Source: Candidatus Omnitrophota bacterium (lineage in GTDB: Bacteria; Omnitrophota; Gorgyraeia; Zapsychrales; Zapsychraceae). From it: a DNA stretch of 57,391 nt. This document shows, piece after piece, positions 1 through 57,391 of the stretch. The translations under genes were made by a program, and so were the position numbers. The DNA lies in NCBI GenBank assembly GCA_035292445.1, contig DATDQB010000021.1, positions 1 to 57,391 of the forward strand, given 5' to 3'. The notes below the pieces were generated by a model that was not told where the DNA came from, did no database searches, and worked only from the letters and a program-made list of their open reading frames with translations. How positions within the stretch are numbered: the stretch's first letter is position 1; the number at the start of each line of letters is the position of its first letter.

Positions 1-705
1 GAACGCGCCATCAATGTGCACGCCAACGTGGCCCCCGGCAAATCCCAGGCCGATGCGATCGTGCAAACGCAGAAAATCATCAAAGAAATTTTACCGGAAG
101 GTTACCGCGCCTCCTTCGGCGGCAACACGCAAACATTTCAGGAATCCTTCGGCAGCCTGTGGTTCGTCCTATGGCTGGGTATTTTGGTCGCGTACATGGT
201 CTTGGCCTCCCAATTCAACAGTTACAAGGACCCTTTTATTATTTTATTGTCGCTTCCCTTTAGCGTTACGGGAGCGCTTCTGGCGTTGTGGCTGACGAAC
301 CAATCGCTGAACATGTACAGCTTTATCGGGCTTGTTCTTCTCATGGGCATTGTTAAGAAGAATTCTATTCTTTTGGTTGAGTTCACCAACCAATTGCGCG
401 CGCAAGGCAAAAATGTCCATGAAGCGCTATTGGAAGCGTGCCCCATCCGTTTGCGTCCGATCCTGATGACGTCCATGGCCACCATTGCCGCGGCGCTTCC
501 GTTGGCGCTCGCGTTTGGCGCCGGGGCCGAGGCCCTTCGGCCGATGGCGATCACCGTTATAGGCGGGATGATCGTCTCAACGTTCTTTACGTTATTTGTG
601 ATTCCCGCCGTGTACAGCCTGACGGCTGTTTTTGAAAGAAAGAAATATGACCGGCCATCCGCTTATCTTGAGAATTCTTCCGATTCTACCTTAATAAGAC
701 ATTGA
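1..705 (+). CDS. RND efflux transporter permease subunit (AcrB/AcrD/AcrF family), C-terminal part, 5'-truncated by the window edge
   Basis: Frame open from base 1. Motifs LASQFNSYKDPFIILLSLP, GIVKKNSILLVEF and ACPIRLRPILMTS are typical of the AcrB-family C-terminal TM helices. Confidence 0.93.
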   Translation, partial: ERAINVHANVAPGKSQADAIVQTQKIIKEILPEGYRASFGGNTQTFQESFGSLWFVLWLGILVAYMVLASQFNSYKDPFIILLSLPFSVTGALLALWLTNQSLNMYSFIGLVLLMGIVKKNSILLVEFTNQLRAQGKNVHEALLEACPIRLRPILMTSMATIAAALPLALAFGAGAEALRPMAITVIGGMIVSTFFTLFVIPAVYSLTAVFERKKYDRPSAYLENSSDSTLIRH

Positions 706-1418
706 GCAATTTCCTTCTTGAAAAATTCATCGATCTACTAAGTTCTGAGCCGCGGGGGAAAGTGCTGGATATCGGCTGCGGCGACGGCGATTACGCGCTT
801 GCGCTTCATCAGCTCGGTTTCGATGTGCTGGCCGCCGACATGGATGAAGCGCGGTTCAAATACAAAGATAAGATCAAATTCCAAAAATGTAACGTGGCAG
901 AGAAATTACCATTTAAGGACGGTTCGTTTAAATACATCGTGCTGGCGGAGGTTGTCGAGCATTTGAAGAATCCTTATGAGGTGATGGGAGAATTAAAGCG
1001 GATCTTGAAACCGGGCGGGAAACTCATCCTTTCGACGCCGAACATTTTGAACCTCAAGTCAAGAATGAGGTATTTGGTGGAAGGTTGTTGGGAATATTTC
1101 AGGGAGCCCTTGATAGAAAATTCTAAAAATCCCAGAATGGTCATTTGGAATTTGCATGTCATCCCCTGGAGATATCATGAATTGGAATATCTTCTTTATC
1201 ATTCGGGTTTGGCCATCGAAACAATAGCCACCAGCAGGCACCGCGGGCTTGGCTTATGTTTTCTCATCCCGCTCATTAAGTTGCAATTATACTTGAAAGC
1301 CCGCCGCGCCCGAAGCAAGGGAAATGTGGATTATATGAGGATCAATAAGATACTATCATCCAAGGATATGCTTTTCGGCGAGCATCTTGTCATCAAGGCC
1401 GTTAAAAAGATGGTTTAG
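702..1418 (+). CDS. Class I SAM-dependent methyltransferase
   Basis: VLDIGCGDG motif I, LPFKDGSF, EVVEHL, LKPGGKLILSTPN. TTG start overlaps the upstream TGA. Confidence 0.88.
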   Translation: MSNFLLEKFIDLLSSEPRGKVLDIGCGDGDYALALHQLGFDVLAADMDEARFKYKDKIKFQKCNVAEKLPFKDGSFKYIVLAEVVEHLKNPYEVMGELKRILKPGGKLILSTPNILNLKSRMRYLVEGCWEYFREPLIENSKNPRMVIWNLHVIPWRYHELEYLLYHSGLAIETIATSRHRGLGLCFLIPLIKLQLYLKARRARSKGNVDYMRINKILSSKDMLFGEHLVIKAVKKMV

Positions 1419-1422
1419 ACAG

Positions 1423-2190
1423 ATGAAGAATGAAAATATTTTAGAAATAATAAAGGTGTTTCTAAAATTGGGCTGTTCGGCCTTTGGGGGCCCCGTGGCT
1501 CACATCGCCATTTTGGGTGGCGGACTTTTGGGCATGATCCTTTTACGTTTTAAGGAACGAAGGAGCGATTAGAAATCGGCTTTCGCATTGCTCCCTTGGG
1601 GCGGTTTTGTAAAATTTAAAACGATTCCTTTGTTGGCAGCCTTTTCTCCCATCGTTGTTCAAGGCGTTTCACTTCCGGTATTGTTTTTAACGTTCCTTAA
1701 GATAGGTTTTGTCCTTTTTGGAAGCGGCTATGTCCTGATCGCTTATTTGGAAGGCGATTTTGTCAACAGGCTCGGATGGCTGACGCACCAGCAGCTGTTG
1801 GACGCGGTCGCCATCGGCCAGTTCACACCGGGGCCTGTATTGTCAACGGCGACTTTTATCGGGTATATCCTTCAGGGATTTTCGGGGGCTGTCATGGCAA
1901 CGGTCGCGATTTTTTTGCCGGCTTTTATTCTGGTCGCGCTCCTTAATCCCTTGATCCCGAAGATGCGCCGATCCAAATGGATGTCAAGCTTCTTGGATGC
2001 CGTCAATGTCAGTGCGGTCGGTATTATGGCGGCGGTGACGGTGATGTTATTTCGAGCCACCGCTTCCGATTGGAAAACCGCCTTGATAGCGCTAGCCAGC
2101 ATCGCGGTCACGTTACGATTTAAGAAGATAGGTTCTTTGTGGATCGTTTTGGGCGGCGCTTTGCTGGGTTATGTTTTTCGTTTGTTTTAA
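1423..2190 (+). pseudogene. chrA: Chromate efflux transporter (ChrA family), disrupted: internal deletion in the N-terminal half plus an in-frame TAG at 1570-1572
   Basis: N-terminal FLKLGCSAFGGPVAHIA jumps directly to LGGGLLG. The C-terminal half (FLKIGFVLFGSGYVL, AIGQFTPGP) is intact and in the same frame after a single TAG. Confidence 0.8.
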
Positions 2191-2215
2191 ATTTTGATAT
2201 TTTTCATTCAATATT

Positions 2216-2243
2216 TTGACAGCCCTGTATCTGAGGATATAAT
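2216..2243 (+). promoter_or_regulatory. Sigma70-type promoter of the SulP gene
   Basis: TTGACA (2216-2221), 16-bp spacer, TATAAT (2238-2243). Confidence 0.6.
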
Positions 2244-2314
2244 AGATTCATTGCCTTCATGGCTACCCATCGTTTAGAGGTAGAAATGGAGGATTTTTTC
2301 TTTATGGGGAATTG

Positions 2315-3973
2315 ATGGAAAGAACATTTGAACCAAAACTTATTTCTGTTTTAAAAGAAGGTTATACGCCACAGCTATTGGTTAAAGACCTGATCGCCGG
2401 AATTATCGTAGGCATCGTGGCGCTGCCGCTTTCGATCGCCTTTGCGATCGCATCCGGTGTCAAGCCCGAGCAGGGGTTGATTACGGCGGTTGTTGCCGGC
2501 TTTTTGATCTCGGCGTTGAGCGGAAGCCGTTTTCAGATCGGCGGGCCCACAGGGGCCTTCATCGTCATTGTTTATGACATCGTGCAAAAGTACGGTTACG
2601 ATGGGTTGGCAGTGGCCACTGTCATGGCGGGGGTATTGCTCATCGTGATGGGCCTCGCCCGCATGGGCGATGTCATTAAGTTCATTCCCTATCCGGTGAC
2701 GGTCGGTTTCACCAGCGGCATCGCCTTGATCATTTTTACCACCCAGATCCATGATTTTCTCGGGTTACGGCTAATGCATACCCCCGAACATTTTATCGAT
2801 AAATGGCTGATCTATCTGCAGCATCTCGCGCATGTTGATGGGGCGGCGATAAGTTTGGGAGTCGTCACCATTTTGCTTATTATTTACTTGCCGCGGCTGA
2901 CGCACCATGTACCGGCTGCGTTGGTTGCGATTATCCTGACGACCGTTGCCGTAAATATTTTCCATCTTCCCGTTGATACGATCGGCAGCCGTTTCGGTGC
3001 GGTAAGTAACAGTTTTACCCCGCCTCGCTTTCCTTCCATCAACCTGGATCTTTTGATGAAAATGTCCTCTCCGGCGCTAACGATCGCGCTTTTGGCCGGC
3101 ATCGAATCGTTGCTTTCGGCGGTCGTTGCCGACGGGATGACAGGCCGGCGCCACCGCTCCAACATGGAGCTGGTGGCCCAGGGGGTGGCTAATATCGTTT
3201 CTCCTCTTTGGGGCGGTATCCCGGCGACCGGCGCTATCGCCCGCACCGCGACCAACATTAAATTGGGAGGCGCAACGCCCGTTGCCGGCATCATCCATGC
3301 GGCTACCGTTCTTTTTATCTTTCTTTTCTTCGCGCCTTTTGCGGCCATGATCCCCATGGCGACATTGGCGGGGATATTGATCATGGTGGCCTATCATATG
3401 AGCGAATGGAAGTTGTTCGCCAAATTATTGCGCAGCCCTAAAAGCGATATCCTTGTTTTATTGACGACCTTTTTACTGACCGTGTTGGTGGATCTGACGG
3501 TGGCCATTGAAGTGGGTGTTGTTTTGGCCGCGTTCTTATTTATGCGCCGCATGGTGGCCGTCACCCAGGTGGGTTTTATTTCAGCGTCTGATGAAGAAGA
3601 AGGGGGGGACGCCATGGCCACGTTTAGAAAGAATATTCCGGAGGGCGTTGAAGTGTTCGAGATCAACGGGCCGTTTTTCTTCGGCGCGGCGGATAAGTTC
3701 CGGGATACCATGCGCGAGTTGGAGGAGCCGCCTCAAGTATTGATCTTGCGCATGCGCTTTGTTCCGGCGATGGATGCTACCGGTCTTCGGGCGCTGGAGG
3801 ATCTGATCGAAAAGTGCGAAAAAGATAAAGTCCGCGTCATCCTTTCGGGGCTACAGGCCCAGCCCAAAAAAGTTTTGACCGTCAACGGCTTGTTGCAGCG
3901 CATCGGCAAAGATAATATTTGCGTCGATATAGATGAAGCGCTGTTGCGTTCCAAGCAAGTGTTGAAAAAATAA
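2315..3973 (+). CDS. SulP (SLC26) family anion permease with C-terminal STAS domain
   Basis: DLIAGIIVGIVALPLSIAFAIASG, GGSRFQIGGPTG-type motif, and a STAS-like C-terminus (GPFFFGAA, MDATGLRAL). Confidence 0.93.
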   Translation: MERTFEPKLISVLKEGYTPQLLVKDLIAGIIVGIVALPLSIAFAIASGVKPEQGLITAVVAGFLISALSGSRFQIGGPTGAFIVIVYDIVQKYGYDGLAVATVMAGVLLIVMGLARMGDVIKFIPYPVTVGFTSGIALIIFTTQIHDFLGLRLMHTPEHFIDKWLIYLQHLAHVDGAAISLGVVTILLIIYLPRLTHHVPAALVAIILTTVAVNIFHLPVDTIGSRFGAVSNSFTPPRFPSINLDLLMKMSSPALTIALLAGIESLLSAVVADGMTGRRHRSNMELVAQGVANIVSPLWGGIPATGAIARTATNIKLGGATPVAGIIHAATVLFIFLFFAPFAAMIPMATLAGILIMVAYHMSEWKLFAKLLRSPKSDILVLLTTFLLTVLVDLTVAIEVGVVLAAFLFMRRMVAVTQVGFISASDEEEGGDAMATFRKNIPEGVEVFEINGPFFFGAADKFRDTMRELEEPPQVLILRMRFVPAMDATGLRALEDLIEKCEKDKVRVILSGLQAQPKKVLTVNGLLQRIGKDNICVDIDEALLRSKQVLKK

Positions 3974-4036
3974 TCATCCTTCATATAATTCAATCCCTTT
4001 GTTTATCTTCCCGCCCATCCTGATATAATACAATTA

Positions 4037-5251
4037 ATGTTTCCGAAAAATTTCCTATGGGGAGCGACCACCTCCAGCCATCAAATTGAGGGCTCCAATT
4101 TCAATAACGATTGGTGGGAGTGGGAACAAAAGGGGCGCACCAAAGACCCTTCGGGGGACGCCTGCCGTTCGTATACACTTTACGAAAAAGATTTCGATCT
4201 TGCCCAACAGCTCAACCACAACGCCCATCGGCTTTCCATCGAATGGAGCCGCATCGAGCCTGCTGAAGGCAAGATCAACCAGGAGGAGCTGCGGCATTAC
4301 AAGAAGGTGATAGCAGTCCTCAAAGCCCGTGGGATAGAGCCGATTGTGACGGTCCATCATTTCACCAACCCGGGCTGGTTCAGTTATCTCGGCGGTTGGT
4401 TAAACGATAGAGCGCATAAATATTTTTCTTTTTTCATCGATACGCTTACCGAATGTTTTAAAGATGATGTGCGTTATTGGATCACCATCAATGAGCCTAT
4501 GGTGCTCGCCTGGCATAGTTATCATTTGGGCGTCTGGCCGCCGGGAGAGAAATCTTTCCTGAAAATGTGGCGGGCGCTCAACAATATGCTCAAAGCCCAT
4601 AATATCGCTTACCAAAAGATCCATAAGGTTTATCAAAAACGCACTGCCATCAAGCCGATGGTGGGCATCGCGACCAATTTAAGGCCGTTTTATGTATGCC
4701 CCAAGACCAACAACATGCCCGTGCATGTGGGGGTATTCTTTCGCCATCGGATGTATAACATGTATTCGTTGGATAAGATCAAGCGGCATATGGATTTCAT
4801 CGGCGTCAATTATTACGAAGGGGAATATAACAGCAGCGACCCGGAATTGAAGTTGCCCTATTTCGGCGGCAATTGCACGTACCTTCACGGGCATAACCCG
4901 CACGCCAATCAGCTGGGCTGGCATTTTGATCCCAACGGGCTGTATGAAACGATGAAGTGGCTCAAAAAATATAAACGCCCCATTTTCATCACCGAAAACG
5001 GCACTTGCGAAGAAGATGACAGCTGGCGCATCAAATTTATCGATGAACACCTAAAAAGGGTGGAGAAGGCCATCGCAGAGGGCATCAATGTCATAGGGTA
5101 CCTTCATTGGTCGCTGTTGGACAATTTCGAGTGGCATCACGGGTTCGCTCCGCGTTTCGGCTTGATCGAGGTGGACTATAAGACCTATGAGCGGCGCATT
5201 AAACCAAGCGCGCTGCATCTGGCCCGGATCATTAAAGCAGGTAAAGTGTGA
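4037..5251 (+). CDS. Glycoside hydrolase family 1 (beta-glucosidase-like)
   Basis: FLWGATTSSHQIEG, acid/base motif TINEP, nucleophile motif FITENG, WSLLDNFEW. Confidence 0.93.
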   Translation: MFPKNFLWGATTSSHQIEGSNFNNDWWEWEQKGRTKDPSGDACRSYTLYEKDFDLAQQLNHNAHRLSIEWSRIEPAEGKINQEELRHYKKVIAVLKARGIEPIVTVHHFTNPGWFSYLGGWLNDRAHKYFSFFIDTLTECFKDDVRYWITINEPMVLAWHSYHLGVWPPGEKSFLKMWRALNNMLKAHNIAYQKIHKVYQKRTAIKPMVGIATNLRPFYVCPKTNNMPVHVGVFFRHRMYNMYSLDKIKRHMDFIGVNYYEGEYNSSDPELKLPYFGGNCTYLHGHNPHANQLGWHFDPNGLYETMKWLKKYKRPIFITENGTCEEDDSWRIKFIDEHLKRVEKAIAEGINVIGYLHWSLLDNFEWHHGFAPRFGLIEVDYKTYERRIKPSALHLARIIKAGKV

Positions 5252-5967
5252 TGAAGCCCAATACGGGGGAGTTTATCACCTTTGGAGCGGCGCATATCGC
5301 CGCTTTAAGTCTCATTCTTGTGGTTGCCTTGATATTGGTTTTTTTGGCGCGTTTTGAGAAAGCCAAAGAATTGATCAAGCCTGTCCGTTATACGTTGGCC
5401 GCTGTTTTAATCGGCAACGAGTTGATCTATATCGTCGGCCTTTTGGCAAAAGGATTATGGACGTACAAATGGGGCTTGCCTTTACAATTGTGCGACTTGG
5501 CGATCTTCGCGGTCGTGTTTTCTCTTATAAGGCATAACCAGTTTATCTGGGAGATCGCTTATTTTTGGGGATTGGGCGGCACGCTGCAGGCGCTTTTAAC
5601 GCCGGATCTGCGCGTCGGTTTTCCCGATTATATATTTTTTAAATTTTTCCTGACGCACGGATGTATCATCATCGGCGTTTTTTTATTGGCCGCGGGTATT
5701 CAAAGGCCCATCTTTTCCAGATCCGTCAGGCGGATCTTTATCGTGACGAACGTGTATGCCGGCTTTATCGCTTTGTTTAATTGGCTGTTTGATGCCAATT
5801 ACCTTTATCTGTGCCGCAAACCCACCCAGCCGTCGGCCCTTGATTTCTTCGGGCCCTGGCCGGTTTATTTGCTTGGGCTTGAGCTGATGTTGATCGTTTC
5901 CTTAATGATTTATTATTCGCCTTATTATTTTCTGGCCCAAAAGCGCGGAGTCGGCCAGCCTCTTTAA
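5248..5967 (+). CDS. TIGR02206 / YwaF-like integral membrane protein
   Basis: LPLQLCD, YFWGLGGTLQALLTPD, FFLTHG, NYLYLCRKP and GPWPVY motifs. Confidence 0.82.
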   Translation: MMKPNTGEFITFGAAHIAALSLILVVALILVFLARFEKAKELIKPVRYTLAAVLIGNELIYIVGLLAKGLWTYKWGLPLQLCDLAIFAVVFSLIRHNQFIWEIAYFWGLGGTLQALLTPDLRVGFPDYIFFKFFLTHGCIIIGVFLLAAGIQRPIFSRSVRRIFIVTNVYAGFIALFNWLFDANYLYLCRKPTQPSALDFFGPWPVYLLGLELMLIVSLMIYYSPYYFLAQKRGVGQPL

Positions 5968-5971
5968 AATT

Positions 5972-7909
5972 ATGCAATACGATCCCTTCCAGCAGCAGGC
6001 CATTGACTATATTAATGAAGGGTACTCGGTCATTGTTGCCGCGCCGACGGGGGCTGGCAAGACGGCCATTGCCGAGCATGTGATCGAGGAATGTCTCAAC
6101 AAGGGCAAGAAGGTCATCTATACCGCGCCCATCAAAGCGCTTTCCAATCAGAAGTACCGCGATTTTCAGGAGAACACCCACCATCATGTCGGTATCTTAA
6201 CGGGCGATGTCAGCTTAAACCCCGAAGCGGATGTCCTTATCATGACGACCGAGATCTTCCGCAATAAGGTCCTCGAAGACCGCCGGTCGCTGGATGCCTA
6301 CAGCTGGATCGTCTTCGATGAGATCCATTATATCGACGATTTCGAACGCGGCAGCGTCTGGGAAGAATCCCTGATCTTTTTGCCCGAGCACATGAAGGTG
6401 CTGGGCCTATCGGCCACCATCCCCAATATTGATGAGCTGAGCCAATGGATCCAATCCATCCATCAGAAAGAAGTTAAGGTGGTCAAAGAGGACAAGCGTC
6501 CCGTGCCGTTGCATTTTTATTTTCAATGCCAAAATAAGGTATATGATGACTTTAAAAAGCTGACCAGGTTTGGTTTCCAGGGGATGGAGTCCTACATGCG
6601 CAGAGGCGGCAAAGTGCCGCATTATGTGCGGCTGCGGCCCAATCAACTCCATCCGCTGATCGATCATTTGAGTAAATATGATCTGCTGCCGTGCATTTAT
6701 TTTGTATTTTCCCGCCGCAAGACCGAATTGCTGGCCGGGGAGCTGAAGGCGTATGATTTTCTCAAGGATGAGGAACCCAAGCAAATACGCGAGCTGTTCG
6801 ATCAACTGTGCCGGCGTTTTGATCTGCAAGATGAGGAAAGCGCCAAACAGATACGTCCTCTGGTCCTGCGCGGTATTGCGTACCATCACGCGGGGATGTT
6901 GCCCACACTTAAGGAAGTGGTGGAACGGTTATTCACGAGCCGTCTGATCAAGGTCATTTTCACGACCGAAACTTTCGCGCTTGGGATCAACATGCCGGCG
7001 CGCACCGTCGCCTTTGATGAGGTACGCAAATATTACGGCGGCGAGGGGCCCAACGCCTTTGCCGTTTTGCGAACCCGGGATTTTTATCAGATGGCCGGAC
7101 GCGCGGGGCGCCGCGGCATCGATGTCGAGGGTTTTGTCTTTACGCGTATCAATCCGCATGACATCGGCCCGCAGCGGCTCCATGATATGATCTACGGCAA
7201 GCCCGAAAGGATCAATTCGCAGTTCAACAGTTCTTATGCGACCATCCTGAACCTCTATCAACATTACGGCGAAAATCTTTATGACATTTATCCCCGATCG
7301 TTCCATTACTATCAGGTCAGGCCGTTTTTGCGTAAGCGCGCGCTGGATCATATGAAGGCCAAAGTCAACCTTCTTAAAGAGCTTCGTTTTATTGAGGACG
7401 GGCGTTTATCAAGAAAAGGGCAATTCGCGGCGCAAGTTTACGGTTATGAGCTTATCCTTTCCGAGCTCTATGATACCAACGTCCTGGAGCAGATCAGCGA
7501 AGCCGAAGTGGGGGTGTTGGCCTTGGCGTGCGTGTTTGAAGCAAGAAAGGGGACGACGAAACCGCCTTTGAGCCATAAGGCTGATTCCTTGGAATCGCTG
7601 ACGCGCCGGGTGATGAAGCAGATCAACAAGGTGGAACGCACCTATGGGCTGCGCGATTACACCAAACGCTACCATTTTCATCTTTCGCCAGCGATGGAGG
7701 CGTGGATCAAGGGTGCGAGCTTCGATGAGATCCTCAAGGAGACCGAGGCCGATGAGGGGGAGATCGTCCGCGCCTTTCGGATGTGCATCCAGGTCCTTAA
7801 CGAGATCGCCCAGGCGCCGGTCAGTCATGTTTTAAAGAGTAAAATCTATTCCTTGAAAGATAAGATCAACCGCGACGTGATCGATTCCGAGAAGCAGCTG
7901 CGCCGGTAA
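5972..7909 (+). CDS. DEAD/DEAH-box RNA helicase, Ski2/HelY-like
   Basis: APTGAGKT, APIKALSNQKY, DEIH, SAT, HHAGM and QMAGRAGRRG, plus a DSHCT-like C-terminus (EGEIVR). Confidence 0.93.
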   Translation: MQYDPFQQQAIDYINEGYSVIVAAPTGAGKTAIAEHVIEECLNKGKKVIYTAPIKALSNQKYRDFQENTHHHVGILTGDVSLNPEADVLIMTTEIFRNKVLEDRRSLDAYSWIVFDEIHYIDDFERGSVWEESLIFLPEHMKVLGLSATIPNIDELSQWIQSIHQKEVKVVKEDKRPVPLHFYFQCQNKVYDDFKKLTRFGFQGMESYMRRGGKVPHYVRLRPNQLHPLIDHLSKYDLLPCIYFVFSRRKTELLAGELKAYDFLKDEEPKQIRELFDQLCRRFDLQDEESAKQIRPLVLRGIAYHHAGMLPTLKEVVERLFTSRLIKVIFTTETFALGINMPARTVAFDEVRKYYGGEGPNAFAVLRTRDFYQMAGRAGRRGIDVEGFVFTRINPHDIGPQRLHDMIYGKPERINSQFNSSYATILNLYQHYGENLYDIYPRSFHYYQVRPFLRKRALDHMKAKVNLLKELRFIEDGRLSRKGQFAAQVYGYELILSELYDTNVLEQISEAEVGVLALACVFEARKGTTKPPLSHKADSLESLTRRVMKQINKVERTYGLRDYTKRYHFHLSPAMEAWIKGASFDEILKETEADEGEIVRAFRMCIQVLNEIAQAPVSHVLKSKIYSLKDKINRDVIDSEKQLRR

Positions 7910-8003
7910 CGGTTAAACGCTGTTCGTTGATTTAGGGGCCGCGTCGTTATTTTTTTGCCTCGAGGATGACACGCCCGATACGCTTTGGTATAATGAAACC
8001 GTT

Positions 8004-8477
8004 ATGAGACAGGACCTACGCTTATACCTCAGCGCGTTTTTATCGTTACTTTTTGTCTTCGCCACTCCCTGTTTGTTGCAAGCCCATCCGCATAACGGCC
8101 GTTTGAAAATCGTGATAACCGGTTTCGCTTCCGATCAAGGTGTTGTTAAGATCGGGCTTGTCAGCACCAAGGAAGCTTTTGAAGCCAGAAGGTCCGTTAA
8201 GGAAGGGTATACCGGCGTTACGGTGGATATCAAGGACGGGAAGATCGAATACGTTTTTGAAGGCATCCCTTACGGCGAATATGCCATTAAATATTATCAC
8301 GATGAAAACGGCAACGACCGATTGGATGCAAATTTTTTAGGCATCCCCAAAGAGCGGTATGGTTTCTCCAATAATGCACGGGCGCTTTTGGGCCCTCCCA
8401 GTTTTGAAAGGGCGAAATTCATTTTTAAGGACGACGACATGGTGCATGCGATGAAAATAGCAGAGGGAGATTCTTGA
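8004..8477 (+). CDS. DUF2141-family exported protein
   Basis: Signal peptide; GEYAIKYYHDENGNDRLD and GIPKERYGFSNN motifs. Confidence 0.82.
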   Translation: MRQDLRLYLSAFLSLLFVFATPCLLQAHPHNGRLKIVITGFASDQGVVKIGLVSTKEAFEARRSVKEGYTGVTVDIKDGKIEYVFEGIPYGEYAIKYYHDENGNDRLDANFLGIPKERYGFSNNARALLGPPSFERAKFIFKDDDMVHAMKIAEGDS

Positions 8478-8478
8478 T

Positions 8479-8769
8479 ATGAAGCGCCAAGGGGATTTGC
8501 TGATCATCCGCGTTGAGCGTATCCCATCGGGCGCGCGGCCCCAAAATACCCGTATCCTCGCTGAAGGGGAGGCGACGGGGCATTTGCATGAGCTGGCAGG
8601 CGGCGAGGTTTATGAAAAGCAGGGAACCCTTTTCTTTAAGATCGGCCACGGGATGGAAGTGGAGCTGACCCATCCCGAGCATCAGACGCTGGTTTTTACC
8701 CCCGGCACGTACAAAGTTGTCCGCCAGCGCGAATACGAGCCCGAAGGATGGCGTTATGTTAGCGATTAA
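8479..8769 (+). CDS. Small 'RQGD' hypothetical protein (phage-associated type)
   Basis: RQGDLL start, LAEGEATGHLH, HPEH and PGTYKVVRQREY. Coupled to the downstream gene. Confidence 0.7.
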   Translation: MKRQGDLLIIRVERIPSGARPQNTRILAEGEATGHLHELAGGEVYEKQGTLFFKIGHGMEVELTHPEHQTLVFTPGTYKVVRQREYEPEGWRYVSD

Positions 8770-9625
8770 TAAAGTTTATGCATTGTTGGAAGAAACCCAT
8801 CGAAAGGGACAGTTGTTTATCCAAATATCCCCGTTTGATCCTTCCTTGGTGATTAATATCGGCCTACACCCCAACGCTCGAGAGAAATTTCGTTATACGA
8901 TAAAAAACGGACGTTTGCACGGACTCGGCCGCCTTTGGTACGACACGGGCCAGCTGGAGCGGGAAGACCCATTCCATAAAGGCGTGCTTCACGGCGCGCA
9001 GCGCAGCTGGTACCGCAACGGCCAGATCAAGACCGAGATCAATATTATGAACAATCAATATCACGGCATCCGCCGGGAATGGTATCCATCGGGGCAGCTG
9101 ATGCTGGAGTGCGTTTACCGGATGAACAGGCTGGAGGAGACCTTAACGGAATGGCATCCCAACGCTTTGCTCAAGGAGCGCGGCCGTTATCGGGAAGGCC
9201 TACGCCATGGCATTTGGCAGGAATATGATGATGAAGGGCGCCGGGCGGTCAAACAGCTTTATGTGCGGGGCATGCGTTATACTGGGCGCGCTAAACGGCT
9301 TTTGGATTCCGGAAAAATTTACGCCAAAGATATTATTCGCTGCCAGAATACGGCGTTACGCCGGATCCTTTTGGAGGAATTTGGATTAGAGCGTTTTCTG
9401 GCTCAAATGAAAGGTGAAATTCTCGATCGCGACGGCGAGCAGGAATTGGTCAAGATCAATTGGCGTAAGGATGAAGAGCCTCTGGTGCTCGTGAAGGTCA
9501 GGTGTCCGTCAACGTCTGTTTTTTATACGCTGCGTGTGCCGCCAACCGTCAAGACCGTCCGCGAAGCCATCGCTTGGACGTTTGGGTTGGAAGCGGAAGT
9601 TTATGTACTCGAGGAGGAAAGTTAA
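8756..9625 (+). CDS. MORN-variant repeat (YwqK-like) protein fused to a DUF6745-like C-terminal domain
   Basis: Repeats such as LHGLGRLWYDTGQL, LHGAQRSWYRNGQI and YHGIRREWYPSGQL. C-terminus NTALRRILLE...VKVRCPST...LRVPP...REAIAWTFG. Confidence 0.7.
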   Translation: MLAINKVYALLEETHRKGQLFIQISPFDPSLVINIGLHPNAREKFRYTIKNGRLHGLGRLWYDTGQLEREDPFHKGVLHGAQRSWYRNGQIKTEINIMNNQYHGIRREWYPSGQLMLECVYRMNRLEETLTEWHPNALLKERGRYREGLRHGIWQEYDDEGRRAVKQLYVRGMRYTGRAKRLLDSGKIYAKDIIRCQNTALRRILLEEFGLERFLAQMKGEILDRDGEQELVKINWRKDEEPLVLVKVRCPSTSVFYTLRVPPTVKTVREAIAWTFGLEAEVYVLEEES

Positions 9626-10200
9626 TGAATGAGATCATCTTAAGTTTTATTCCTATTTTTGTGGCAATGGACGCTATCGGGGTGTTGCCGCTTTTTGTGG
9701 CGTTAACGCATCAATGGAAACGGCCCGCCTTGAAAAAGGTCATTTTTCAGTCCCTGGGAACGGCCCTTTTCCTGGCGTTTGGGTTTGTCCTTTTAGGAAA
9801 AATGCTTTTTAGAGTGTTGGGGATCACCGTGGGGGATTTCATGGTGGCCGGCGGGATCATCCTTTTTTGTATCGCCATCATCGACATTATCCAGCCCGGG
9901 AAGATGCGCCGGATGCCCCCCGAAGAGCTTGGGCCCGTGCCTTTGGGTACGCCTTTGATCGTTGGGCCTGCGGTCTTGACCACCTCGCTCATCCTGGTGG
10001 ACACCTATGGCATTATCCCTACGCTCATTTCCATTGTTCTTAACATCGCCATTACCGGGACCCTTTTTCTTCAGGCGGGCAATGTCATGAAACTCTTGGG
10101 TCAGTCCGGAAGCCGGGCGTTGTCCAAGGTGATGGCCCTGCTTTTGGCAGCCATTGCGATCATGATGGTACGCAAAGGATTGGCCCAAATTTTCCTTTAG
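9625..10200 (+). CDS. MarC family inner membrane protein
   Basis: FIPIFVAMDAIG, VAGGIILF, VPLGTPLIVGPA. TAATG overlap with the upstream stop. Confidence 0.88.
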   Translation: MNEIILSFIPIFVAMDAIGVLPLFVALTHQWKRPALKKVIFQSLGTALFLAFGFVLLGKMLFRVLGITVGDFMVAGGIILFCIAIIDIIQPGKMRRMPPEELGPVPLGTPLIVGPAVLTTSLILVDTYGIIPTLISIVLNIAITGTLFLQAGNVMKLLGQSGSRALSKVMALLLAAIAIMMVRKGLAQIFL

Positions 10201-10342
10201 AGTATTTCAGCTTCAGCGGCAAAAATTAAATTGACAATGCTTTTAAAATACCAATAATATAAAGGTAACGGTGGACGAGCCACTTTCCGCGTGTTTTTAA
10301 AGCGGAATTGAAATTTTAACAAATACTAACAAGGAGCAACCC

Positions 10343-10561
10343 ATGGCTTTTCTTAAGAAACCCGAATTAAAAACGGTAAAATCTACGACGTTCAAAACTG
10401 CTTTAACTGGAGATGTTCAACAAAAGATCCAGCAACGGGCGTATGACATTTACCAGCAACGAGGTTTCAAGGACGGCAATGACTTGGATGATTGGTTCCA
10501 AGCCGAGCGTGAAATAACGCGCGAGATCCTTAGACAACCGAAGAAGGCCAGTTTAAATTAA
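10343..10561 (+). CDS. DUF2934 domain small protein
   Basis: IQQRAYDIYQQRG...DLDDWFQAERE motif; AAGGAG RBS. Confidence 0.85.
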   Translation: MAFLKKPELKTVKSTTFKTALTGDVQQKIQQRAYDIYQQRGFKDGNDLDDWFQAEREITREILRQPKKASLN

Positions 10562-10582
10562 TTTTAGGGAAATATTTTTTCC

Positions 10583-10630
10583 GGGGGCACGAAGCCGGCG
10601 ATTGTTCTGGCTGTGCCCCCTTATTTTTTT
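10583..10630 (+). terminator. Rho-independent terminator
   Basis: GGGGGCAC...GTGCCCCC stem followed by a T-rich tract. Confidence 0.7.
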
Positions 10631-10694
10631 AAGTTTTGATGCTTTCTTTTTTCTAACTATCATTTAGAATATTCTCATACAGGATCGTGGTCTT

Positions 10695-11612
10695 ATGGGT
10701 ATCGCCGAAATCATATTGAGTATTTTGGGGCTATGCTTATTCGAGGTGGTCTCCAGCATCGATAATGCCGTTGTTAACGCCGATGTGCTGGCCACGATGG
10801 AAAAGAAATGGCGCAAGTGGTTTCTTATTTGGGGCATTTTTATCGCCGTTTTTCTGGTCCGCGGGTTCTTGCCGCTTCTGATCGTTTGGATGTGTTATCC
10901 ATCGATGGGGCTTTGGGGGGCGTTTACCGCCTCTTTTCACAGCGACCCGGCCGTTCACGAAGCGTTAGAGAGGTCTTCTCCGTTACTTTTGATGGGAGGA
11001 GGCATTTTCCTCGTTTTACTTTTCCTCCATTGGTTGTTTCTGGAAGAAAAAGCGTTCGGGTTGAGGGTTGAGAAATTCTTCAGCCGCCAGGGGGTATGGT
11101 TTTTTGCTTTGTCTTCAATGCTTTTAAGTGTGGTCATCTGGCAAGCGTTAAAGCTGGACCCTATGCTCGCTTTCGCGGCCTCTATCGGCTCAAGCGTTTT
11201 TTTTATCACCCATGGCTTTAAAGAGCAGGCGGCCAAGGCCGAGGCGATGTTAATAAAGAATAATAATTTAAGTGATATCAGTAAGTTGGTTTATTTGGAG
11301 GTGCTGGATACGACCTTTTCGATCGATGGCGTCATCGGCGCGTTCGCATTCACCATGTCGGTGCCCATTATTCTTTTGGGTAACGGCTTGGGAGCCGTTG
11401 TGGTGCGGGAATTGACGATCCATGGGGTGGAGAGGATCAAAAATTACCCATACCTTAAAAACGGTGCCATGTATTCCATTTTCTTTTTAGGCATGATCAT
11501 GCTGCTGGAAGGTTTTCATATCGAAATTTCTCCTTATATCGCCCCGTTGACCACTTTCGTTGTCATTGGATTCTTTTTCTGGAAGACAGTTAGAGAACAA
11601 AAGAAAGGCTAG
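10695..11612 (+). CDS. DUF475 / TerC-like membrane protein
   Basis: LFEVVSSIDNAVVNA and YLEVLDTTFSIDGVIGAFA motifs. Confidence 0.85.
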   Translation: MGIAEIILSILGLCLFEVVSSIDNAVVNADVLATMEKKWRKWFLIWGIFIAVFLVRGFLPLLIVWMCYPSMGLWGAFTASFHSDPAVHEALERSSPLLLMGGGIFLVLLFLHWLFLEEKAFGLRVEKFFSRQGVWFFALSSMLLSVVIWQALKLDPMLAFAASIGSSVFFITHGFKEQAAKAEAMLIKNNNLSDISKLVYLEVLDTTFSIDGVIGAFAFTMSVPIILLGNGLGAVVVRELTIHGVERIKNYPYLKNGAMYSIFFLGMIMLLEGFHIEISPYIAPLTTFVVIGFFFWKTVREQKKG

Positions 11613-11616
11613 AGCT

Positions 11617-12885
11617 ATGCCGGTTAACGTGCCTGTGACCAGTAAGCCCAGAATCGTTATTGTCGGCGGCGGCTTCGGCGGTTTGGAGTTGGCCAAAAAG
11701 CTAAAAAATTTTAATGTCCAGATCGTTCTCATTGATAAGAATAACTTCCACACCTTTCAACCGTTATTGTATCAGGTAGCGACCGCCGCTTTAGAGCCGG
11801 ATTCGATCGCCTTTCCTTTGCGGGAAATCTTTAATAAGCAGGATAACATTATCTTTCGTATGGCCGAGGTTTTGCGGATCAAACCCGCGGCCAATTGTAT
11901 CGAAACCTCTATCGGAGAGATCACTTACGATTATTTGGTGTTGGCCATGGGCTCGAAGACGAACTTTTTTGGCCTTAAGGATCTGGAGAAAAACGCCATG
12001 CGCATGAAATCGGTGTCGCAGGCGATGGAGCTGCGCAACTTGATCTTAGAGAGCTTCGAAAAAGCCTTGTTGACCAATGACCTTCAAGAGCGCGAGCGGT
12101 TGATGACGTTTGTCGTTGTAGGAGGCGGGCCGACGGGCGTTGAGACGGCCGGGGCGTTGGGGGAGCTTAAGAAGATCGTCCTTCCGCACGATTATCCCGA
12201 GCTTGATTTCAATAATATGCGGATCCATATCATCGATATGGAGGAGCGGTTGCTGAGGACCATGTCGGAAGAGGCCTCAAGGAGCGCCCAACGTTTCTTG
12301 GAGAAGTTCCAAACAAACGTTTGGCTTAAGACCAAAGTGGAATCGTATGACGGCAGAACGTTGCAATTGTCCAACAGCAAACAGCTTTTTACGGACAATC
12401 TCATTTGGACGGCTGGCGTGACCGGGGCTTTGATCGAAGGGCTGATGCCGGCGGCCAGTAATAACCGCTTAAAAGTGGATGTTTATAATAAGGTAGAAGG
12501 TTATCAAAATATTTTTGCCATCGGGGACATCGCGGCCGTAATAACGAAAGACACGCCGCACGGCCATCCCATGCTGGCTCCGGTGGCGATCCAGCAGGCG
12601 CGGGTACTGGCGCGTAACTTAAAGGCGACCATCGAAGGCAAACCCTTAAAGCCTTTTCGTTATAAAGATTTCGGCGTGATGGCGACCGTAGGCCGCAACA
12701 ACGCCGTTGTGGATTCGCGATTTGTAAAATTCCAGGGATTTGTGGGATGGGTCGTCTGGCTTTTTGTGCATCTGATGGCGTTGGTCGGGTTCCGGAATAA
12801 AATCGTCGCCTTTGTTAACTGGGCGTGGAATTATTTCCGTTATGACCGGGGCTTACGGTTGATCATCAGGCCATTTGGACGATAA
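11617..12885 (+). CDS. ndh: Type II NADH dehydrogenase (NAD(P)/FAD-dependent oxidoreductase)
   Basis: IVIVGGGFGG, FQPLLYQVAT, VVGGGPTGVETAG, WTAGV, IFAIGD, MATVGRNNAV. Confidence 0.9.
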   Translation: MPVNVPVTSKPRIVIVGGGFGGLELAKKLKNFNVQIVLIDKNNFHTFQPLLYQVATAALEPDSIAFPLREIFNKQDNIIFRMAEVLRIKPAANCIETSIGEITYDYLVLAMGSKTNFFGLKDLEKNAMRMKSVSQAMELRNLILESFEKALLTNDLQERERLMTFVVVGGGPTGVETAGALGELKKIVLPHDYPELDFNNMRIHIIDMEERLLRTMSEEASRSAQRFLEKFQTNVWLKTKVESYDGRTLQLSNSKQLFTDNLIWTAGVTGALIEGLMPAASNNRLKVDVYNKVEGYQNIFAIGDIAAVITKDTPHGHPMLAPVAIQQARVLARNLKATIEGKPLKPFRYKDFGVMATVGRNNAVVDSRFVKFQGFVGWVVWLFVHLMALVGFRNKIVAFVNWAWNYFRYDRGLRLIIRPFGR

Positions 12886-12892
12886 ACTTAAG

Positions 12893-13180
12893 ATGTGGGA
12901 AAAGATAAAGAAACATTTTCAGTTGATTAGAAATTTTCGGCCCGGGGAAAGATTCCAAAGGTATTATTATGAAAAAAGAGAGCAACATCCGGTAAAATCG
13001 ATAATCAAGATTGTTATCAGCATCCTTTGCTTAGGCATCGCGGTCATTTTGACTTTTACTCCTGGCCCGGCGTTTGTTTTTTGGATCTTGGGGTTCGCCT
13101 TGCTTTCCGCACAGCTAATTACCGTGGCGCGGTTTCTGGATAGGGCAGAGGTCTGGGCGCGCAAGTTTTTGAAGAAGTAA
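12893..13180 (+). CDS. Small membrane protein, PGPGW-like
   Basis: Two hydrophobic segments around TPGPAF, followed by LLSAQL..VARFLD. Confidence 0.6.
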   Translation: MWEKIKKHFQLIRNFRPGERFQRYYYEKREQHPVKSIIKIVISILCLGIAVILTFTPGPAFVFWILGFALLSAQLITVARFLDRAEVWARKFLKK

Positions 13181-13327
13181 ACTCCTTAACGGTAGCATTT
13201 CCCACCGGTATTAAATACATAAAATAAGTTATCTTTTGACTTAAATTTCTATTGACACAGGTCGATTTTCTTGTATATTGATGTTATTAAATAAGTCATA
13301 TTATAACTTAATTAAAGGAGAAAAGCG

Positions 13328-14098
13328 ATGTTTCAAGGAACAACAAAAGTAGTAAAGGTGGCGGTAGTGGTTGCGGGTGTGGCTGGTTTGTTTTTATCAT
13401 CCTTGGTGTCAGATGCCGAAGCGGTTCACAAAGTGTATTCCCCTAAAGTGGAAAAAGGGGAATGGGGGGTAGAAATGCGCGGTCATGTGGATTTTGACGA
13501 TGATCAGAGTAAGGATGATGAGCAGAAATACAAAAGCGCCATCGGTTATGGCGTGACGGAGTGGTGGAAAACGGAATTGGTCTATGAATTAGAGAAGGAA
13601 GCTGATAGTTCCCGATATGTTTCGGAGGCGGTTGAGTTCGAAAATATCTTTCAGGTGACGGACGATGATGCGTTCATTGATTTCGGTATCTATCTGGCGT
13701 ATGTTTTAAAGACGAACGGCACGAAAGACAAGGCCGAAGGGAAACTTTTATTTGAGAAAAGATTGGGCGATTTTAAACATACCGCCAACATCAATCTTGA
13801 AAAGCTGCTGGGCAACGACGCCGGTGAGGAGTTGGAAGGCGGGTTTGCCTGGAAAACAAAATATTACTGGAAGGAATTTTTCCGGCCCGGGTTCGAATAC
13901 CATGCGGGATTTGGTGAGTTCAAAGAAGATCTGGATTTTGATGAGCAAACACACCAAGTCGGGCCAGTTTTTTATGGTGAGTTCGAAATCAGCGAATCCA
14001 GTAAGATCGAATATGAGATCGGTCATCTATTCGGAATCTCTGAAGCCGCGCCCGATGGCTCGCTGAAATGGCTTCTTGAGTTCGAATTCGAGTTCTAA
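13328..14098 (+). CDS. Putative outer-membrane beta-barrel protein of unknown function
   Basis: Signal peptide, KVYSPKVEKGE N-terminal motif, alternating aromatic strands, C-terminal EFEF; AAGGAG RBS. Confidence 0.7.
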   Translation: MFQGTTKVVKVAVVVAGVAGLFLSSLVSDAEAVHKVYSPKVEKGEWGVEMRGHVDFDDDQSKDDEQKYKSAIGYGVTEWWKTELVYELEKEADSSRYVSEAVEFENIFQVTDDDAFIDFGIYLAYVLKTNGTKDKAEGKLLFEKRLGDFKHTANINLEKLLGNDAGEELEGGFAWKTKYYWKEFFRPGFEYHAGFGEFKEDLDFDEQTHQVGPVFYGEFEISESSKIEYEIGHLFGISEAAPDGSLKWLLEFEFEF

Positions 14099-14116
14099 GA
14101 TTATTTTTTCACCTCC

Positions 14117-14158
14117 CAGGGACAGGTCCTCAAATGGCACCTGTCCCTGTTTCTTTTT
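14117..14158 (+). terminator. Terminator hairpin (GGGACAG family)
   Basis: CAGGGACAGGT / ACCTGTCCCTG inverted repeat plus T tract. Confidence 0.7.
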
Positions 14159-14219
14159 CAATTCTTTCTTTTTCCTTCCCTTTCATCTATAATGAACAAA
14201 ATTTAAGAATTATTCACAC

Positions 14220-15560
14220 ATGAAAACGACTAACGCCATTCTTACCGAAGGCCCGATCGGCCGGATATTATTTCGCATGACGCTTCCCATGATGGGGGGC
14301 ATTTATGCGATGATCGGCATTTTCCTCGTTGACACGTATTTTGTTTCCCGCCTGGGCACGCTTGCCTTAGCCGCCATCAGTTTTACTTTTCCTATTACGA
14401 TGATCCTTATTTATTTTGTGATGGGTATCGGTATTGGGACCGCTTCCGTCGTTTCGCGCGCCGTTGGAGAAGGGGACCATCAAAAAGTACGGCGTTTGGT
14501 GACGGATGGATTGCTTTTAACCGTTTTATTAGCCGGTGTTTTGACCTTTCTAGGCTTATGGACCATCAAGCCGCTTTTTACCTTCTTAGGGGCCCAGCGC
14601 GATGTTCTTACGCTCATCAATGATTACATGCGCGTCTGGTATATCGGGATCGGGTTTATCGTGATTTCCATGGTCACTTTTAATATTATCCGGGCTTTAG
14701 GCGATGCGACCTCTCCCGGGATATTGATGATGTTTTCAGCATTATTGAACTTGGTCCTTGATCCGATTTTTATATTCGGCCTATTTGGTTTTCCCGCGCT
14801 GGGCATTAAAGGGGCGGCGCTGGCGAGTTTGACGGCATTTTCCGTTTCGACTGTGTTGTCTTTAATGATCGTTGCCAAGAGAGAAAAACTATTTTGGTTA
14901 TCCCTGGACCCGCACATATTTCGTTCCTGGAAAGAGATCCTTTATATCGGTTTACCGTCGGCAACATCGAATGTCATCATCCATCTGGCGATCGCGGTCG
15001 TGGTCAAATTGTTGGCCACCTTTGGAGAAAAGGCGGTGGCCGGCTTCGGGATCGCGACCCGGATAGAGGCTTTCGCCCTAGCCGTTTATTTTGCGTTGTC
15101 ATCGATCATCGGGCCGTTTGTGGGGCAGAATTGGGGGGCCGGGAAAATACAGCGGATCCAGGAAGGATTGCGCTTAAGCGATCGTTTTTGCCTTTTATGG
15201 GGATTATTTTTGGCCGTCATTTTTGCCTTATTTGCCCGGCCGTTAGTCGGCCTGTTCGATCAGAATGAATTGGTCTTGGCCGTTGCCAGTTTATATTTAT
15301 TGATTGTCCCTTTAAGTTATGGGGCTGAAGGCGTTTTGATGATGACGACATCTGCTTTTAATGCGTTAGGACGGCCTTTACCGGCGACATTTCTTTCGCT
15401 GACACGGATGTTTGTTTTTTACATTCCCTTAGCGTATTTGGGAAAGGCATATTTCGGCTTTATTGGAATTTTTGCTGCGGCTTTTATTGCTAATATCGTA
15501 ACAGGCTGGTTTTCGTTTAAACTTCAAGAAGCTCGTGCTTTTTGGGTTCGGCAGGCTTAG
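14220..15560 (+). CDS. MATE family efflux transporter
   Basis: LTEGPIGRILFRMTLP, VDTYFVSRLG, IRALGDATSP, LNLVLDPIFIFG, GQNWGAG. Confidence 0.92.
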   Translation: MKTTNAILTEGPIGRILFRMTLPMMGGIYAMIGIFLVDTYFVSRLGTLALAAISFTFPITMILIYFVMGIGIGTASVVSRAVGEGDHQKVRRLVTDGLLLTVLLAGVLTFLGLWTIKPLFTFLGAQRDVLTLINDYMRVWYIGIGFIVISMVTFNIIRALGDATSPGILMMFSALLNLVLDPIFIFGLFGFPALGIKGAALASLTAFSVSTVLSLMIVAKREKLFWLSLDPHIFRSWKEILYIGLPSATSNVIIHLAIAVVVKLLATFGEKAVAGFGIATRIEAFALAVYFALSSIIGPFVGQNWGAGKIQRIQEGLRLSDRFCLLWGLFLAVIFALFARPLVGLFDQNELVLAVASLYLLIVPLSYGAEGVLMMTTSAFNALGRPLPATFLSLTRMFVFYIPLAYLGKAYFGFIGIFAAAFIANIVTGWFSFKLQEARAFWVRQA

Positions 15561-16353
15561 CAACTTCGGGGGCGGGAAAGAGGCTTTGTTTATATTTGGC
15601 CAGAACGCCCTGGGCATAGTTGGCGATAAACTTTCGGTCTTTTGAATTACTCGTGTATTCTTTTGTTTCGATTCTTTCGTGGATTTTTACCCGCACGTCG
15701 ATCTGTTTATATTTGAGGACATTGAGCAAATGCGGGAAAAACGACATATTTTCAAAGAAACATAATTCTTCGCGGTTTTTAACCGGCTGTCCGTCCATCT
15801 TTTCATACTCCACGCTGATCGGTACAATGCCGGCCTGGGCCTGAAGCGGCGCGTCAAAGTAAGCCGCGTAAAACGGCAAAACGTGGGTCCCATCGGTACA
15901 ATGGCCTTCCGGGAAAATAAGGATATTAATTTTGTCCTTAAGTCGTTGCGCCATTTCCTCATTGTAGCGCACGATATCTTGCTTCTTGCGGCTGTCGATA
16001 AAGATGGTGTCGCAAACTTTCACAACTTTACCGATTAAGATCATATCTAGAATTTCTATCTTGGCGATAAAACTTCCCGGCATGAGAGATCCCATTACGA
16101 TCCCATCAAGGTAGCCGATGTGATTGGTGATGAAAAAGAGCCCTTTTTCTTTGAGTAAATCTTTATTTCCCTCGATATGCATTTTGACGCCTCCCACAAT
16201 TTTGAGGAAGCGGCATAACCACAAGGTCAATCTGTTGAGGACGGATAAACGGGTTGTTTTTTTGGCAAATCTTAAGAAGAACCTCGACAAATGGGCGAGC
16301 GCAAGGTATGAAACTAAACTTAAGAAAACCAGGAAGAATTTAACCTTATTCAT
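15517..16353 (-). CDS. Lysophospholipid acyltransferase (PlsC/AGPAT family)
   Basis: NHIGYLD (HxxxxD), FIAK, IFPEG and FDAP motifs. Start taken at the ATG (MNKVK); the TTG at 16389 is an alternative. Confidence 0.85.
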   Translation of the reverse strand: MNKVKFFLVFLSLVSYLALAHLSRFFLRFAKKTTRLSVLNRLTLWLCRFLKIVGGVKMHIEGNKDLLKEKGLFFITNHIGYLDGIVMGSLMPGSFIAKIEILDMILIGKVVKVCDTIFIDSRKKQDIVRYNEEMAQRLKDKINILIFPEGHCTDGTHVLPFYAAYFDAPLQAQAGIVPISVEYEKMDGQPVKNREELCFFENMSFFPHLLNVLKYKQIDVRVKIHERIETKEYTSNSKDRKFIANYAQGVLAKYKQSLFPAPEVAKPAEPKKHELLEV

Positions 16354-16513
16354 GGTAATGATGTTATAAGATTTACTTTCATTTGTCAAATAAAAGCATA
16401 TATTATTCGTTTATAAGAAGTTGGGTATTTTTTGTCCGTCGTCAACCAAATATATGTTGACTGTTAAGTGCGATTTGCTATGATGAGCCCGAACGAAAGG
16501 GAGGAATTTTTTT

Positions 16514-18427
16514 TTGGATATCAGGCAGAAGATACATAAAGTATTATTATTATATAAGCAGCTGGACAATGGTCTGCAAAAGTTCGCCCGGCATAGCCGT
16601 ATGTCTTGTTTACCGGGATGCGGAAAATGTTGCGAAAATCCTGATGTGGAGGCCTCTGTTCTTGAAATGCTTCCTTTAGCGCTGGATCTGTGGCAAAAAA
16701 ATACCGCCCAGCAATGGTGGGACCGTATAGAGAATGCCCAGGGCAAGGAGCAGTGCGTTTTTTATGAGCCGCACTCATCAGGGGCTGGCAAAGGCCGGTG
16801 CGGGATCTATCCTTTTAGGCCCTTGATCTGCCGGCTCTATGGTTATTCGGCCAAACGCGGCAGGGATAATCGCCTCGCCCTCTTTAGCTGTCTATTAATT
16901 AGAGAAGACCAACCAACCCAATTCCAACAGGCCCAAAAAAAGATCAACGCTGGGCTTAAGGTTCCCTGCATCAGCGACGCCACTATGAAAGCTAGCGCTT
17001 TGGACCCGGAGTTGGGGACCAAGCAGTACCCTATCAATAAAGCCGTGCAGTTGGCTATTGAGAAAGTTGGTTTATGGCAGTCATTTGAAAAGAAACCTCT
17101 TTCTAAGCCAGGGAAGGGTAGAGAAATGTTCAAGAAGACATTGGGAACAATGATTTTCTCGGGAATATTATATTTTCTCATGTCTCATCTTGGTTTGGCA
17201 TTGGCCCAAGAGAAAGCGTCCGTTGAGCCTAAGGCATGGCAATGGAAATTAGGCCTGGATGAGCGCGTGCGCTGGGAATACCGGAACGATTTTGATTTCA
17301 ACGATGAGCGTAAAGACAACGGCAGTTTGTTTTTTCACCGGTTCAAATTCAATGTTAGTTCCACTTTCATGGATGACAACCAAAACGAAAAGGCGATAAT
17401 TTTTGTCGAAGGACTCGATGCGCAGGTCGGCGGGTATCAACTGAAACCTCTAGCCAGTCAGGAAGATAATTTCGATTTTCACCAGGGGTATTTGCAGCTA
17501 TTTGATGTGCTGGGATTCGATATCAAGGGCGGCCGGATGGAGGTCAAATACGGTAACGGGCGCTTGATCGCCCAGCCGGCCTGGTCTAATCGTATGCGTC
17601 ATTTTGATGGAGGCATCCTGCATTATGAGAAAACTGGCGGCTTTATCGACTTGATGTATTTACAAGATGTTAAATATGATGATAATAATTTTAACCGTTC
17701 TTTGGATGATGAATTTCTTGGCGGTTTCTATGGAGGGTATCAAAAGGACAAAAAGGCGAACCTTTATGAATTTTATTTTCTCCCGCAGTTCATCACCACC
17801 GGCGCATCGGATATCGAGCGCTACACGGTCGGCGCCCGCCTTAAAGGGTCCCTGCCTCATCAAGTTTCCTGGGAGATAGAATTCCCTTATCAATTCGGGG
17901 ACAACGGAACAAGGGATATTAAGGCCCATGCCCTTAACGTTAGCCTGGCCAAGGAATGGGAAGCCGAATGGAAGCCGAAACTTTACTTCGAATATAATCA
18001 CGCCAGCGGCGATGACAGCTCCAGCGATGGCGAGGTGAATACGTTTATCCCGCTTTATCAATCCACGCATGACCCTTACGGGTTGATGGATTTCTTCCGC
18101 TGGCAGAATATGAGGGAAGTGGCCTTAAAGTTGGACGCCTCTCCAATGGCAAAATGGAAATTTACCCCGCAGGTCAACTTTTTCTGGTTGGAAAATAAGA
18201 ACGATTCCTGGTACAGCTCATCCGGCAGCGTTATCCGCAGCAAAACGAGCGGTGAGCGGGATTCTTATGTCGGCACAGAGGCGTCGCTGCGAGCTTATTA
18301 TGAGATCAATAAATACGTAAAATGGGAAACCGGTTATGCCCATTTCTTTTCCGGCGGATATGTCAAAGACACCGGCGCCGACGATGATGCGGATTTCGTT
18401 TACACCCAGATGACGTTTAAATATTAG
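16514..18427 (+). CDS. Single ORF joining a YkgJ-family cysteine-cluster protein to an alginate-export-family (AlgE-like) outer-membrane barrel that has its own internal start at 17126
   Basis: CLPGCGKCCE...CVF...CGIYPFRPLICRLYG in the N-terminal part. Internal MFKKTLG...LALAQ signal peptide, then ERVRWEYRN, DFHQGY, GRMEVKYG and a terminal F-K-Y. Confidence 0.78.
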   Translation: MDIRQKIHKVLLLYKQLDNGLQKFARHSRMSCLPGCGKCCENPDVEASVLEMLPLALDLWQKNTAQQWWDRIENAQGKEQCVFYEPHSSGAGKGRCGIYPFRPLICRLYGYSAKRGRDNRLALFSCLLIREDQPTQFQQAQKKINAGLKVPCISDATMKASALDPELGTKQYPINKAVQLAIEKVGLWQSFEKKPLSKPGKGREMFKKTLGTMIFSGILYFLMSHLGLALAQEKASVEPKAWQWKLGLDERVRWEYRNDFDFNDERKDNGSLFFHRFKFNVSSTFMDDNQNEKAIIFVEGLDAQVGGYQLKPLASQEDNFDFHQGYLQLFDVLGFDIKGGRMEVKYGNGRLIAQPAWSNRMRHFDGGILHYEKTGGFIDLMYLQDVKYDDNNFNRSLDDEFLGGFYGGYQKDKKANLYEFYFLPQFITTGASDIERYTVGARLKGSLPHQVSWEIEFPYQFGDNGTRDIKAHALNVSLAKEWEAEWKPKLYFEYNHASGDDSSSDGEVNTFIPLYQSTHDPYGLMDFFRWQNMREVALKLDASPMAKWKFTPQVNFFWLENKNDSWYSSSGSVIRSKTSGERDSYVGTEASLRAYYEINKYVKWETGYAHFFSGGYVKDTGADDDADFVYTQMTFKY

Positions 18428-19556
18428 CTTCCTGATAAAACCGTTTGTGGCCATAATACAATATTGTCCCCACGATAAGGCCCAAGACATACCCTTGAGG
18501 CAGTGTCAGGGCCATTAAGCCCACCAGTAAGGCGATCGCCGTATCCCGTTTGCTTTTTGCCTGGTCACGGATAAATAGCAATAGCGTCAGGGCTTCAAAC
18601 AGCAAAACAACCCCTAAAATGGGTTTGGGGAAAAATTCGATCACTTGGTGAAACGCCTGGCTGAACATCAAGCCGATAACAACTAGGACGCTTCCGTAAA
18701 TGACGACCGACCCTCCCGTGCGGCCGCCGAATGCGTAATGCCCGGCAAGCCCTCCGCATCCGTGACAGACGGGAATGCCGTTGAAGAACGGCATCACGAG
18801 GTTGATAAGCGCGTAAGTGAGCCCGATCTTCTTGACTGATATTTTTTTCTGTGGGAAGAGGTCTTGGACCGTTTTATGGGTCGCGATAACGGAATTGGAT
18901 AAAGAAAGCGGCAGTTGCGGCAGACTCAGGATAACAAAACCGGTCAAGATATCTTGCGCTTGCGGTACAGAAAATTTCGGCAAAGACAGCCCGATTCCTG
19001 AAGAAAGACTGCTGAAATCTACTTTAAAGAAAATAGCATAAAGAAATCCCAGGCCGATCACAAATATCCCTGGCGGGAAGCGGCGGTTTCCCATCAAAAC
19101 GACCATGATCACAAACCCAACCAAAGCAAGGATATATCCATCTGTACCCATGCTGGGGACATACGTTTTTAAGGCCAATGACGCCAAAGACAATCCCAAA
19201 CCGAACTGGATGCCCCGAACAACACATGGCGGGATTTTTTTAGCCACCCAGTCAAGGGAGCCGCTTAACGATAAAACCAGCATGACAAATCCAATGGCCA
19301 GCCCACCGCCGAACAATACCGAAGAGTCGATGTTTTGTGCGATCACCAAGACCGCCATGGCTTTAAGTGGCTGCATGGGCATGGGTAAACCATAAGCGAT
19401 CCCTGTCAAGATTTGCATGAGGCCGAACATGATAAAAACGCTGGCTACGTCCAGGTTGGTTGCCAGGATCATCCCGACGATCAAGGGGAAATCGGTCCCG
19501 ATGTCCCCGAAGCTTCCCGACAATTCGTTGCGGTTAAATTGAATTCTTTTTTCCAT
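18417..19556 (-). CDS. Putative molybdate/sulfate transporter (MOT1/MFS_MOT1 family)
   Basis: NELSGSFGDIGT, PMPMQPLKA, RGIQFGLGL, PVCHGCGGLAGHYAFGGRTG. Confidence 0.88.
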   Translation of the reverse strand: MEKRIQFNRNELSGSFGDIGTDFPLIVGMILATNLDVASVFIMFGLMQILTGIAYGLPMPMQPLKAMAVLVIAQNIDSSVLFGGGLAIGFVMLVLSLSGSLDWVAKKIPPCVVRGIQFGLGLSLASLALKTYVPSMGTDGYILALVGFVIMVVLMGNRRFPPGIFVIGLGFLYAIFFKVDFSSLSSGIGLSLPKFSVPQAQDILTGFVILSLPQLPLSLSNSVIATHKTVQDLFPQKKISVKKIGLTYALINLVMPFFNGIPVCHGCGGLAGHYAFGGRTGGSVVIYGSVLVVIGLMFSQAFHQVIEFFPKPILGVVLLFEALTLLLFIRDQAKSKRDTAIALLVGLMALTLPQGYVLGLIVGTILYYGHKRFYQEANI

Positions 19557-19743
19557 GAACGATATTCTCTCATGCGGTTTGTGGTATTGCAAGAGGATCG
19601 CTAAAAACGGCCGGCTTGATAAGGTTTTTGTCGGATTTAAGGCGATTGAGGGGGTTGTACCGTTTCATTGACAAGCTTGGGCTTTTCTTATAGGATTGGT
19701 GGATATTAAGCCGGCTTTTTACTTTTAAAGAAAGGATATACAG

Positions 19744-20325
19744 ATGAAAAGATGTTTAACAGAGATCATTATCCTCATGGTATTGGCGTTAGTGACGACA
19801 TGGGTTGTGGCGCAGGAAGACAGCGCTATTAAAGAAGCGGCGGATGAAGTTGCTGAAGCACCCGCTTGGGCGCAGATCAAGGCAACGGCGGAAGGTTCTT
19901 CCGTGAACGGTGAAGTAAAATTCTATCCAATAGAAAATGGGCTCAAAGCTATTGTGAATGTTGCAGGCGTAACACCGGGGAAACATGGTTTCCATGTCCA
20001 TGAAAACGGCAGCTGTGACGAAGCCGGAAACGCCGCTGGAAGCCATTATAATCCGCACGGTGTGCAGCACGGATTCTTACCCAAAGATGGGGCAGAGATG
20101 GCGCATATGGGTGATATGGGTAATCTTGAGGTCAATGAAGCGGGAGAAGGTTCTTTAGAAGTCGAATTAGCCGGCGTTGTCCTTGAAGGAGATCATGGCA
20201 TTTTAGGCAAAGCGGTTATTCTACATGAAAAAGAAGACGATTTCGGCCAACCGACCGGCAACGCCGGCGGGCGCATCGGCTGCGGGATCATCGAAACGGC
20301 TGCAGCGATGGAAGCAGGCGAGTAG
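19744..20325 (+). CDS. sodC: Periplasmic Cu/Zn superoxide dismutase
   Basis: Signal peptide; HGFHVHE, HYNP..HG, HMGDMGN, VILHEKEDD, GNAGGRIGCG. Confidence 0.93.
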   Translation: MKRCLTEIIILMVLALVTTWVVAQEDSAIKEAADEVAEAPAWAQIKATAEGSSVNGEVKFYPIENGLKAIVNVAGVTPGKHGFHVHENGSCDEAGNAAGSHYNPHGVQHGFLPKDGAEMAHMGDMGNLEVNEAGEGSLEVELAGVVLEGDHGILGKAVILHEKEDDFGQPTGNAGGRIGCGIIETAAAMEAGE

Positions 20326-20350
20326 GAATAATATTTGTAGAAGATAAAGA

Positions 20351-20380
20351 AGGGGACAGACATTGTGTCTGTCCCCTTTT
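20351..20380. terminator. Bidirectional terminator hairpin (GGGACAG family)
   Basis: AGGGGACAGAC / GTCTGTCCCCT perfect stem, with a T tract on + and an A-rich 5' flank. Confidence 0.75.
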
Positions 20381-20400
20381 GATTTCGGCCACCCGCTATG

Positions 20401-20482
20401 CGATGGGTGACCCGGTGGCGGGTTCCCTGCCGCCCGCAACGAAAGTGAGGACGGTAGGGTGACGCCGGGGCAGGACCCATCG
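20401..20482. repeat. Structured GC-rich intergenic element, copy A (related to 22112-22188)
   Basis: Nested stems CGATGGGT/ACCCATCG and CCCTGCCG/CGGTAGGG. The reverse complement aligns to 22112-22188. Confidence 0.6.
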
Positions 20483-20612
20483 CCTCATAAAGAATCTTGA
20501 TAAAAATAAGCAAAATCGGTATACTGGCCTCTGATAAGTAAACAAGGACTTCGGGTTACCTGTTTCCAGTTACCTGTTGCCAGATGAACTGGTAACGGGT
20601 AACTTTAGATAT

Positions 20613-20684
20613 GTCCCTGTAGCTCAACGGATAGAGCGCTAGCCTCCGGAGCTGGAAGTACAGGTTCGATTCCTGTCAGGGACG
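20613..20684 (+). tRNA. tRNA-Arg (anticodon CCG)
   Basis: Cloverleaf: acceptor GTCCCTG/CAGGGAC, D arm GCTC/GAGC, anticodon arm CTAGC-CTCCGGA-GCTGG, T arm ACAGG-TTCGATT-CCTGT. CCA not encoded. Confidence 0.95.
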
Positions 20685-21329
20685 TCAGGCTTCGTTTAAC
20701 AGCTTTCGCGTTGAACTTCGCCTGATTTCGCCAGATAGATTTTCAGGCGAAGTTCGGCGCGAATGCAGAATAAGAAGCCTGTTATCAGGCGAAGCTCAAA
20801 TACGAACTCCGGCGTAGCAATAGCAGAGACAGATAAAGTATTTGAGCGAAGACTGATGATACACCAAAAAATATGTCCTATTATGTTTATATCTTTATTA
20901 AATTTGGCTTAAGTATGTGTATAATATCCACAATCTTTTTGGGATTTTATGTTGTATTAATACAAAAGATAGCATGCTTATATGTTAGACTCAACTTGTT
21001 GAAGGAGGAGGGTTTATTCGTTGCAGCTTATGAAACAAAATCGGTTACGATAAGAGATAACGACAACGGAAGTATTATATTTTTTCCTGCCGATTGGCGA
21101 GCTTTGGTAAGAAAATGCGAAAACGGTAGCAGTTAAACAGTGGCAGGATTTAATTTATGATTGACAAGTTAATCTAGATTATTTAATATAATCACCGTCC
21201 CCAACGGTTTTAATTTTTAAAAGCTATTTATATCCCTCATGAAATCACGTTCGATTTTGTGGGGGATTTTTTATGACCCAGTTTTTATTATCCTTTGGCT
21301 TTTTTATTGGATAATTGTATAATGCCGAC

Positions 21330-22088
21330 ATGCCTACGAAATATAAACAGATGAAAGAGATGCCCGCGCTCATTGCCGTGTCCCGGCACGCGGGGCAGGC
21401 GATTATGGATTTCGGCATGATCGAGGAAGGCGACAGAATAGCCGTTGCCGTTTCCGGCGGCAAGGACAGCATCTCGCTTCTTCACGTGTTGCGCCATCGG
21501 CAGATCATCGCTCCCATCAAATTCGAGTTCAGCGCCGTTCATGTCGATTTTGAACTCTCCGATTTCGATCCGCAGAAACTTATCGATTATTTAAAGGTTC
21601 ATGAGTTTCCTTATTTCATTGAAAAGGTCGATTGGCTTAAAGGGCAAAAATACGAGGAGATCGGCTGTTTCTGGTGGTCGCGCAACCGCCGCCGTGCCCT
21701 TTTTGAACTGTGCGTGCGTGAAGGCTTCAACAAGATCGCCTTCGGTCATCATCAGGACGATATTGTGGAAACAATTCTCCTTAATCAATTCTACCGCGGG
21801 GAGATCGGCGCGATGAAGCCCAAGCAGGAATTGTTTGGCGGCAAGATTGTCATTATCCGGCCGCTGGCCTATGTGCGCGAGGAATCCATGGTCTTTTTGG
21901 CGAAGCAGCTGGATATCGATTCGATCGGCGGCCAATCTAAATGCGCCGATGACGACACCTCCCATCGGATGCTCATCAAAAAAATGCTGCGTGAATTCGA
22001 GAAAGATAATCCCTACATTGTCAAAAATATTTTCAAAAGCCTTCAAAATATCAAAACTGAATATCTTATTGAAGCAGCTAAAAGTTAA
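21330..22088 (+). CDS. ttcA: tRNA 2-thiocytidine(32) synthetase TtcA-like protein (second Cys of the CxxC motif replaced by Trp)
   Basis: VAVSGGKDS PP-loop, GHHQDDIVET and IIRPL. The central motif reads CFWWSRNRR. Confidence 0.82.
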   Translation: MPTKYKQMKEMPALIAVSRHAGQAIMDFGMIEEGDRIAVAVSGGKDSISLLHVLRHRQIIAPIKFEFSAVHVDFELSDFDPQKLIDYLKVHEFPYFIEKVDWLKGQKYEEIGCFWWSRNRRRALFELCVREGFNKIAFGHHQDDIVETILLNQFYRGEIGAMKPKQELFGGKIVIIRPLAYVREESMVFLAKQLDIDSIGGQSKCADDDTSHRMLIKKMLREFEKDNPYIVKNIFKSLQNIKTEYLIEAAKS

Positions 22089-22111
22089 CATAACGGACGA
22101 GTTATATTATC

Positions 22112-22188
22112 GGCGGGTCCTGTCCGGGAACAGCCCCATCGGTGCTCGTTCCTGCGCGCCACTGGGGCGCCCCGTTCCGGCCACCCGC
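22112..22188. repeat. Structured GC-rich intergenic element, copy B
   Basis: Outer stem GGCGGGT/ACCCGCC; inner stems GGAAC/GTTCC and CCCCA/TGGGG. Shares GGGTCCTGYCC..GG and CCGG.YCACCC with copy A (minus strand). Confidence 0.6.
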
Positions 22189-22204
22189 CTTTAAAGGACT
22201 AATC

Positions 22205-22819
22205 ATGGAAAGAATTGAAGCCATTCACCAATTCTGGTTTCAAGGTGTCGATGATACGACCAAGATCGATAACAATAAGCCGCCGTTTAAGATGTGGTTT
22301 GTGAAAGACGAGAAATTTGATAAAGAGATCAAGGACAGGTTTGAAGACGATATTATCAAGGCGTCGCAGGGGGCTTACGGCGATTGGGAAAAAATATCTA
22401 AGGGTCGGTTGGCGTTCATTTTACTCTTGGATCAGTTCACGCGTAATATTTACCGAAACACGCCGCAGATGTTCGCCGGCGACGCGCTGGCGCTTTCATT
22501 GTCGCTTAAGACGATCGATGAAAAGAAAGACAAGGAATTTCAGCTGGTTGAGCGAGTTTTCGTTTATATGCCGCTGCAGCACAGTGAAAATAAAGAAGTG
22601 CAGCAGTTATTGCTGCAATATTTTCGTTCGCTGGTTGATGAATGCCAGAAAAAGAATCCCGCCAACGTCCATTATTACAAGTATTCCTACGATTACGCGA
22701 AGCGGCATCACGATATTATCGAACATTTCGGCCGCTTTCCGCACCGCAATAAAATTCTTAACCGGCCGTCGACGAAAGAGGAGGTTGATTTTTTAAAGAA
22801 ACCGGGCTCAAGTTTCTAA
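22205..22819 (+). CDS. DUF924 family protein
   Basis: FWF...WF, ILLLDQFTRNIYR, FVYMPLQHSE, IIEHFGRFPHRN; AAAGGA RBS. Confidence 0.9.
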   Translation: MERIEAIHQFWFQGVDDTTKIDNNKPPFKMWFVKDEKFDKEIKDRFEDDIIKASQGAYGDWEKISKGRLAFILLLDQFTRNIYRNTPQMFAGDALALSLSLKTIDEKKDKEFQLVERVFVYMPLQHSENKEVQQLLLQYFRSLVDECQKKNPANVHYYKYSYDYAKRHHDIIEHFGRFPHRNKILNRPSTKEEVDFLKKPGSSF

Positions 22820-22935
22820 GCGTTAAAATTTGGCTTTTAGGATTATTTTTTGTATTAAAAAAAATGTCAACAATCAAAAATGTTGTGCTAGACTAAGAAC
22901 AACGTCGCAATAATATCAATTGAGGAGAACAACCC

Positions 22936-23298
22936 ATGGGTAAAGTATTGATCGTTGATGATAACCGCGATATGCGCAAGCGTTATCGCAAAGTCCTTAC
23001 GGAAGAAAAGATTGGCTGCTTTGAGGCGCCTGAAGCGCTGAAGGTTTCCGAGCTTTTGATGCGTGAGAAAAGTAACATTGATTTGATTCTTTTGGATATA
23101 CAAATTCCGGAGATTGACGGGCGGGGTATTTATGATATTATCTTTGAATACGCCCCCCAAATTCCTATCATTGTCTCAAGCGTTCTTCCCGTAAATGAAC
23201 AGAAGCTGCGCATCCCGCGCGCCCGTGGCTATTTCAACAAAGCCGATGGGGACCAAAAATTACTGAAGCAGGTCAAGACGGTGTTAGGCCTATCCTGA
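22936..23298 (+). CDS. Single-domain response regulator (receiver only)
   Basis: KVLIVDD, DLILLDIQIP (phospho-Asp) and YFNK. No output domain. Confidence 0.85.
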   Translation: MGKVLIVDDNRDMRKRYRKVLTEEKIGCFEAPEALKVSELLMREKSNIDLILLDIQIPEIDGRGIYDIIFEYAPQIPIIVSSVLPVNEQKLRIPRARGYFNKADGDQKLLKQVKTVLGLS

Positions 23299-23334
23299 CG
23301 AAAAATCCCGCCTTTTTGTGTAATTTGCACAACA

Positions 23335-23362
23335 TTCACAAGAAATTCACTCAATCTTAACA
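23335..23362 (+). promoter_or_regulatory. Pho-box array upstream of phoB
   Basis: TTCACA (23335), TTCACT (23346) and TTAACA (23357), at an exact 11-bp period. Confidence 0.75.
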
Positions 23363-23494
23363 AAGAACGGTTATCCTCAATCGGTATGATTTTACCGGGG
23401 ACAGTTATAAAGATTAATTGTCAAAAAGGAGAGATTTATGATATTATTGGCTGAACAAAAAAACAAAACCTCTTCGGAAAGCTTACCTATTGCC

Positions 23495-24187
23495 ATGTCC
23501 GGAAAAATTTTAGTAGTCGAAGACGACAAACATATCTCAAAGCTTGTCCGGTATAACCTTGAAAAGGCCGGATACGAATGTACGCTCGTCATTACCGGCG
23601 AGGAAGTCTTTGAAACGCTGGAACAATCCCATGTGGATCTGATCGTTTTGGATATCATGTTGCCTAAGATGAACGGCTTTGAGGTCTGCAAGCAGATCCG
23701 CCAAAACTCCCGTTATGAAAACATCCCCATCATTATGCTGACGGCCAAAGGGGAAGAGGTGGACCGGGTGGTCGGCTTTGAACTCGGTGCCGATGATTAT
23801 ATTGTTAAGCCCTTTAGCCCCCGGGAGCTGGCGCTTCGGGTGAAAGCGATCCTTAAGCGCGGCAAATCAAAGAAAGAATCACCCAAAGATATTCTTGAGG
23901 CCGATATTATTAAAGTGGACATTCCCCGTCATAAAGTGACCGTCAGCCAGAAAGAGATCAAATTAACGTCTATGGAGTTTAAGCTGCTGACAACGTTATT
24001 AAGCCGTCGCGGCCGGGTGCAGTCCCGGGACCAGCTCCTCAACGATGTCTGGGATCTGGCGGCGGATGTGACCACTCGCACGATCGATACTCACGTCAAG
24101 CGCTTGCGGCAGAAATTGGGCCGGGCCGGAAGATCGATCGAAACGGTCCGCGGCTACGGCTACCGTTTCAAAGACGAGGAAGAATGA
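23495..24187 (+). CDS. phoB: PhoB/PhoP-type OmpR-family response regulator
   Basis: Receiver domain (LDIMLP, GADDYIVKPF) plus winged helix (RTIDTHVKRLRQKL, ETVRGYGY). Adjacent to phoR and pst. Confidence 0.9.
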   Translation: MSGKILVVEDDKHISKLVRYNLEKAGYECTLVITGEEVFETLEQSHVDLIVLDIMLPKMNGFEVCKQIRQNSRYENIPIIMLTAKGEEVDRVVGFELGADDYIVKPFSPRELALRVKAILKRGKSKKESPKDILEADIIKVDIPRHKVTVSQKEIKLTSMEFKLLTTLLSRRGRVQSRDQLLNDVWDLAADVTTRTIDTHVKRLRQKLGRAGRSIETVRGYGYRFKDEEE

Positions 24188-24200
24188 GAGCCAGGGGCGC

Positions 24201-25973
24201 GTGCGATTTAACATCCAATATAAAATCATCGTTCTAATTTCCTTCCTGATCGCCCTGTTGTTGGTGGGCATCAATATTTACCTCAATAAACATTTTACCG
24301 ATTACACCTACCAGCGGATCCGGCATAACCTTATTCAGGACCTTAAGCTGGCCAACACGCTTGTGCTTTCGCTTAATATGGAGCAGCGGCATTCGGACCG
24401 GTTGGACCAATTAGCGGATAGGATCGGCGAGGACCTGCAGGTAAGGGCGACGATCATCGCTAAAGACGGGACCGTGTTGGGGGATTCAAGCTTGACACAA
24501 GAGGAAGTGGGTAGGATCGAGAACCATTTATACCGCCCGGAGGTCCAAACGGCCTTAAAAAATAAATTGGGAGAGAGCCGGCGTTTCAGCACGACCACCA
24601 AAGAAGACATGCTTTATATTGCTCAAACGTTCGGGCATGAAAGCGTGGAAGGGTTTCTGCGGCTGGCCATTCCCTTGTCCGAGATCGAGCAGGTTACTGG
24701 TAATTTAAGGCGGTTCCTCGCGCTGGCGTTCGTCATCGCTTTTATCGTTTCGGTGACGATCGGCTCGCTGGCGGCGATGTTTTTGACCAAGCCCATCAAA
24801 GAGATGTCGGTCATTACCAAGCACATTGCCCACGGGAATTTCAGCCAGAAGGTGTATATCCGTTCCAACGATGAGATCGGCGATCTGGCGGAATCGATCA
24901 ATTATATGTCGGATCAAATTAAAACCCGCATTGATGAAGTCACGCGAAGCAAATCGCGGCTGGAGGCGGTTCTTTTGAGCATGTTTGAAGGGATGATGGT
25001 GGTCAATGAGGAGGGCCGGATCTTACTGATGAACCAGCGGCTCAGGGATTTTCTGCGCGTTACCCAGGAGCCCCTTGGGCGAAAACCGTTGGAGATCATC
25101 CGTAATATCGAGATCCAGGATTTGACCGATAAAGTTCTTTCGTTGGAAAAAGGGGTAGAGTCCAAAGAGCTGGTCGTTCATTTGCCCGAGGAGAGAACGC
25201 TTCAGATCCATGCCACTCCCGTCATTCGCGATGGGAAGACGGAAGGGGCGGTATTGGTTTTCCATGACATTACGGAATTAAGGCGGCTTGAGAAGGTCCG
25301 GCAGGATTTTGTGGCCAACGTTTCCCATGAATTGAGAACGCCATTGACATCGATCAAAGGCTACGCGGAGACGCTTTTAGAGGGGGCTATTGATGATAAA
25401 GCCAATGCTCGGGATTTTTTGGAGATCATTTACACGGATGCCGGCCGGTTGTCGAATTTGGTCAATGACCTTCTTGATCTCTCCAGGATCGAATCAGGGA
25501 AGGCCGAATTTGATATTAAACCGGTCGCTCTCGATCCCATTGTCGAACGGGTCATCACGGCCCTTTCCAATCAAGCGAAGACCAAGGCGATCGAAATTAG
25601 AAAGGATTTACCAAAACAGCTACCTAAAGTTTTGATGGACGATACCGCTATCGCCCAAGTGCTTCTTAATTTGGTCGACAACGCCATTAAATATAACAAG
25701 ATCAGCGGCTCTGTTTTGATCAGCGCCAAAGATGAAGGCCATTCAGTCAAAGTTTTTGTTCAAGATACGGGTATCGGTATTCCGCAGGAAGACTTGCCGC
25801 GTATTTTTGAGCGGTTTTATCGTGTTGATAAGGCCCGGTCCCGCGAACTGGGCGGCACCGGCCTTGGCCTTTCCATCGTCAAACACATCGTCTCCGCCCA
25901 CCAGGGGGACGTTTTCGTCGAAAGCACCCCCGGCCGTGGCTCCACGCTCTCCTTCACCCTGCCAACGGCCTAG
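24201..25973 (+). CDS. phoR: PhoR sensor histidine kinase (HAMP-PAS-HisKA-HATPase)
   Basis: DFVANVSHELRTPLTSIKGY, NLVDNAIKY, DTGIGI, FYRVDKARSR, GGTGLGL. Confidence 0.92.
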   Translation: MRFNIQYKIIVLISFLIALLLVGINIYLNKHFTDYTYQRIRHNLIQDLKLANTLVLSLNMEQRHSDRLDQLADRIGEDLQVRATIIAKDGTVLGDSSLTQEEVGRIENHLYRPEVQTALKNKLGESRRFSTTTKEDMLYIAQTFGHESVEGFLRLAIPLSEIEQVTGNLRRFLALAFVIAFIVSVTIGSLAAMFLTKPIKEMSVITKHIAHGNFSQKVYIRSNDEIGDLAESINYMSDQIKTRIDEVTRSKSRLEAVLLSMFEGMMVVNEEGRILLMNQRLRDFLRVTQEPLGRKPLEIIRNIEIQDLTDKVLSLEKGVESKELVVHLPEERTLQIHATPVIRDGKTEGAVLVFHDITELRRLEKVRQDFVANVSHELRTPLTSIKGYAETLLEGAIDDKANARDFLEIIYTDAGRLSNLVNDLLDLSRIESGKAEFDIKPVALDPIVERVITALSNQAKTKAIEIRKDLPKQLPKVLMDDTAIAQVLLNLVDNAIKYNKISGSVLISAKDEGHSVKVFVQDTGIGIPQEDLPRIFERFYRVDKARSRELGGTGLGLSIVKHIVSAHQGDVFVESTPGRGSTLSFTLPTA

Positions 25974-25987
25974 TTACAGAAAATCAA

Positions 25988-26026
25988 TTCACATAGATTT
26001 CACTTTTCCGCCATAGGGACTTAACA
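25988..26026 (+). promoter_or_regulatory. Pho-box array upstream of pstS
   Basis: TTCACA (25988), TTCACT (25999), a degenerate unit (26010) and TTAACA (26021), at an 11-bp period. Confidence 0.75.
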
Positions 26027-26085
26027 CGCTCAGGTTAAGCTTTTAGTAAAAGTTAGGGATCAACCTTTAAAAAGGAGAAGAAGTG

Positions 26086-27066
26086 ATGAAAAGATTTTTT
26101 GGATTGTTGATGACAATACTATTGGCCCTGCCCAACATTTCGTTGGCCGCTACCTATATCAGGGTGGACGGTTCCAGCACGGTGTATCCGATCACCGAGG
26201 CTGTGGCGGAAGAATTTGGAAAGGAAAATAAAGATATCCGCGTGACGGTCGGCATTTCCGGCACCGGTGGCGGGTTCAAGAAATTCTGCCGCGGGGAAAC
26301 AGACGTATCCGATGCTTCACGGCCGATCAAAGCATCAGAGGTAGCTTTATGTAAAGAAAACGCTATTGAATATATCGAGATCCCGGTCGCTTATGATGGT
26401 TTGTCGGTCTTGGTGAATCCATCGAATACATGGGCCGATTCGTTGACAGTATCCGAATTAAAGGCTATTTGGGAGCCTGCCGCCCAAGGCGTTATTATGC
26501 GCTGGAACCAGATCAGGCCGGAGTGGCCCAATGAAGAGATCGCCCTGTTCGGGCCCGGCACCGATTCCGGAACGTATGATTATTTTACCGAATCCATTAA
26601 TGGCAAGGCTGGCGCCAGCCGTGGTGATTTCACCTCCAGCGAGGACGACAATATTTTGGTCCAAGGGATTGCCGGTAATAAATATTCCTTAGGTTATTTT
26701 GGCCTGGCTTATTATGAAGAAAACGCGGATAAATTAAAACTGGTGGCCGTTGATAATGAAAAAGGACAGGGAGGCATTTTACCCACCATGGAAACGGTCA
26801 ACAACGGCTCTTATGCGCCGCTTAGCCGGCCGATCTTCATTTATGTCAGCACGGCGGCCTTGAAGAAACCGGAAGTCAAGTCATTCGTGGATTTCTACAT
26901 CGCCAATTCTGCTCAACTCTCGGAAGAAGTCGGTTATATCCCTCTGCCGGATGATATCATCACGCATGCCGCCAGAAGGTTCAAGCAAGAAAAGACCGGT
27001 TCCGTATTTACCACCTCGGCCGCCAAAAGCGGTCTTTCGTTTACCGAATTAATGGCAAGAAATTAA
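26086..27066 (+). CDS. pstS: Phosphate ABC transporter substrate-binding protein
   Basis: Signal peptide; [36 protein letters not shown]. Confidence 0.95.
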
Positions 27067-27086
27067 ACAGAAAAGATTGAATGAAA

Positions 27087-27136
27087 ACAGTGGAAGGGGT
27101 TATATAATGATCACGATCATATAACCCCTTCACTGT
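27087..27136 (+). other. Long intercistronic hairpin between pstS and pstC (likely an mRNA stabiliser or attenuator)
   Basis: About 22-bp imperfect inverted repeat: ACAGTG-GAAGGGGTTATAT-AATGATC / GATCAT-ATAACCCCTT-CACTGT. Confidence 0.6.
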
Positions 27137-27144
27137 CCTTCTTG

Positions 27145-28014
27145 ATGAAAAACAAAGAAGCGTTCTTAAAATATTTATTCCTCGCCTGCGCGCTGGTTTC
27201 GATACTCACCACCGGCGGCATCATCTATGTCCTTCTTTTTGAAACGATCGCATTTTTCAAAGAGGTCTCCATCATCGAATTCCTTACCGATAAGGAGTGG
27301 ACGCCTTTATTTGTCAACAAGCATTTTGGTATAGCGCCTTTGGTCTGCGGCACGGTGCTGACGTCAGTGATCGCGCTGGCGGTCGCGTTGCCGATGGGTT
27401 TGCTGGTGGCGGTTTATTTAAGCGAATATGCTCCGGCCCAAATCAGGCGTGTTTTAAAACCGGTCTTTGAGATCCTGGCCGGGATCCCGACGGTCGTTTA
27501 CGGATATTTTGCTTTGCTTTTTGTCACGCCGTTATTACAGAAATTTATACCTTCTCTTCAGGGGTTCAATGCTCTTGGGCCGGGAATTGTTTTGGGCGTT
27601 ATGATCTTGCCATTGGTGTCCTCTTTAAGCGAAGACGCCCTTTATTCCGTGCCGACCAGTTTGAAGGCGGCCGGGTATGCTTTGGGCGCGACAAAGCTGC
27701 AGGTCTGTTTCTCCGTGGTTGTTCCGACCGCTTTTCCCGGCATCATCGCCGCGTTTATATTGGCGATGTCACGGGCGATTGGAGAGACCATGTTGCTTGC
27801 CATCGCCGCCGGCCAAATGCCTAACTTGACCCTTAATCCGTTGGAAGCGGTCGAAACCATGACCGCCTACATTGTCCAGATCAGTCTCGGCGATACGCCG
27901 CACGGCACCATTGAATACCGGACGATCTTTGCCGTGGGGACCGTACTATTTTTAATGACGCTTGTGTTAAACACGATCAGTTACAGGATCCGCGAGCGGT
28001 TTATCAGGATATAA
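27145..28014 (+). CDS. pstC: Phosphate ABC transporter permease
   Basis: [43 protein letters not shown]. Confidence 0.93.
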
Positions 28015-28020
28015 GTTACG

Positions 28021-28947
28021 ATGATGACCCTATTAGAAGCGCCTATTATCGAAAAAAAAGAAAGTTGGATGGTCACCAAGCCAAGAAGGAAAGCCAAGCT
28101 TAGGTTGATGGAAATCCTTTTTGCGATAGGGGTAAGCATATCCCTTTTTATAGGCTTGGGGACGCTTCTTGCATTGATCATCGATGTTTGTATCGATGGT
28201 TTGCCGAGGCTGAATTGGCAGTTTCTCACCAGTTTCCCTTCAAGAAGGCCCGCGGAGGCGGGCATATTGGCCGCTCTCGGCGGAAGCATCGGGCTGATCT
28301 TAATAACTATTATTGTGTCTGTTCCTATCGGTGTGGGGGCGGCCATTTACCTTGAGGAATATTCCCGTAAGAATAAACTGACGGATCTTATCGAAATAAA
28401 TATCGCGAATTTGGCCGGAACACCTTCGATCATTTACGGATTGCTGGGGCTGGGGCTTTTTGTCAGGTTTTTCGGCCTGGAACGCAGCCTTATCTCGGGT
28501 GCGTTGACGCTTTCTTTATTGGTCCTGCCCATTATCATCATTGCCGCCCGAGAAAGTATCTGCCGTGTCCCGCAAACGATCAGAGAGGCCTCTTTCGCGT
28601 TGGGAGCCACCAAGTGGCAAACCATCCGCGACCACGTCCTTCCCATGGCATTTCCCGGGACGCTCACAGGAATTATCCTCGCTGTTTCCCGGGCCATCGG
28701 AGAAACGGCGCCTTTGATCACGATGGGCGCGTTGACATACGTGGCATTCTTACCCGATAGTCTCAAATCACCTTTTACCGCGCTTCCTATACAGATCTTC
28801 AACTGGGTTTCAAGGCCGCAAAAAGGGTTCCACGAAAATGCCGCCGCGGGGATCGTTGTTTTACTTCTTGTGACCTTTTTGTTGAACGCTTTTGCCCTCT
28901 TTTTGCGCGATCGCCTTCAGAAGAAAAGCGGCATCAAGTCGATGTAA
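28021..28947 (+). CDS. pstA: Phosphate ABC transporter permease
   Basis: [45 protein letters not shown]. Confidence 0.93.
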
Positions 28948-28975
28948 TCCCTCCCATTTCCACCTTACCTAAATA

Positions 28976-29029
28976 GTCACAAACAGTTCACTTTCACTTC
29001 ATTTTGTTTTCACACCCTCATCTTATAAT
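28976..29029 (+). promoter_or_regulatory. Pho-box array plus -10 box upstream of the 65-aa ORF and porin
   Basis: GTCACA (28976), TTCACT (28987), TTCATT (28998) and TTCACA (29009) at an 11-bp period, then TATAAT (29024-29029). Confidence 0.8.
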
Positions 29030-29061
29030 TGGGCATGAATTGGAAAGAAAGGAGGTGATCA

Positions 29062-29259
29062 GTGGTTCATCCTTCCATGATTCCGTCAAGCCCTTACCTA
29101 GATATGGTCGTCAGCCATTTGAGGGAACAGTTGGTCAAGCTTCAGAAAGTTGTGGAAACTGTTGAGCGGAATCATAGCTATCAAGAGGATTATGTCTATG
29201 AATCCATTAAGTCGGTGGAATCAGAGCTCCGCCGTTTAAGAAAGCTGATAAATTTGTAG
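29062..29259 (+). CDS. Small hypothetical coiled-coil protein (65 aa)
   Basis: Strong AGGAGGT RBS before the GTG start; directly downstream of a Pho-box promoter; amphipathic heptad pattern. Confidence 0.6.
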   Translation: MVHPSMIPSSPYLDMVVSHLREQLVKLQKVVETVERNHSYQEDYVYESIKSVESELRRLRKLINL

Positions 29260-29360
29260 CAAAATTAACCAACGTAAAAGAAGGCCGCCCCGCTACAGGC
29301 GGGGCGAGCCTCGTTCATTTCCTTAAGGGGAAAATGAAGAAAAATGAACGGGAGTAGAAA

Positions 29361-30635
29361 ATGAGAAAAGTTTTGCTAAGCGTGTTCATAGGAATGGGGC
29401 TTTTGTTAAGCGCCACCACATCCCTGTGGGCCGGAGAAGTGGATGTTTTATTGGAAATTCTAGTTGATAAAGGCATCCTTTCTCCCGTCGAAGCCGCCAC
29501 GGTCAAAAAAGAAACGGAACAATATGTCAGTGAAGAATTGAAAAAAGGCGCTTCCTACGCCGTGCCCAAATGGGTCCAGTCGATCAAGCTAAAAGGGGAT
29601 CTGCGCACTCGTTATCAATATGAGATGAGAGAGCAGAGTTTAGCCAATCGTCACCGTGCCCGAATCCGCGCCCGGTTGGGATTGATAGCAAACGTTAATG
29701 ATAACGTGGAAGTCGGTGTAGGTCTCGCCTCTGGAGGTAGCGATCCCCGATCAACTAATCAGACGCTTCAGGACACATTTTCCCACAAAGGCATCAATTT
29801 AGATTATGCCTATTTCAAATGGCTTGTTTCCCAGCTTAAGGGTGTAACTCTCGTTGGTGGTAAATTTGAGCGAAAGGATTATCTTTGGGCACCGACTGAT
29901 CTTCTTTGGGATGGCGATATAAATCCGGAAGGCGCTTCGGTCAGTTATCAAACCAAATTGATGGATGGTGTCGACCTTTGGTTAAATGGCGGTGTCTGGG
30001 TCCTTGATGAGCGCGAAGTTACCAGCGCAAGCGTACCTCATAATGATCCCATTTTGAAATATATCCAAGCTGGTCTGGGATTCAAAGAAGGCATAATGGA
30101 TGGGAAAGCCGCAGTCACTTACTATATCCCTAAGTATATCAGGAACATTAATCTTGATAATGACTCCGAGACCAACACAGGCACGCCCAGTTCCGGGCTT
30201 GAGTCCAGCTATCGTTCTATTGCTTTTGGAACGGAAGTCGGCCTTAATGAACCTTTCGGAGGCCTTCCTTTTGGTATCGACCAACGGATCGCTGTTTTTG
30301 GTGAATATATCAAAAACACTGCAGATCATTATGTCACCGATGATTTAACGGGACATGCTTTTGGTTTCTTGTTTGGCCACAAAAAAGTCGCTGGTCCGGG
30401 GACCTGGCAATTTAAATATATTAAAGCGAAATTGGGGCAAGATGCTTGGATCGACGCGTTTCCCGACTCAGACCGCTTTGGTGGAGCTACGGATATCGAG
30501 AGCCATGAAGGCATTCTCGAAATCGGTTTATCCAAAAACGTTAATCTGGGGCTCGACTATTATAAAACTTGGAGGAAGGGCAGTCCGGATAACAAAGAAC
30601 GGCTCCTTCAGGCGGACATTGTTTTCAAGTTCTAG
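29361..30635 (+). CDS. Putative (phosphate-regulated) porin
   Basis: Signal peptide, VDVLLEILVDKGIL N-domain, IKLKGDLRTRY, RARIRARLG, C-terminal LQADIVFKF; located in the pst cluster. Confidence 0.8.
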   Translation: MRKVLLSVFIGMGLLLSATTSLWAGEVDVLLEILVDKGILSPVEAATVKKETEQYVSEELKKGASYAVPKWVQSIKLKGDLRTRYQYEMREQSLANRHRARIRARLGLIANVNDNVEVGVGLASGGSDPRSTNQTLQDTFSHKGINLDYAYFKWLVSQLKGVTLVGGKFERKDYLWAPTDLLWDGDINPEGASVSYQTKLMDGVDLWLNGGVWVLDEREVTSASVPHNDPILKYIQAGLGFKEGIMDGKAAVTYYIPKYIRNINLDNDSETNTGTPSSGLESSYRSIAFGTEVGLNEPFGGLPFGIDQRIAVFGEYIKNTADHYVTDDLTGHAFGFLFGHKKVAGPGTWQFKYIKAKLGQDAWIDAFPDSDRFGGATDIESHEGILEIGLSKNVNLGLDYYKTWRKGSPDNKERLLQADIVFKF

Positions 30636-30646
30636 TTAGTGTAATT

Positions 30647-30688
30647 GTCACAAAAAAGTCACAGAATTGTCACATTCTTATATTAACA
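30647..30688 (+). promoter_or_regulatory. Pho-box array upstream of pstB-phoU
   Basis: GTCACA at 30647, 30658 and 30669 (exact 11-bp period), plus TTAACA at 30683. Confidence 0.8.
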
Positions 30689-30758
30689 TTAGTATGAGCT
30701 TACAGGAGAAGACGGCTCCGGAATTTCTACGGGGCCGTCTTTGACTGGAGTAGCTACC

Positions 30759-31694
30759 ATGGATATTGGTAAAATAAATGTTGATCAAGATCCTGAAGAG
30801 TTGGATTTATACTGGCAGAATAATGAAGAAACAACTGTAGGTAATAAGGGCAATTCAGATAAATCGGAGCATCCATTGCAACAACAAAAATATCGTCGGG
30901 TGTTAACCCAAATTGCCGGTGAAGACGAAGTCCTAGATAATCCCGTCAAGATAAAGGTGGAGAATTTCAATTTCTATTACGACGTCGTTCAGGCCTTGAA
31001 GAATGTCAACATGGAAATAAGAGAGAATTCCGTCGTGGGAATTATCGGCCCTTCGGGTTGCGGCAAATCGACGTTTTTGCGCTGTTTCAACAGGATGAAC
31101 GACATTATTTATAACATTCGTTATAAAGGTGAGATTTATATCGATGGCAAGAATATCTTTGACAAGAGTTTGGATGTCGTAGACCTGCGTCGCAATATCG
31201 GCATGGTCTTCCAGAAATCCAATCCCTTTCCTAAATCCATTCTTGAAAATGTCGCCTACGGACTTCGCATCAACGGTCTTAAGGACAAGCAGTTCATCGA
31301 GCAAAAGGTGGAAAAGAGCTTAAAGGATGCGGCGTTGTGGGAAGAGGTCAAGGACCGGCTTAATAAAAGCGCTTTTGAGTTGTCCGGCGGGCAGCAGCAG
31401 CGATTGTGCATCGCCCGGGCGCTCGCCATTGAGCCGCAAATTCTTTTATTGGATGAGCCGGCATCCGCCTTGGACCCGATTGCCACGGCAAAGGTAGAAG
31501 AGCTTATCCACGAACTGAAAAAGAAATACACGATCGTTATCGTCACGCACAATATGCAGCAGGCGGCACGGGTTTCGGATTTTACGGCCTTTTTTATGCT
31601 GGGCGAATTAATCGAGTACGATTTGACCAGCAAGATTTTTACCAATCCTTCGAATAAAACGACCGAGGATTATGTTACTGGCAGGTTCGGTTAA
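30759..31694 (+). CDS. pstB: Phosphate ABC transporter ATP-binding protein with an acidic N-terminal extension
   Basis: [60 protein letters not shown]. Confidence 0.95.
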
Positions 31695-31746
31695 TTTATA
31701 ATAAAATATGGCGGTCATAGACGTATTTAAGACTGGAGAGAAAAGC

Positions 31747-32439
31747 ATGGTGCAAGAAAGACATTTTGACGATGAATTAAGTAAATTGAACGAAAATATC
31801 CTTAAAATGGCCGCATTGACGGAATCCGCCATCTATCGTTCCATCGAGGCGTTAAAAAACCGCGACAAGGAATTGGCCCAGCTGGTCCTTAACGATGACA
31901 ACCAGATCGATGAGTTGGAAAACATCATTGAGGAGCACGCCATTGATCTGTTGGCGCTCTTTCAGCCGATGGCCCGCGACCTGCGCTTTATCACCACCGG
32001 CATGCGCATCGCCTCCGAATTGGAGCGGATCGCCGATCTATCCGTCAATATTTCCCAGCGCGTCGTTGATATTGCCGGGCAGCCCTTATTAAAACCGCTG
32101 GTGGATATCCCCAAGCTCGCCGATAATGCCATTATGATGGTCAGGGGCGCCATTGATGCTTTTGTTAAAAAAGACGAAAGGCTCGCCAGGGACGTGATTT
32201 TGTCGGACCAGAAATCGGATCAGTTGCGTAATTTGATCACGGCGGAATTGATCAACGAGTTTATGGTCAAAGACGGCAAGACAGCGCCCAAGGCCGTCCC
32301 TTTATTACTCATCACGCGGGACCTGGAAAGAATATCGGACCATGCCACCAATATCGCGGAAGATGTCATCTACATGGTGCGCGCCAAGGTCGTGAAGCAT
32401 CACCTCAAGGAATTAAAAGAGATCATCAAGGACAAATGA
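31747..32439 (+). CDS. phoU: Phosphate signalling complex protein PhoU
   Basis: DDNQIDELE, QPMARDLR, ELERIADL, RDLERISDHATNIAEDVIY. Confidence 0.94.
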   Translation: MVQERHFDDELSKLNENILKMAALTESAIYRSIEALKNRDKELAQLVLNDDNQIDELENIIEEHAIDLLALFQPMARDLRFITTGMRIASELERIADLSVNISQRVVDIAGQPLLKPLVDIPKLADNAIMMVRGAIDAFVKKDERLARDVILSDQKSDQLRNLITAELINEFMVKDGKTAPKAVPLLLITRDLERISDHATNIAEDVIYMVRAKVVKHHLKELKEIIKDK

Positions 32440-32650
32440 TTAAAGTGTAGGGAGCTCGCGGGCGCCCCCCAGGCATGTCCTATTGTGTCATATTGACCAA
32501 AAGTTAAATTCCCATTTTTTATTTTGACACGTCTTTTGGGCATATCTATTATATAAAATATATAAAAGATATAAGGCCGTCCCGGGGAAGGGCGAGCCGC
32601 GTCATTTCCTTTATGGAAAGGAAATGGGAAAAATCATGGGAGGTCAAGGT

Positions 32651-33322
32651 ATGCGTAAGATTTTAATCCTGTTAATGTTAGCGATGTTTTCGACATCGAC
32701 GGTTTTTGCTGCAACGGAGGATATCGTTGAGGGCATGGGAAAGAAGGCCGTACGAGGGGCTGTTAACATTGTGACCGGCCCTATCGAGTTTCCGGCACAG
32801 ATCATTAAAGGTTTTCAAAAAGGTGTTGAGCCCATCGAAAACCAGTTTTTCTCCAAGACGATCGGTACGATTTTAGGTATCTTTCGTGGCATCAGCCATG
32901 GGGTTGGGCGTATGTCTTGGGGATTTTTGGAATTAGCCGGTTTTTGGACGGCTAACCCAGATGACAATGATGGTGTCGGCGTTCCACTCGATGCCGAATA
33001 CGCCTGGGAAGAAGGCGTCCAATACAGCATATTTGATCCTAGCCTCGAAGAAGGCATCAAGCCCATTGGGCGCAAATTGGGGCGTGGTCTAGGTAACGGC
33101 TTATTTGCTATCGCCGAATTACCCGGGCAGACGATTCGAGGCGCCTCCGAAGGCAATGTTTTTAAAGGGGTCATCAGAGGCTTCTGGTTCGGGGCAAGCC
33201 GGATGGCTTATGGGTTCACGGGTGTTACGACCGCACTTGTTCCTAATCCGCCGGATAACCCGGGGTACGCTTTTAATGGCGAATGGCCGTGGACAGTTTT
33301 TTCTGAAGAAATGGAAGATTAG
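32651..33322 (+). CDS. Exported protein with two TIGR04073-like repeats
   Basis: Signal peptide; repeated KAVRGAVNIVTGPIEFP / KLGRGLGNGLFAIAELP units. An in-frame ATG at 32624 is an alternative start. Confidence 0.6.
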   Translation: MRKILILLMLAMFSTSTVFAATEDIVEGMGKKAVRGAVNIVTGPIEFPAQIIKGFQKGVEPIENQFFSKTIGTILGIFRGISHGVGRMSWGFLELAGFWTANPDDNDGVGVPLDAEYAWEEGVQYSIFDPSLEEGIKPIGRKLGRGLGNGLFAIAELPGQTIRGASEGNVFKGVIRGFWFGASRMAYGFTGVTTALVPNPPDNPGYAFNGEWPWTVFSEEMED

Positions 33323-33349
33323 TAATACTAAAAATTGAATTTTGATTGG

Positions 33350-33375
33350 GGGGACAGTGGCCTGTCCCCTTTTTT
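33350..33375 (+). terminator. Terminator hairpin (GGGACAG family)
   Basis: GGGGACAG-TGGC-CTGTCCCC followed by TTTTTT. Confidence 0.75.
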
Positions 33376-33556
33376 ATGGTATAATGCACCCTTAATTCGT
33401 TAATAATTATTAAGGAGGGTTTTAGAAAAAGTTATTAATGTTAGCGATCATGCTGGCCAACCGGCGGGTGAAACGATCATTAATCTGACACGTGTAACGC
33501 AATAAAAAGATTCATCATCGATCATCCAGGAGGCAGAAACGAAACATTTAAAAATC

Positions 33557-34198
33557 ATGACATTTGTTTTTTGTACGGCGGTCGTTATCTCCGCCTGCGG
33601 TCAGCGCGCCGCCACTTCGCAAGAAGCGGTCGATCAAGCTAAAGCTAAACAGTCCGTTGAAGAACAGGAGGTCGCCACTTTCGCGGGCGGCTGTTTCTGG
33701 TGCATGGAACAGCCCTTTGATGAATTGGAGGGGGTTCATAAAACAATCGTCGGCTACACCGGCGGCCACAAAGCCAATCCCACCTATAAGGAAGTTTCCA
33801 CCGGCACGACCGGCCACGCCGAAGCCATCCAGGTACACTACGACCCGGCCGTCGTTTCTTATGAAAAGTTGCTGGATGTTTTCTGGAAAAACATCGACCC
33901 CACTGCCGTCAACAGGCAGTTTAACGATGCAGGAACGCAGTACCGCACCGGGATCTTTTATCATAACGAGGAGCAAAAAAGATTGGCGCAGGCCTCCAAG
34001 GAAGCGCTGGAAGCCTCCGGCCGTTATAAGGACAGGCCGATCGTCACCGAGGTCACGCCTGCCTCGGCCTTTTACGAAGCCGAAGAATACCATCAGGATT
34101 ATTACATCAAAAGCGGACTACACTATAAAATGTACCGCGCCGGTTCAGGGCGGGACAGCTACCTTAAAAAGGTTTGGGGCAGCGAATCCAAGCATTAA
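33557..34198 (+). CDS. msrA: Peptide-methionine (S)-S-oxide reductase, probable lipoprotein (true start possibly ACG at 33539)
   Basis: TFAGGCFWCME, VGYTGG, GHAEAIQV, QYRTGIF, FYEAEEYHQDYY; lipobox ISAC. Confidence 0.93.
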   Translation: MTFVFCTAVVISACGQRAATSQEAVDQAKAKQSVEEQEVATFAGGCFWCMEQPFDELEGVHKTIVGYTGGHKANPTYKEVSTGTTGHAEAIQVHYDPAVVSYEKLLDVFWKNIDPTAVNRQFNDAGTQYRTGIFYHNEEQKRLAQASKEALEASGRYKDRPIVTEVTPASAFYEAEEYHQDYYIKSGLHYKMYRAGSGRDSYLKKVWGSESKH

Positions 34199-34217
34199 AC
34201 TTTTCAAGGAGTTTTCG

Positions 34218-35006
34218 ATGAGAAAATATTTCGTTCTCATGGCCATTTTTATTTTAAGCGCTTTTTCCGCCAGCGCTCAAACACAGGGGACAGTCGCTGA
34301 AGAGGAAGTTTTTGATATTCTTCAACATGAACCTATCCTCAATGCAGCCGAGAAAGGTCTGTTGGCTGAATATATTCAAAATCTTGACAAGAGAGAATTG
34401 ACCGAGACCCAATTGGACGAGCTTGGGCTGGCTGTCAGAAACAAGATCAACCGGGACGTCAAGAACCTGAGTAATCTCATTTTTTATCTTCGGTTGTTGG
34501 TAGATAACAAGCTTGCCCGCCATGAGGGGAAGGTTCGTGAAAAAGATATCGAGAAGATCGAAGGAATGATCGCGGGGCTTAAGGAAGAGACGAAAAATTT
34601 TGATGAGCGCGTCATTCTGGAGGCGGAACGCCCCAGCACGCAAGAGCTGGTTGGGATCATCCAGCAGGAGAGCCGTAATCTTTTAGGCAACGGGCACGTG
34701 ACGACAACGGGGGATGTTTGGGAAGCTACTCGTCAGGTTTATGAAAAGCCTTATGCCCGCTGGAGCGCTTGGTACGAAGAATTGAAATCCCAGCTGTTTG
34801 ATGAAAATACGGAAGTTTACGGCCCGCGCAAGGAGGGGGAGGACAAATTTTCCCAATGGCTTCGCACCAGGAACGTGGCCAATGCGGCCCTTCTCTCGCC
34901 GGACCCCGTTCGCGCCATTGAAGAGATCAATTTCCTCAAGAATTTCGGCAAGGCACGGATGATTTTCCGGCGTTTATCCGAACCCAATTCTACGCAGTTT
35001 CAGTGA
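34218..35006 (+). CDS. Hypothetical exported helical protein
   Basis: AAGGAG RBS and MRKYF...SASAQ signal peptide. This is the 3' part of track ORF 33564..35006. Confidence 0.7.
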   Translation: MRKYFVLMAIFILSAFSASAQTQGTVAEEEVFDILQHEPILNAAEKGLLAEYIQNLDKRELTETQLDELGLAVRNKINRDVKNLSNLIFYLRLLVDNKLARHEGKVREKDIEKIEGMIAGLKEETKNFDERVILEAERPSTQELVGIIQQESRNLLGNGHVTTTGDVWEATRQVYEKPYARWSAWYEELKSQLFDENTEVYGPRKEGEDKFSQWLRTRNVANAALLSPDPVRAIEEINFLKNFGKARMIFRRLSEPNSTQFQ

Positions 35007-35062
35007 AATTCCCCTTTTCCTTATGGAAATCCCGCCAGAATTTCACTAAAATAAACACTGTT

Positions 35063-35338
35063 ATGAAGAAAGCCATCCTACTTGCAACCATGGTATTTTC
35101 CTTGCTTTTGGCGCCGTCGGTGCACGCCTACACGACCCCTTTGCATAAATTGTACGCCGGCGTTAAGCAGGTCATTACGGGCCCGTTTTCTATCATCACC
35201 GTGCCGGTCGAACAATTGGACCGTGAGCATGATAAGATGTTGGGTTTGATCGGCGGCCTCATGGAAGGAGCCGTTCAAACGGCCGTTAAACCGCTTCAAG
35301 GGTTGTTCAATATTGTTACCTTCCCGTTTGTTGAATAA
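35063..35338 (+). CDS. Small exported protein, single TIGR04073-like unit
   Basis: MKKAILL...VHA signal peptide; KLYAGVKQVITGPF resembles the repeats of 32651..33322. Confidence 0.55.
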   Translation: MKKAILLATMVFSLLLAPSVHAYTTPLHKLYAGVKQVITGPFSIITVPVEQLDREHDKMLGLIGGLMEGAVQTAVKPLQGLFNIVTFPFVE

Positions 35339-35400
35339 TCTCCCCTTTTAAAGCAAACGCTAGACACAATTCTTTTTCATTGATAGTATGATTAATATTT

Positions 35401-35823
35401 ATGGGACTTAAAACCAGATCAGCGGGCGGGGTTGTTTTAAACAAAAAAGGTGAAGTTCTGGTCGTCAGCCAGAAAGGCACCTCGTGGTCTTTGCCCAAAG
35501 GCCATATTGATGAAGGCGAAGACGCGTTAGAGGCGGCCAAAAGGGAGATCTTTGAGGAATCCGGCATTTCTGAATTGACCCTGATCAAAGAGCTGGGCAC
35601 CTACAGCCGGCATAAGATCGGTTTAAATGGCGGGGAAGATAAGTCGGAATTCAAGACGATCACCATGTTCTTATTTTCCACGCCCCAAATGGAGCTCAAG
35701 CCCCAAGATGTCGATAATCCCCACGCCCGATGGGTCAAGAAAGATAAGGCGGCCGGGTTACTGACACATCCGAAAGATAAAACTTTTTATCAAGGGATCA
35801 AAAATGAACTTTCCGATTTTTAA
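35401..35823 (+). CDS. NUDIX hydrolase
   Basis: WSLPKGHIDEGEDALEAAKREIFEESG Nudix box. Confidence 0.92.
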   Translation: MGLKTRSAGGVVLNKKGEVLVVSQKGTSWSLPKGHIDEGEDALEAAKREIFEESGISELTLIKELGTYSRHKIGLNGGEDKSEFKTITMFLFSTPQMELKPQDVDNPHARWVKKDKAAGLLTHPKDKTFYQGIKNELSDF

Positions 35824-36484
35824 AAGCCGCTATTTTTGGTTTGTGGTCGCGGGCGCGTTTATTTACAAAACGATCGCTTTAGTCATTTATATTTTCTATC
35901 CCGAGCACCTTTCCTGGGTTTGGAGCGAAGGTAATATCGGAGAAAACATGGCCGCAGCCGCGTGGGGTATCGGAAGCGTACTTTGTCTTATCAAATTTTT
36001 GTTTTTTTTCGGGAAGAAAGATAAATGGGTTTTATGGCTGTGGTGTTTTATGGCGTTTTTCTTGGGGTTTATGCGGGAGCTGGACATGCATAAGGCCCTC
36101 GAAAATATCAACGGAATGACGTGGAAGGTTGACTGGCTGGGGGACGCTTCCGTCTCGATTTTTCTTAAGATTATCATCGTTGTTTCGATGATCGGGATGG
36201 TGGGGGGGATGTTCGGCTCTGTCATTTGGCACAGGCGGCAGATCATTAAAGCCCTTAAAGAAGGAAATGTTTTAGTTACGGTCTTTGCCATGGGGATGGT
36301 GTATATGGCTTTTGGTTTTTTAATCGATGGTTCGGTATTGGGCAAAAAATTATTTTTTCCTGTTATTACGATGAGTTTTTCCAAGCTCTGCGAAGAAGTG
36401 TTCGAAACGCTCGGAGCCACCATGGCGGCATGTGCGGTCGTGCCGTTTTTCTGCAAGAAAAATGTCTTATCAGATAATCAATAA
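35804..36484 (+). CDS. Hypothetical integral membrane protein
   Basis: Six to seven hydrophobic segments; EGNIGEN, RELD and CEEVFE motifs. Confidence 0.65.
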   Translation: MNFPIFKSRYFWFVVAGAFIYKTIALVIYIFYPEHLSWVWSEGNIGENMAAAAWGIGSVLCLIKFLFFFGKKDKWVLWLWCFMAFFLGFMRELDMHKALENINGMTWKVDWLGDASVSIFLKIIIVVSMIGMVGGMFGSVIWHRRQIIKALKEGNVLVTVFAMGMVYMAFGFLIDGSVLGKKLFFPVITMSFSKLCEEVFETLGATMAACAVVPFFCKKNVLSDNQ

Positions 36485-37646
36485 GATCCCCGTATGGGGG
36501 GAGCCTCTGCCGGATGCGGTTCATCAGATCGAGAACTGCCACAAAAATGCGCGATATAGCGCGCTGATGGCGGATCATCATATTGGGTATGCCGTTCCCA
36601 TAGGCGGCGTGATAGCCTACCACGATAAAATTTCGCCTTCCGGTGTCGGTTATGATATCGCCTGTGGCAATAAAGCGGTGCGCCTCGACATTCCTGCCGA
36701 AGAAGCGAAGAAAAATATCAAGAACATCATGAATGATATCTGGAACACGTTATCTTTCGGTGTCGGTATGAAAAACGAAGAACACGTGGATCATCCGCTT
36801 TTCGATGACCCGGCGTGGCAGCTGGATGTGATGAAACAGCAAAAGCTCAAGAAACTTGCCCAGGAACAGCTGGGCACGATCGGAAGCGGTAATCATTATG
36901 TGGATATTTTCATTGATGAACTTAACCGGGTATGGGTTGGGGTGCATTTCGGCTCGCGCGGGTTCGGCCATCGTTTGGCAACGTATTTTATCCAGGCCGG
37001 CGGCGGCAAGGACGGGATGAACGTTGATCCGGTCCTTTTGGATGTCAAAAGCAATTTGGGCCAGGAGTATTTGGCTTGTATGAAGCTCGCCGGGCGTTAT
37101 GCGTACGCGGGGCGCGATTGGGCGTGTGGGCGCGTGGCGGCTCTGATGGGCGCAACGATTCTGGAGGAGGTCCATAACCATCATAATTTTGCCTGGGAGG
37201 AAAATCATTTCGGCGAGAAGATGTGGGTGGTGCGCAAAGGAGCGACACCGGCGTTTCCCGGCCAGAAGGGTTTTGTCGGCGGCAGCATGGGCGATATTTC
37301 CGTCATTGTTGAAGGCGTTGATTCAAAGGAAAGCCAGGCGACGTTATATTCGACCGTGCATGGGGCCGGCAGGGTCATGTCGCGCACCAGGGCGGCCGGG
37401 CATTTCCGCCATCGAAGGCGCGGCAAGCGTTCAGGCGGGGAGATTTCCAAGCAAATGATGATGGATTGGGTCAGATCAAAAGGGGTGGAGCTCAAAGGGG
37501 CCGGCACAGATGAATCACCGCATTGTTATAAGCGCCTGCCGGATGTCTTGGCGCATCATAAAAATACGATCAAGATCCTGCATACGCTGACACCCATCGG
37601 TGTTGCCATGGCCGGTGAAGATGAATTTGACCCCTATAAGGATTAA
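36462..37646 (+). CDS. rtcB: RtcB family RNA ligase
   Basis: LMADHHIGY, GVGYDIACGN, LGTIGSGNHY, HFGSRG, VHNHHNF, VRKGATPA, HGAGR, DESPHCYK. Confidence 0.93.
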   Translation: MSYQIINKIPVWGEPLPDAVHQIENCHKNARYSALMADHHIGYAVPIGGVIAYHDKISPSGVGYDIACGNKAVRLDIPAEEAKKNIKNIMNDIWNTLSFGVGMKNEEHVDHPLFDDPAWQLDVMKQQKLKKLAQEQLGTIGSGNHYVDIFIDELNRVWVGVHFGSRGFGHRLATYFIQAGGGKDGMNVDPVLLDVKSNLGQEYLACMKLAGRYAYAGRDWACGRVAALMGATILEEVHNHHNFAWEENHFGEKMWVVRKGATPAFPGQKGFVGGSMGDISVIVEGVDSKESQATLYSTVHGAGRVMSRTRAAGHFRHRRRGKRSGGEISKQMMMDWVRSKGVELKGAGTDESPHCYKRLPDVLAHHKNTIKILHTLTPIGVAMAGEDEFDPYKD

Positions 37647-37720
37647 CGCACAATGGCGCTTGCAAGTGGGCTTTTAACATGAGAAAATGAGGCAAATCAA
37701 AATCTTATCATAGCGCAAGA

Positions 37721-38572
37721 ATGCAGACTAAATTTTTCCACAACAGAATCCGCACCATCATCATTTCGATCTCGCTTATTTTTATTATCGGTGATCTGGA
37801 TTATATGACCGGTTATCAATTGGGATTTTCCATCTTTTACCTTATCCCCATCTGTTTGGTGACATGGTTCATCGGCCGGGAGGCGGGTCTGACCATGTCG
37901 GCGTTGGGCCTTCTCGTTTGGGTCCTGGCGGATTATTTTGCGCATCCCGAGCCGCCCTCTTTATTGGTGACGTTCTGGAACGCTTTGGTGCGGATGGGAT
38001 TTTTCATTATCGTGACCCTTTTGCTGGCACGCATTAAATTGTCGCTCGAGAAGGAAAAACGGCTCTCCCGGATCGATTTTCTCACCGGGATCGCCAACCG
38101 CCATGAATTCGAGAATATTTTGCATTTGGAGATGGAGCGGTCACGGCGCCATAAAAGGCCTTTGACGTTGGCCTACCTGGACTGCGACAATTTTAAAACC
38201 ATTAACGACCAGCTGGGGCACCAGCAGGGGGATTTGCTTCTTAAGGAATTAGCCAACAGCCTGGCCCGCAACACAAGAAAGATCGATAAGATCGCCCGTC
38301 TGGGGGGCGATGAGTTCGTTATCCTTCTTCCCGAGACGGCGGAGCAGGAAGGGCGGGAGATCTTCTTGCGCCTTCAAGTGAAATTACTGACCATTATGGA
38401 ACTGTATAAATGGCCGGTCACCTTCAGCATCGGGGCCGTGACGTTTTATGATATGCCGCTTTCCACGCTGGAAGCGATCCGGGAGGCGGATCACACGATG
38501 TACCAAGCCAAGGTCAACGGTAAAAATCAATTAATCACCAAAGCCATCCACTCCTTCATCACTAAACAATAA
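37721..38572 (+). CDS. Membrane-anchored diguanylate cyclase
   Basis: N-terminal TM helices, DFLTGIANR, YLDCDNFK, I-site RKID and an intact GGDEF. Confidence 0.9.
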   Translation: MQTKFFHNRIRTIIISISLIFIIGDLDYMTGYQLGFSIFYLIPICLVTWFIGREAGLTMSALGLLVWVLADYFAHPEPPSLLVTFWNALVRMGFFIIVTLLLARIKLSLEKEKRLSRIDFLTGIANRHEFENILHLEMERSRRHKRPLTLAYLDCDNFKTINDQLGHQQGDLLLKELANSLARNTRKIDKIARLGGDEFVILLPETAEQEGREIFLRLQVKLLTIMELYKWPVTFSIGAVTFYDMPLSTLEAIREADHTMYQAKVNGKNQLITKAIHSFITKQ

Positions 38573-39864
38573 TGGATAGAAAAAAATTTCTTTTTGTTTC
38601 TTATGATGCGTTAATCAATGACGTGGCCTGGCAGGTTGTTGAACAAGGCCATGATGTCAAATATTTTATAAAAAGCAAAGAGGCCAGGGACATTGCCGAC
38701 GGATTTGTCCCTAAAAGCGATGATTGGAAGAAGGATGTTGATTGGGCCGATATTGTTGTCTTTGATGACGTGTTGGGCTTTGGCAAGGAGGCGCAGGCTT
38801 TGCGTGCGAAAGGCAGGCTTTGTATCGGCGGCAGCGAGTATACGGATAGGCTGGAAGATGACCGCACCTTTGGCCAAGAGGAGCTTAAAAAAGCCGGAGT
38901 CAATATTATTCCATTTCAGGAGTTTACTTCCTTTGATGACGCCATTGATTATGTCAAAAAGAACCCTTCCCGCTATGTGATCAAGCCCAGCGGGGAGGCG
39001 CAAAATATCAAGCGGCTTCTTTTTGTCGGTGAGGAGGAAGACGGCATTGATGTCATTCAGGTCCTGGAGGCGTATAAAAAAGCGTGGTCAAAGGAGATCA
39101 AGGTCTTTCAGCTGCAAAAACGCATGACCGGCGTTGAGGTTGCCGTCGGCGCTTTTTTTAACGGCAAAGAGTTCATGATGCCGATCAATATTAACTTTGA
39201 GCATAAGAAGCTTTTTCCCGGCAACATCGGCCCCTCAACGGGGGAGATGGGCACCTCGATGTATTGGAGCGTGGAAAATAAAATTTTCAACGCGACTTTA
39301 AAGAAAATAGAGCCGAAACTTAAGGAAGAAGGGTATATCGGCTACATCGACATCAACTGCATCGTCAACAATAACGGCATTTATCCGCTGGAATTTACCG
39401 CCCGCTTCGGATATCCGACCATAACGATTCAGTCCGAAGGGATCTTGATGCCGATCAGCGAATTTTTCTACGGTATGGCCGAGGGAAGCTTGAAAACATT
39501 TAAAACCAAAAGCGGTTTTCAGGTCGGCGTGCGGGTGGTCGTGCCGCCATATCCCTTTACTGATAAACAGACCTTTGATGCCTATTCGAAAGACGCCGCC
39601 ATTCTTTTTAAGAAGCCGAATTTGGACGGGATCCATATCGGTGACGTGAAGTTGGTCAATGACGAATGGCTGGTGGCCGGCGATGTCGGGGTCGTGTTGG
39701 TCGTCTGCGGCACGGGTTCGACCATGAAGGAAGCGCAGGCCCAGGCGTACCGGCGCTTAAGCAATGTCATGATCCCGGGGATGTATTACCGCACCGACAT
39801 CGGGGATCGCTGGTATGAAGACAGCGACCGGCTGCACAGCTGGGGGTATTTGCGGGAGATTTAG
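38572..39864 (+). CDS. Atypical phosphoribosylamine-glycine ligase-like (PurD-like) ATP-grasp enzyme
   Basis: ATP-grasp motifs (YVIKPSG, FEHKKLF, GPSTGEMG, LEFTARFGYP) and YYRTDIG. Lacks the canonical PurD GSGGREHA N-terminus. Confidence 0.72.
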   Translation: MDRKKFLFVSYDALINDVAWQVVEQGHDVKYFIKSKEARDIADGFVPKSDDWKKDVDWADIVVFDDVLGFGKEAQALRAKGRLCIGGSEYTDRLEDDRTFGQEELKKAGVNIIPFQEFTSFDDAIDYVKKNPSRYVIKPSGEAQNIKRLLFVGEEEDGIDVIQVLEAYKKAWSKEIKVFQLQKRMTGVEVAVGAFFNGKEFMMPININFEHKKLFPGNIGPSTGEMGTSMYWSVENKIFNATLKKIEPKLKEEGYIGYIDINCIVNNNGIYPLEFTARFGYPTITIQSEGILMPISEFFYGMAEGSLKTFKTKSGFQVGVRVVVPPYPFTDKQTFDAYSKDAAILFKKPNLDGIHIGDVKLVNDEWLVAGDVGVVLVVCGTGSTMKEAQAQAYRRLSNVMIPGMYYRTDIGDRWYEDSDRLHSWGYLREI

Positions 39865-39987
39865 TTATGTAGATTTGCCCTGCATTTGGCGGCAGATTTT
39901 TGCCCTGCCCCCGCCTTTTCTGAATAATTTATTAAGGTAGGCGGGGACTGGGCAAAGTTTTTCTCGGAAAGATTTTTGTGGTAACTT

Positions 39988-40062
39988 TGCCCTGTCGTCT
40001 AACAGGTAGGACATGAGAATCTGGATCTCAGTATCTTGGTTCGATTCCAAGCGGGGCAGCCA
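39988..40062 (+). tRNA. tRNA-Gln (anticodon CTG), CCA encoded
   Basis: Acceptor TGCCCTG/CGGGGCA (U1-A72), D arm GTCT/GGAC, anticodon arm TGAGA-ATCTGGA-TCTCA, T arm CTTGG-TTCGATT-CCAAG. Confidence 0.93.
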
Positions 40063-40149
40063 TAAACCACTCGCTAACGCTCGGGTTTATGGCCCTGAAC
40101 CCGAGCGAGCCCCGAACCATACGGTTCAGGGCGAGCGAGTGGTTCAGGG
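40060..40149. repeat. Nested inverted-repeat element between tRNA-Gln and the GIY-YIG gene
   Basis: CCATAAACC/GGTTTATGG, AACCACTCGCT/AGCGAGTGGTT and GCCCTGAACC/GGTTCAGGGC, plus a third GGTTCAGGG arm. Confidence 0.75.
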
Positions 40150-40162
40150 TGGTTCGTATGAT

Positions 40163-40456
40163 ATGATGTACTACGTCTATGTACTCTTCAGCCTCAAGGA
40201 TAAAAAGTTTTATATCGGCTTTAGCGCGGATGTCCAAAGGCGTCTTGAGGAGCACAATCAGGGAAAGAACATAAGCACGAAACCTCGACGACCTTTTGTG
40301 TTGATTTACTATGAAGGGCATTATTCTAAAGCCGATGCTCAAAGACGTGAACGATATTTTAAGACAACTAAAGGTAAAGCCACACTGAAACAGATGTTAA
40401 GACAATCCATTTCAGACGTGTCTGTTTTAGGGGAAATATCTATAAATAAAAATTGA
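40163..40456 (+). CDS. Small GIY-YIG nuclease
   Basis: YYVYVL...FYIGFS...RRLEEHNQG...TKPRRP...YYE...A..RERYFK. Confidence 0.9.
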   Translation: MMYYVYVLFSLKDKKFYIGFSADVQRRLEEHNQGKNISTKPRRPFVLIYYEGHYSKADAQRRERYFKTTKGKATLKQMLRQSISDVSVLGEISINKN

Positions 40457-40491
40457 AGAGATCCATAAATTAGTTATAATTAAACTTGGAA

Positions 40492-40545
40492 GGCGATGAG
40501 GTTCGCCAAAACCACCCGGCAATAATGCGGGATGATAACCTCTAC
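40492..40545 (+). ncRNA. Fluoride riboswitch (crcB motif)
   Basis: GGCGATGAGGTTCGCC P1 followed by TGATAACCTCTAC pseudoknot partner, matching the crcB consensus GGCGAUG..GUUCGCC...UGAUGACUUCUAC. Confidence 0.88.
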
Positions 40546-40568
40546 TGAAAAAACGGTAGAGGTTTTTT
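40537..40568 (+). terminator. Riboswitch expression-platform terminator
   Basis: AACCTCTAC/GTAGAGGTT stem plus TTTTTT, overlapping the aptamer 3' strand. Confidence 0.82.
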
Positions 40569-40588
40569 ATTGGAAAGGAAATGAATAT

Positions 40589-41794
40589 ATGGAAAACATT
40601 TTTACAATTGCCGCACTCTGGCTCGGCTTCGCCGTATTATCAACCGTTATTGCCTATCATTTGAGGATTTCAATTGCCCTGGTAGAAATTTGCGTGGGGG
40701 TTGTTGCTGCCGCCATAGCGAATCAGTTTTTCGGCCAGGATGTTCTGGGCAGTAATCTGGAGTGGTTGCGTTTTCTGGCGGCAACGGGCGCTGTTTTACT
40801 GACATTTTTGGCAGGGGCGGAACTCGACCCGCGAGTTATTCGCACAAAATGGAAAGAAGTCTTAATCGTCGGGGTTTTCGGTTTCCTGGCGCCGTTTTTA
40901 GGCTGCGCGGCATTGGCCCATTTTGTCCTCCATTGGAATATCCAGGCAAGCTGGTTGGCGGGGGTGGCGCTTTCGACGACCTCGATGGCGGTCGTGTATG
41001 CCGTGATGCTGGAAACAGGTTTTAATAGAACTGAATTTGGGAAAGGTATTCTGGGTGCGTGTTTTATTAATGATTTGGGAACTGTTTTGGCGCTGGGGCT
41101 TTTGTTTGCGCCATTCACCTACAAAACGGTTATCTTTGTTCTTGTCAGCGCGATCGTCCTTGCTTTGTTCCCCTTTCTTACCTCATTATTAACGAAAATC
41201 TACGGCAACAGAACCGCGGCTATCAGGGCAAAATGGGTTATGTTCGTTTTATTTGGGCTGGGAGCCCTGGCGTTGTGGTCGGGCAGCGAGGCCGTCTTGC
41301 CGGCTTATATCGCCGGCATGCTTTTGGCCGAATTCGCGACAAAAGAAGAACATTGGGTAAAACGCCTACGAACGCTCACGGTCGGTTTTCTTACGCCGTT
41401 TTATTTCCTTCGGGCGGGAACGCTCGTTTCGGTGCCGGCGCTAGTGGCTGCGCCTATTATTTTTATGGTTTTGTTAGGAGGTAAAGTTGCGTCTAAGATT
41501 TTCGGATTATATCCGGTCATCAGCCGCTTCCGCCAAAACAATAGCGAACGATGGTTTTATACGCTTATGATGTCGACCGGATTGACGTTTGGGACCATTT
41601 CCGCTTTGTACGGCCTCTCGCATGGAATAGTCACTCAGGAACAATATTCTTTTCTTGTCGCCGCCGTGATCGCGAGCGCCGTTATTCCTACCATGATCGC
41701 CAACTTTGCATTCTTGCCCAAACATCTTCTCCCGGACGTTGCCGTGAAAAAACAGATGGGAAAAATTTCAGAAGGCGGCATAGATGAGGAATAA
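40589..41794 (+). CDS. Cation:proton antiporter (CPA family), under the fluoride riboswitch
   Basis: About 12 TM segments; FLAGAELD, LSTTSMAVV, CFINDLG, FLTPFYF and STGLTFG. Confidence 0.88.
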   Translation: MENIFTIAALWLGFAVLSTVIAYHLRISIALVEICVGVVAAAIANQFFGQDVLGSNLEWLRFLAATGAVLLTFLAGAELDPRVIRTKWKEVLIVGVFGFLAPFLGCAALAHFVLHWNIQASWLAGVALSTTSMAVVYAVMLETGFNRTEFGKGILGACFINDLGTVLALGLLFAPFTYKTVIFVLVSAIVLALFPFLTSLLTKIYGNRTAAIRAKWVMFVLFGLGALALWSGSEAVLPAYIAGMLLAEFATKEEHWVKRLRTLTVGFLTPFYFLRAGTLVSVPALVAAPIIFMVLLGGKVASKIFGLYPVISRFRQNNSERWFYTLMMSTGLTFGTISALYGLSHGIVTQEQYSFLVAAVIASAVIPTMIANFAFLPKHLLPDVAVKKQMGKISEGGIDEE

Positions 41795-41968
41795 TCGCTT
41801 TTGAGGGGAATATTCAGGAATTATCCTTTATGTTTTAGCGTGTGTAATAGCCAAGAATTAAACAATAAAAAGTTTTGATGTCGGTATGTTCGGGTGTATA
41901 ATTCAGTTTGTCCTTCCCAAAAAAACGAATATTAATCTCACGCACTATTAAACCGTAAGGGGAATTCG

Positions 41969-42601
41969 ATGTTAATCGCCAGATTATTTCCACAAGAGTT
42001 TAATTTTTTTGATTTCTTCGAACAGCAGGTCAATTATGCGGTCGCGGCGGCGGAAAAACTTGATGAAATTGTCCGTACCCCGGGCCCGCTTTCTGAAGCC
42101 AACTATGAGTATATTCGCGACCTGGAACATAAAGGGGATAAGGCCGCGCACACCATTATCGATCAATTGAATAAGACTTTTATCGCGCCGTTTGACCGCG
42201 AAGATATTCACGAGCTCGCCAAAGAGATCGATGACATCACCGATATGGTCAATACGATCGTCAGCCGTTTGAGAGTATATAAGATCCAAGGAGGGGATAA
42301 GCATTTTATCGAGTTTTCGGCCATGATCAAGACTTCCGTGAAGGAGGTTGCCTCGGCCGTCAAGGGATTGCGCGACACAAAGAACGCCAAGTCCATATTT
42401 AAATCCTGTATGGAAGTGAATCGTCTGGAGAGCCTGGGCGATAAGAAGAGAGACCAGGTTTTTGCGGAGCTGTTCGAAAACGCCAAAGACCCTGTCCAAC
42501 TCATCAAATGGAAAGAAATCTACGAAGACGCGGAGACGCTTCTTGATATCTGCGAAGACGTCGCCCATGTGGTCGAATCAATCCTTGTTAAGCATCTTTA
42601 A
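41969..42601 (+). CDS. DUF47 / PhoU-like PiT accessory protein
   Basis: LEHKGD, FIAPFDREDI, LESLGD, IKWKEIYEDAE..LD.CEDVA. Confidence 0.9.
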   Translation: MLIARLFPQEFNFFDFFEQQVNYAVAAAEKLDEIVRTPGPLSEANYEYIRDLEHKGDKAAHTIIDQLNKTFIAPFDREDIHELAKEIDDITDMVNTIVSRLRVYKIQGGDKHFIEFSAMIKTSVKEVASAVKGLRDTKNAKSIFKSCMEVNRLESLGDKKRDQVFAELFENAKDPVQLIKWKEIYEDAETLLDICEDVAHVVESILVKHL

Positions 42602-42604
42602 TGT

Positions 42605-43603
42605 ATGACATTATCGATCATTTTTCTAATTTTTCTCGCCCTTGCCTTTGATTTCCTCAACGGATTCCATGATTCAGCCAATTCGATAGCCACGGTCGTC
42701 TCAACCCGTGTTTTAACTCCGCGTCAGGCTGTCTTGTGGGCGGCCTTTTTTAATTTTGCGGCGCTTTTTTTCTTCGGGCTGCATGTGGCCAAAACGATGG
42801 GCAAAGGGATCATCGATATCAATATCATCGATCAGCAAATAATATTCGGAACGCTGATGGGAGCCTGCCTATGGAACATCATCACTTGGTATTTCGGCCT
42901 GCCGACAAGTTCTTCCCATGCTTTGATCGGAGGGATGATCGGTGCCGCTCTTGTTAAGGTCGGTCCCGAAGCCCTGGTTATGAAAGGGATCCTCAAGACG
43001 GCAATATTTATACTCGTTTCTCCTTTGCTCGGCCTTACTTTCGGGTTATTGATGGGGATAATCGTTTATGGGGCATTTCGTAAGAGCGCGCCTTCTAAAG
43101 TGGACCATATTTTCAGAAAAGGGCAATTGATCTCCGCTGCGCTTTACAGTTTAGGTCACGGAGGTAATGACGCCCAAAAAACCATGGGCATCATCGCCAG
43201 CCTTTTGTTCAGCGCCGGCTTATTGGGAGATACATTTTATATACCGGTATGGGTCATTATTGCCTGCTATGTTGCGATCGCTTTGGGGACGATGTTCGGC
43301 GGCTGGCGCATCGTGAAGACAATGGGGCAGCGTGTGGTTAAACTTAAACCCGTGGACGGTTTTTGCGCGGAAACGGGGGCGGCCATTACGTTATTTATTT
43401 CTTCGGGGTTTGGCATTCCGGTAAGTACGACACATACGATCACAGGAGCGATCATGGGGGTCGGTTCTGTGAAACGTTTAGGCGCCGTGCGCTGGGGCAT
43501 TGCGCAAAGGATCATCATGGCGTGGATCCTGACGATCCCCTGTTCCGCGGCCATCTCCGCTTCAATGTATCTTCTTGCCGACCGGCTTCCTCTGGGGTTT
43601 TAA
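42605..43603 (+). CDS. Inorganic phosphate transporter (PiT family)
   Basis: NGFHDSANSIAT, GLPTSSSHAL, GHGGNDAQK, PVSTTHTITG. Confidence 0.93.
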   Translation: MTLSIIFLIFLALAFDFLNGFHDSANSIATVVSTRVLTPRQAVLWAAFFNFAALFFFGLHVAKTMGKGIIDINIIDQQIIFGTLMGACLWNIITWYFGLPTSSSHALIGGMIGAALVKVGPEALVMKGILKTAIFILVSPLLGLTFGLLMGIIVYGAFRKSAPSKVDHIFRKGQLISAALYSLGHGGNDAQKTMGIIASLLFSAGLLGDTFYIPVWVIIACYVAIALGTMFGGWRIVKTMGQRVVKLKPVDGFCAETGAAITLFISSGFGIPVSTTHTITGAIMGVGSVKRLGAVRWGIAQRIIMAWILTIPCSAAISASMYLLADRLPLGF

Positions 43604-43607
43604 TCTT

Positions 43608-44471
43608 ATGTGGATTTTACTGGGATTTTTGACGGCCCTCTTTACAACCCTTCAGGAAATCGTCACCAAAAAGATCGTCGGGAAGATTGACCCTTACGTG
43701 ATCGCGTGGAGCTGGCTGTTTTTTTCCCTGCCGTTTTACCTGGTTGTGTTCCTGAAAGAACCGATGCCGGTAATCGGGCCGCAGTTTTGGAAAGCGGTCA
43801 TCGTTTCCACGGTAATACTTAGCGTTGCCTGCGTTTATTACGTCAAAGCCATTCAGGTTTCCGATCTTTCTTTATGCGTGCCGATGCTCGCCTTTACGCC
43901 GCTTTTTCTTCTGGTAACCTCGCCTCTTTTGGTGAATGAGTTTCCCACACCTATCGGCTTGGTCGGCGTTGTTGTCATCGTTATCGGAAGCTACATCCTG
44001 AATATAAAAGACCGCGCCAAAGGCTGGCTGATGCCTTTTAAAGACCTGATCACGCAAAGGGGCCCGCGGTATATGTTAATTGTCGCGTTTTTGTTCAGCA
44101 TCGGCGCCAATATGGATAAGATCGGTGTGGTGAATTCATCCCCGATCGTGTGGATTTTTACTTTGAATTTGAGCGTTTGCGTTATCCTGACATTTGTGAT
44201 GCTCAAGAAATCCTCTAACATTTTTCCGCAGCTCAAGTCGCAGTTTGGCTGGCTTTGCCTGGCCGGATTTTACAACGGCGCGGCGATTTTATTCCAGATG
44301 GTCGCCATCCAAATGACGCTGGTGCCGTATTTGATCGCTGTCAAGCGCACCAGTGCCCTCATGACCGTTTTTTACGGTCTGTTGATCCTCAAAGAAGAAG
44401 GGTTGAAAGAGCGTCTTCTCGGAGCATTCTTAATGGTTTTAGGCGTTTATCTGATCGCTTTTACTCAGTAA
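43608..44471 (+). CDS. EamA/DMT family transporter
   Basis: Two hydrophobic halves; SDLSLCVPMLAFTP and YLIAVKRTS. Confidence 0.88.
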   Translation: MWILLGFLTALFTTLQEIVTKKIVGKIDPYVIAWSWLFFSLPFYLVVFLKEPMPVIGPQFWKAVIVSTVILSVACVYYVKAIQVSDLSLCVPMLAFTPLFLLVTSPLLVNEFPTPIGLVGVVVIVIGSYILNIKDRAKGWLMPFKDLITQRGPRYMLIVAFLFSIGANMDKIGVVNSSPIVWIFTLNLSVCVILTFVMLKKSSNIFPQLKSQFGWLCLAGFYNGAAILFQMVAIQMTLVPYLIAVKRTSALMTVFYGLLILKEEGLKERLLGAFLMVLGVYLIAFTQ

Positions 44472-44474
44472 ACC

Positions 44475-45224
44475 ATGCGGACCAATTTAACTTTTCGTTT
44501 TATCGGCGAATGTAATCTTTTTCTGGATAAAGAAAAGCGTTATCGGATTTTTTCCCTCACCGTCAATGATCGCCCTTCCGTTAAAGACACGATCGAAGCC
44601 CTGGGCGTTCCGCATACTGAAGTGGATGGAATCATCGTCAACGGACAACCCGTCACGTTCATTTATCAGCTTAAGGACGGCGATTCGATCAGGGTTTATC
44701 CGCGTTGGGGAAGACAAGCGAGAGCGGGCCATAGGTCCCTTCAAAAACATTTACCGCTTCATCCACGCTTTGTTTGCGATGTCCATCTGGGAAAATTGGT
44801 GCGGCATTTGCGATTATTGGGTTTTGATGCCTGCTATAAAATTGATTTCAAAGACGATGAAATCGTGGAATTGGCAGCGAAACAACGGCGGATCATCTTA
44901 ACGCGCGATATCGGTTTACTGAAAAATAAGAGAATCGTCTGGGGTTATTTTGTACGCACGATGGATTCCAATAAACAGATCAAGGAAGTCGTCAAACACC
45001 TTCGATTAAGCCCCAAAGTCCGTCCTTTCCGGCTTTGCTTGAATTGTAACGGCCGCATTCAGCGCATCGCCAAATCAAAAGTGGCGGAGAAGCTTCCTCC
45101 CAAAGTGCGCGCCCATTATCAAGAATTTTACATCTGCAAAAGTTGTGATAAAATATATTGGAAAGGTTCCCATCACAGAAGACTCCATCTAATCGTTTCT
45201 CAGGTTCTGAAGTTGGATTGTTAA
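44475..45224 (+). CDS. Mut7-C RNase domain protein with N-terminal ubiquitin-like domain
   Basis: SVKDTIEALGVPHTEV, FVCDVHLGKLVRHLRLLGFD, ILTRD, CLNCNG and C..C.KIYWKGSH. Confidence 0.9.
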   Translation: MRTNLTFRFIGECNLFLDKEKRYRIFSLTVNDRPSVKDTIEALGVPHTEVDGIIVNGQPVTFIYQLKDGDSIRVYPRWGRQARAGHRSLQKHLPLHPRFVCDVHLGKLVRHLRLLGFDACYKIDFKDDEIVELAAKQRRIILTRDIGLLKNKRIVWGYFVRTMDSNKQIKEVVKHLRLSPKVRPFRLCLNCNGRIQRIAKSKVAEKLPPKVRAHYQEFYICKSCDKIYWKGSHHRRLHLIVSQVLKLDC

Positions 45225-45240
45225 AATTAGGAAAGGAGGA

Positions 45241-45404
45241 ATGTTTATGAAATTATGGAAAACATTCGCAGTCTTCATTCCTACCATCACCGTTTCGGGA
45301 CGTTCTTAAAAACGATTCCTTTGCCCGTTAATGCCGATACGGAGAAAGTGAAGACAGAGCAAAAAGGAGATGAGCTTGTTATTACCATGCCCAAGAAAAC
45401 GTAA
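45241..45404 (+). pseudogene. Hsp20/alpha-crystallin gene remnant with internal deletion
   Basis: RBS AGGAGG, then a signal-peptide-like start (MFMKLWKTFAVF). In another frame, the Hsp20 C-terminal signature RFGTFLKTIPLPVNAD...GDELVITMPK ends at TAA 45402-45404. Confidence 0.65.
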
Positions 45405-46434
45405 TTTACTATTCACTTTATTTTTAGGTTCCTTATTGGCTGTTTTTTCATTTTCCTGTGAGGCCAAATTGCAGCCCGATGAAGAAGCGACCATTGCCAT
45501 TTTTGAGCAGGCTTCACCTTCAGTTGCCTTTATCAAGAATGAGGCCGTGCAGGTGGACTGGTTCTCGGCAACGATCCAGGAGATCCCGCAGGGGGCCGGC
45601 TCAGGTTTTATTTGGGATGATGAAGGGCACATTGTCACCAATTTTCATGTGATCTACCAGGCCAACCGGATCGAGGTGGTTTTATCTGACCAAAAGGAGT
45701 ATCCGGCAAAGATCGTTGGCTTTTCCCCCGACCATGACCTGGCCGTCCTCAAGATCGATGCGCCGAAAGAGATATTGAGACCCTTACAAAAGGGAAGCTC
45801 AAGCGATCTGCGCGTCGGGCAAAAGGTGCTGGCGATCGGCAATCCCTTCGGGCTGGATACATCCCTCTCAACAGGGGTGGTGAGCGCGTTGGGACGCAGC
45901 ATCAACTCTATCAACGGCCGTAAGATCTATGATGTCATTCAAACGGACGCGGCCATTAATCCCGGTAATTCCGGCGGCCCGCTTTTGGATTCATCGGGGA
46001 GGCTGATCGGCGTTTTGACGGCTATTTTTTCGCCTTCGGGAACGTCCACAGGGGTGAGTTTCGCGATCCCGGCGGATGCGGTGAACCGTATTGTGCCGCA
46101 GCTTATTGAACACGGCGAGATCAAGCGCGCCGGTTTAGGCCTTGTTTTTGTGCCGGATCATATCCGCCGTCGCCTGGGGGTTGAGGGCGCGATCATTTTG
46201 CAAAAACAGCGCAACGGCGCCGCCGACCAAGCCGGATTGCAGGCCACCAAGCAAAGCAATTACGGCAGGGTCACGCTGGGGGATATTATTATTTCCATTG
46301 ATGGCCAGAAGATCACAAGTAGTGAAGACCTAATCGAATATCTGGATAAGAAAAGTAAAGGGGACAAGGTCGAGATCCGCTTCCTGCGCGATAAAAAAGA
46401 GTATGGGACAACGGCAGTTTTACAGGAATTGTAA
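45370..46434 (+). CDS. HtrA/DegP-like trypsin serine protease with one PDZ domain
   Basis: GSGFIWD, VTNFHV, DLAVL, IQTDAAINPGNSGGPL and GDIIISIDG. Confidence 0.92.
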   Translation: MSLLLPCPRKRNLLFTLFLGSLLAVFSFSCEAKLQPDEEATIAIFEQASPSVAFIKNEAVQVDWFSATIQEIPQGAGSGFIWDDEGHIVTNFHVIYQANRIEVVLSDQKEYPAKIVGFSPDHDLAVLKIDAPKEILRPLQKGSSSDLRVGQKVLAIGNPFGLDTSLSTGVVSALGRSINSINGRKIYDVIQTDAAINPGNSGGPLLDSSGRLIGVLTAIFSPSGTSTGVSFAIPADAVNRIVPQLIEHGEIKRAGLGLVFVPDHIRRRLGVEGAIILQKQRNGAADQAGLQATKQSNYGRVTLGDIIISIDGQKITSSEDLIEYLDKKSKGDKVEIRFLRDKKEYGTTAVLQEL

Positions 46435-46469
46435 TTGATACCCACACAAGTGTATGGTACAATCGGGGC

Positions 46470-47549
46470 ATGAATGAAGATCTCCCGATTCCCCAAGCCA
46501 AACGCCTTCACGGGCGCGGCGCCTCGTTCAATCCTGCCAATCGATTCGATAAAATTGAGATCGAGCAAGACCCGGATTTTCTGGACGAAGATGACCGCCC
46601 GGCCATCAAAACGGAATTTTATAAAGACACTACAAAGAAAATCATCAATTTTAACGACAGCCCTGACATTAGTTTTTCCGCGAGCGTCAATCCCTACCGC
46701 GGCTGTGAACACGGCTGCATCTATTGCTTCGCCCGGCCGACCCATGAATATTTCGGGCTTTCTTCGGGAGTAGATTTTGAGACAAAGATCTTCGTCAAAG
46801 AAGACGCCGCGCCGTTACTTACCAAGGAGTTAGGCAGGCCTTCCTGGGAGCCTCAGCCGGTGGTGGTGGGCTCGGCAACAGACCCTTACCAGCCTGTCGA
46901 AAGAAAGCTTAAGATCACGCGTGCCATTTTAGAAGTTTTTCTGCAATTTCGTAACCCGCTTGCCATCATTACCAAGAACAGTCTGGTCACCAGGGATATT
47001 GATCTTCTTAAGGGCTTGAATGAATATCAATGCTGCCTGGTCAATGTGTCCATTACCACGCTGGACCGCAAGCTCGCGCGCGTGATGGAGCCGCGCACGG
47101 CAACACCCGAGAATCGCCTTAAGGCCGTCGAGGCGCTTGCCAAGGAAGGCATTCCCGTTAATGTCATGGTCGCGCCGGTCATTCCGGGCTTAAATGATCA
47201 CGAGATCCCGCGGATCCTTAAGGCGGCCGCCGACGCGGGCGCGTGTTCCGCCGCCTACGTTGTCCTGCGGCTTCCTCATACCCTTAAAGATCTGTTCGAG
47301 GATTGGCTCACGCGCCATTTTCCGGATCGCAAGAATAAGATCCTCAACCGCATCCGCTCGATGCGCGGCGGGAAATTGTATGACGCGCAGTTTCACAAGC
47401 GTATGAGAGGCGAAGGCATCTTCGCCGAGCAGATCAAGCAAATGTTTGATGTAGCTTATAGAAAGTGTGGGCTGGATAAAAGGCAGCGGCCAACCCTTTC
47501 GATAGAGTATTTTCGTTCGCCCGCCGAAAAACAGCTCACCCTTTTCTAA
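46470..47549 (+). CDS. PA0069-family radical SAM protein (SplB-like)
   Basis: NPYRGCEHGCIYCFAR, GVDFETKIFVK, TDPYQPVE, MEPRTATP. Confidence 0.92.
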   Translation: MNEDLPIPQAKRLHGRGASFNPANRFDKIEIEQDPDFLDEDDRPAIKTEFYKDTTKKIINFNDSPDISFSASVNPYRGCEHGCIYCFARPTHEYFGLSSGVDFETKIFVKEDAAPLLTKELGRPSWEPQPVVVGSATDPYQPVERKLKITRAILEVFLQFRNPLAIITKNSLVTRDIDLLKGLNEYQCCLVNVSITTLDRKLARVMEPRTATPENRLKAVEALAKEGIPVNVMVAPVIPGLNDHEIPRILKAAADAGACSAAYVVLRLPHTLKDLFEDWLTRHFPDRKNKILNRIRSMRGGKLYDAQFHKRMRGEGIFAEQIKQMFDVAYRKCGLDKRQRPTLSIEYFRSPAEKQLTLF

Positions 47550-47632
47550 TTTGCCACCTTAAGTCCAAGGCCAAGATCAAATATAATTTGCCATATTTTA
47601 CTTGGTTTAATAGAATATTACCAATATCCCCA

Positions 47633-47663
47633 CCGCTCGATCTCCCCGCTAACAAAAGGGGGG
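47633..47663 (+). repeat. Island leader module, copy 1 (no clear cargo gene)
   Basis: CCGCTCGAT-CT-CCCCGCTAACAAAAGGGGGG, preceded by TAGAAT at 47611. Confidence 0.75.
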
Positions 47664-47722
47664 CTCTACGTATGTTTACCATACAGATCTGTGAGTATAT
47701 TGATATGTATGGTAATTTTTAT

Positions 47723-47808
47723 TTGACAAAAGTTAGGTCGCAAAGTATAGTCTAATTCAATTCCCCCAAATATCCGCTCGATGACCCCGCTAACACAAAG
47801 GGGGAAAA
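47723..47808 (+). promoter_or_regulatory. Island promoter plus leader module, copy 2 (RAYT1)
   Basis: TTGACA (47723), 17-bp spacer, TATAGT (47746), TTCAATTCCCCCAA, CCGCTCGAT (47774), CCCCGCTAACACAAAGGGGG, then ATG 47809. Confidence 0.8.
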
Positions 47809-48309
47809 ATGTCTGAAAAAAACAGAAAATTTCTTCGTTTGAAGGGTTATGATTATTCGCAATGCGGGTATTATTTTGTTACCGTTTGTACCAAAGGCCG
47901 TGTGGAATGGTTTGGTAATATTAGGGGTGACAAAATGGAATTGAATGAATACGGCAAAATCGTAAATGATGCCTGGTATTGGTTGGAAAATCAATATGAA
48001 TATGTTTCATTGGATGAATTTATTATTATGCCGAATCATATTCATGGGATTATCTGTATAGATGATTGTAGGGGCGGTTCGCGAACCGCCCCTACGATAA
48101 AATCAATAGGACGATTGGTCGGTGCGTTTAAAACGGTATCCACAAAACAAATTAACCAGGTGCGTAATACGCCAGCCATGCAATTATGGCAACGATCATT
48201 TTTTGATCATATTATCCGCAATGAGGTATCATTACAGCGCATAAGAGAATACATCCGTTCCAATCTAATTATGTGGGCCGAAGATAAAGAGAATCCAGGA
48301 GAGGTATAA
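47809..48309 (+). mobile_element. REP-associated tyrosine transposase (IS200-like Y1 HUH), copy 1
   Basis: LKGYDYS..GYYFVTVC, MPNHIHG (HUH), FKTVS, WQRSFFDHIIRNE and IREYI. Confidence 0.9.
48068..48095. repeat. GTAG-type REP palindrome inside RAYT1
   Basis: Perfect 28-bp palindrome GTAGGGGCGGTTCG/CGAACCGCCCCTAC. Confidence 0.9.
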
Positions 48310-48335
48310 GGTAAATTGGGCTGGCAGGAAGGCAT

Positions 48336-48431
48336 AAAAAAAGAGAGGGAGTAACCTTCGGACGGAACCTTAGGTGTGCCCTCTCATCGTGATTCTGGTT
48401 AAAATATAGCACGCCGGCGGATCCCCGTCAA
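48336..48431 (-). ncRNA. Putative small RNA transcription unit, copy 1 (promoter, hairpin, U tract)
   Basis: Minus-strand TTGACG (48431-48426), 17-bp spacer, TATATT (48408-48403); GAGAGGG/CCCTCTC stem; U tract at 48342-48336; near-identical to 51842-51910. Confidence 0.68.
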
Positions 48432-48510
48432 TTTCTAATTTTTGTGTAGTTTTTTTGCCCTGATCCCCCGATGTCCTAAATTTTCCCTTCCCAAACCCTT
48501 TTCCCGCCCC

Positions 48511-48564
48511 TAGAATACTGACATCCCTACCGCTCGATGACACCCCTAACAAAAGGGGGAAATT
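48511..48564 (+). repeat. Island leader module, copy 3 (ORF6N gene)
   Basis: TAGAAT (48511), TACCGCTCGAT (48528-48538), CCCCTAACAAAAGGGGGAAATT, then ATG 48565. Confidence 0.78.
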
Positions 48565-49080
48565 ATGTCTTCAAGCAGCATCTCAACAGAAATTATCACC
48601 AACAAGATCTTCATCATTAGGGGCCAGAAAGTAATGCTCGATCGCGATCTGGCGGAGCTTTATGGTGTTGATACAAAACAACTCAAAAGAGCAGTTAAAA
48701 GAAATATAGCCCGCTTCCCGGAAGATTTTATGTTCGAATTAACACAGCAAGAGGACAACACTTTAAGGTACCAATTTGGCACCTTAAAAAGAGGTGAACA
48801 TACCAAATATTTGCCTTATGTTTTTACCGAGCAAGGGGTGGCCATGCTCTCAAGCGTTTTACGCTCAACGCGGGCGGTCCAGGTCAATATCGCCATCATG
48901 CGGGCGTTTGTCAGGTTGCGCGATATGCTTTCGTTGCACAAAGAGCTGGCGGTGAAGCTAAAGGAATTGGAGCGAAAGGTTGAGGGAAATACGGGGGCCA
49001 TACGTGATATTTTTAAAGTGCTTGAGTGGCTGAGGAAGGAAGAGGAGAAGCCTAAGGGGAAGATAGGGTTTCATCCATGA
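48565..49080 (+). CDS. ORF6N domain DNA-binding protein
   Basis: IRGQKVMLDRDLAELYGV, AVKRNIARFPEDFMFEL, PYVFTEQGVAMLSSVL. Confidence 0.92.
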   Translation: MSSSSISTEIITNKIFIIRGQKVMLDRDLAELYGVDTKQLKRAVKRNIARFPEDFMFELTQQEDNTLRYQFGTLKRGEHTKYLPYVFTEQGVAMLSSVLRSTRAVQVNIAIMRAFVRLRDMLSLHKELAVKLKELERKVEGNTGAIRDIFKVLEWLRKEEEKPKGKIGFHP

Positions 49081-49154
49081 AGTACGCCAATACCATCTGC
49101 ACCTGGCCTGCTGAAGAGCGGTTTCGTGAGCGGCTCGCGAAGTATGGCGAACAC
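49077..49154 (+). pseudogene. radC: 5' fragment of a radC gene (first about 26 codons)
   Basis: TICTWPAEERFRERLAKYGEH matches the RadC N-terminus, then runs into a hairpin element. Confidence 0.7.
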
Positions 49155-49273
49155 GGCGAGCACTTACGCTTACGGAGCGAAGCGAACGTAAGCGTTAGGC
49201 GCAGCCGCCCCGGTGAATTCGTCCGTCCGCTAAATAATGTCTGCGGACGCCCGGGGCATAAAAAGGAGAAATT

Positions 49274-49714
49274 ATGAAAGAAACATATAGAAGCACAATT
49301 TGTAATTGGCCGATTAATGATCGACCACGAGAGCGTTTGGCTAAATACGGAGAACATAATTTATCCAACACTGAACTCCTCGCCATCCTCTTGCGCACCG
49401 GCGTCAAAGGCGAGACCGCCATAGATCTGGCCCGCAAGATCCTTAACAAATTCAAAACCTTCCGCAACATGAGCCACACAGATAGCCGCTTCACCACCCC
49501 CATCATCCGCGAGATCTTCCAAAAGGCGCTGCAGAACTTCGCCACCTCAATCATTTGCGTGCATAATCATCCTTCAGGTATTGCGGCACCAAGCCATGAG
49601 GATAGGGAGTTTACGCGCAAGCTCAAACAGGTGGGAGAGGCGATGCAGATCAGTGTTTTGGATCATATAATTATCGGCAACAACGCGCATTATTCCTTTA
49701 CCGAATCCGTGTAG
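49274..49714 (+). pseudogene. radC: RadC/JAB-domain gene with in-frame internal deletion
   Basis: RPRERLAKYG..LSNTELLAILLRTG joined directly to REIFQKAL...HNHPSG...VLDHIIIG. Only 146 aa; the central region is absent. Confidence 0.72.
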
Positions 49715-49743
49715 GGTCACAGGAAAGTATCTCTTGAAATCGA

Positions 49744-49785
49744 CTTACACTACATATATACTTAAACAAACAAATGTAGTGTAAG
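49744..49785. promoter_or_regulatory. Palindromic operator over the promoter/RBS of the two-gene NTase operon
   Basis: Perfect 12-bp IR CTTACACTACAT / ATGTAGTGTAAG flanking TATACT, with the right arm abutting AAGGAGG. Confidence 0.75.
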
Positions 49786-49795
49786 GAGGCCGGCC

Positions 49796-50110
49796 GTGAG
49801 GATCTTAAAGAACATTCTTCAAGAGAGCGAGCAATATTACCTGGATATCCGAAAGAAAATTCGGCAGAGACTTGCCAAACTCTCCGGAGGAAGCGTCAAA
49901 AAACGGGTCATATCCGGTAAAATATATTATTATCTGCAGGTCAGGCAAGGGAAAAAGGTCGTCCATAAATATCTGGGCAAGAAAAAGCCTGAAGTACTCA
50001 TCAAAGAGATCGAAGAGCGGATCATGTTAAAGCAGGAATTAAAGAAAATTGATGAAGCGTTGAAGCTATTGCACAAAACAAAGGATCGCAAGCGTGGAAA
50101 AGGAAATTAA
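49796..50110 (+). CDS. Small basic hypothetical protein (candidate antitoxin/regulator)
   Basis: AAGGAGG plus GTG start; GSVKKRVISGKIYYYLQ...HKYLG motif with coiled-coil ends; overlaps the next gene. Confidence 0.7.
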   Translation: MRILKNILQESEQYYLDIRKKIRQRLAKLSGGSVKKRVISGKIYYYLQVRQGKKVVHKYLGKKKPEVLIKEIEERIMLKQELKKIDEALKLLHKTKDRKRGKGN

Positions 50111-50780
50111 ACGAATATTGAAAGTCTTTGAGAAGCATGGCTTGTTCGAAGAAGGCATTCTTCTCATCGGCAGCTGGTGCTTTCAGCTTTATCAAAAACA
50201 CCTCGATGTTCCTGCGTTCCCGTTGTTGACGCAGGATATAGATTTCCTGATTCCCAATCCGTATAAAGGCAAAATAGACAATGAGTTTATTGATGATCTA
50301 AAAGCGCTTGGATTCATGGCCGAGCACCGCAGAGACGGCTCGCTGTATTTATGGAATGCCGAGCTCAAGATCGAATTTATTACGCCGGAGAAAGGGAGGG
50401 GCGTGGATCGGGCTATCCTTATTAAGAATCTGGGATTCCGGGCCATTCCCTTGAGATTCGTGAACCTCTTATTGGATGGTTTTATCAGTATCAACGATGA
50501 CGGTGTACGCATATCCGTGCCAAAGCCGATCAATTTTTGTCTTCATAAGATCCTGATTATCAGCCGCCGCAGGAATACGGCCAAAGCGTTGAAGGATCTA
50601 CAGCATGCGGTTCATACCTTTAGTAAAGTCGATCATCAGGAGTTCCTCAAAGCCTTTAAAAAATTACCCCGCAAATGGCAATTAACGATCGAGCGCACTT
50701 TAATTAAATTCAAGTCGCAAGATCCTCTCTTGGAAGACCAGATCGAAAGAATGCTAGTTACCCTACAAACCACCAAATAA
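50094..50780 (+). CDS. GSU2403-family nucleotidyltransferase-fold protein
   Basis: LLIGSWC, TQDIDFL, IEFITP, PLRFVNLL, FCLHKILIS.RR and KALKD. Confidence 0.78.
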   Translation: MEKEIKRILKVFEKHGLFEEGILLIGSWCFQLYQKHLDVPAFPLLTQDIDFLIPNPYKGKIDNEFIDDLKALGFMAEHRRDGSLYLWNAELKIEFITPEKGRGVDRAILIKNLGFRAIPLRFVNLLLDGFISINDDGVRISVPKPINFCLHKILIISRRRNTAKALKDLQHAVHTFSKVDHQEFLKAFKKLPRKWQLTIERTLIKFKSQDPLLEDQIERMLVTLQTTK

Positions 50781-50822
50781 TATCACTTGTAAGGTAAAAT
50801 AACCGGTTAACTGCCGCTTCAG

Positions 50823-50968
50823 TCTGATCCCCTGATATCCTTCAACCTGATGCCCCGATAACCCGATGACCTTGAAGTTTGTGTCTTGCCCCTCGCATGC
50901 GCTCGGGGTTCTCGCGAGGAGTACCGAGCGGAACGCGAGGTATGTCCTGTGTCTTGTGACTTGTGTCT
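50823..50968. repeat. Degenerate YGATNNCC octamer and TGTGWCT heptamer arrays interrupted by a palindrome
   Basis: About 5 octamers at 50823-50868; TGTGTCT at 50880, 50948 and 50962, TGTGACT at 50955; CCTCGC/GCGAGG hairpin at 50891-50940. Confidence 0.65.
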
Positions 50969-51121
50969 TTTCCAATGGTAGAAAACTGTCAGCCAAACGC
51001 CCCCTCAACCCCCGTGAAGTCTTACCTTTATATAAAAAAATTACTATTAGATTAAGACGAACGGCCCCAAAGTGCGAGCGTAGCGAGCATTTGGGGGGTG
51101 AGCACTCCCCGAAGCCGAAAG

Positions 51122-51308
51122 TTGACAAACTTTACTCTATAACGTATAGTTTTATTCAATTCCCCCCAACATATCCGCTCGATTTCTAAACGAGCCCCGC
51201 TTTTTGCTTTCGCAAGAAAGTAGCGGGGCGAGTTAACCCCGGTGAATTCGTCCCGCCTTCTCTAAGGTGGCATGGGACGTCCGGGGCCCGCTAACACAAA
51301 GGGGGAAT
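51122..51308 (+). promoter_or_regulatory. Island promoter plus leader module, copy 4, split by an about 100-bp two-hairpin insert
   Basis: TTGACA (51122), 17-bp spacer, TATAGT (51145), TTCAATTCCCCCCAA, CCGCTCGAT (51175), insert, CCCGCTAACACAAAGGGGG (51287-51305), then ATG 51309. Confidence 0.8.
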
Positions 51309-51776
51309 ATGCCGCATCAAATTGATCAGTCAGGAAAAATTGAGGCAACAAGCAAGAACACCATTTTGTGTCTGTCGAATGATGAATGGATTGCCGTTAA
51401 GATAGAAGCGAAAGCCAAAAGGCAATTACAAGAGATCTTCCGTAGAAATGGGCAACCGAGGAATTTTGTCCTTTTTACCTTTTCTGCTGGGCTAGCCATT
51501 TTACTTGATAGAACTAAGCATATTTCCAGAATTATGGTGGATCAGGAATATTATGGGAAGGAAGCTGTTATCAAGAACATTGTTCTTAAAATGTTGAAGC
51601 ACCGTGAGGGACCGTTAGAAATTAATTTTGGTAATATTGGTAAGAAAGCGTTGGCGCATCATCGGGCTTATGCGGTGGCAACGGGAAGGCTTAAAGCATC
51701 CTATACGGTTGGATTGAAAGAGTTGTATTATAAAATAAAAATGACCGAGGTCGGTAAACGACTGAAGAACGCTTAA
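51309..51776 (+). CDS. Divergent DUF3800-like / RNase H-fold protein
   Basis: N-terminal IDQSG (compare the DUF3800 xDESG motif), IMVDQEY, and C-terminal AHHRAY in the position of the ADxxA helix. 155 aa. Confidence 0.55.
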   Translation: MPHQIDQSGKIEATSKNTILCLSNDEWIAVKIEAKAKRQLQEIFRRNGQPRNFVLFTFSAGLAILLDRTKHISRIMVDQEYYGKEAVIKNIVLKMLKHREGPLEINFGNIGKKALAHHRAYAVATGRLKASYTVGLKELYYKIKMTEVGKRLKNA

Positions 51777-51817
51777 GCCTCCGGTTGAAACGGAGTGGGT
51801 CGGCGTTCACTCGGTCA
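51733..51817 (-). ncRNA. Structured RNA overlapping the 3' end of the DUF3800-like gene
   Basis: TGACCGAG/CTCGGTCA closing stem, GTCG/CGAC, GAACGC/GCGTTC and CTCCG/CGGAG; minus-strand U tract (AAATAAAAA on +). Confidence 0.68.
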
Positions 51818-51841
51818 AATAATTAAATCTTTTTTAATAGC

Positions 51842-51929
51842 GAGAGGGAGTAACCTTCGGACGCAACCTAGGTGTGCCCTCTCATCGTGATTCTGCTTAG
51901 AATATAACACAGGCCTTAGGACAAGTCAA
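51842..51929 (-). ncRNA. Putative small RNA transcription unit, copy 2
   Basis: About 70-bp near-identical copy of 48343-48412, with minus-strand TTGACT (51929-51924), 17-bp spacer, TATATT (51906-51901). Confidence 0.68.
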
Positions 51930-51940
51930 ATCCCTTTTCC

Positions 51941-52047
51941 CCGATCCTCTGATAACCTGATCTCCTCCAACCCGATCCCCTGATCCCCCCGATATCCCGA
52001 TATCCTGATATCCTGATATCCTCCGACCTGATTCCCTGATACCCCGA
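51941..52047. repeat. Degenerate octamer tandem repeat (YGATNNCC, about 13 units)
   Basis: cgatcccc tgatcccc cgatatcc cgatatcc tgatatcc tgatatcc ... tgattccc tgataccc. Confidence 0.85.
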
Positions 52048-52142
52048 TGGCCTATAAGTTTTCCCTTCCCAAATCCCGCTCCCACCGCTAAAATACCCCC
52101 ATGCCCCCGTTCGCCCTCAACCCCGCCACCACGCGCTGACAT

Positions 52143-52778
52143 ATGAGAATAATCTTTGCCATTCATGGGATCAGAAGCTCCAAAAAAGATAATTGGGTCC
52201 GTAAGTTTATCGATTTTTCCAAAAAGGATCCGAGATGCAAAGATGATATCTTGGTCCCGCATACATATGGTTATCTCTGGGCGCTTCATTCGGTTAACGC
52301 TATAATAAAGCATCAGCATGTAAAAAGAGTAATGAGGACGCTTCGCGAGCTCACCTCAAAGTATCCGAAGGCGGCGTTGAACATCGTTGGGCACAGTTAC
52401 GGCACGGAACTAAGTTACCAGGCCATTAAGCGAAGCGGCGAAGACGGCAAGCCCCCCATTAAAGTCGACAAATTGATCCTGGTTGCCAGCATTGTCTCCG
52501 CCCACAGGGAGATCCCTTACAAAGACACCTTAAGAGCGAGGAAGCTGAATGAGCTGCATTGTTATTGCAGTTATGAAGACGAAGTTTGCCGGTATAACCC
52601 GTTCGGTCATTCCGGTTGTTTTGGATTTCTAAGACATGTTCATGACCCGATGTGTTATCACAAACCGTTCAAAGACTTAGAGATCTATAACCATCAACAG
52701 AAAGATTTAGAGCATGGCGACTACTTTAAAGGAACAAAGTTTTTTAAGGAGTGGCTTGATATTATTGCAAAAAAATGA
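52143..52778 (+). CDS. Standalone alpha/beta-hydrolase-fold protein
   Basis: IFAIHGI, nucleophile elbow GHSYG, LILVAS, YEDEV and EHGDYF. Confidence 0.75.
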   Translation: MRIIFAIHGIRSSKKDNWVRKFIDFSKKDPRCKDDILVPHTYGYLWALHSVNAIIKHQHVKRVMRTLRELTSKYPKAALNIVGHSYGTELSYQAIKRSGEDGKPPIKVDKLILVASIVSAHREIPYKDTLRARKLNELHCYCSYEDEVCRYNPFGHSGCFGFLRHVHDPMCYHKPFKDLEIYNHQQKDLEHGDYFKGTKFFKEWLDIIAKK

Positions 52779-53108
52779 ATCCTTACAACTTACGGTTTAT
52801 AACTTAGGACTTATTTGACCCCATCGCTGGTGCTAGGCATTCAGACAAATCCGGTATCACGCAGGATTCCCGCACCATTGCGATGATTTTGAAGATTCTG
52901 TTGGGTAAAAAAATTGAACAGCCCAAGCGGAATTATGGGTATGTTTATAGGAATGTAGCGTAGAACGCGTCTATTCTCATCAATAAAACCCAATTTTTAA
53001 GCTCAAACCCAAGTCCAGGTTTCGGTTGAAAAATAGCGATCTCACCTATATTATACTTCTATCAATAATATTTATAGTACTCCCAAATATACTTAACAAG
53101 GAGTCTTT

Positions 53109-54641
53109 ATGGCCGGTAACGGTATTGGTGATTTAAGTTTCGCTTCAAAGCTTTGGAAAGCGGCGGATAAAATGCGTAATAATATGGATGCCGCTGAATA
53201 TAAGCATGTCGTTTTGGGGCTTATATTCCTGAAATATATTTCTGATGTATTTTTAGAAGTTTTCAATGAACTTCAAAAAGACAAACTTGCTGATTCGGAA
53301 GATATCGATGAATATCGCTCCCGAAATGTCTTCTGGGTCCCGCCTGATGCGCGCTGGTCTTATCTTCAGAAAAACGCCAAACAACCTACCATTGGAAAGA
53401 TAATCGATGACGCGATGGATGCTATTGAGCGCGATAATCCTTCGCTCAAAGGTGTCTTGTCTAAGAACTATGCTCGTCCAGCCCTTGATAAACAGCGCTT
53501 AGGAGAGCTTATTGATCTGATCGGCACGATGGGTTTGGGTGACAAAGAAAACCGGTCAAAAGACCTTTTAGGTCAGGTGTACGAATATTTTCTGGGACAG
53601 TTCGCTGATGCCGAAGGTAAAAAGGGAGGACAGTTTTATACGCCTCGTTGTATTGTCAGGCTTTTAGTTGAAATGCTTGAGCCATATAAGGGCCGTGTAT
53701 TCGACCCTTGCTGCGGCTCGGGAGGCATGTTCGTTCAAAGCGAGAAATTTGTGGAAGCCCACGATGGGCGTGTAGGTGATATCTCTATTTATGGCCAGGA
53801 ATCCAATCAAACCACGTGGCGATTGGCGATGATGAATTTAGCTATTCGCGGCATAGAGGCTAATATTCAGTGGGCGGATTCATTTCATAAAGATCTCCAA
53901 AAGGATTTGAAATCTGATTTTATTATTGCTAATCCTCCTTTCAATGTCAGCGATTGGAAGGGCGAGCTTTTGCGTGATGATCCTCGATGGAAATATGGGA
54001 CGCCACCGGTTGGTAATGCCAACTTCGCCTGGGTCCAACATTTCATTTATCATTTGGCTCCGGCAGGTGTTGCCGGCTTTGTTTTGGCTAATGGGTCAAT
54101 GTCTTCCAACACCTCAGGAGAAGGGGATATCAGAAAAGCTATCATTGAAGCTGATTTAATAGATTGCATGGTGGCATTACCCTCACAACTATTTTACAAC
54201 ACCATGATTCCAGCTTGTCTTTGGTTCATTGCTCGAGATAAGAAGAACCATAAGTTCAGAGACAGACGCGGCAAAACATTGTTTATTGATGCTCGCAATA
54301 TGGGGGAGATGATCGACCGCCGCCACCGTGATCTTACCAATGAAGAGATTCAAAAGATTGCCAAAACTTATCATGCTTGGCGAGGTGAAAAAGGCTGTGG
54401 TAAATATGAAGATATTAAAGGTTTTTGCAATGAAGCCACGTTTGATGATATTCGTAAACATGGGCATATCTTAACGCCTGGAAGATACGTTGGGACTGAG
54501 GATGTGGAAGAGGATGATGAAGTGTTTGAGGAGAAGATGAAGCGATTGACCGGTGAATTGAAAGAACAATTTAAAGAATCAGCCATGCTTGAAAAAGAAA
54601 TACAGAAGAATTTGAAACAAGTTGGTTTTCCGTTGGAGTAA
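53109..54641 (+). CDS. hsdM: Type I restriction-modification DNA methyltransferase subunit M
   Basis: [49 protein letters not shown]. Confidence 0.96.
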
Positions 54642-54647
54642 ACCTGA

Positions 54648-55292
54648 ATGCTTTATTTATATTTAGATGAAAGCGGGGATTTAGGGTTTGATTTTGTTAC
54701 TAAAAAGCCGTCAAAGTATTTTACGTTGAGCGTGCTTGTTGTTAAAGGACAAAAAAATAATCGTGCCATAATTAATACCGTTAAGCATACATTTAAACGT
54801 AAATTACATAAAAAGAAACTGCTTTTAGGGGGCGAATTAAAGGGGAGTAAGGTTTCTTTGGATATTAAGAAATATTTTTATAGGCAAATCGCGAAAATAG
54901 ATTTTAAGATTTATGCCCTTACACTTAATAAGAAGAGGGTTAATCAGAGTTTAGTCAGCGTAAAAGAGCGTCTATATAATTATATTGCCCGTTTGGTTCT
55001 TGACCAAATAGACATTAATAATGCGCATCAAAGGGTAATCTTTATTTTGGATAGAAGTAAAGGAAAACCGGAAATCGCTGACTTCAATAAATACATTTTT
55101 GATCAGATTAAAGGCAGACTTAATCCACAGATTCCTTTAGATATTGTACATAAACTTTCACATGAAATGCCAGGGCTTCAGGCGGCGGATCTTTTTGCGT
55201 GGGGAATCTTTAGGAAGTACGAAAAGCGGGATATGGAATGGTTCAATGTATTTAAAGGGAGTGTTATTTTTGATGACGTATATCTTCCATGA
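54648..55292 (+). CDS. DUF3800 domain protein (RNase H-like fold)
   Basis: YLDESGDLG, ELKGS, ILDRS and GLQAADLFAW. Confidence 0.85.
   Translation: MLYLYLDESGDLGFDFVTKKPSKYFTLSVLVVKGQKNNRAIINTVKHTFKRKLHKKKLLLGGELKGSKVSLDIKKYFYRQIAKIDFKIYALTLNKKRVNQSLVSVKERLYNYIARLVLDQIDINNAHQRVIFILDRSKGKPEIADFNKYIFDQIKGRLNPQIPLDIVHKLSHEMPGLQAADLFAWGIFRKYEKRDMEWFNVFKGSVIFDDVYLP

Positions 55293-57391: not shown

What the first reader, a model, noticed from the sequence alone, without database searches (positions are those of the whole stretch)
47611..51308. Repeated promoter-leader-RBS module in front of unrelated cargo genes: cassette-like island
Seen: CCGCTCGAT followed by CCC(G)CTAAC(AC)AAA(A)GGGGG and an ATG occurs at 47633 (empty), 47774 (RAYT), 48530 (ORF6N) and 51175/51287 (DUF3800-like; split by an insert). 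Copies 2 and 4 also share TTGACA-17-TATAGT and TTCAATTCCCCC(C)AA. Copies 1 and 3 share a TAGAAT -10. The radC leader tail (ATAAAAAGGAGAAATTATG) resembles copy 3. Cargo ORFs begin right at the module's ATG. No integrase or attC site is visible. Inference: an undescribed gene-cassette or expression-module shuffling system in which defence/TA-like ORFs are exchanged behind a standard leader, with the HUH RAYT as candidate recombinase.
Basis: partly seen in the sequence, partly recalled or inferred. Interest (0 to 1): 0.8.

Follow-up and report, generated by a model that had tools for sequence, protein, structure and literature searches.

The report
Reused promoter-leader module in a mosaic island
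A ~60-90-base promoter, leader and ribosome-binding-site segment really is repeated in front of four unrelated accessory genes in a 5-kb island of an uncultured bacterium, but it looks like promoter reuse in a rearranging defence island, not a new gene-cassette machine.

Summary
CCGCTCGAT followed by CCCC(G)CTAACA(C)AAAGGGGG and an ATG occurs at all four stated places. Each copy lies behind a good sigma-70-like promoter. The two subtypes align as one family from the -10 to the Shine-Dalgarno sequence (SD). The family is confined to 47.6-51.3 kb, is absent before about 45 housekeeping genes in the window, and was not found in 185,579 reference genomes.

A related metagenome contig carries the same module in front of the orthologous ORF6N gene. 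There the C-run/SD hairpin shows a compensatory change. I read the module as a working promoter plus a 5' UTR that masks the SD.

The cassette-exchange reading is not supported. Ten other assemblies of this locus are 99.9-100% identical. The window encodes no integrase and has no attC-like partner for the module. The module has no GTAG-tagged hairpin of the kind RAYTs recognise. Leaders stay with their genes in relatives.

Related contigs do carry the same genes in a different order. Two insertions sit at the same module junction. Recombination among these repeats is therefore plausible. The closest known kind is "putative mobile promoters".

Side finds:
- a conserved convergent small RNA next to the 155-aa gene family, whose predicted fold weakly resembles RNase H;
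- GTAG palindromes inside both RAYT genes.

The parts
47588..47671 (+). Module copy 1 ('alpha1', no protein gene): TTGCCA-17-TAGAAT promoter, box CCGCTCGAT 47633-47641, CCCCGCTAACAAAAGGGGGG 47644-47663
   Evidence: HMM E = 1e-13
47672..47755 (+). 27-codon ORF behind copy 1, overlapping a terminator-like hairpin (arms 47676-47689 / 47702-47715) followed by TTTTTATTT. Copy 1 may give a short transcript.
   Evidence: I5
47723..47808 (+). Module copy 2 ('beta2'): TTGACA-17-TATAGT, TTCAATTCCCCC, box 47774-47782, CCCCGCTAACACAAAGGGGG, then the ATG of RAYT1
   Evidence: (11/12)
47809..48309 (+). RAYT1, a Y1 HUH transposase-like protein of 166 aa. It contains the perfect 28-nt palindrome GTAGGGGCGGTTCGCGAACCGCCCCTAC at 48068-48095.
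48336..48431 (-). Minus-strand unit 3' of RAYT1: TTGACG-17-TATATT promoter (48431-48403), hairpin GAGAGGG...CCCTCTC (48343-48385), then a U-run
   Evidence: D12, D19; 94% identical to the copy at 51842
48477..48564 (+). Module copy 3 ('alpha3'): C-rich upstream region, TTCCCA-17-TAGAAT, box 48530-48538, CCCCTAACAAAAGGGGG, then the ATG of the ORF6N gene. An orthologous copy is in L146 192-250.
   Evidence: (D8)
48565..49080 (+). ORF6N-domain protein, 171 aa; matches the PADLOC defence candidate PDC-S05
   Evidence: (E = 6.5e-64)
49077..49714 (+). Duplicated radC 5' fragment (49077-49277), REP-like hairpin 'REP-b' (49208-49256), SD, then an internally deleted radC (49274-49714)
51122..51308 (+). 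Module copy 4 ('beta4'): TTGACA-17-TATAGT, TTCAATTCCCCCC, box 51175-51183, a 103-nt insert of two REP-like hairpins (51184-51286), then CCCGCTAACACAAAGGGGG and the ATG
   Evidence: (I1)
51309..51776 (+). 155-aa protein of a widespread family with no Pfam match. The AlphaFold model is confident; Foldseek matches to RNase H are only weak.
51765..51929 (-). Convergent minus-strand RNA of the 155-aa gene: promoter TTGACT-17-TATATT (51929-51901), hairpin (51842-51884), conserved core (51818-51777), running over the stop codon
52066..52142 (+). Degenerate module-like leader (TTCCCA-17-TAAAAT, CCGTTCGCC, CCCCGCCACCA) before the lipase-like ORF 52143-52778. It is below the detection level of the module HMM.
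   Evidence: (D8)
55297..55426 (-). DUF3800-V RNA (Rfam RF02964, 55396-55297) with its own TTGACA-17-TATACT promoter (55426-55398), convergent on the DUF3800 gene 54648-55292. Its 5' AUCGAGCGG is the complement of the module box (+ strand 55385-55393).
55478..56081 (+). CCCCGCTA (55478-55485) followed by RAYT2 (55521/55530-56081; 47% identical to RAYT1; palindrome 55782-55809). Together with the box at 55385 this may be a fifth, split module copy.

Best explanation
The module is a lineage-specific, reused expression unit.

What it contains:
- a sigma-70-type promoter;
- a ~45-60-nt 5' UTR with a conserved CCGCUCGAU box;
- two C-runs that can pair with a strong extended SD (AAAGGGGG);
- a start codon 5-9 nt after the SD.

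What it does: it gives each of several horizontally acquired accessory genes its own transcription start and a partly masked ribosome-binding site.

How the copies arose: by local duplication, gene conversion or recombination of non-coding DNA inside a hairpin-rich, decaying mosaic island. This is 'promoter reuse' (a putative mobile promoter), not the work of a dedicated site-specific cassette system.

What is shown: the repeat family, its confinement to the island, the promoter and SD anatomy, its conservation in one related organism, and the absence of structural variation in the sampled population.

What is inferred: that the promoters fire, that the hairpin throttles translation, that the box is a shared regulatory site, and the route of spread.
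For: 1. Four significant copies plus an orthologous one, and none elsewhere in the window or in 1.7 Mb of other loci. There were 0 hits in genome contigs. The single metagenome hit is the same locus.
2. Conservation follows function. Between beta2 and beta4 the -35 is 6/6, the -10 is 6/6, the 17-nt spacer is 8/17 (random level), the 23 nt upstream are 5/23, and the transcribed leader is about 92% identical. Similarity stops at the ATG.
3. These are the best promoter-like sites in the island.
4. Every leader folds so that the SD pairs with a C-run (z about -1.9 each).
5. In L146 the orthologous ORF6N gene (87% aa identity) has the same module with CCUC...GGAGG in place of CCCC...GGGGG. That is a compensatory change which keeps the SD hairpin.
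6. Housekeeping genes in the other 47 kb have ordinary, unrelated upstream regions.
7. The island is visibly decaying and rearranged:
- a duplicated radC 5' end and an internally deleted radC;
- a C-terminal fragment of the lipase-like gene lying out of frame;
- several REP-like hairpin families shared with the related contigs.
8. Highly similar upstream sequences before unrelated genes are a documented, common class, with more than 4000 families (PMC3575422).
Against: - There is no transcription or translation data.
- Fold z-scores are modest, and the copies are homologous, so they are not independent evidence.
- Only one compensatory change was seen.
- Simple promoter reuse does not explain the exact 9-mer recurring twice more on the same strand outside modules (47354, 55385). 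It also does not explain two insertions at the same box|hairpin junction.
- The beta2/beta4 leaders (92%) are more alike than the alpha3/L146 orthologues (about 70%). This implies recent copying or conversion by an unknown route.
- The rest of this genome could not be searched.
Confidence: 0.55

Rival explanations
1. HUH cassette system. The junction between CCGCTCGAT and the CCCC...GGGG hairpin is a single-strand recombination site cut and rejoined by the RAYT-like Y1 enzymes. Promoter-bearing gene units are inserted and excised there. Copy 1 is an empty site.
For: - All six CCGCTCGAT copies are on the same strand as both RAYT genes.
- A gene-less copy exists.
- Two insertions lie at the same junction: 103 nt in beta4 and about 85 nt before RAYT2.
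- Both RAYT paralogues (47% identity) have the box plus CCCCGCTA upstream.
- The same genes occur in a different order in L008 and L145/146.
- Leaders are mosaic.
Against: - No cargo or order variation in 10 other assemblies.
- Homology between the window and L146 runs straight through the box into the promoter.
- The left and right halves of the module are never reassorted: beta left halves go with CAC loops and alpha left halves with CAA loops (A3).
- The hairpin has only 4-5 bp and overlaps the SD.
- There is no GTAG/GTGG guide. RAYT1/2 score below the NCBIfam REP-transposase cut-off.
- RAYT1's family is large and RAYT1 has no close paralogue: the nearest relative is at most 66% identical among 1865 hits.
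Confidence: 0.1
2. Shared regulon. The conserved box is a cis-site for one trans-acting factor that co-regulates the island genes. The factor could be the 5' end of the DUF3800-V small RNA (AUCGAGCGG, 9-12 nt complementary to all leaders) or a DNA-binding protein such as the ORF6N protein. This can be true together with the best explanation.
For: - The box is the most conserved non-promoter, non-SD part of the leader (A3).
- It has a perfect complement at the 5' end of an independently promoted small RNA 4-8 kb away.
- The complementarity is 11 nt, plus a possible G-U pair, with the ORF6N leader.
- Extra boxes exist outside leaders.
Against: - In the L146 orthologue the box is CCGCCCGAT.
- In the predicted DUF3800-V fold, GAGCG of the 9-mer is already paired in stem P1.
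- The Rfam consensus is not conserved at most of these positions.
- Duplex energies are not otherwise above shuffled controls.
- Only one genome is available.
Confidence: 0.2
3. A MITE-like or REP-like mobile element with outward-facing promoters (Correia/ERIC-like) that transposes as a unit and happens to land upstream of genes.
For: - A 220-300-nt intergenic block occurs twice (48343-48564 and 51842-52142). Each block has a minus-strand promoter plus hairpin, C-rich repeats, and a plus-strand promoter plus leader.
- RAYT genes are nearby.
Against: - There are no terminal inverted repeats and no target duplications.
- No copies lie outside the island in 47 kb.
- The hairpin plus minus-strand promoter belongs to the antisense RNA of the 155-aa gene in L008 too. 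It is therefore part of that gene unit, not of an independent element.
Confidence: 0.1
4. Chance similarity of promoters and ribosome-binding sites.
For: The -35, -10 and SD parts are consensus-like and could converge.
Against: - The 9-mer and the 19-mer are far above the shuffle expectation.
- The HMM E-values are 1e-13 or lower.
- Housekeeping leaders differ.
Confidence: 0.01

Closest known systems
Putative mobile promoters / promoter reuse (Matus-Garcia, Nijveen & van Passel 2012; PMC3575422)
   Same: Highly similar non-coding sequence upstream of unrelated coding sequences within one genome. The way it spreads is unknown. Such sequences can carry post-transcriptional elements.
   Different: - Here the repeat spans the whole promoter, 5' UTR and SD down to the ATG. 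The published screen looked at -150 to -50.
- Identity is 75-92%, not at least 80% over 50 nt throughout.
- The four to five copies are clustered in 4 kb of one island.
Integron gene-cassette arrays (IntI, attI, attC)
   Same: An array of unrelated, mostly accessory genes in one orientation, each bounded by a related short repeat with hairpin potential.
   Different: - There is no tyrosine recombinase in the window.
- The repeat is at the 5' end and carries its own promoter and SD. attC sites are 3' of promoterless cassettes.
- There is no R''/L''-L'/R' inverted architecture.
- No array variation was seen.
REP/REPIN-RAYT systems (REPtrons, TIRtrons) and IS200/IS605 ends
   Same: Y1 HUH genes lie next to short repeated hairpin-containing DNA. 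All box copies share one strand orientation.
   Different: - The module lacks a GTAG/GTGG tag and a stable stem (REP definitions in PMC6006769 and PMC3733652).
- RAYT1's two flanks share only CGATGA.
- The copies are few and local.
- The only GTAG-tagged palindromes are inside the RAYT coding sequences.
Promoter-carrying MITEs (Neisseria Correia elements, ERIC); named as promoter-carrying elements in PMC3575422, the rest from my own knowledge
   Same: Small intergenic repeats that supply promoters and RNA hairpins to neighbouring genes.
   Different: No terminal inverted repeats, no target-site duplication, and no dispersed copies.

Membership tests
Integron | intI tyrosine recombinase adjacent to the array | tested here: not met
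   Pfam scans of about 50 ORFs of the window, and the precomputed Pfam annotation of the contig, show no integrase or recombinase. The contig ends at 57.4 kb, so a gene beyond that point cannot be excluded.
Integron | attC at the 3' end of each promoterless cassette, with inverted R''/L'' and L'/R' boxes | tested here: not met
   The repeat lies 5' of each ORF and contains a promoter and SD. No inverted partner of GCTAAC is present in the module. IntegronFinder itself was not run.
REP/REPIN with RAYT (REPtron) | GTAG or GTGG tetranucleotide 0-2 nt 5' of a GC-rich stem of at least 7 bp (PMC6006769) | tested here: not met
   The module stem is CCCC/GGGG (4-5 bp) and has no GTAG/GTGG. GTAGGG...CCCTAC occurs only inside the two RAYT genes.
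REP/REPIN with RAYT (REPtron) | RAYT gene flanked by the repeat in inverted orientation | tested here: not met
   The left flank is the module and the right flank is a different hairpin. They share only CGATGA.
REP/REPIN with RAYT (REPtron) | Many dispersed genomic copies | not testable with these tools
   Only 58 kb of this genome is available. Within it the copies are confined to about 4 kb.
IS200/IS605-type element | Unrelated DNA 5' of the left cleavage site, subterminal hairpins at both ends, multiple near-identical copies | tested here: not met
   Sequence 5' of the box (the promoter) is part of the repeat. RAYT1 has no near-identical paralogue among 1865 homologues.
Putative mobile promoter (PMP) | Similar upstream non-coding sequence before non-homologous coding sequences in one genome | tested here: met
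   The cargo proteins are unrelated (Pfam).
Putative mobile promoter (PMP) | At least 80% identity over at least 50 nt in the -150 to -50 region (the published screen's criterion) | tested here: inconclusive
   Alpha1/alpha3 are 82% identical over 44 nt (D4). Beta2/beta4 are 75% over 51 nt (D9) and about 92% over the leader. The conserved part lies mostly within -90 to -1.
Known cis-regulatory RNA (Rfam) | Match to an Rfam covariance model | tested here: not met
   No family matches any module, even at E up to 10.
DUF3800 protein (for the 155-aa cargo) | Match to Pfam PF12686 or profile similarity to a DUF3800 protein | tested here: not met
   No Pfam hit for 64 family members. hhalign against the window's DUF3800 protein gives probability 0.2%. 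The only resemblance is the layout: a gene plus a convergent small RNA.

The most novel reading that the evidence does not exclude
The CCGCTCGAT|CCCC-hairpin junction is a single-strand recombination site. The two RAYT-like HUH enzymes use it to insert and excise promoter-bearing gene units. This would be an integron-like cassette platform built on HUH chemistry, with copy 1 as the empty site and the 103-nt and ~85-nt inserts as traces of insertion.
Probability: 0.07. Interest if true: 0.85.

Novelty: new member of a known kind. Interest (0 to 1): 0.35.

Why it matters
As it stands, this is a clean example of promoter and 5'-UTR reuse. It shows how an uncultured bacterium may wire horizontally acquired defence-type genes into expression: each gene gets the same promoter, leader and masked ribosome-binding site. 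The lineage is probably Omnitrophota-like, judged only from the names of the nearest ORF6N homologues.

It would matter far more if the box|hairpin junction proved to be a recombination site for the neighbouring RAYT-like enzymes, because the cellular role of this very large RAYT-like family is unknown.

Two side observations may be of wider use than the module itself:
- a widespread 155-aa protein family of unknown function is always followed by a conserved, separately promoted convergent small RNA;
- GTAG palindromes are embedded in-frame in the RAYT genes.

Tried and rejected
- Exact module pattern in genome contigs: 0 hits. In metagenome contigs: 1 hit, which is the same locus.
- Loose pattern in viral contigs: 26 hits, all chance matches in coding DNA. 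This includes L048, which looked similar but lies inside a phage gene just upstream of a terminase-like ORF.
- The hairpin pattern and the 3'-element pattern in viral contigs: 0 hits each. The 155-aa family in viral contigs: none.
- Synteny through the radical-SAM neighbour: the nearest reference genomes are only 62% identical or less and come from many phyla, so there is no usable relative.
- Rfam at gathering thresholds and at E up to 10: nothing on the modules.
- blastn of the island against plasmids and phages: only ORF6N coding matches.
- RNA-RNA duplex screen of the three minus-strand RNAs against all leaders: nothing beyond the 9-mer complement of DUF3800-V.
- Hammerhead-ribozyme reading of the element 3' of the 155-aa gene (GAAAC...GUC): rejected. 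The covariation supports a different hairpin, and there is no CUGAUGA core.
- Contig breaks about 285 nt into RAYT1 as a sign of strain variation: rejected. They coincide with the perfect palindrome and with other hairpins.
- Orthology of L008's leader to copy 1: only a 16-nt exact block; the rest is a mosaic.
- Two look-ups (P0003, P0005) returned no DNA.

Full report
**1. Observation**

The region was read directly. CCGCTCGAT occurs six times in the 57-kb window. All copies are on the + strand and all lie between 47354 and 55393. The expectation is 0.57, and no shuffle of 100 reaches six.

Four copies (47633, 47774, 48530, 51175) are followed by CCCC(G)CTAACA(C)AAAGGGGG and an ATG. In the fourth copy the two halves are separated by a 103-nt insert (51184-51286). 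The insert folds into two strong REP-like hairpins (z = -3.6).

Each copy sits behind a sigma-70-like promoter. TTGACA-17-TATAGT at 47723 and 51122 scores 11/12 and is among the best three sites in the island. TTGCCA-17-TAGAAT at 47588 and TTCCCA-17-TAGAAT at 48488 follow.

The 'TAGAAT' and 'TATAGT' subtypes align as one family from the -10 to the SD (A1 and A3). An HMM of the four copies scores them at E 1e-13 or lower. It finds nothing else in the window or in 1.7 Mb of other loci.

A self-comparison shows every repeat of the region to be confined to 47.5-52.2 kb. The upstream regions of about 45 housekeeping ORFs in the other 47 kb are unrelated and have ordinary AGGAG-type SDs.

**2. Anatomy of the island**

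The island starts after a radical-SAM gene (46470-47549). Pfam, NCBIfam and PADLOC give the identities below. In order:

- copy 1, followed by a 27-codon ORF and a terminator-like hairpin;
- copy 2 and RAYT1;
- a minus-strand promoter plus hairpin;
- C-rich repeats and copy 3, then an ORF6N protein (PADLOC candidate PDC-S05, E = 6.5e-64);
- a duplicated radC 5' fragment, a REP-like hairpin (REP-b) and an internally deleted radC;
- a DUF6788 / NTP_transf_8 gene pair;
- more hairpins, then copy 4 and a 155-aa protein;
- a second copy of the minus-strand promoter plus hairpin (94% identical to the first);
- C-rich repeats and a degenerate module before a lipase-like ORF, whose C-terminal part lies out of frame downstream (compare L008);
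- hsdM, DUF3800, the DUF3800-V RNA (Rfam, 74.6 bits, minus strand), RAYT2 and hsdS.

Two blocks of non-coding 'backbone' are therefore homologous: 47723-48564 and 51122-52142. The genes in their two slots are unrelated: RAYT1 versus the 155-aa gene, and ORF6N versus the lipase-like gene.

No integrase or other recombinase is encoded anywhere in the window. G+C content is only slightly lower than in the flank.

**3. Distribution elsewhere**

- The exact module pattern has no match in one genome for each of 185,579 species.
- It has one match in the JGI metagenomes, which is this same locus.
- Matches to a looser pattern in viral contigs are chance hits in coding DNA.
- blastn against plasmid and phage collections matches only the ORF6N coding sequence.
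- Ten other assemblies that carry this locus are 99.9-100% identical and colinear. They come from JGI, ENA and Logan samples that appear to hold the same population.
- Their contig ends fall at perfect palindromes, for example 48093-48096 inside RAYT1. This is an assembly effect, not variation.
- No close relative of the organism is among the reference genomes: the radical-SAM neighbour is at most 62% identical.
- The nearest named homologues of the ORF6N protein are from Omnitrophota/Omnitrophica MAGs. That is only a hint of the lineage.

**4. Related organisms**

Two related metagenome contigs were informative.

*L146/L145.* They encode an ORF6N protein 87% identical to the window's. An orthologous module lies upstream: TATAGAA...ATATCCCATCCGCCCGATTTCCTCGCTAACAAAAGGAGGAATCATG.

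- Similarity to the window continues upstream of the box through the promoter region. The box is therefore not a unit boundary there.
- The box differs by one base.
- The C-run and SD changed together, from CCCC/GGGG(G) to CCUC/GGAG(G). This keeps the predicted SD hairpin.
- Downstream, the same REP-b hairpin plus SD precedes a 95-aa gene, where the window has radC. A radC 5' fragment lies further on.

*L008.* It encodes a 155-aa protein 78% identical to the window's. It has the same 3' element and the same GAGGG hairpin with a minus-strand promoter. Its upstream leader is degenerate and is a mosaic of pieces of copies 1, 3/5 and 2. L008 also carries the lipase-like gene and the 95-aa gene, in another order.

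The three relatives therefore share a gene set and several non-coding repeat families, but the order differs. Leaders tend to stay with their genes.

**5. How the module most likely works**

Between copies 2 and 4, similarity follows function:

| Segment | Identity |
|---|---|
| 23 nt upstream of the -35 | 5/23 |
| -35 | 6/6 |
| 17-nt spacer | 8/17 (random level) |
| -10 | 6/6 |
| transcribed leader | about 92% |
| after the ATG | none |

- The SD AAAGGGGG can pair with 3'-UUUCCUCC-5', the usual 16S rRNA 3' end, with one G-U pair. The 16S sequence is from my own knowledge; the organism's own 16S was not seen.
- In all copies, and in L146, the minimum-energy fold pairs the SD with one of two C-runs that flank the box. 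The z-scores are about -1.9, which is modest.

I conclude that the module is a promoter plus an SD-masking 5' UTR that gives each accessory gene its own expression signals.

The copies arose by duplication or conversion of non-coding DNA. This fits the documented class of 'putative mobile promoters' (PMC3575422). Copies 2 and 4 are more alike (92%) than the copy 3 / L146 orthologues (about 70%), which points to recent copying or conversion. The route is unknown.

**6. The cassette / RAYT hypothesis**

For:
- all boxes lie on one strand;
- there is a gene-less copy;
- two insertions lie at the same box|hairpin junction: 103 nt in copy 4, and about 85 nt between the box at 55385 and CCCCGCTA at 55478 before RAYT2;
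- both RAYT paralogues therefore have box-plus-CCCCGCTA upstream;
- gene order is shuffled among relatives.

Against:
- no polymorphism;
- homology runs through the box in L146;
- left and right module halves are never reassorted;
- the stem has only 4-5 bp and overlaps the SD;
- there is no GTAG/GTGG tag as defined for REPs (PMC6006769, PMC3733652);
- RAYT1 belongs to a very large family and has no close paralogue;
- both RAYTs score below the NCBIfam REP-transposase cut-off.

I put this hypothesis at about 0.1.

**7. The regulon idea**

The + strand 9-mer at 55385 means that the DUF3800-V RNA starts with AUCGAGCGG, the exact complement of the box. The complementarity reaches 11 nt with the ORF6N leader. 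DUF3800-V is transcribed from its own 11/12 promoter.

Two more exact 9-mers on the + strand of about 11 kb are unlikely to be chance: about 0.05 are expected, scaling. However, part of the 9-mer is already paired in stem P1 of the RNA. The box also differs in L146. This remains a hint.

**8. Side findings**

(a) *The 155-aa protein family.* It has more than 130 homologues, mostly on short metagenome contigs, some from Patescibacteria/Levybacteria MAGs, and no Pfam match.
- The AlphaFold model is confident (pLDDT 92.9). Foldseek matches to RNase H domains are only weak (E about 0.04, TM about 0.4).
- D6, D78 and E80 are invariant.
- In seven distinct loci the stop codon is followed at once by a conserved element. 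In six distinct loci a well-placed sigma-70 promoter on the opposite strand would start an RNA at UUGACCGAGUGGAUGCCGACCCAC. In the window the hairpin lies between that promoter and this core.
- The next hairpin of that RNA covaries: three pairs change on both sides, and 0 of 500 shuffles reach the observed covariation score.
- This 'gene plus convergent small RNA' layout parallels DUF3800 / DUF3800-V 3.5 kb away, although the proteins are not detectably related.

(b) *Palindromes in the RAYT genes.* Both RAYT genes contain a perfect 28-nt GTAGGG...CCCTAC palindrome at the same codon position. In RAYT1 it encodes (C)RGGSRTAPT, which is nearly invariant in 14 family members.

**9. Verdict**

Its novel part, cassette exchange catalysed by a RAYT, is unsupported.

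Novelty: a new member of a known kind (promoter reuse). Interest: 0.35.

Noticed in passing
window 51765-51929 (-); L008 1872-1990; L009 5457-5540; L019 3187-3270; L137 4457-4560; L141 1506-1590: The 155-aa protein family (no Pfam match; confident model with only weak Foldseek matches to RNase H) is always followed, right after its stop codon, by a conserved element. That element is the 5' part of a convergent RNA with its own sigma-70 promoter. It has an invariant core UGACCGAGUGGAYGCCGACCCAC followed by a covarying hairpin. It is not in Rfam.
   Followed up: partly
window 48336-48431 (-) and 51842-51929 (-); L008 1927-1990: A TTGAC(G/T)-17-TATATT promoter drives a hairpin, GAGAGGGCACACCUA(A)GGUU.CGUCCGAAGGUUACUCCCUCUC. 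The copy 3' of RAYT1 ends in a U-run, so it looks like an orphan small RNA. The copies 3' of the 155-aa gene run into the antisense core. The hairpin core is identical in a contig whose protein is only 78% identical.
   Followed up: partly
window 48068-48095 and 55782-55809: Both RAYT genes contain a perfect 28-nt 'double-foot' GTAGGG...CCCTAC palindrome at the same codon position. RAYT1's palindrome encodes (C)RGGSRTAPT, which is nearly invariant across the family. Two homologues (P0174, P0196) carry extra GGSRTAP-like copies near the C-terminus. Assemblies break at this palindrome.
   Followed up: partly
window 55297-55426 (-): A DUF3800-V RNA (Rfam RF02964, 74.6 bits) with its own 11/12 promoter lies convergent on a DUF3800 gene. 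That gene is inserted, together with RAYT2, between hsdM and hsdS of a type I restriction-modification operon. The 5' AUCGAGCGG of the RNA is the exact complement of the leader box.
   Followed up: partly
window 47354-47362: A sixth exact CCGCTCGAT, on the same strand, lies inside the radical-SAM coding sequence about 200 nt before the island. It matches copy 2 over 12 nt.
   Followed up: no
window 49208-49256 and 51237-51286; L145 584-632; L146 793-841: The REP-like hairpin CCCCGGTGAATTCG...CCGGGG ('REP-b') sits immediately upstream of the SD of three different genes: radC, the 155-aa gene, and a 95-aa gene in L146. A second hairpin family (GCGAGCG.TAGCGAGC) is shared by the window (51074) and L146 in opposite orientation.
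   Followed up: partly
window 49077-49714: A fragment resembling the radC 5' end (49077-49277) overlaps the ORF6N stop codon. The radC that follows is only 146 aa and lacks about 70 residues internally. L145 also carries a radC 5' fragment.
   Followed up: no
window 52143-52960: The lipase-like ORF (211 aa) ends early. Sequence at about 52800-52960 encodes, in another frame, the C-terminal part found intact in L008 (GARHS...NYGY.Y). This looks like a frameshifted or rearranged pseudogene.
   Followed up: no
window 50824-50880, 51949-52061 and 48455-48475: C-rich, roughly heptameric repeats (CCCTGAT / CCCCGAT / CCTGAT) lie on the coding strand between the minus-strand and plus-strand promoters. 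C/T-rich tracts also precede the -10 of some housekeeping genes, for example at 4037 and 14220.
   Followed up: no
window 47672-47755: The 'empty' module is followed by a 27-codon ORF (MFTIQICEYIDMYGNFYLTKVRSQSIV) and a 14-bp-arm hairpin plus T-run. It could be a short RNA, a small peptide gene, or the remnant of a lost gene.
   Followed up: no
L019 2650-2706 (-): There is a weak second match (19.4 bits) of the antisense-RNA model just after a 120-aa gene, immediately upstream of the 155-aa gene. This may be a related gene/RNA pair.
   Followed up: no
window 49796-50780: A DUF6788 (104 aa) and NTP_transf_8 nucleotidyltransferase (228 aa) pair with overlapping reading frames, laid out like a toxin-antitoxin pair. 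It has no module upstream.
   Followed up: no
window 40483-40551, 20613-20684, 39988-40059: A fluoride riboswitch lies before a Na+/H+-exchanger-family gene (PF00999), and there are two tRNA genes in the housekeeping part of the window.
   Followed up: no

Follow-up and report, generated by a model that had tools for sequence, protein, structure and literature searches.

Small RNAs that are transcribed towards a toxin gene and overlap its 3′ end are a familiar feature of type I toxin–antitoxin systems, e.g. txpA/RatA and bsrG/SR4 of Bacillus subtilis. The toxins of type I are small hydrophobic peptides, and the sequences of their antitoxins are not known to be strongly conserved across phyla. 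Antitoxin genes can also occur alone, as orphan antitoxins or phage pseudo-antitoxins, e.g. the pseudo-ToxI of phage PhiTE. In type III systems (ToxIN, CptIN and TenpIN) and in AbiF/RCd22 an endoribonuclease-type toxin is combined with a structured RNA of conserved sequence. The type III antitoxin gene lies upstream on the toxin strand and usually consists of tandem repeats that are processed by the toxin. The abiF-motif RNA RCd22 neutralises the AbiF toxin by direct binding, in cis as well as in trans (PMC12373285). A further group of RNAs, the DUF3800-associated motifs (Rfam DUF3800-I to XI), was described by Weinberg et al. (2017, PMC5737381).

Here we describe two copies of a repeat in a 57,391-nt stretch of DNA from a Candidatus Omnitrophota bacterium, the whole of which we call the window. 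Each copy is probably a small-RNA gene of a family that normally stands tail to tail with the gene of a ~170-aa NYN ribonuclease, with the RNA as the antidote. The family is apparently large and undescribed so far.

In its layout this family is similar to type I: transcription is convergent, and the RNA, which has its own promoter and terminator, is complementary to the mRNA at its 3′ end. However, the partner is a 170-aa nuclease instead of a small hydrophobic peptide, the overlap reaches the coding sequence and the stop codon, and across phyla the RNA shows strong conservation of its primary sequence. With type III and AbiF/RCd22 it shares the pairing of an endoribonuclease-type protein with a structured RNA of conserved sequence, but unlike in type III the RNA gene is single-copy, convergent and downstream. 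Direct neutralisation of the protein in trans, if true, would explain both the conservation of the RNA and the survival of orphan copies, which resemble orphan and phage pseudo-antitoxins in being putative antitoxin genes without a toxin.

The sequence-only reading of the window had placed the repeats among the antitoxin-like RNAs of the DUF3800-linked class. Antitoxin-like is still the best reading, and the architecture is indeed shared with a DUF3800-V RNA in the window (55396-55297), which has a sigma-70 promoter at 55426-55398 and a U-rich tail over the stop codon. In both groups a structured small RNA with its own promoter is convergent to the gene of a small, probably nucleolytic protein, a U-rich tail falls at the stop codon, and the distribution spans several phyla. 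The class assignment itself does not hold, as there is no sequence or structure homology between the two groups. The protein family that normally faces the RNA in homologous loci is NYN (PF01936, a PIN-like fold), not DUF3800, and the RNA, made up of one hairpin and a 5′ tail, is the shorter and simpler of the two. Besides a chance hit, neither copy matches any family of Rfam 15 at E<=10; this covers the DUF3800-I to XI and abiF motifs that had been put forward, as well as drum, skipping-rope and all the others. The canonical loci of classes A to D have no Rfam hit at E<=1. For the chance hit, rli24, the gathering score is 100 and only 18 bits are reached.

The two copies in the window

The copies lie at 48431-48336 (copy 1) and 51929-51842 (copy 2), promoters included, and both are on the minus strand. 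Over ~70 nt they differ by 4 substitutions and 1 indel, much as first noticed (~5 differences), and a 27-mer common to both occurs exactly twice in the window, compared with 0 occurrences in 100 shuffles. The minus-strand promoters that had been proposed, TTGAC(G/T)-17-TATATT, are found in both copies, each matching the sigma-70 consensus at 10/12 positions with an extended -10 TG. In copy 1 (48431-48403) the -35 box TTGACG at 48431-48426 is followed by a 17-nt spacer and the TG-extended -10 box TATATT at 48408-48403; in copy 2 (51929-51901) TTGACT lies at 51929-51924 and, again after 17 nt, the TG-extended TATATT at 51906-51901. The spacers, previously described as completely different, are unrelated for the most part but share the final 3-4 nt (GTG) beside the -10 box. 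The distance from the -10 box to AUCACGAUG is 9 nt in both copies, and the starts are predicted near A48396 and A51894.

In copy 1 the single-stranded 5′ motif AUCACGAUG (48393-48385) runs into a hairpin at 48385-48343, the final G of the motif being the first base of stem P1. The hairpin consists of P1 (GAGAGGG/CCCUCUC), an internal loop, P2 (ACCU/AGGU), an AA/GA loop, P3 (GG/CC) and the apical loop UUCCGU, and behind it is the U7 tract of an intrinsic terminator (48342-48336), giving a predicted RNA of ~60 nt (48396-48337). Copy 2 has the same 5′ motif and hairpin (51891-51842; motif 51891-51883, hairpin 51883-51842), and the P1/P2/P3 hairpin with a U-rich (UUCG-like) apical loop is present in both. 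There is, however, no U-tract behind it: GCUAUUAAAAAA stands where copy 1 has U7, and directly after P1 copy 2 reads GCUAUUAAA, which makes it a truncated or fused member of the family.

The pairing of GAGAGGG with CCCUCUC around ACCU/AGGU is the minimum-free-energy fold in both copies, as had been predicted, with -19.5 kcal/mol (z -2.4) for copy 1 and -18.9 kcal/mol (z -1.8) for copy 2. Such z-scores are modest for single sequences; covariation in the family backs the hairpin strongly. A covariance model, R1, built from 59 units including both copies, has only two hits in the window, copy 1 with 88.2 bits (E 7e-22) and copy 2 with 73.6 bits (E 9e-18), and the next best match has 12.9 bits.

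Copy 1 lies behind the gene of a RAYT/IS200-like Y1 transposase (47809-48309, plus strand, PF01797 and NF047646; stop codon 48307-48309), which stands where other genomes carry the NYN gene. Between this stop codon and copy 1 a short stretch (48310-48335, plus strand) holds AAATTGGG, which bears a weak resemblance, in a by-eye comparison with upstream flanks, to the ...KLG... codons of NYN gene 3′ ends. The stretch may therefore be a remnant of a deletion. As suspected from the sequence alone, the window has no cognate gene: a tblastn search with 28 NYN proteins finds no NYN homology in the 57 kb, save a few codons that are the hairpin itself. The suggestion that the RNAs are orphaned fits copy 1, which is most likely an intact orphan of ~60 nt behind the RAYT gene, left over after deletion of the toxin gene. 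For copy 2 it is too simple, as this copy would serve the antisense RNA of a 155-aa gene with a promoter and a 5′ end.

The flanks on the promoter side of the copies are homologous at 76-89% (repeat families D1 and D5), in agreement with the earlier observation. The flank of copy 1 (48460-48527, plus strand) contains CTGATNNC 8-mers and a promoter-like site, TTCCCA-17-TAGAAT, ahead of an ORF6N gene; that of copy 2 (51938-52105, plus strand) has ~14 CTGATNNC 8-mers and the site TTCCCA-17-TAAAAT ahead of a lipase-like gene. The island around the units carries restriction-modification, DUF3800, RadC, ORF6N and transposase genes. It is cassette-like in look, with repeated leaders, and a second RAYT-like gene adjoins the DUF3800-V RNA.

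The RNA family and its NYN partner

A scan that started from the RNA found the same unit in 55 genomes or loci, all with one layout, across many phyla; the hosts include Patescibacteria, Chloroflexota, Gammaproteobacteria, Scalindua, Clostridia, Actinomycetes, Nanoarchaeota and others. The scan demanded 22 exact bases, thus the sample is biased towards conserved copies. Among 50 evaluable units 31 have a full-length convergent NYN gene upstream, 9 have a remnant and 10 have none. Since ~38% of these units are without an intact NYN gene, the NYN gene is a defining feature of the module but not of the RNA. The contexts of the orphan units are heterogeneous.

The partner is a soluble protein of 165-180 aa in which the conserved acidic residues are intact. 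In about half of the genes the NYN stop codon is inside the hairpin DNA, and the U-tract of the RNA ends at the stop codon or within a few nt of it. As a consequence of this overlap, the 3′ end of the NYN mRNA is perfectly complementary to the small RNA. The module is distributed patchily over unrelated phyla, an archaeon included, at 60-80% protein identity.

A second sample started from the NYN gene and comprised 80 metagenome loci, the best among at least 575 confirmed hits. In 73 of these R1 matches the minus strand directly beside the gene, with scores of 67-91 bits for the independent members; of the remaining seven, five have a divergent variant that is recognisable by eye, and in two the contig breaks off. 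A convergent small RNA is therefore present at 78/78 evaluable loci. NYN genes without the RNA are not seen among these 78, whereas RNA units without NYN are common, an asymmetry that would be expected if the RNA were an antitoxin.

Orphan or remnant units keep their signals about equally well as the NYN-linked ones. The 9-nt tail has 6 or more U in 29/31 linked and 17/19 orphan or remnant units, the promoter is kept in 22/31 and 13/19, and the 5′ motif in 24/31 and 14/19.

Conservation of structure and promoter

All 7 pairs of P1 and all 4 pairs of P2 show compensatory changes. The proportion of paired cells is 94%, compared with 43-69% when the partners are slid, and the presence of 52 G-U pairs compared with 13 A-C pairs speaks for the minus strand. 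The promoter layout TTGACA-16/18-TATAAT is found at 10/12 or better in 106/127 family members, with spacers that vary freely. This bears out the earlier proposal of selection on promoter function, and it is not the case that the homologues are only terminators without a conserved promoter. The distance from the end of the -10 box to AUCAC is most often 6 nt, a promoter 6-9 nt before the 5′ AUCACGA(UG) being taken as characteristic of the family, and transcription should start at or just before this conserved 5′ end. The motif AUCACGAUG is nearly invariant in alignment A2, and AUCAC(G/C)A is retained across all RNA classes.

Identity is 87% among the RNAs of class A, compared with 66% in the coding sequence of NYN, where third codon positions reach 39%. 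Moreover, the register of the stop codon with respect to the conserved hairpin takes three different values, which implies that it is the RNA, and not a peptide, that is constrained.

Fusion of copy 2 to a second RNA

The sequence-only reading had proposed that copy 2 reads on into a structured RNA downstream. Such a structure is indeed present: behind an A/U-rich linker that replaces the terminator (GCUAUUAAAAAAGAUUUAAUUAUU, 51841-51818, minus strand) lies a second RNA module, folded as a three-way junction, at 51817-51742 on the minus strand (z -3.9), and here it has no promoter of its own. The module is unannotated. It is followed by a U-rich tail (AUUUUUAUUUUAU, 51741-51729, minus strand), the probable 3′ end of the chimeric RNA, which is predicted to be ~166 nt long (51894-51729).

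The predicted target of the second module is the gene of a 155-aa protein (51309-51776, plus strand), as the module is antisense to the final 35 nt of this gene, stop codon included. Antisense complementarity is given by geometry in the NYN-linked loci; in the window, which has no toxin mRNA, the predicted read-through RNA of copy 2 is antisense to the 155-aa gene over its 3′ end. The protein has 113 homologues and belongs to a family of 1087 clusters at 50% identity that is without a Pfam assignment. Its AlphaFold model has a pLDDT of 92, and the Foldseek matches are weak and mostly to proteins of RNase H-like fold. The second module is a conserved convergent small RNA of this family. It is kept in six other loci (L137, L143, L144, L145, L146 and L157), in all of which except L143 it has its own TTGAxx-16/17-TAnAAT promoter; the homologues end in GGUCUUUUUU and show covariation.

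The exception, L143, comes from another metagenome and encodes a 155-aa-type protein that is 78% identical. It has the same order of promoter, hairpin and second RNA module, with only ~5 nt at the junction, and this recurrence makes the proposed tandem two-module transcript of copy 2 plausible. Having lost its terminator, copy 2 would have replaced the promoter that natively drives the 155-aa gene's convergent antisense RNA, and would supply the promoter and a structured 5′ end of the chimeric RNA.

Possible function

We propose, on comparative sequence evidence, that the RNA is an antitoxin, the antidote of a toxin-like NYN nuclease. It would pair with the NYN mRNA at the 3′ end, and cleavage of the duplex would remove the stop codon or destabilise the message. 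A block of translation of the classical type I kind is not evident, since no excess complementarity of the RNA to the NYN 5′ region was found (mean z +0.19, n=101). The RNA may also bind the NYN protein directly. This would explain why unpaired nucleotides and the 5′ tail are conserved far beyond the coding sequence, as a pure cis-antisense pair needs no conservation of sequence.

The same point makes it unlikely that the RNA is only a cis-antisense regulator of the type I kind, pairing with nothing but the NYN mRNA 3′ end, the copies in the window being undecayed relics without function and the fusion of copy 2 an accident. The geometry does guarantee complementarity to the mRNA 3′ end, with stop codons in or beside the hairpin, and both the lost terminator of copy 2 and the varied contexts of the orphans would agree with relics. 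Yet there is almost no variation in the loops and the 5′ tail, and conservation is far higher in the RNA than in the coding sequence; promoter, motif and terminator are kept in orphans as in linked copies, and the fusion persists between proteins that share only 78% identity. If the antidote reading is right, copy 1 may still be working in trans, although the orphan copies may also simply be young relics.

NYN/LabA proteins have roles outside toxicity elsewhere, and PADLOC matches our proteins only to a generic NYN model. The NYN protein could thus be a housekeeping or conditional RNase, with the RNA as regulator of its expression, substrate or cofactor, and no addiction or defence module involved. 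We regard this as less likely still. The patchy spread at 60-80% protein identity, the frequent decay of the gene while the RNA stays, and the position of the window units in the island described above fit mobile, dispensable modules.

Very little speaks for the two remaining explanations. On the minus strand the hairpin with its U-tract has the textbook form of an intrinsic terminator, but to see the repeat as a mere terminator or insulator with fortuitous promoter-like boxes is hardly credible: the boxes keep a fixed distance in 106/127 units, such a promoter has nothing but this RNA to drive, the terminator points away from the NYN gene and so cannot end its transcript, and termination requires neither the 5′ tail nor the internal loops. 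Equally improbable is a REP/MITE-like element of the island's RAYT-type transposases or an integron attC site, which the RAYT-like genes 5′ of copy 1 and beside the DUF3800-V RNA and the cassette-like island might suggest, as there are just two copies in 57 kb, in one orientation and one of them beside a RAYT gene, the unit is tied elsewhere to NYN rather than to RAYT, no terminal inverted repeats, target duplications or integrase are seen, and homology stops at the -35 box and the U-tract.

Returning to the antidote reading, we tentatively extend it to a broader picture, which is possible but rather less secure. The NYN-linked RNA would be a protein-binding, trans-acting antidote, a hybrid with the layout of type I and the mechanism of type III, and one case of a general class in which a small nuclease-like gene meets a convergent structured small RNA with its terminator on the stop codon, taking in the DUF3800 RNAs and the RNA of the 155-aa family. 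Orphans like copy 1 would confer immunity against incoming NYN toxins, and the promoter plus 5′ hairpin would form a portable module open to capture by other antisense RNAs, of which copy 2 and L143 would be examples. A motif with its hairpin, without promoter or terminator, is also found at L148:1400-1467, on a contig that is viral by its IMG/VR label alone.

Two paralogous small RNA units

The window holds two minus-strand sRNA units with promoters of their own, copy 1 at 48431-48336 and copy 2 at 51929-51842. Their homologous stretches lie where a sequence-only reading had placed them, at 48343-48412 and 51842-51910, and the differences it had put at about five come to four base substitutions plus an indel of one base. 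A 27-mer that the copies share is found at just these two places in the 57-kb window, and 100 shuffles never produced it. The proposed minus-strand promoters are also found, TTGACG-17-TATATT at 48431..48403 for copy 1 and TTGACT-17-TATATT at 51929..51901 for copy 2. Both are of the sigma-70 type, match the consensus at 10 of 12 positions and carry a TG-extended -10 box. Their 17-nt spacers, which had been said to differ completely, are unrelated except for the 3-4 bases adjoining the -10 box. The fold suggested earlier, an outer stem GAGAGGG/CCCUCUC (P1) around ACCU/AGGU (P2) with a GG/CC tip, is the minimum free energy structure of both minus-strand RNAs (-19.5 kcal/mol for copy 1 and -18.9 kcal/mol for copy 2), with modest z-scores of -2.4 and -1.8, respectively. 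Copy 1 does end in a U tract (U7, 48342-48336), and copy 2 does lack one, having GCUAUUAAAAAA after the hairpin instead.

The flanks on the promoter side are homologous, as had been observed (repeat families D1 and D5), and both copies lie within a larger duplicated frame that consists of a shared leader, a cargo gene, the sRNA unit, 8-mer repeats and a downstream promoter. Between the -10 box and the AUCAC at the RNA 5′ end the copies agree at seven of nine bases; other genomes have unrelated sequence at this place. Because of these shared bases and the duplicated frame, we regard the two copies as true paralogues. Loci identical to those of the window are present in several metagenome assemblies.

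A conserved RNA family

A scan of 47-53 kb against Rfam 15 at E<=10 with permissive filters returned no family for either copy or for a second RNA module that follows copy 2. The same was true of both RNA modules at the gathering score across the whole window and at E<=1 for six canonical loci. The only relevant Rfam match in the window is DUF3800-V at 55396-55297.

Scanning one genome per GTDB species with the loop pattern GAGTAACCTTCGG-N8-14-GGTGTGCCC (the RNA-first scan) gave 55 loci, hosted by Patescibacteria, Chloroflexota, Gammaproteobacteria, Candidatus Scalindua, Clostridia, Actinomycetes, Candidatus Lindowbacteria, a Nanoarchaeota archaeon and others. On the strand shown, nearly all of these loci show an A-run followed by the hairpin, CATCGTGAT, a complemented -10 box, a 16-18-nt spacer and a complemented TTGACA; in the RNA sense this amounts to a promoter, AUCACGAUG at the 5′ end, the hairpin and a U-tract. 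Among 127 units, 106 match the promoter consensus at 10 or more of 12 positions. Transcription should start at or just before AUCAC, since the -10 box most often ends 6 nt ahead of it in these units. R1, a covariance model built from 59 units, matches copies 1 and 2 and nothing else in the window.

The hairpin is well supported by covariation. Every pair of P1 (seven) and of P2 (four) shows compensatory changes, and 94% of cells are paired; sliding the 3′ partners lowers this to 43-69%. The observed covariation score was reached by no shuffle, with an alignment whose fitting to the model somewhat favours that score. The counts of G-U and A-C pairs (52 versus 13) fit folding of the minus strand and not of the plus strand. 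A leaderless mini-ORF, AUG AGA GGG CAC ACC UAA, was rejected as a coding feature; it is found in class A RNAs, the type of the window copies, and is absent from classes B-D.

Some further occurrences can be listed here. The 9-mer CATCGTGAT, complementary to the RNA 5′ tail, has additional copies in the window at 2641 (+), 8296 (-) and 28717 (-), a total of five where 0.43 are expected, which is a weak excess. A Clostridia MAG (L010) has two units 4.7 kb apart, one behind an NYN gene and the other behind an ORF6N-type gene; an ORF6N gene adjoins copy 1 in the window too. The IMG/VR contig IMGVR_UViG_3300035688_000028 carries the 5′ motif and hairpin (L148:1400-1467, plus strand, the same as L001; 71 bits) without promoter or U-tract and in the orientation of the preceding ORFs. 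This contig is labelled viral by IMG/VR, and its PHROGs annotation gives only families of unknown function. The copy could be a phage-borne mimic of the RNA.

The partner is an NYN domain protein

In most RNA-first loci the gene that converges on the unit encodes a protein of 165-180 aa with the motifs FIDSQN, KGNVDAEL and SGDGDF and, at its C terminus, a basic helix (KYSALLRKFRKYF...LKKKLGKK). Its domain is NYN (PF01936), the relative of solved structure nearest to it is the uncharacterised VPA0982 (2qip), and databases name it only as an 'NYN domain-containing' or 'LabA/DUF88 family' protein. A homology search found at least 8000 protein clusters, mostly from uncultivated Patescibacteria, Chloroflexota and other environmental lineages. 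Open-access full texts and bioRxiv yielded no description of an NYN, DUF88 or LabA gene paired with an sRNA.

To avoid the bias of an exact pattern, a sample of 80 metagenome NYN loci was picked by protein alignment alone. R1, which was built on the RNA-first sample, matches the minus strand directly abutting the NYN gene in 73 of these. Of the seven that remain, five have a variant that has diverged further, again with this promoter, a 5′ AUCACCA, a hairpin and a U-tract, and two are truncated by contig ends, giving a convergent RNA at 78 of 78 evaluable loci. The element of the window is almost certainly a member of a very large RNA family, one that appears to be unannotated.

The conserved hairpin often contains the NYN stop codon, which occurs there in either of two registers (GAG-TAA, 11 genes; CCT-TAG, 5 genes); most of the remaining stop codons are in the complement of the U-tract or a few bases upstream. 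Since the registers differ, the nucleotide conservation is not driven by the peptide, and any NYN mRNA is complementary to the sRNA across its 3′ end.

A candidate antidote

Several lines of evidence bear on what the RNA does. Pairwise identity is 87% among class A RNAs, versus 66% in the adjacent NYN coding sequence and 39% at its third codon positions. An RNA acting purely as a cis-antisense needs no such conservation, because both strands change together; the conserved RNA sequence must then, we infer, be read by something beyond cis pairing, most simply a protein. The patterns of loss are also informative. Of 50 evaluable RNA-first units, a full-length NYN gene accompanies 31, remnants with frameshifts or internal deletions are all that is left in 9, and 10 are without an NYN gene; an NYN gene lacking the RNA was never seen in the loci examined. 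The orphan and remnant units keep the promoter in 13 of 19 cases, versus 22 of 31 NYN-linked units, and the exact 5′ motif in 14 of 19 versus 24 of 31; their U-tracts are retained about equally. This asymmetry is what one would expect if the RNA cannot be lost without harm but the protein can, as for a toxin and its antidote.

We lean, with some reserve, towards the RNA being an antidote of the NYN nuclease. It might act through the unavoidable 3′ duplex, by which the stop codon would be lost or the message would decay, or by binding the nuclease directly, alone or together with the duplex route. Blocking of the ribosome-binding site was dropped as a mechanism, as the sRNA pairs with the 5′ UTR and start region of NYN no better than shuffled RNA does (mean z +0.19, n=101); any antisense action would thus be at the mRNA 3′ end. 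The nearest validated precedent for such an antidote is the abiF-motif RNA RCd22, which neutralises AbiF by direct binding, in cis as well as in trans (PMC12373285).

If this is true, a very large family of NYN/LabA-type nucleases is under the control of a dedicated 60-nt RNA that is annotated in no database. The RNA is short and its 5′ tail is invariant, so the idea should be easily testable by co-expression in E. coli. The two window copies, one orphaned and one fused, are natural experiments on trans action and modularity.

Copy 1 is an orphan and copy 2 is a fusion

The complete copy 1, with a predicted 60-nt RNA at 48396-48337, follows the stop codon of a gene for a RAYT/IS200-like transposase (47809-48309) at a distance of 27 nt. 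The window has no cognate gene for the unit, as had been claimed: tblastn with 28 NYN proteins recovered only the few codons that are the hairpin itself. The copy reads as an orphan that stayed behind when the toxin gene was deleted or replaced, and a short AAATTGGG stretch before it may be the last trace of an NYN 3′ end. It may be a relic, or may still act in trans. The RAYT-like ORF contains a perfect 34-nt palindrome (ATTGTAGGGGCGGTTCG/CGAACCGCCCCTACGAT) at 48065-48098.

Copy 2 ends right after its hairpin, and a 24-nt A/U-rich linker joins it to a structured element at 51817-51742 (-). When 51896-51726 is folded (171 nt, including the predicted 166-nt transcript 51894-51729), this element forms independently of the hairpin, with a z-score of -3.3. 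It is the conserved convergent sRNA of another protein family, represented here by a 155-aa protein gene at 51309-51776 (+), and is a second unannotated RNA family: a three-way junction over the last 35 nt of the gene, with some covariation and a U-tract. Five loci (L137, L144, L145, L146 and L157) have a sigma-70 promoter, TTGAxx-16/17-TAnAAT, dedicated to this RNA. In the window and in L143 only, the NYN-type promoter and hairpin have taken the place of the native promoter. The L143 protein is 78% identical to that of the window and comes from a different metagenome. The tandem two-module RNA proposed for copy 2 is plausible, because the fusion is common to these two lineages. The simplest reading would be promoter capture, with the hairpin serving as a structured 5′ end; a dual function of the chimera is possible.

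The 155-aa family counts 113 close homologues and forms 1087 clusters at 50% identity; its AlphaFold model is confident. Pfam gave nothing among 42 members and 10 more distant ones, and a PDB sequence search with the protein gave no match. Foldseek returned weak matches, mostly to proteins with an RNase H-like fold (best E 0.07). A comparison by hhalign gave no significant support for kinship with NYN (probability 0.1% against the NYN alignment) or with DUF3800 (probability 0.15%, with only the IDQSG/LDESG motif aligned), and the protein is left unassigned. The N-terminal IDQSG motif of the family is reminiscent of the DUF3800 LDESG.

Comparison with known systems

A DUF3800-V RNA lies 3.5 kb away at 55396-55297 (-; 74.6 bits), convergent to a DUF3800 gene at 54648-55292 (+). 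Its near-consensus promoter, TTGACA-17-TATACT at 55426-55398, ends 2 nt before the Rfam match. Like the NYN RNA, it has its own promoter, converges on its gene and lays a U-rich tail on the stop codon. The likeness is one of module build and not of family membership, because neither the RNAs nor the proteins are homologous. The sequence-only reading is broadly right in describing a self-contained, antitoxin-like sRNA that is orphaned here, and fails in assigning it to the DUF3800-linked class, its partner being NYN (PF01936) and not DUF3800.

Type I toxin-antitoxin systems share the 3′-overlap layout of the NYN module and have a different type of toxin. Type III systems match in the protein binding that we infer for the NYN RNA, whereas their gene order and repeat structure do not. 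One 10-kb island offers three independent cases of the same architecture: the NYN-type RNA, the DUF3800-V RNA at its DUF3800 gene, and the RNA that belongs to the 155-aa family. Those who discovered the DUF3800 motifs had no specific functional hypothesis to offer (PMC5737381); the shared architecture provides a concrete and testable one, that the RNA is the antidote of a nuclease.

Genomic surroundings

The region at 47.5-57 kb is a mobile or defence island, because an ORF6N gene (48565-49080) and a RadC-like gene (49274-49714) adjoin an overlapping pair at 49796-50780 that encodes a 104-aa DUF6788 protein and a 228-aa nucleotidyltransferase (PF12281). This pair looks like another two-gene module of toxin-antitoxin type. 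The DUF3800 gene and its RNA sit inside a type I restriction-modification system, between hsdM (53109-54641) and hsdS (55795-57312), together with a second Y1 transposase-like ORF (55518-56081).

Several elements recur between these genes. A leader module, CCGCTCGAT..CCCCGCTAACA(A/C)AAAGGGGG, is found at 47619-47665, 47760-47806, 48516-48562 and 51164-51183 + 51287-51307. Placed directly before the start codons of the RAYT, ORF6N and 155-aa genes, it has a CCCC/GGGG hairpin by which the Shine-Dalgarno sequence would be sequestered. An upstream promoter, TTGACAAA-17-TATAGT, is also common to the RAYT and 155-aa genes (47723 and 51122). Two leaders with CCCCGGTGAATTCGTCC...CCGGGG, before the RadC-like gene (49208-49258) and the 155-aa gene (51237-51285), conserve the outer stem and have different inner stems that still pair; they have no match in Rfam. 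Intergenic arrays of the 8-nt tandem repeat CTGATNNC, with up to ~14 units, occur at 48460-48477, 50817-50872 and 51938-52053. A regulator may bind repeatedly along these arrays, and two of the three are followed by a conserved promoter-like site, TTTTCCCTTCCCAAA...TA(G/A)AAT.

Elsewhere in the window, a fluoride riboswitch at 40483-40551 (+; 40.8 bits) ahead of a Na+/H+ exchanger-family gene (40532-41794) and two tRNA genes at 20613-20684 and 39988-40059 (both +) look like ordinary chromosomal features.

What the first reader, a model, noticed from the sequence alone, without database searches (positions are those of the whole stretch)
51309..51817. Second, highly divergent DUF3800-like gene whose last codons double as a structured antisense RNA
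Seen: the 155-aa protein starts with IDQSG. Its final about 12 codons and 3' flank form a multi-stem fold (8-bp TGACCGAG/CTCGGTCA closing three internal helices). The boundary sequence AAATAAAAATGA-(C/G)-CG is identical at 51733 and at 55292 after the canonical DUF3800 gene, and forms the U-rich 3' end on the minus strand in both. Inference: the same protein-plus-RNA system as 54648-55426 in a distant variant, giving two paralogous systems with different RNAs in one island.
Basis: partly seen in the sequence, partly recalled or inferred. Interest (0 to 1): 0.75.

Follow-up and report, generated by a model that had tools for sequence, protein, structure and literature searches.

The report
Nuclease gene with overlapping antisense RNA
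A small, previously unclassified RNase H-like protein gene is paired with its own highly structured antisense small RNA that overlaps the gene's last codons, and this two-part cassette recurs in over a hundred uncultured bacteria, resembling the still-unexplained DUF3800 protein/RNA pairs without belonging to them.

Summary
ORF 51309-51776 (155 aa, MPHQIDQSGK...) is a real gene from a large family with no Pfam, NCBIfam, PADLOC or PHROG match (1035 cluster representatives). Its last 11 codons and 3' flank form a multi-helix RNA.

The RNA is a separate gene on the minus strand:
- A covariance model found 106 copies in 160 related loci. All are antisense to the gene, and 105 sit at its 3' end.
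- 97% of base-pair cells are paired, against 72% in shuffles. All 21 pairs show compensatory changes.
- A.C mismatches on the plus strand become G.U on the minus strand.
- A near-consensus TTGACA-N17-TATAAT promoter lies 6-12 nt before the first helix in 84 of 101 loci. A U-run follows the last helix in 98 of 101.
- No Rfam family matches.

The protein folds with high confidence (pLDDT 93.6) into an RNase H-like topology. Structure-search matches are weak, and every sequence test for DUF3800 failed. The window's true DUF3800 gene has the same layout with a DUF3800-V RNA.

The cassette has no conserved partner gene and is often flanked by locus-specific direct repeats.

Best reading, by inference: a self-contained nuclease plus RNA-antitoxin-like module. 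This is a new variant of the DUF3800-type protein/RNA pairing.

The parts
51122..51150 (+). Candidate promoter of the protein mRNA (TTGACA-17-TATAGT), leaving a structured leader of about 150 nt
   Evidence: 11 of 12 consensus matches. The leader is not conserved in other loci.
51309..51776 (+). Gene for a 155-aa RNase H-like protein of an unclassified family. Invariant residues are D6, S8, E12, K37, D78, E80 and Y81; Q7, K10 and H117 are nearly invariant.
   Evidence: family and conservation; AF2 pLDDT 93.6; best fold matches are RNase HI, RuvC and terminase nuclease, all weak.
51731..51820 (-). Conserved core of the antisense sRNA. P1 is 51810-51817/51742-51749; P3 is 51803-51808/51767-51772; P4 is 51791-51797/51778-51783; P2 is 51759-51762/51750-51753. 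The invariant internal-loop motif CUUAAG contains the ORF stop codon on the other strand.
   Evidence: CM hit at 102.6 bits; covariation; strand assignment from G.U versus A.C counts.
51733..51741 (-). U-tract (UUUUUAUUU) directly after P1, the intrinsic-terminator tail of the sRNA. On the + strand it is codons I-K-(M).
   Evidence: 98 of 101 family members have at least 5 U in the 8 nt after P1. It is part of the shared 15-mer.
51842..51883 (-). Extra 5' hairpin (GAGAGGG...CCCTCTC) between the promoter and the conserved core. It is specific to this lineage.
   Evidence: Folded; nearly identical in L082; absent from other loci, where the promoter abuts P1.
51901..51929 (-). Candidate sRNA promoter (TTGACT-17-TATATT with a TG extension). 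The predicted transcript runs from about 51894 to about 51733, roughly 160 nt.
   Evidence: 10 of 12; an equivalent TTGACG-17-TATAGT in L082; family-wide promoter conservation.
50824..50880 (+). Left copy of a 57-nt CCYGAT-rich direct repeat bracketing the cassette
   Evidence: 82% identical to 52005-52061. It occurs only at these two places in the window.
52005..52061 (+). Right copy of the flanking direct repeat
   Evidence: Comparable flanking repeats occur in 30 of 84 cassettes elsewhere, against 0 of 84 controls.
54648..55292 (+). Comparator: true DUF3800 gene (PF12686) lying between hsdM and hsdS
   Evidence: E 1.8e-17; AF2 model resembles RNase HII.
55297..55426 (-). Comparator: DUF3800-V sRNA (55297-55396) with its promoter TTGACA-17-TATACT (55398-55426). 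It is convergent on the DUF3800 gene, and its U-tail overlaps the stop region.

Best explanation
**Shown**
- The locus is an autonomous two-gene cassette.
- Gene 1 (+) encodes a protein of about 150 aa with an RNase H-like topology and an invariant acidic set (D6, E12, D78, E80, plus H117). This suggests a metal-dependent nuclease.
- Gene 2 (-) is a small structured RNA with a strong sigma-70-type promoter. A closing helix followed by a U-run acts as its terminator.
- The RNA gene always converges on gene 1, so its 3' end abuts or overlaps the ORF's 3' end. In this window the overlap is 34 nt of ORF with the RNA's helices, or 44 nt including the U-tail.
- The RNA sequence, not the peptide, is the primary constraint. 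The element survives a premature stop, a frame change, loss of the ORF, and a hairpin insertion that adds amino acids.

**Inferred**
- The sRNA most likely keeps the nuclease in check, like an RNA antitoxin.
- One route is cis-antisense pairing with the 3' end of the nuclease mRNA, as in type I systems with 3' overlap.
- The other route is direct binding of the protein through the invariant internal loops (CCGACC and CUUAAG), as in type III systems. Both may operate.
- Loss of the RNA would then free the nuclease.
- The cassette spreads as a selfish or defence-type insert. It has no fixed neighbours, forms tandem copies, carries flanking target duplications, and co-locates with DUF3800/RNA and NYN modules.
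For: **RNA is real and on the minus strand**
- 26 MAFFT-aligned copies are 99.3% paired and 8 pairs show compensatory changes. Slid controls give 21-51% paired.
- 101 distinct copies are 97% paired against 71.8% in shuffles. All 21 pairs are compensatory. The covariation score is 0.626 against 0.212.
- 23 cells are A.C (or C.A) on + and G.U on -, against 1 cell the other way.
- 89 of 101 loci have a promoter with at least 9 of 12 consensus matches; in 84 of them it ends 6-12 nt before P1. The opposite strand gives 13 of 106.
- A U-run follows P1 in 98 of 101.

**Association with the gene**
- 105 of 106 RNA hits are convergent on, and adjacent to, a family gene.
- A second model adds about 23 more, so at least 77% of 163 genes have a detected RNA.

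**Nucleotide-level constraint**
- L003 has a stop inside the element. L043 reads it in another frame. L005 has an ORF-less second copy. L095 has a P2 hairpin insertion.
- A compensatory P2 change forces an R-to-Q substitution.

**Protein**
-.

**Autonomy and mobility**
- Neighbours are variable and often housekeeping genes.
- Flanking repeats occur in 30 of 84 cassettes against 0 of 84 controls. In L012 the host promoter and ATG are duplicated.
- Tandem modules occur in L008, L016 and L100.
- DUF3800 genes lie within 5 kb in 8 of 161 sources.
Against: - There are no expression, toxicity or binding data; everything here is computational.
- Type I toxins are small membrane peptides, not 150-aa enzymes.
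- Type III antitoxin RNAs are tandem repeats upstream on the same strand.
- Simple antisense control would not need the strongly conserved loops and junctions.
- The extent of ORF overlap is not conserved.
- No cognate-specific complementarity to the mRNA's translation-initiation region was found (p = 0.10).
- The RNase H-like assignment rests on weak Foldseek scores: E 0.03 and TM 0.42 in PDB, E 1e-3 in BFVD.
- The family is absent from the phage and plasmid collections and from PADLOC. A defence role therefore has only island context behind it.
- The covariation alignment of 101 sequences was fitted to the model.
Confidence: 0.45

Rival explanations
1. One reading: the protein is a highly divergent DUF3800 paralogue. 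The RNA would be a twelfth DUF3800-type motif doing whatever DUF3800 RNAs do, so the window holds two paralogous systems.
For: - The gene/RNA architecture is identical to DUF3800 with DUF3800-V in the window.
- It is also identical to DUF3800 with DUF3800-II in L022 and L074, where the RNA overlaps the gene's 3' end.
- Both proteins are RNase H-superfold with an h-D-[EQ]-S-G motif on strand 1.
- Modules of the two kinds sit side by side in 8 sources.
- An invariant UUAA lies in an internal loop. This echoes the 'UAA is common' remark of Weinberg et al. (PMC5737381) and the GGCuuaAGCc of the DUF3800-V consensus.
Against: - No PF12686 hit for 81 members at E<=1.
- hhalign probability is 0.2%.
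- The best structural neighbours differ: RNase HI-like versus RNase HII-like.
- No Rfam DUF3800 motif matches at E<=10. The new RNA models do not hit DUF3800-V.
- The DUF3800 profile used was narrow (at least 56% identity), so distant homology is not excluded.
Confidence: 0.3
2. The RNA is a positive cofactor: it forms a stable ribonucleoprotein with the RNase H-fold enzyme. It would act as a scaffold, activator or specificity subunit rather than as an inhibitor.
For: - Sequence conservation of unpaired loops and junctions is very high across 101 copies.
- Linkage with the protein gene is strict.
- There are precedents of RNase H/RuvC-fold enzymes working with dedicated structured RNAs, such as TnpB/IscB omega RNA and IS110 bridge RNA (established knowledge).
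Against: - There is no variable single-stranded segment that could serve as a guide. The only variable part (P4) is a closed hairpin.
- No cognate complementarity to the flanking repeats (mean rank 10.55 of 20) or to the mRNA leader.
- The convergent, overlapping layout is typical of negative antisense control.
Confidence: 0.2
3. The cassette is a tiny transposable element. The RNase H-fold protein would be its DDE/RuvC-type transposase, and the antisense sRNA would throttle transposase expression, as RNA-OUT does in IS10.
For: - Locus-specific flanking direct repeats occur in 30 of 84 cassettes against 0 of 84 controls.
- There are clean target duplications in L012 (42 nt plus the ATG) and L095 (73 nt).
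- Genomic contexts vary, and several copies can occur per genome or as tandem copies.
- The conserved D/D/E residues fit.
Against: - No terminal inverted repeats were found.
- The duplications are long and of variable length (15-187 nt), unlike transposase-made target-site duplications.
- Several of them are explained by tandem modules.
- 150 aa leaves no room for a DNA-binding domain.
- No empty site was recovered.
Confidence: 0.1
4. The structure is a cis-acting element of the protein mRNA itself on the plus strand, such as a 3' stabiliser, terminator or autoregulatory site. No separate RNA gene would exist.
For: The plus strand also folds well (-36.1 kcal/mol, z = -4.7). The element lies at the mRNA 3' end.
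Against: - 23 A.C (or C.A) mismatch cells on + become G.U on -.
- A conserved promoter and a U-run exist only for the minus strand.
- No U-run follows the helix on +.
- ORF-less copies exist (L005 second copy, L002 orphan).
Confidence: 0.03

Closest known systems
DUF3800 genes with DUF3800-I to -XI RNA motifs (Weinberg et al. 2017, PMC5737381); DUF3800-V (RF02964) is present in this window and DUF3800-II (RF02961) in L022 and L074
   Same: - A small RNase H-superfold protein gene is tightly linked to a dedicated structured sRNA.
- That sRNA has its own promoter and a Rho-independent terminator.
- In the examples seen here the RNA converges on the gene's 3' end.
- A UAA-containing loop is present.
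- Function is unknown.
- The modules sit in islands with restriction-modification and nuclease genes.
   Different: - The protein does not match PF12686 by HMM or by profile-profile comparison.
- Its model resembles RNase HI rather than RNase HII.
- The RNA matches none of the Rfam DUF3800 motifs.
- Orientation is fixed here (105 of 106 convergent). For DUF3800-I, the paper reports either orientation and either side.
Type I toxin-antitoxin systems with 3'-overlapping antisense RNA (txpA/RatA, bsrG/SR4, and par Fst RNA I/RNA II with a shared terminator); from established knowledge
   Same: - The antisense sRNA is convergent and strongly promoted.
- Its 3' part is complementary to the 3' end of the protein mRNA.
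- The module is compact, self-contained and scattered through genomes.
   Different: - The 'toxin' here would be a 150-aa soluble enzyme, not a hydrophobic peptide of under 60 aa.
- The RNA's loops and junctions are far more conserved than base-pairing alone needs.
Type III toxin-antitoxin systems (ToxIN, CptIN, TenpIN); from established knowledge
   Same: A structured RNA would neutralise a nuclease by direct binding. It is a two-component protein/RNA module, often defence-related.
   Different: - The RNA is not a tandem repeat array.
- It is not upstream on the same strand.
- It is not evidently processed by the protein.
- The protein fold is RNase H-like, not Kid/CcdB/ToxN-like.
Transposon-encoded RNase H/RuvC-fold proteins with dedicated RNAs (TnpB omega RNA overlapping the gene's 3' end, IS110 bridge RNA) and antisense control of transposases (IS10 RNA-OUT); from established knowledge
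   Same: - An RNase H-superfold protein is paired with a structured RNA encoded at or over the gene's end.
- The cassette behaves like an insert with flanking duplications.
   Different: - The RNA is antisense, not sense.
- It has no guide-like variable segment and no complementarity to the flanks.
- The protein is two to three times smaller.
- No terminal inverted repeats were found.

Membership tests
DUF3800 protein family (Pfam PF12686) | Significant match to the PF12686 profile | tested here: not met
   There is no hit for the 155-aa protein at E<=1, and none for any of 81 diverse family members. The window's other gene scores 64.9 bits.
DUF3800 protein family (Pfam PF12686) | Profile-profile similarity to DUF3800 sequences | tested here: not met
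   hhalign of A3 against A4 gives probability 0.2% and E 0.31. BLASTP gives E 0.5. Caveat: the DUF3800 profile was built from sequences at least 56% identical.
DUF3800 protein family (Pfam PF12686) | RNase H-like fold with the first acidic residue in an h-D-E-S-G motif on strand 1 | tested here: inconclusive
   - The AF2 topology is b1-b2-b3-a-a-b4-a-b5-a, with D6 on b1 and D78 at the end of b4.
- Foldseek top hits are all RNase HI, RuvC or terminase nuclease, but weak: E 0.03 in PDB and 1e-3 in BFVD.
- The motif is D-Q-S-G, not D-E-S-G.
- The DUF3800 model matches RNase HII at E 4e-7.
DUF3800 RNA motifs I-XI (Rfam) | Covariance-model match to one of the motifs | tested here: not met
   - No Rfam family matches 50700-52200 at E<=10.
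- None matches L140 3000-4300 at E<=10.
- None matches the elements in 19 loci at gathering score.
DUF3800 RNA motifs I-XI (Rfam) | Genomic association with a DUF3800-domain gene | tested here: not met
   The partner gene (105 of 106 cases) belongs to the non-DUF3800 family. DUF3800 genes are only occasional neighbours (8 of 161 sources).
Structured non-coding RNA gene (generic) | Conserved secondary structure supported by compensatory changes, with its own promoter and terminator | tested here: met
   covariation; strand; promoter; U-run.
Type I toxin-antitoxin | Antisense RNA complementary to the toxin mRNA | tested here: met
   The sRNA gene overlaps the ORF's 3' end or 3' UTR on the opposite strand in 105 of 106 cases. 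This is at sequence level only; mRNA 3' ends are unknown.
Type I toxin-antitoxin | Small hydrophobic toxic peptide | tested here: not met
   The product is a 155-aa globular alpha/beta protein.
Type I/III toxin-antitoxin | Protein is toxic and is neutralised by the RNA | not testable with these tools
   This needs expression experiments.
Type III toxin-antitoxin | Antitoxin encoded as tandem RNA repeats upstream of the toxin on the same strand | tested here: not met
   There is no tandem array of the element. It is a single convergent copy downstream.
Insertion sequence / transposon | Terminal inverted repeats and short fixed-length target-site duplications | tested here: not met
   No inverted repeats of at least 14 nt occur in 50700-52300. 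Flanking direct repeats exist but are 15-187 nt and variable in length.

The most novel reading that the evidence does not exclude
The cassette may be a previously undescribed class of mobile protein/RNA module. A minimal RNase H-fold enzyme of about 150 aa would work with one dedicated, strongly expressed structured sRNA. This could be either a new kind of RNA-antitoxin or abortive-infection system, or a ribonucleoprotein that promotes the cassette's own promoter-capturing insertion. The mechanism would be shared with, and finally explain, the orphan DUF3800/drum/skipping-rope RNA motifs.
Probability: 0.25. Interest if true: 0.9.

Novelty: new variant of a known kind. Interest (0 to 1): 0.75.

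Why it matters
The eleven DUF3800-associated RNA motifs have had no functional hypothesis since 2017. The papers found here (to 2026) say only that DUF3800 resembles RNase H and is linked to defence loci.

This locus supplies an independent, simpler example of the same design:
- The protein family is different and has no Pfam entry. It has about 1000 cluster representatives, mainly from Patescibacteria and Chloroflexota.
- The RNA is not in Rfam.
- The geometry is rigid: convergent, sharing a terminator, and overlapping the gene.

A fixed geometry, a compact size (about 0.7-1.1 kb) and clear catalytic candidates make the system directly testable in E. coli. A positive result would probably carry over to the DUF3800 RNAs.

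It is also a clean case of dual coding. An RNA structure dictates the C-terminal peptide of a protein.

The flanking target duplications suggest a so far unrecognised way for small cassettes to insert behind host promoters.

Tried and rejected
**Classifying the protein**
- Pfam, NCBIfam, PADLOC and PHROGs gave nothing for the 155-aa protein. A Pfam scan of 81 family members found nothing consistent.
- Sequence search of PDB with family profiles gave only noise.

**Classifying the RNA**
- Rfam at E<=10 on the element, and on a second locus, gave only noise.

**Searching mobile-element collections**
- The DNA pattern was absent from viral contigs.
- tblastn against the phage and plasmid collections found no match. 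blastn of the whole cassette against plasmids found none.

**Testing specific mechanisms**
- Trans pairing of the sRNA with its own mRNA's ribosome-binding region: cognate duplex energy is -20.9 against -20.3 for non-cognate, p = 0.10. Rejected as unsupported.
- sRNA as a guide for the insertion site: the cognate mean rank is 10.55 of 20. Rejected.
- The 5' leader as a conserved riboswitch-like element: it is not conserved outside the closest relatives.

**Looking for an empty site**
- I searched through the neighbouring NTP_transf_8 protein. The short contigs follow the filled path and simply end inside the insert.

**Literature**
- Searches for later work on DUF3800, drum and skipping-rope RNAs or on CPR RNA motifs found no functional study.
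- The supplement of PMC5737381 is not held.
Full report
**1. What is at the coordinates**

The ORF 51309-51776 (+) encodes 155 aa beginning MPHQIDQSGK. A good ribosome-binding site (AAGGGGG) precedes the ATG.

From 51742 the sequence folds into an 8-bp closing helix, TGACCGAG/CTCGGTCA. It encloses a short hairpin (P2) and a longer arm made of two stacked helices (P3 and P4). The stop codon TAA (51774-51776) lies in the internal loop between P3 and P4.

Both strands fold much better than shuffled sequence: -36.1 kcal/mol, z = -4.7 on +; -30.2 kcal/mol, z = -4.5 on -.

The 15-mer AAATAAAAATGA[C/G]CG occurs exactly twice in the window, at 51733 and 55292, where 0.04 is expected. The second site is the boundary between the window's true DUF3800 gene (54648-55292, PF12686 E 1.8e-17) and a DUF3800-V RNA. 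Rfam finds that RNA on the minus strand at 55297-55396 with 74.6 bits.

**2. The protein is real but unclassified**

A search of 5.8 billion proteins returned 133 relatives, mostly exactly 155 aa and none with a Pfam domain. A profile search of 1.84 billion cluster representatives found 1035 at E<=1e-3 and 644 at E<=1e-10, nearly all 145-170 aa.

Genomes carrying the gene are mainly Patescibacteria/CPR (Levy-, Roizman-, Gottesman-, Uhr-, Berkelbacteria, Saccharibacteria and others), plus Chloroflexota and a few other groups.

Across 81 diverse members, D6, S8, E12, K37, D78, E80 and Y81 are invariant. Q7, K10, R45 and H117 are nearly so.

AlphaFold2 with a 42-sequence alignment gives pLDDT 93.6 and pTM 0.89. 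The topology is b1-b2-b3-a-a-b4-a-b5-a, with D6 on b1 and D78 at the end of b4.

Foldseek's best matches are consistently RNase H-superfold nucleases:
- In PDB: E. coli RNase HI, the HIV RT RNase H domain, and RuvC.
- In BFVD: phage RNase H, RuvC, and terminase nuclease domains.

The scores are weak, however: E 0.03 and TM about 0.42 in PDB, and E 1e-3 with probability up to 0.99 in BFVD. I regard an RNase H-like fold as probable, not proven.

**3. It is not a DUF3800 member by sequence**

- Neither the protein nor any of 81 relatives hits PF12686, even at E<=1.
- hhalign of the family profile against a profile of the window's DUF3800 and 34 homologues gives probability 0.2%.
- BLASTP finds nothing.
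- PADLOC recognises the DUF3800 gene weakly (DUF3800_VII) but not the 155-aa protein.
- The AF2 model of the DUF3800 protein (pLDDT 86) matches archaeal RNase HII strongly, at E 4e-7 and TM 0.55. This is a different branch of the superfold from the weak RNase HI-type matches of the 155-aa protein.

What the two proteins share is the superfold and a similar first-strand motif, I-D-Q-S-G versus L-D-E-S-G. Homology beyond that is unproven.

**4. The 3' element is a conserved structured RNA, and the constraint is on nucleotides**

I fetched 160 loci encoding relatives. In these I found 26 distinct copies of the same element at the same place.

Seven of its 19 pairs show compensatory changes.

Four natural 'experiments' show that the RNA or DNA sequence is conserved, not the peptide TEVGKRLKNA:
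- In L003 a GAG-to-TAG change ends the ORF inside the element, which is otherwise intact.
- In L043 the ORF reads the element in another frame (...AQKRPRS*).
- In L005 a second complete copy lies 150 nt downstream with no ORF.
- In L095 an extra hairpin inserted in the P2 loop appears as an insertion in the protein.

The compensatory P2 change C-G to U-A forces an R-to-Q substitution. Loop positions vary only synonymously (GGT/GGC, AAA/AAG), so there is some residual selection on the peptide.

**5. The functional strand is the minus strand, and it is a separate gene**

Three lines of evidence agree.

(a) Mismatch pattern. Positions that are A.C (or C.A) mismatches on + would be G.U pairs on -. 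The counts are 17 of 26 at one P3 pair, 3 of 26 in P1, and 3 further cells in P3. Only one cell argues the other way.

(b) Promoter. Immediately upstream on the minus strand there is a near-consensus promoter:
- 89 of 101 distinct loci match TTGACA-N16-18-TATAAT at 9 or more of 12 positions.
- 65 have an exact TTGACA.
- The -10 ends 6-12 nt before the first base of P1 in 84 loci.
- The opposite strand of the same stretch reaches 9 of 12 in only 13 of 106.

(c) Terminator. The closing helix is followed by a U-run, with at least 5 U in 8 nt in 98 of 101.

On the MAFFT alignment of the 26 minus-strand sequences, my 21-pair structure is 99.3% paired and 8 pairs are compensatory. Slid controls give 21-51%.

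**6. Family-wide search**

A covariance model (R1) found 106 hits at E<5e-4 in the 160 loci. Every hit is antisense to the protein gene. 105 of the 106 lie at the 3' end of a family gene. The window contains only the one copy.

The 101 distinct sequences are 97% paired, against 71.8% in shuffles. All 21 pairs show compensatory changes. The covariation score is 0.626 against 0.212, with 0 of 500 shuffles as high. Slid controls give 28-43%. One caveat is that this alignment is model-fitted.

A second model (R2) added about 23 more loci. At least 77% of 163 near-complete genes therefore have a detectable RNA. Several of the rest visibly carry more divergent versions.

The core shared by all copies is P1, P3, the loop CCGACC, P4, the loop CUUAAG, then P3', P1' and the U-run. 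P2 is present in about half.

No Rfam 15 family matches:
- the window at E<=10;
- L140 at E<=10;
- 19 loci at gathering score.

**7. The overlap with codons is variable**

The position of the ORF end relative to the outer base of P1 varies widely. It ranges from a gap of 1-13 nt, where the stop sits in the U-run region, through an overlap of 34 nt in this subfamily, to full read-through of 73-151 nt.

'Last codons double as RNA' is therefore true here. The conserved feature across the family is convergence and abutment, not a particular coding overlap.

**8. This window's version**

Here, and in the closest relative L082, the promoter does not abut P1. A lineage-specific hairpin (51842-51883) and an A-rich linker intervene.

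The promoter is TTGACT-17-TATATT at 51929-51901, with a TG extension. This predicts a transcript of about 160 nt, from about 51894 to about 51733.

The mRNA has a candidate promoter at 51122-51150 (11 of 12 matches) and a structured leader that is not conserved elsewhere.

**9. Context**

Neighbours differ from locus to locus and are often housekeeping genes: glycosyltransferases, SAM synthetase, GAPDH, UvrD. No partner protein is conserved, so the pair is self-contained.

In the window it lies in an island containing:
- ORF6N, RadC, and a DUF6788/NTP_transf_8 pair;
- an alpha/beta hydrolase;
- a type I restriction-modification operon, into which the DUF3800/DUF3800-V unit and a Y1 transposase are inserted.

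DUF3800 genes lie within 5 kb of the family gene in 8 of 161 sources. In L022 and L074 the DUF3800 genes carry convergent, 3'-overlapping DUF3800-II RNAs and are interleaved with modules of the new family and with NYN nuclease genes.

The DUF3800-V RNA in the window also has a TTGACA-17-TATACT promoter directly upstream. The two kinds of unit are therefore architecturally the same and tend to share islands.

**10. Signs of mobility**

The cassette in the window is bracketed by a 57-nt direct repeat, 50824-50880 and 52005-52061, at 82% identity. This repeat occurs nowhere else in the 57 kb.

In 30 of 84 cassettes elsewhere, the upstream and downstream flanks share a direct repeat stronger than any of 84 mismatched controls.

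Some of these are tandem modules (L008, L016, L100). Others are clean duplications of host sequence:
- In L012 the 42 nt preceding a host gene's ATG are duplicated. The cassette's ORF starts at the first copy's ATG.
- In L095 the duplication includes the first 17 codons of the host gene.

No inverted repeats were found. I could not recover an empty site.

**11. Mechanism**

These steps are shown:
- It is a two-gene cassette.
- The RNA has a conserved structure and its own transcription signals.
- The RNA gene has a strict antisense geometry relative to the protein gene.
- The cassette is autonomous.

These steps are inferred:
- The protein is an active nuclease. This rests on the invariant D/E/D/E set on an RNase H-like scaffold.
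- The abundant sRNA restrains it.

The antisense geometry favours pairing with the mRNA 3' end, as in txpA/RatA or bsrG/SR4. The invariant loops favour direct protein binding, as in type III systems. Both may operate.

I found no cognate complementarity to the ribosome-binding region or to the insertion flanks. That argues against a trans-pairing or guide role.

I give the antitoxin-like reading 0.45. The alternatives are an activating RNP cofactor (0.2), a transposon with antisense control (0.1) and a plus-strand cis element (0.03). The question of true DUF3800 homology (0.3) is orthogonal to these.

**12. Comparison with what is known, and novelty**

Weinberg et al. (PMC5737381) described eleven unrelated RNA motifs linked to DUF3800 genes. 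They offered 'no specific hypothesis'.

Later papers only note that DUF3800 has an RNase H fold and accompanies CRISPR or defence loci. I found no paper describing this protein family or this RNA.

The locus therefore works like a DUF3800/RNA pair but fails the membership tests for both the protein and the RNA families. I class it as a new variant of a known, functionally unexplained kind. It has above-average interest because its rigid geometry makes the kind experimentally tractable.

Noticed in passing
window 50824-50880 and 52005-52061: A 57-nt CCYGAT-rich direct repeat (82% identity) brackets the whole cassette and occurs nowhere else in the window. Two short contigs carrying the left-hand neighbour gene end inside the cassette, 26 and 58 nt past the left repeat copy.
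   Followed up: partly
L012 4959-5000 / 5585-5626; L095 3903-3975 / 4550-4621; 30 of 84 cassettes overall: Locus-specific flanking direct repeats look like long target duplications. In L012 the host promoter and 5'UTR up to the ATG is duplicated, and the cassette ORF starts at the first ATG copy. This suggests promoter-capturing insertion.
   Followed up: partly
window 51842-51883 (-): An extra hairpin, GAGAGGGCACACC...CCCTCTC, lies between the sRNA promoter and the conserved core. It is nearly identical in L082 and absent from all other loci. Its role is unknown.
   Followed up: partly
window 53109-57312: The type I restriction-modification operon is interrupted. hsdM (53109-54641) is followed by the DUF3800 gene, the DUF3800-V RNA and an IS200-like Y1 transposase gene (55518-56081). 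That gene overlaps the start of hsdS (about 56059-57312). A second Y1_Tnp gene lies at about 47809-48309.
   Followed up: no
L022 and L074 (Uhrbacteria): These loci are islands that interleave several unit types: modules of the new family, DUF3800 genes with convergent 3'-overlapping DUF3800-II RNAs (L074 gene 265-870 with RNA 853-922; L022 gene 4413-5021 with RNA 5004-5073), and NYN-domain nuclease genes.
   Followed up: partly
L005 5581-5652; L002 2303-2398: These are copies of the sRNA gene with no adjacent family ORF. One is a second copy 150 nt after the first, with a remnant of the ORF end. The other is an orphan about 2.6 kb upstream.
   Followed up: partly
L008 5001-5536 and 6004-6554: Two tandem cassettes have divergent proteins and RNAs but share a 53-nt upstream element (CCCTCTCCGGGCTGCTGGTGAATTTTTCCTCAGAAGGAAA...) and a 187-nt inter-module repeat.
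   Followed up: no
window 51767-51779 / 55330-55345: The invariant internal-loop motif of the new RNA, GCUUAAGC, is palindromic and contains UAA. The Rfam DUF3800-V consensus has GGCuuaAGCc in an equivalent hairpin, loop, helix position. This could be shared recognition logic or convergence.
   Followed up: no
window 51157-51308: The mRNA leader contains two strong hairpins (about 51196-51236 and 51238-51286). They are not conserved in other loci.
   Followed up: partly
window 49796-50780: DUF6788 (104 aa) and a GSU2403-type nucleotidyltransferase (NTP_transf_8, 228 aa) have overlapping genes, which looks like a toxin-antitoxin-style pair. RadC and an ORF6N protein lie just upstream (48565-49714).
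   Followed up: no
window 40483-40551 (+); 20613-20684 and 39988-40059 (+): A fluoride riboswitch (40.8 bits) and two tRNA genes were found by the Rfam scan.
   Followed up: no
L007, L013, L014, L015, L019, L041 (about 5426-5498): In one subfamily the ORF reads right through the antisense RNA gene. This gives a conserved C-terminal extension (...GRLRECLSTLVDAQ...) that is simply the translation of the RNA element.
   Followed up: partly
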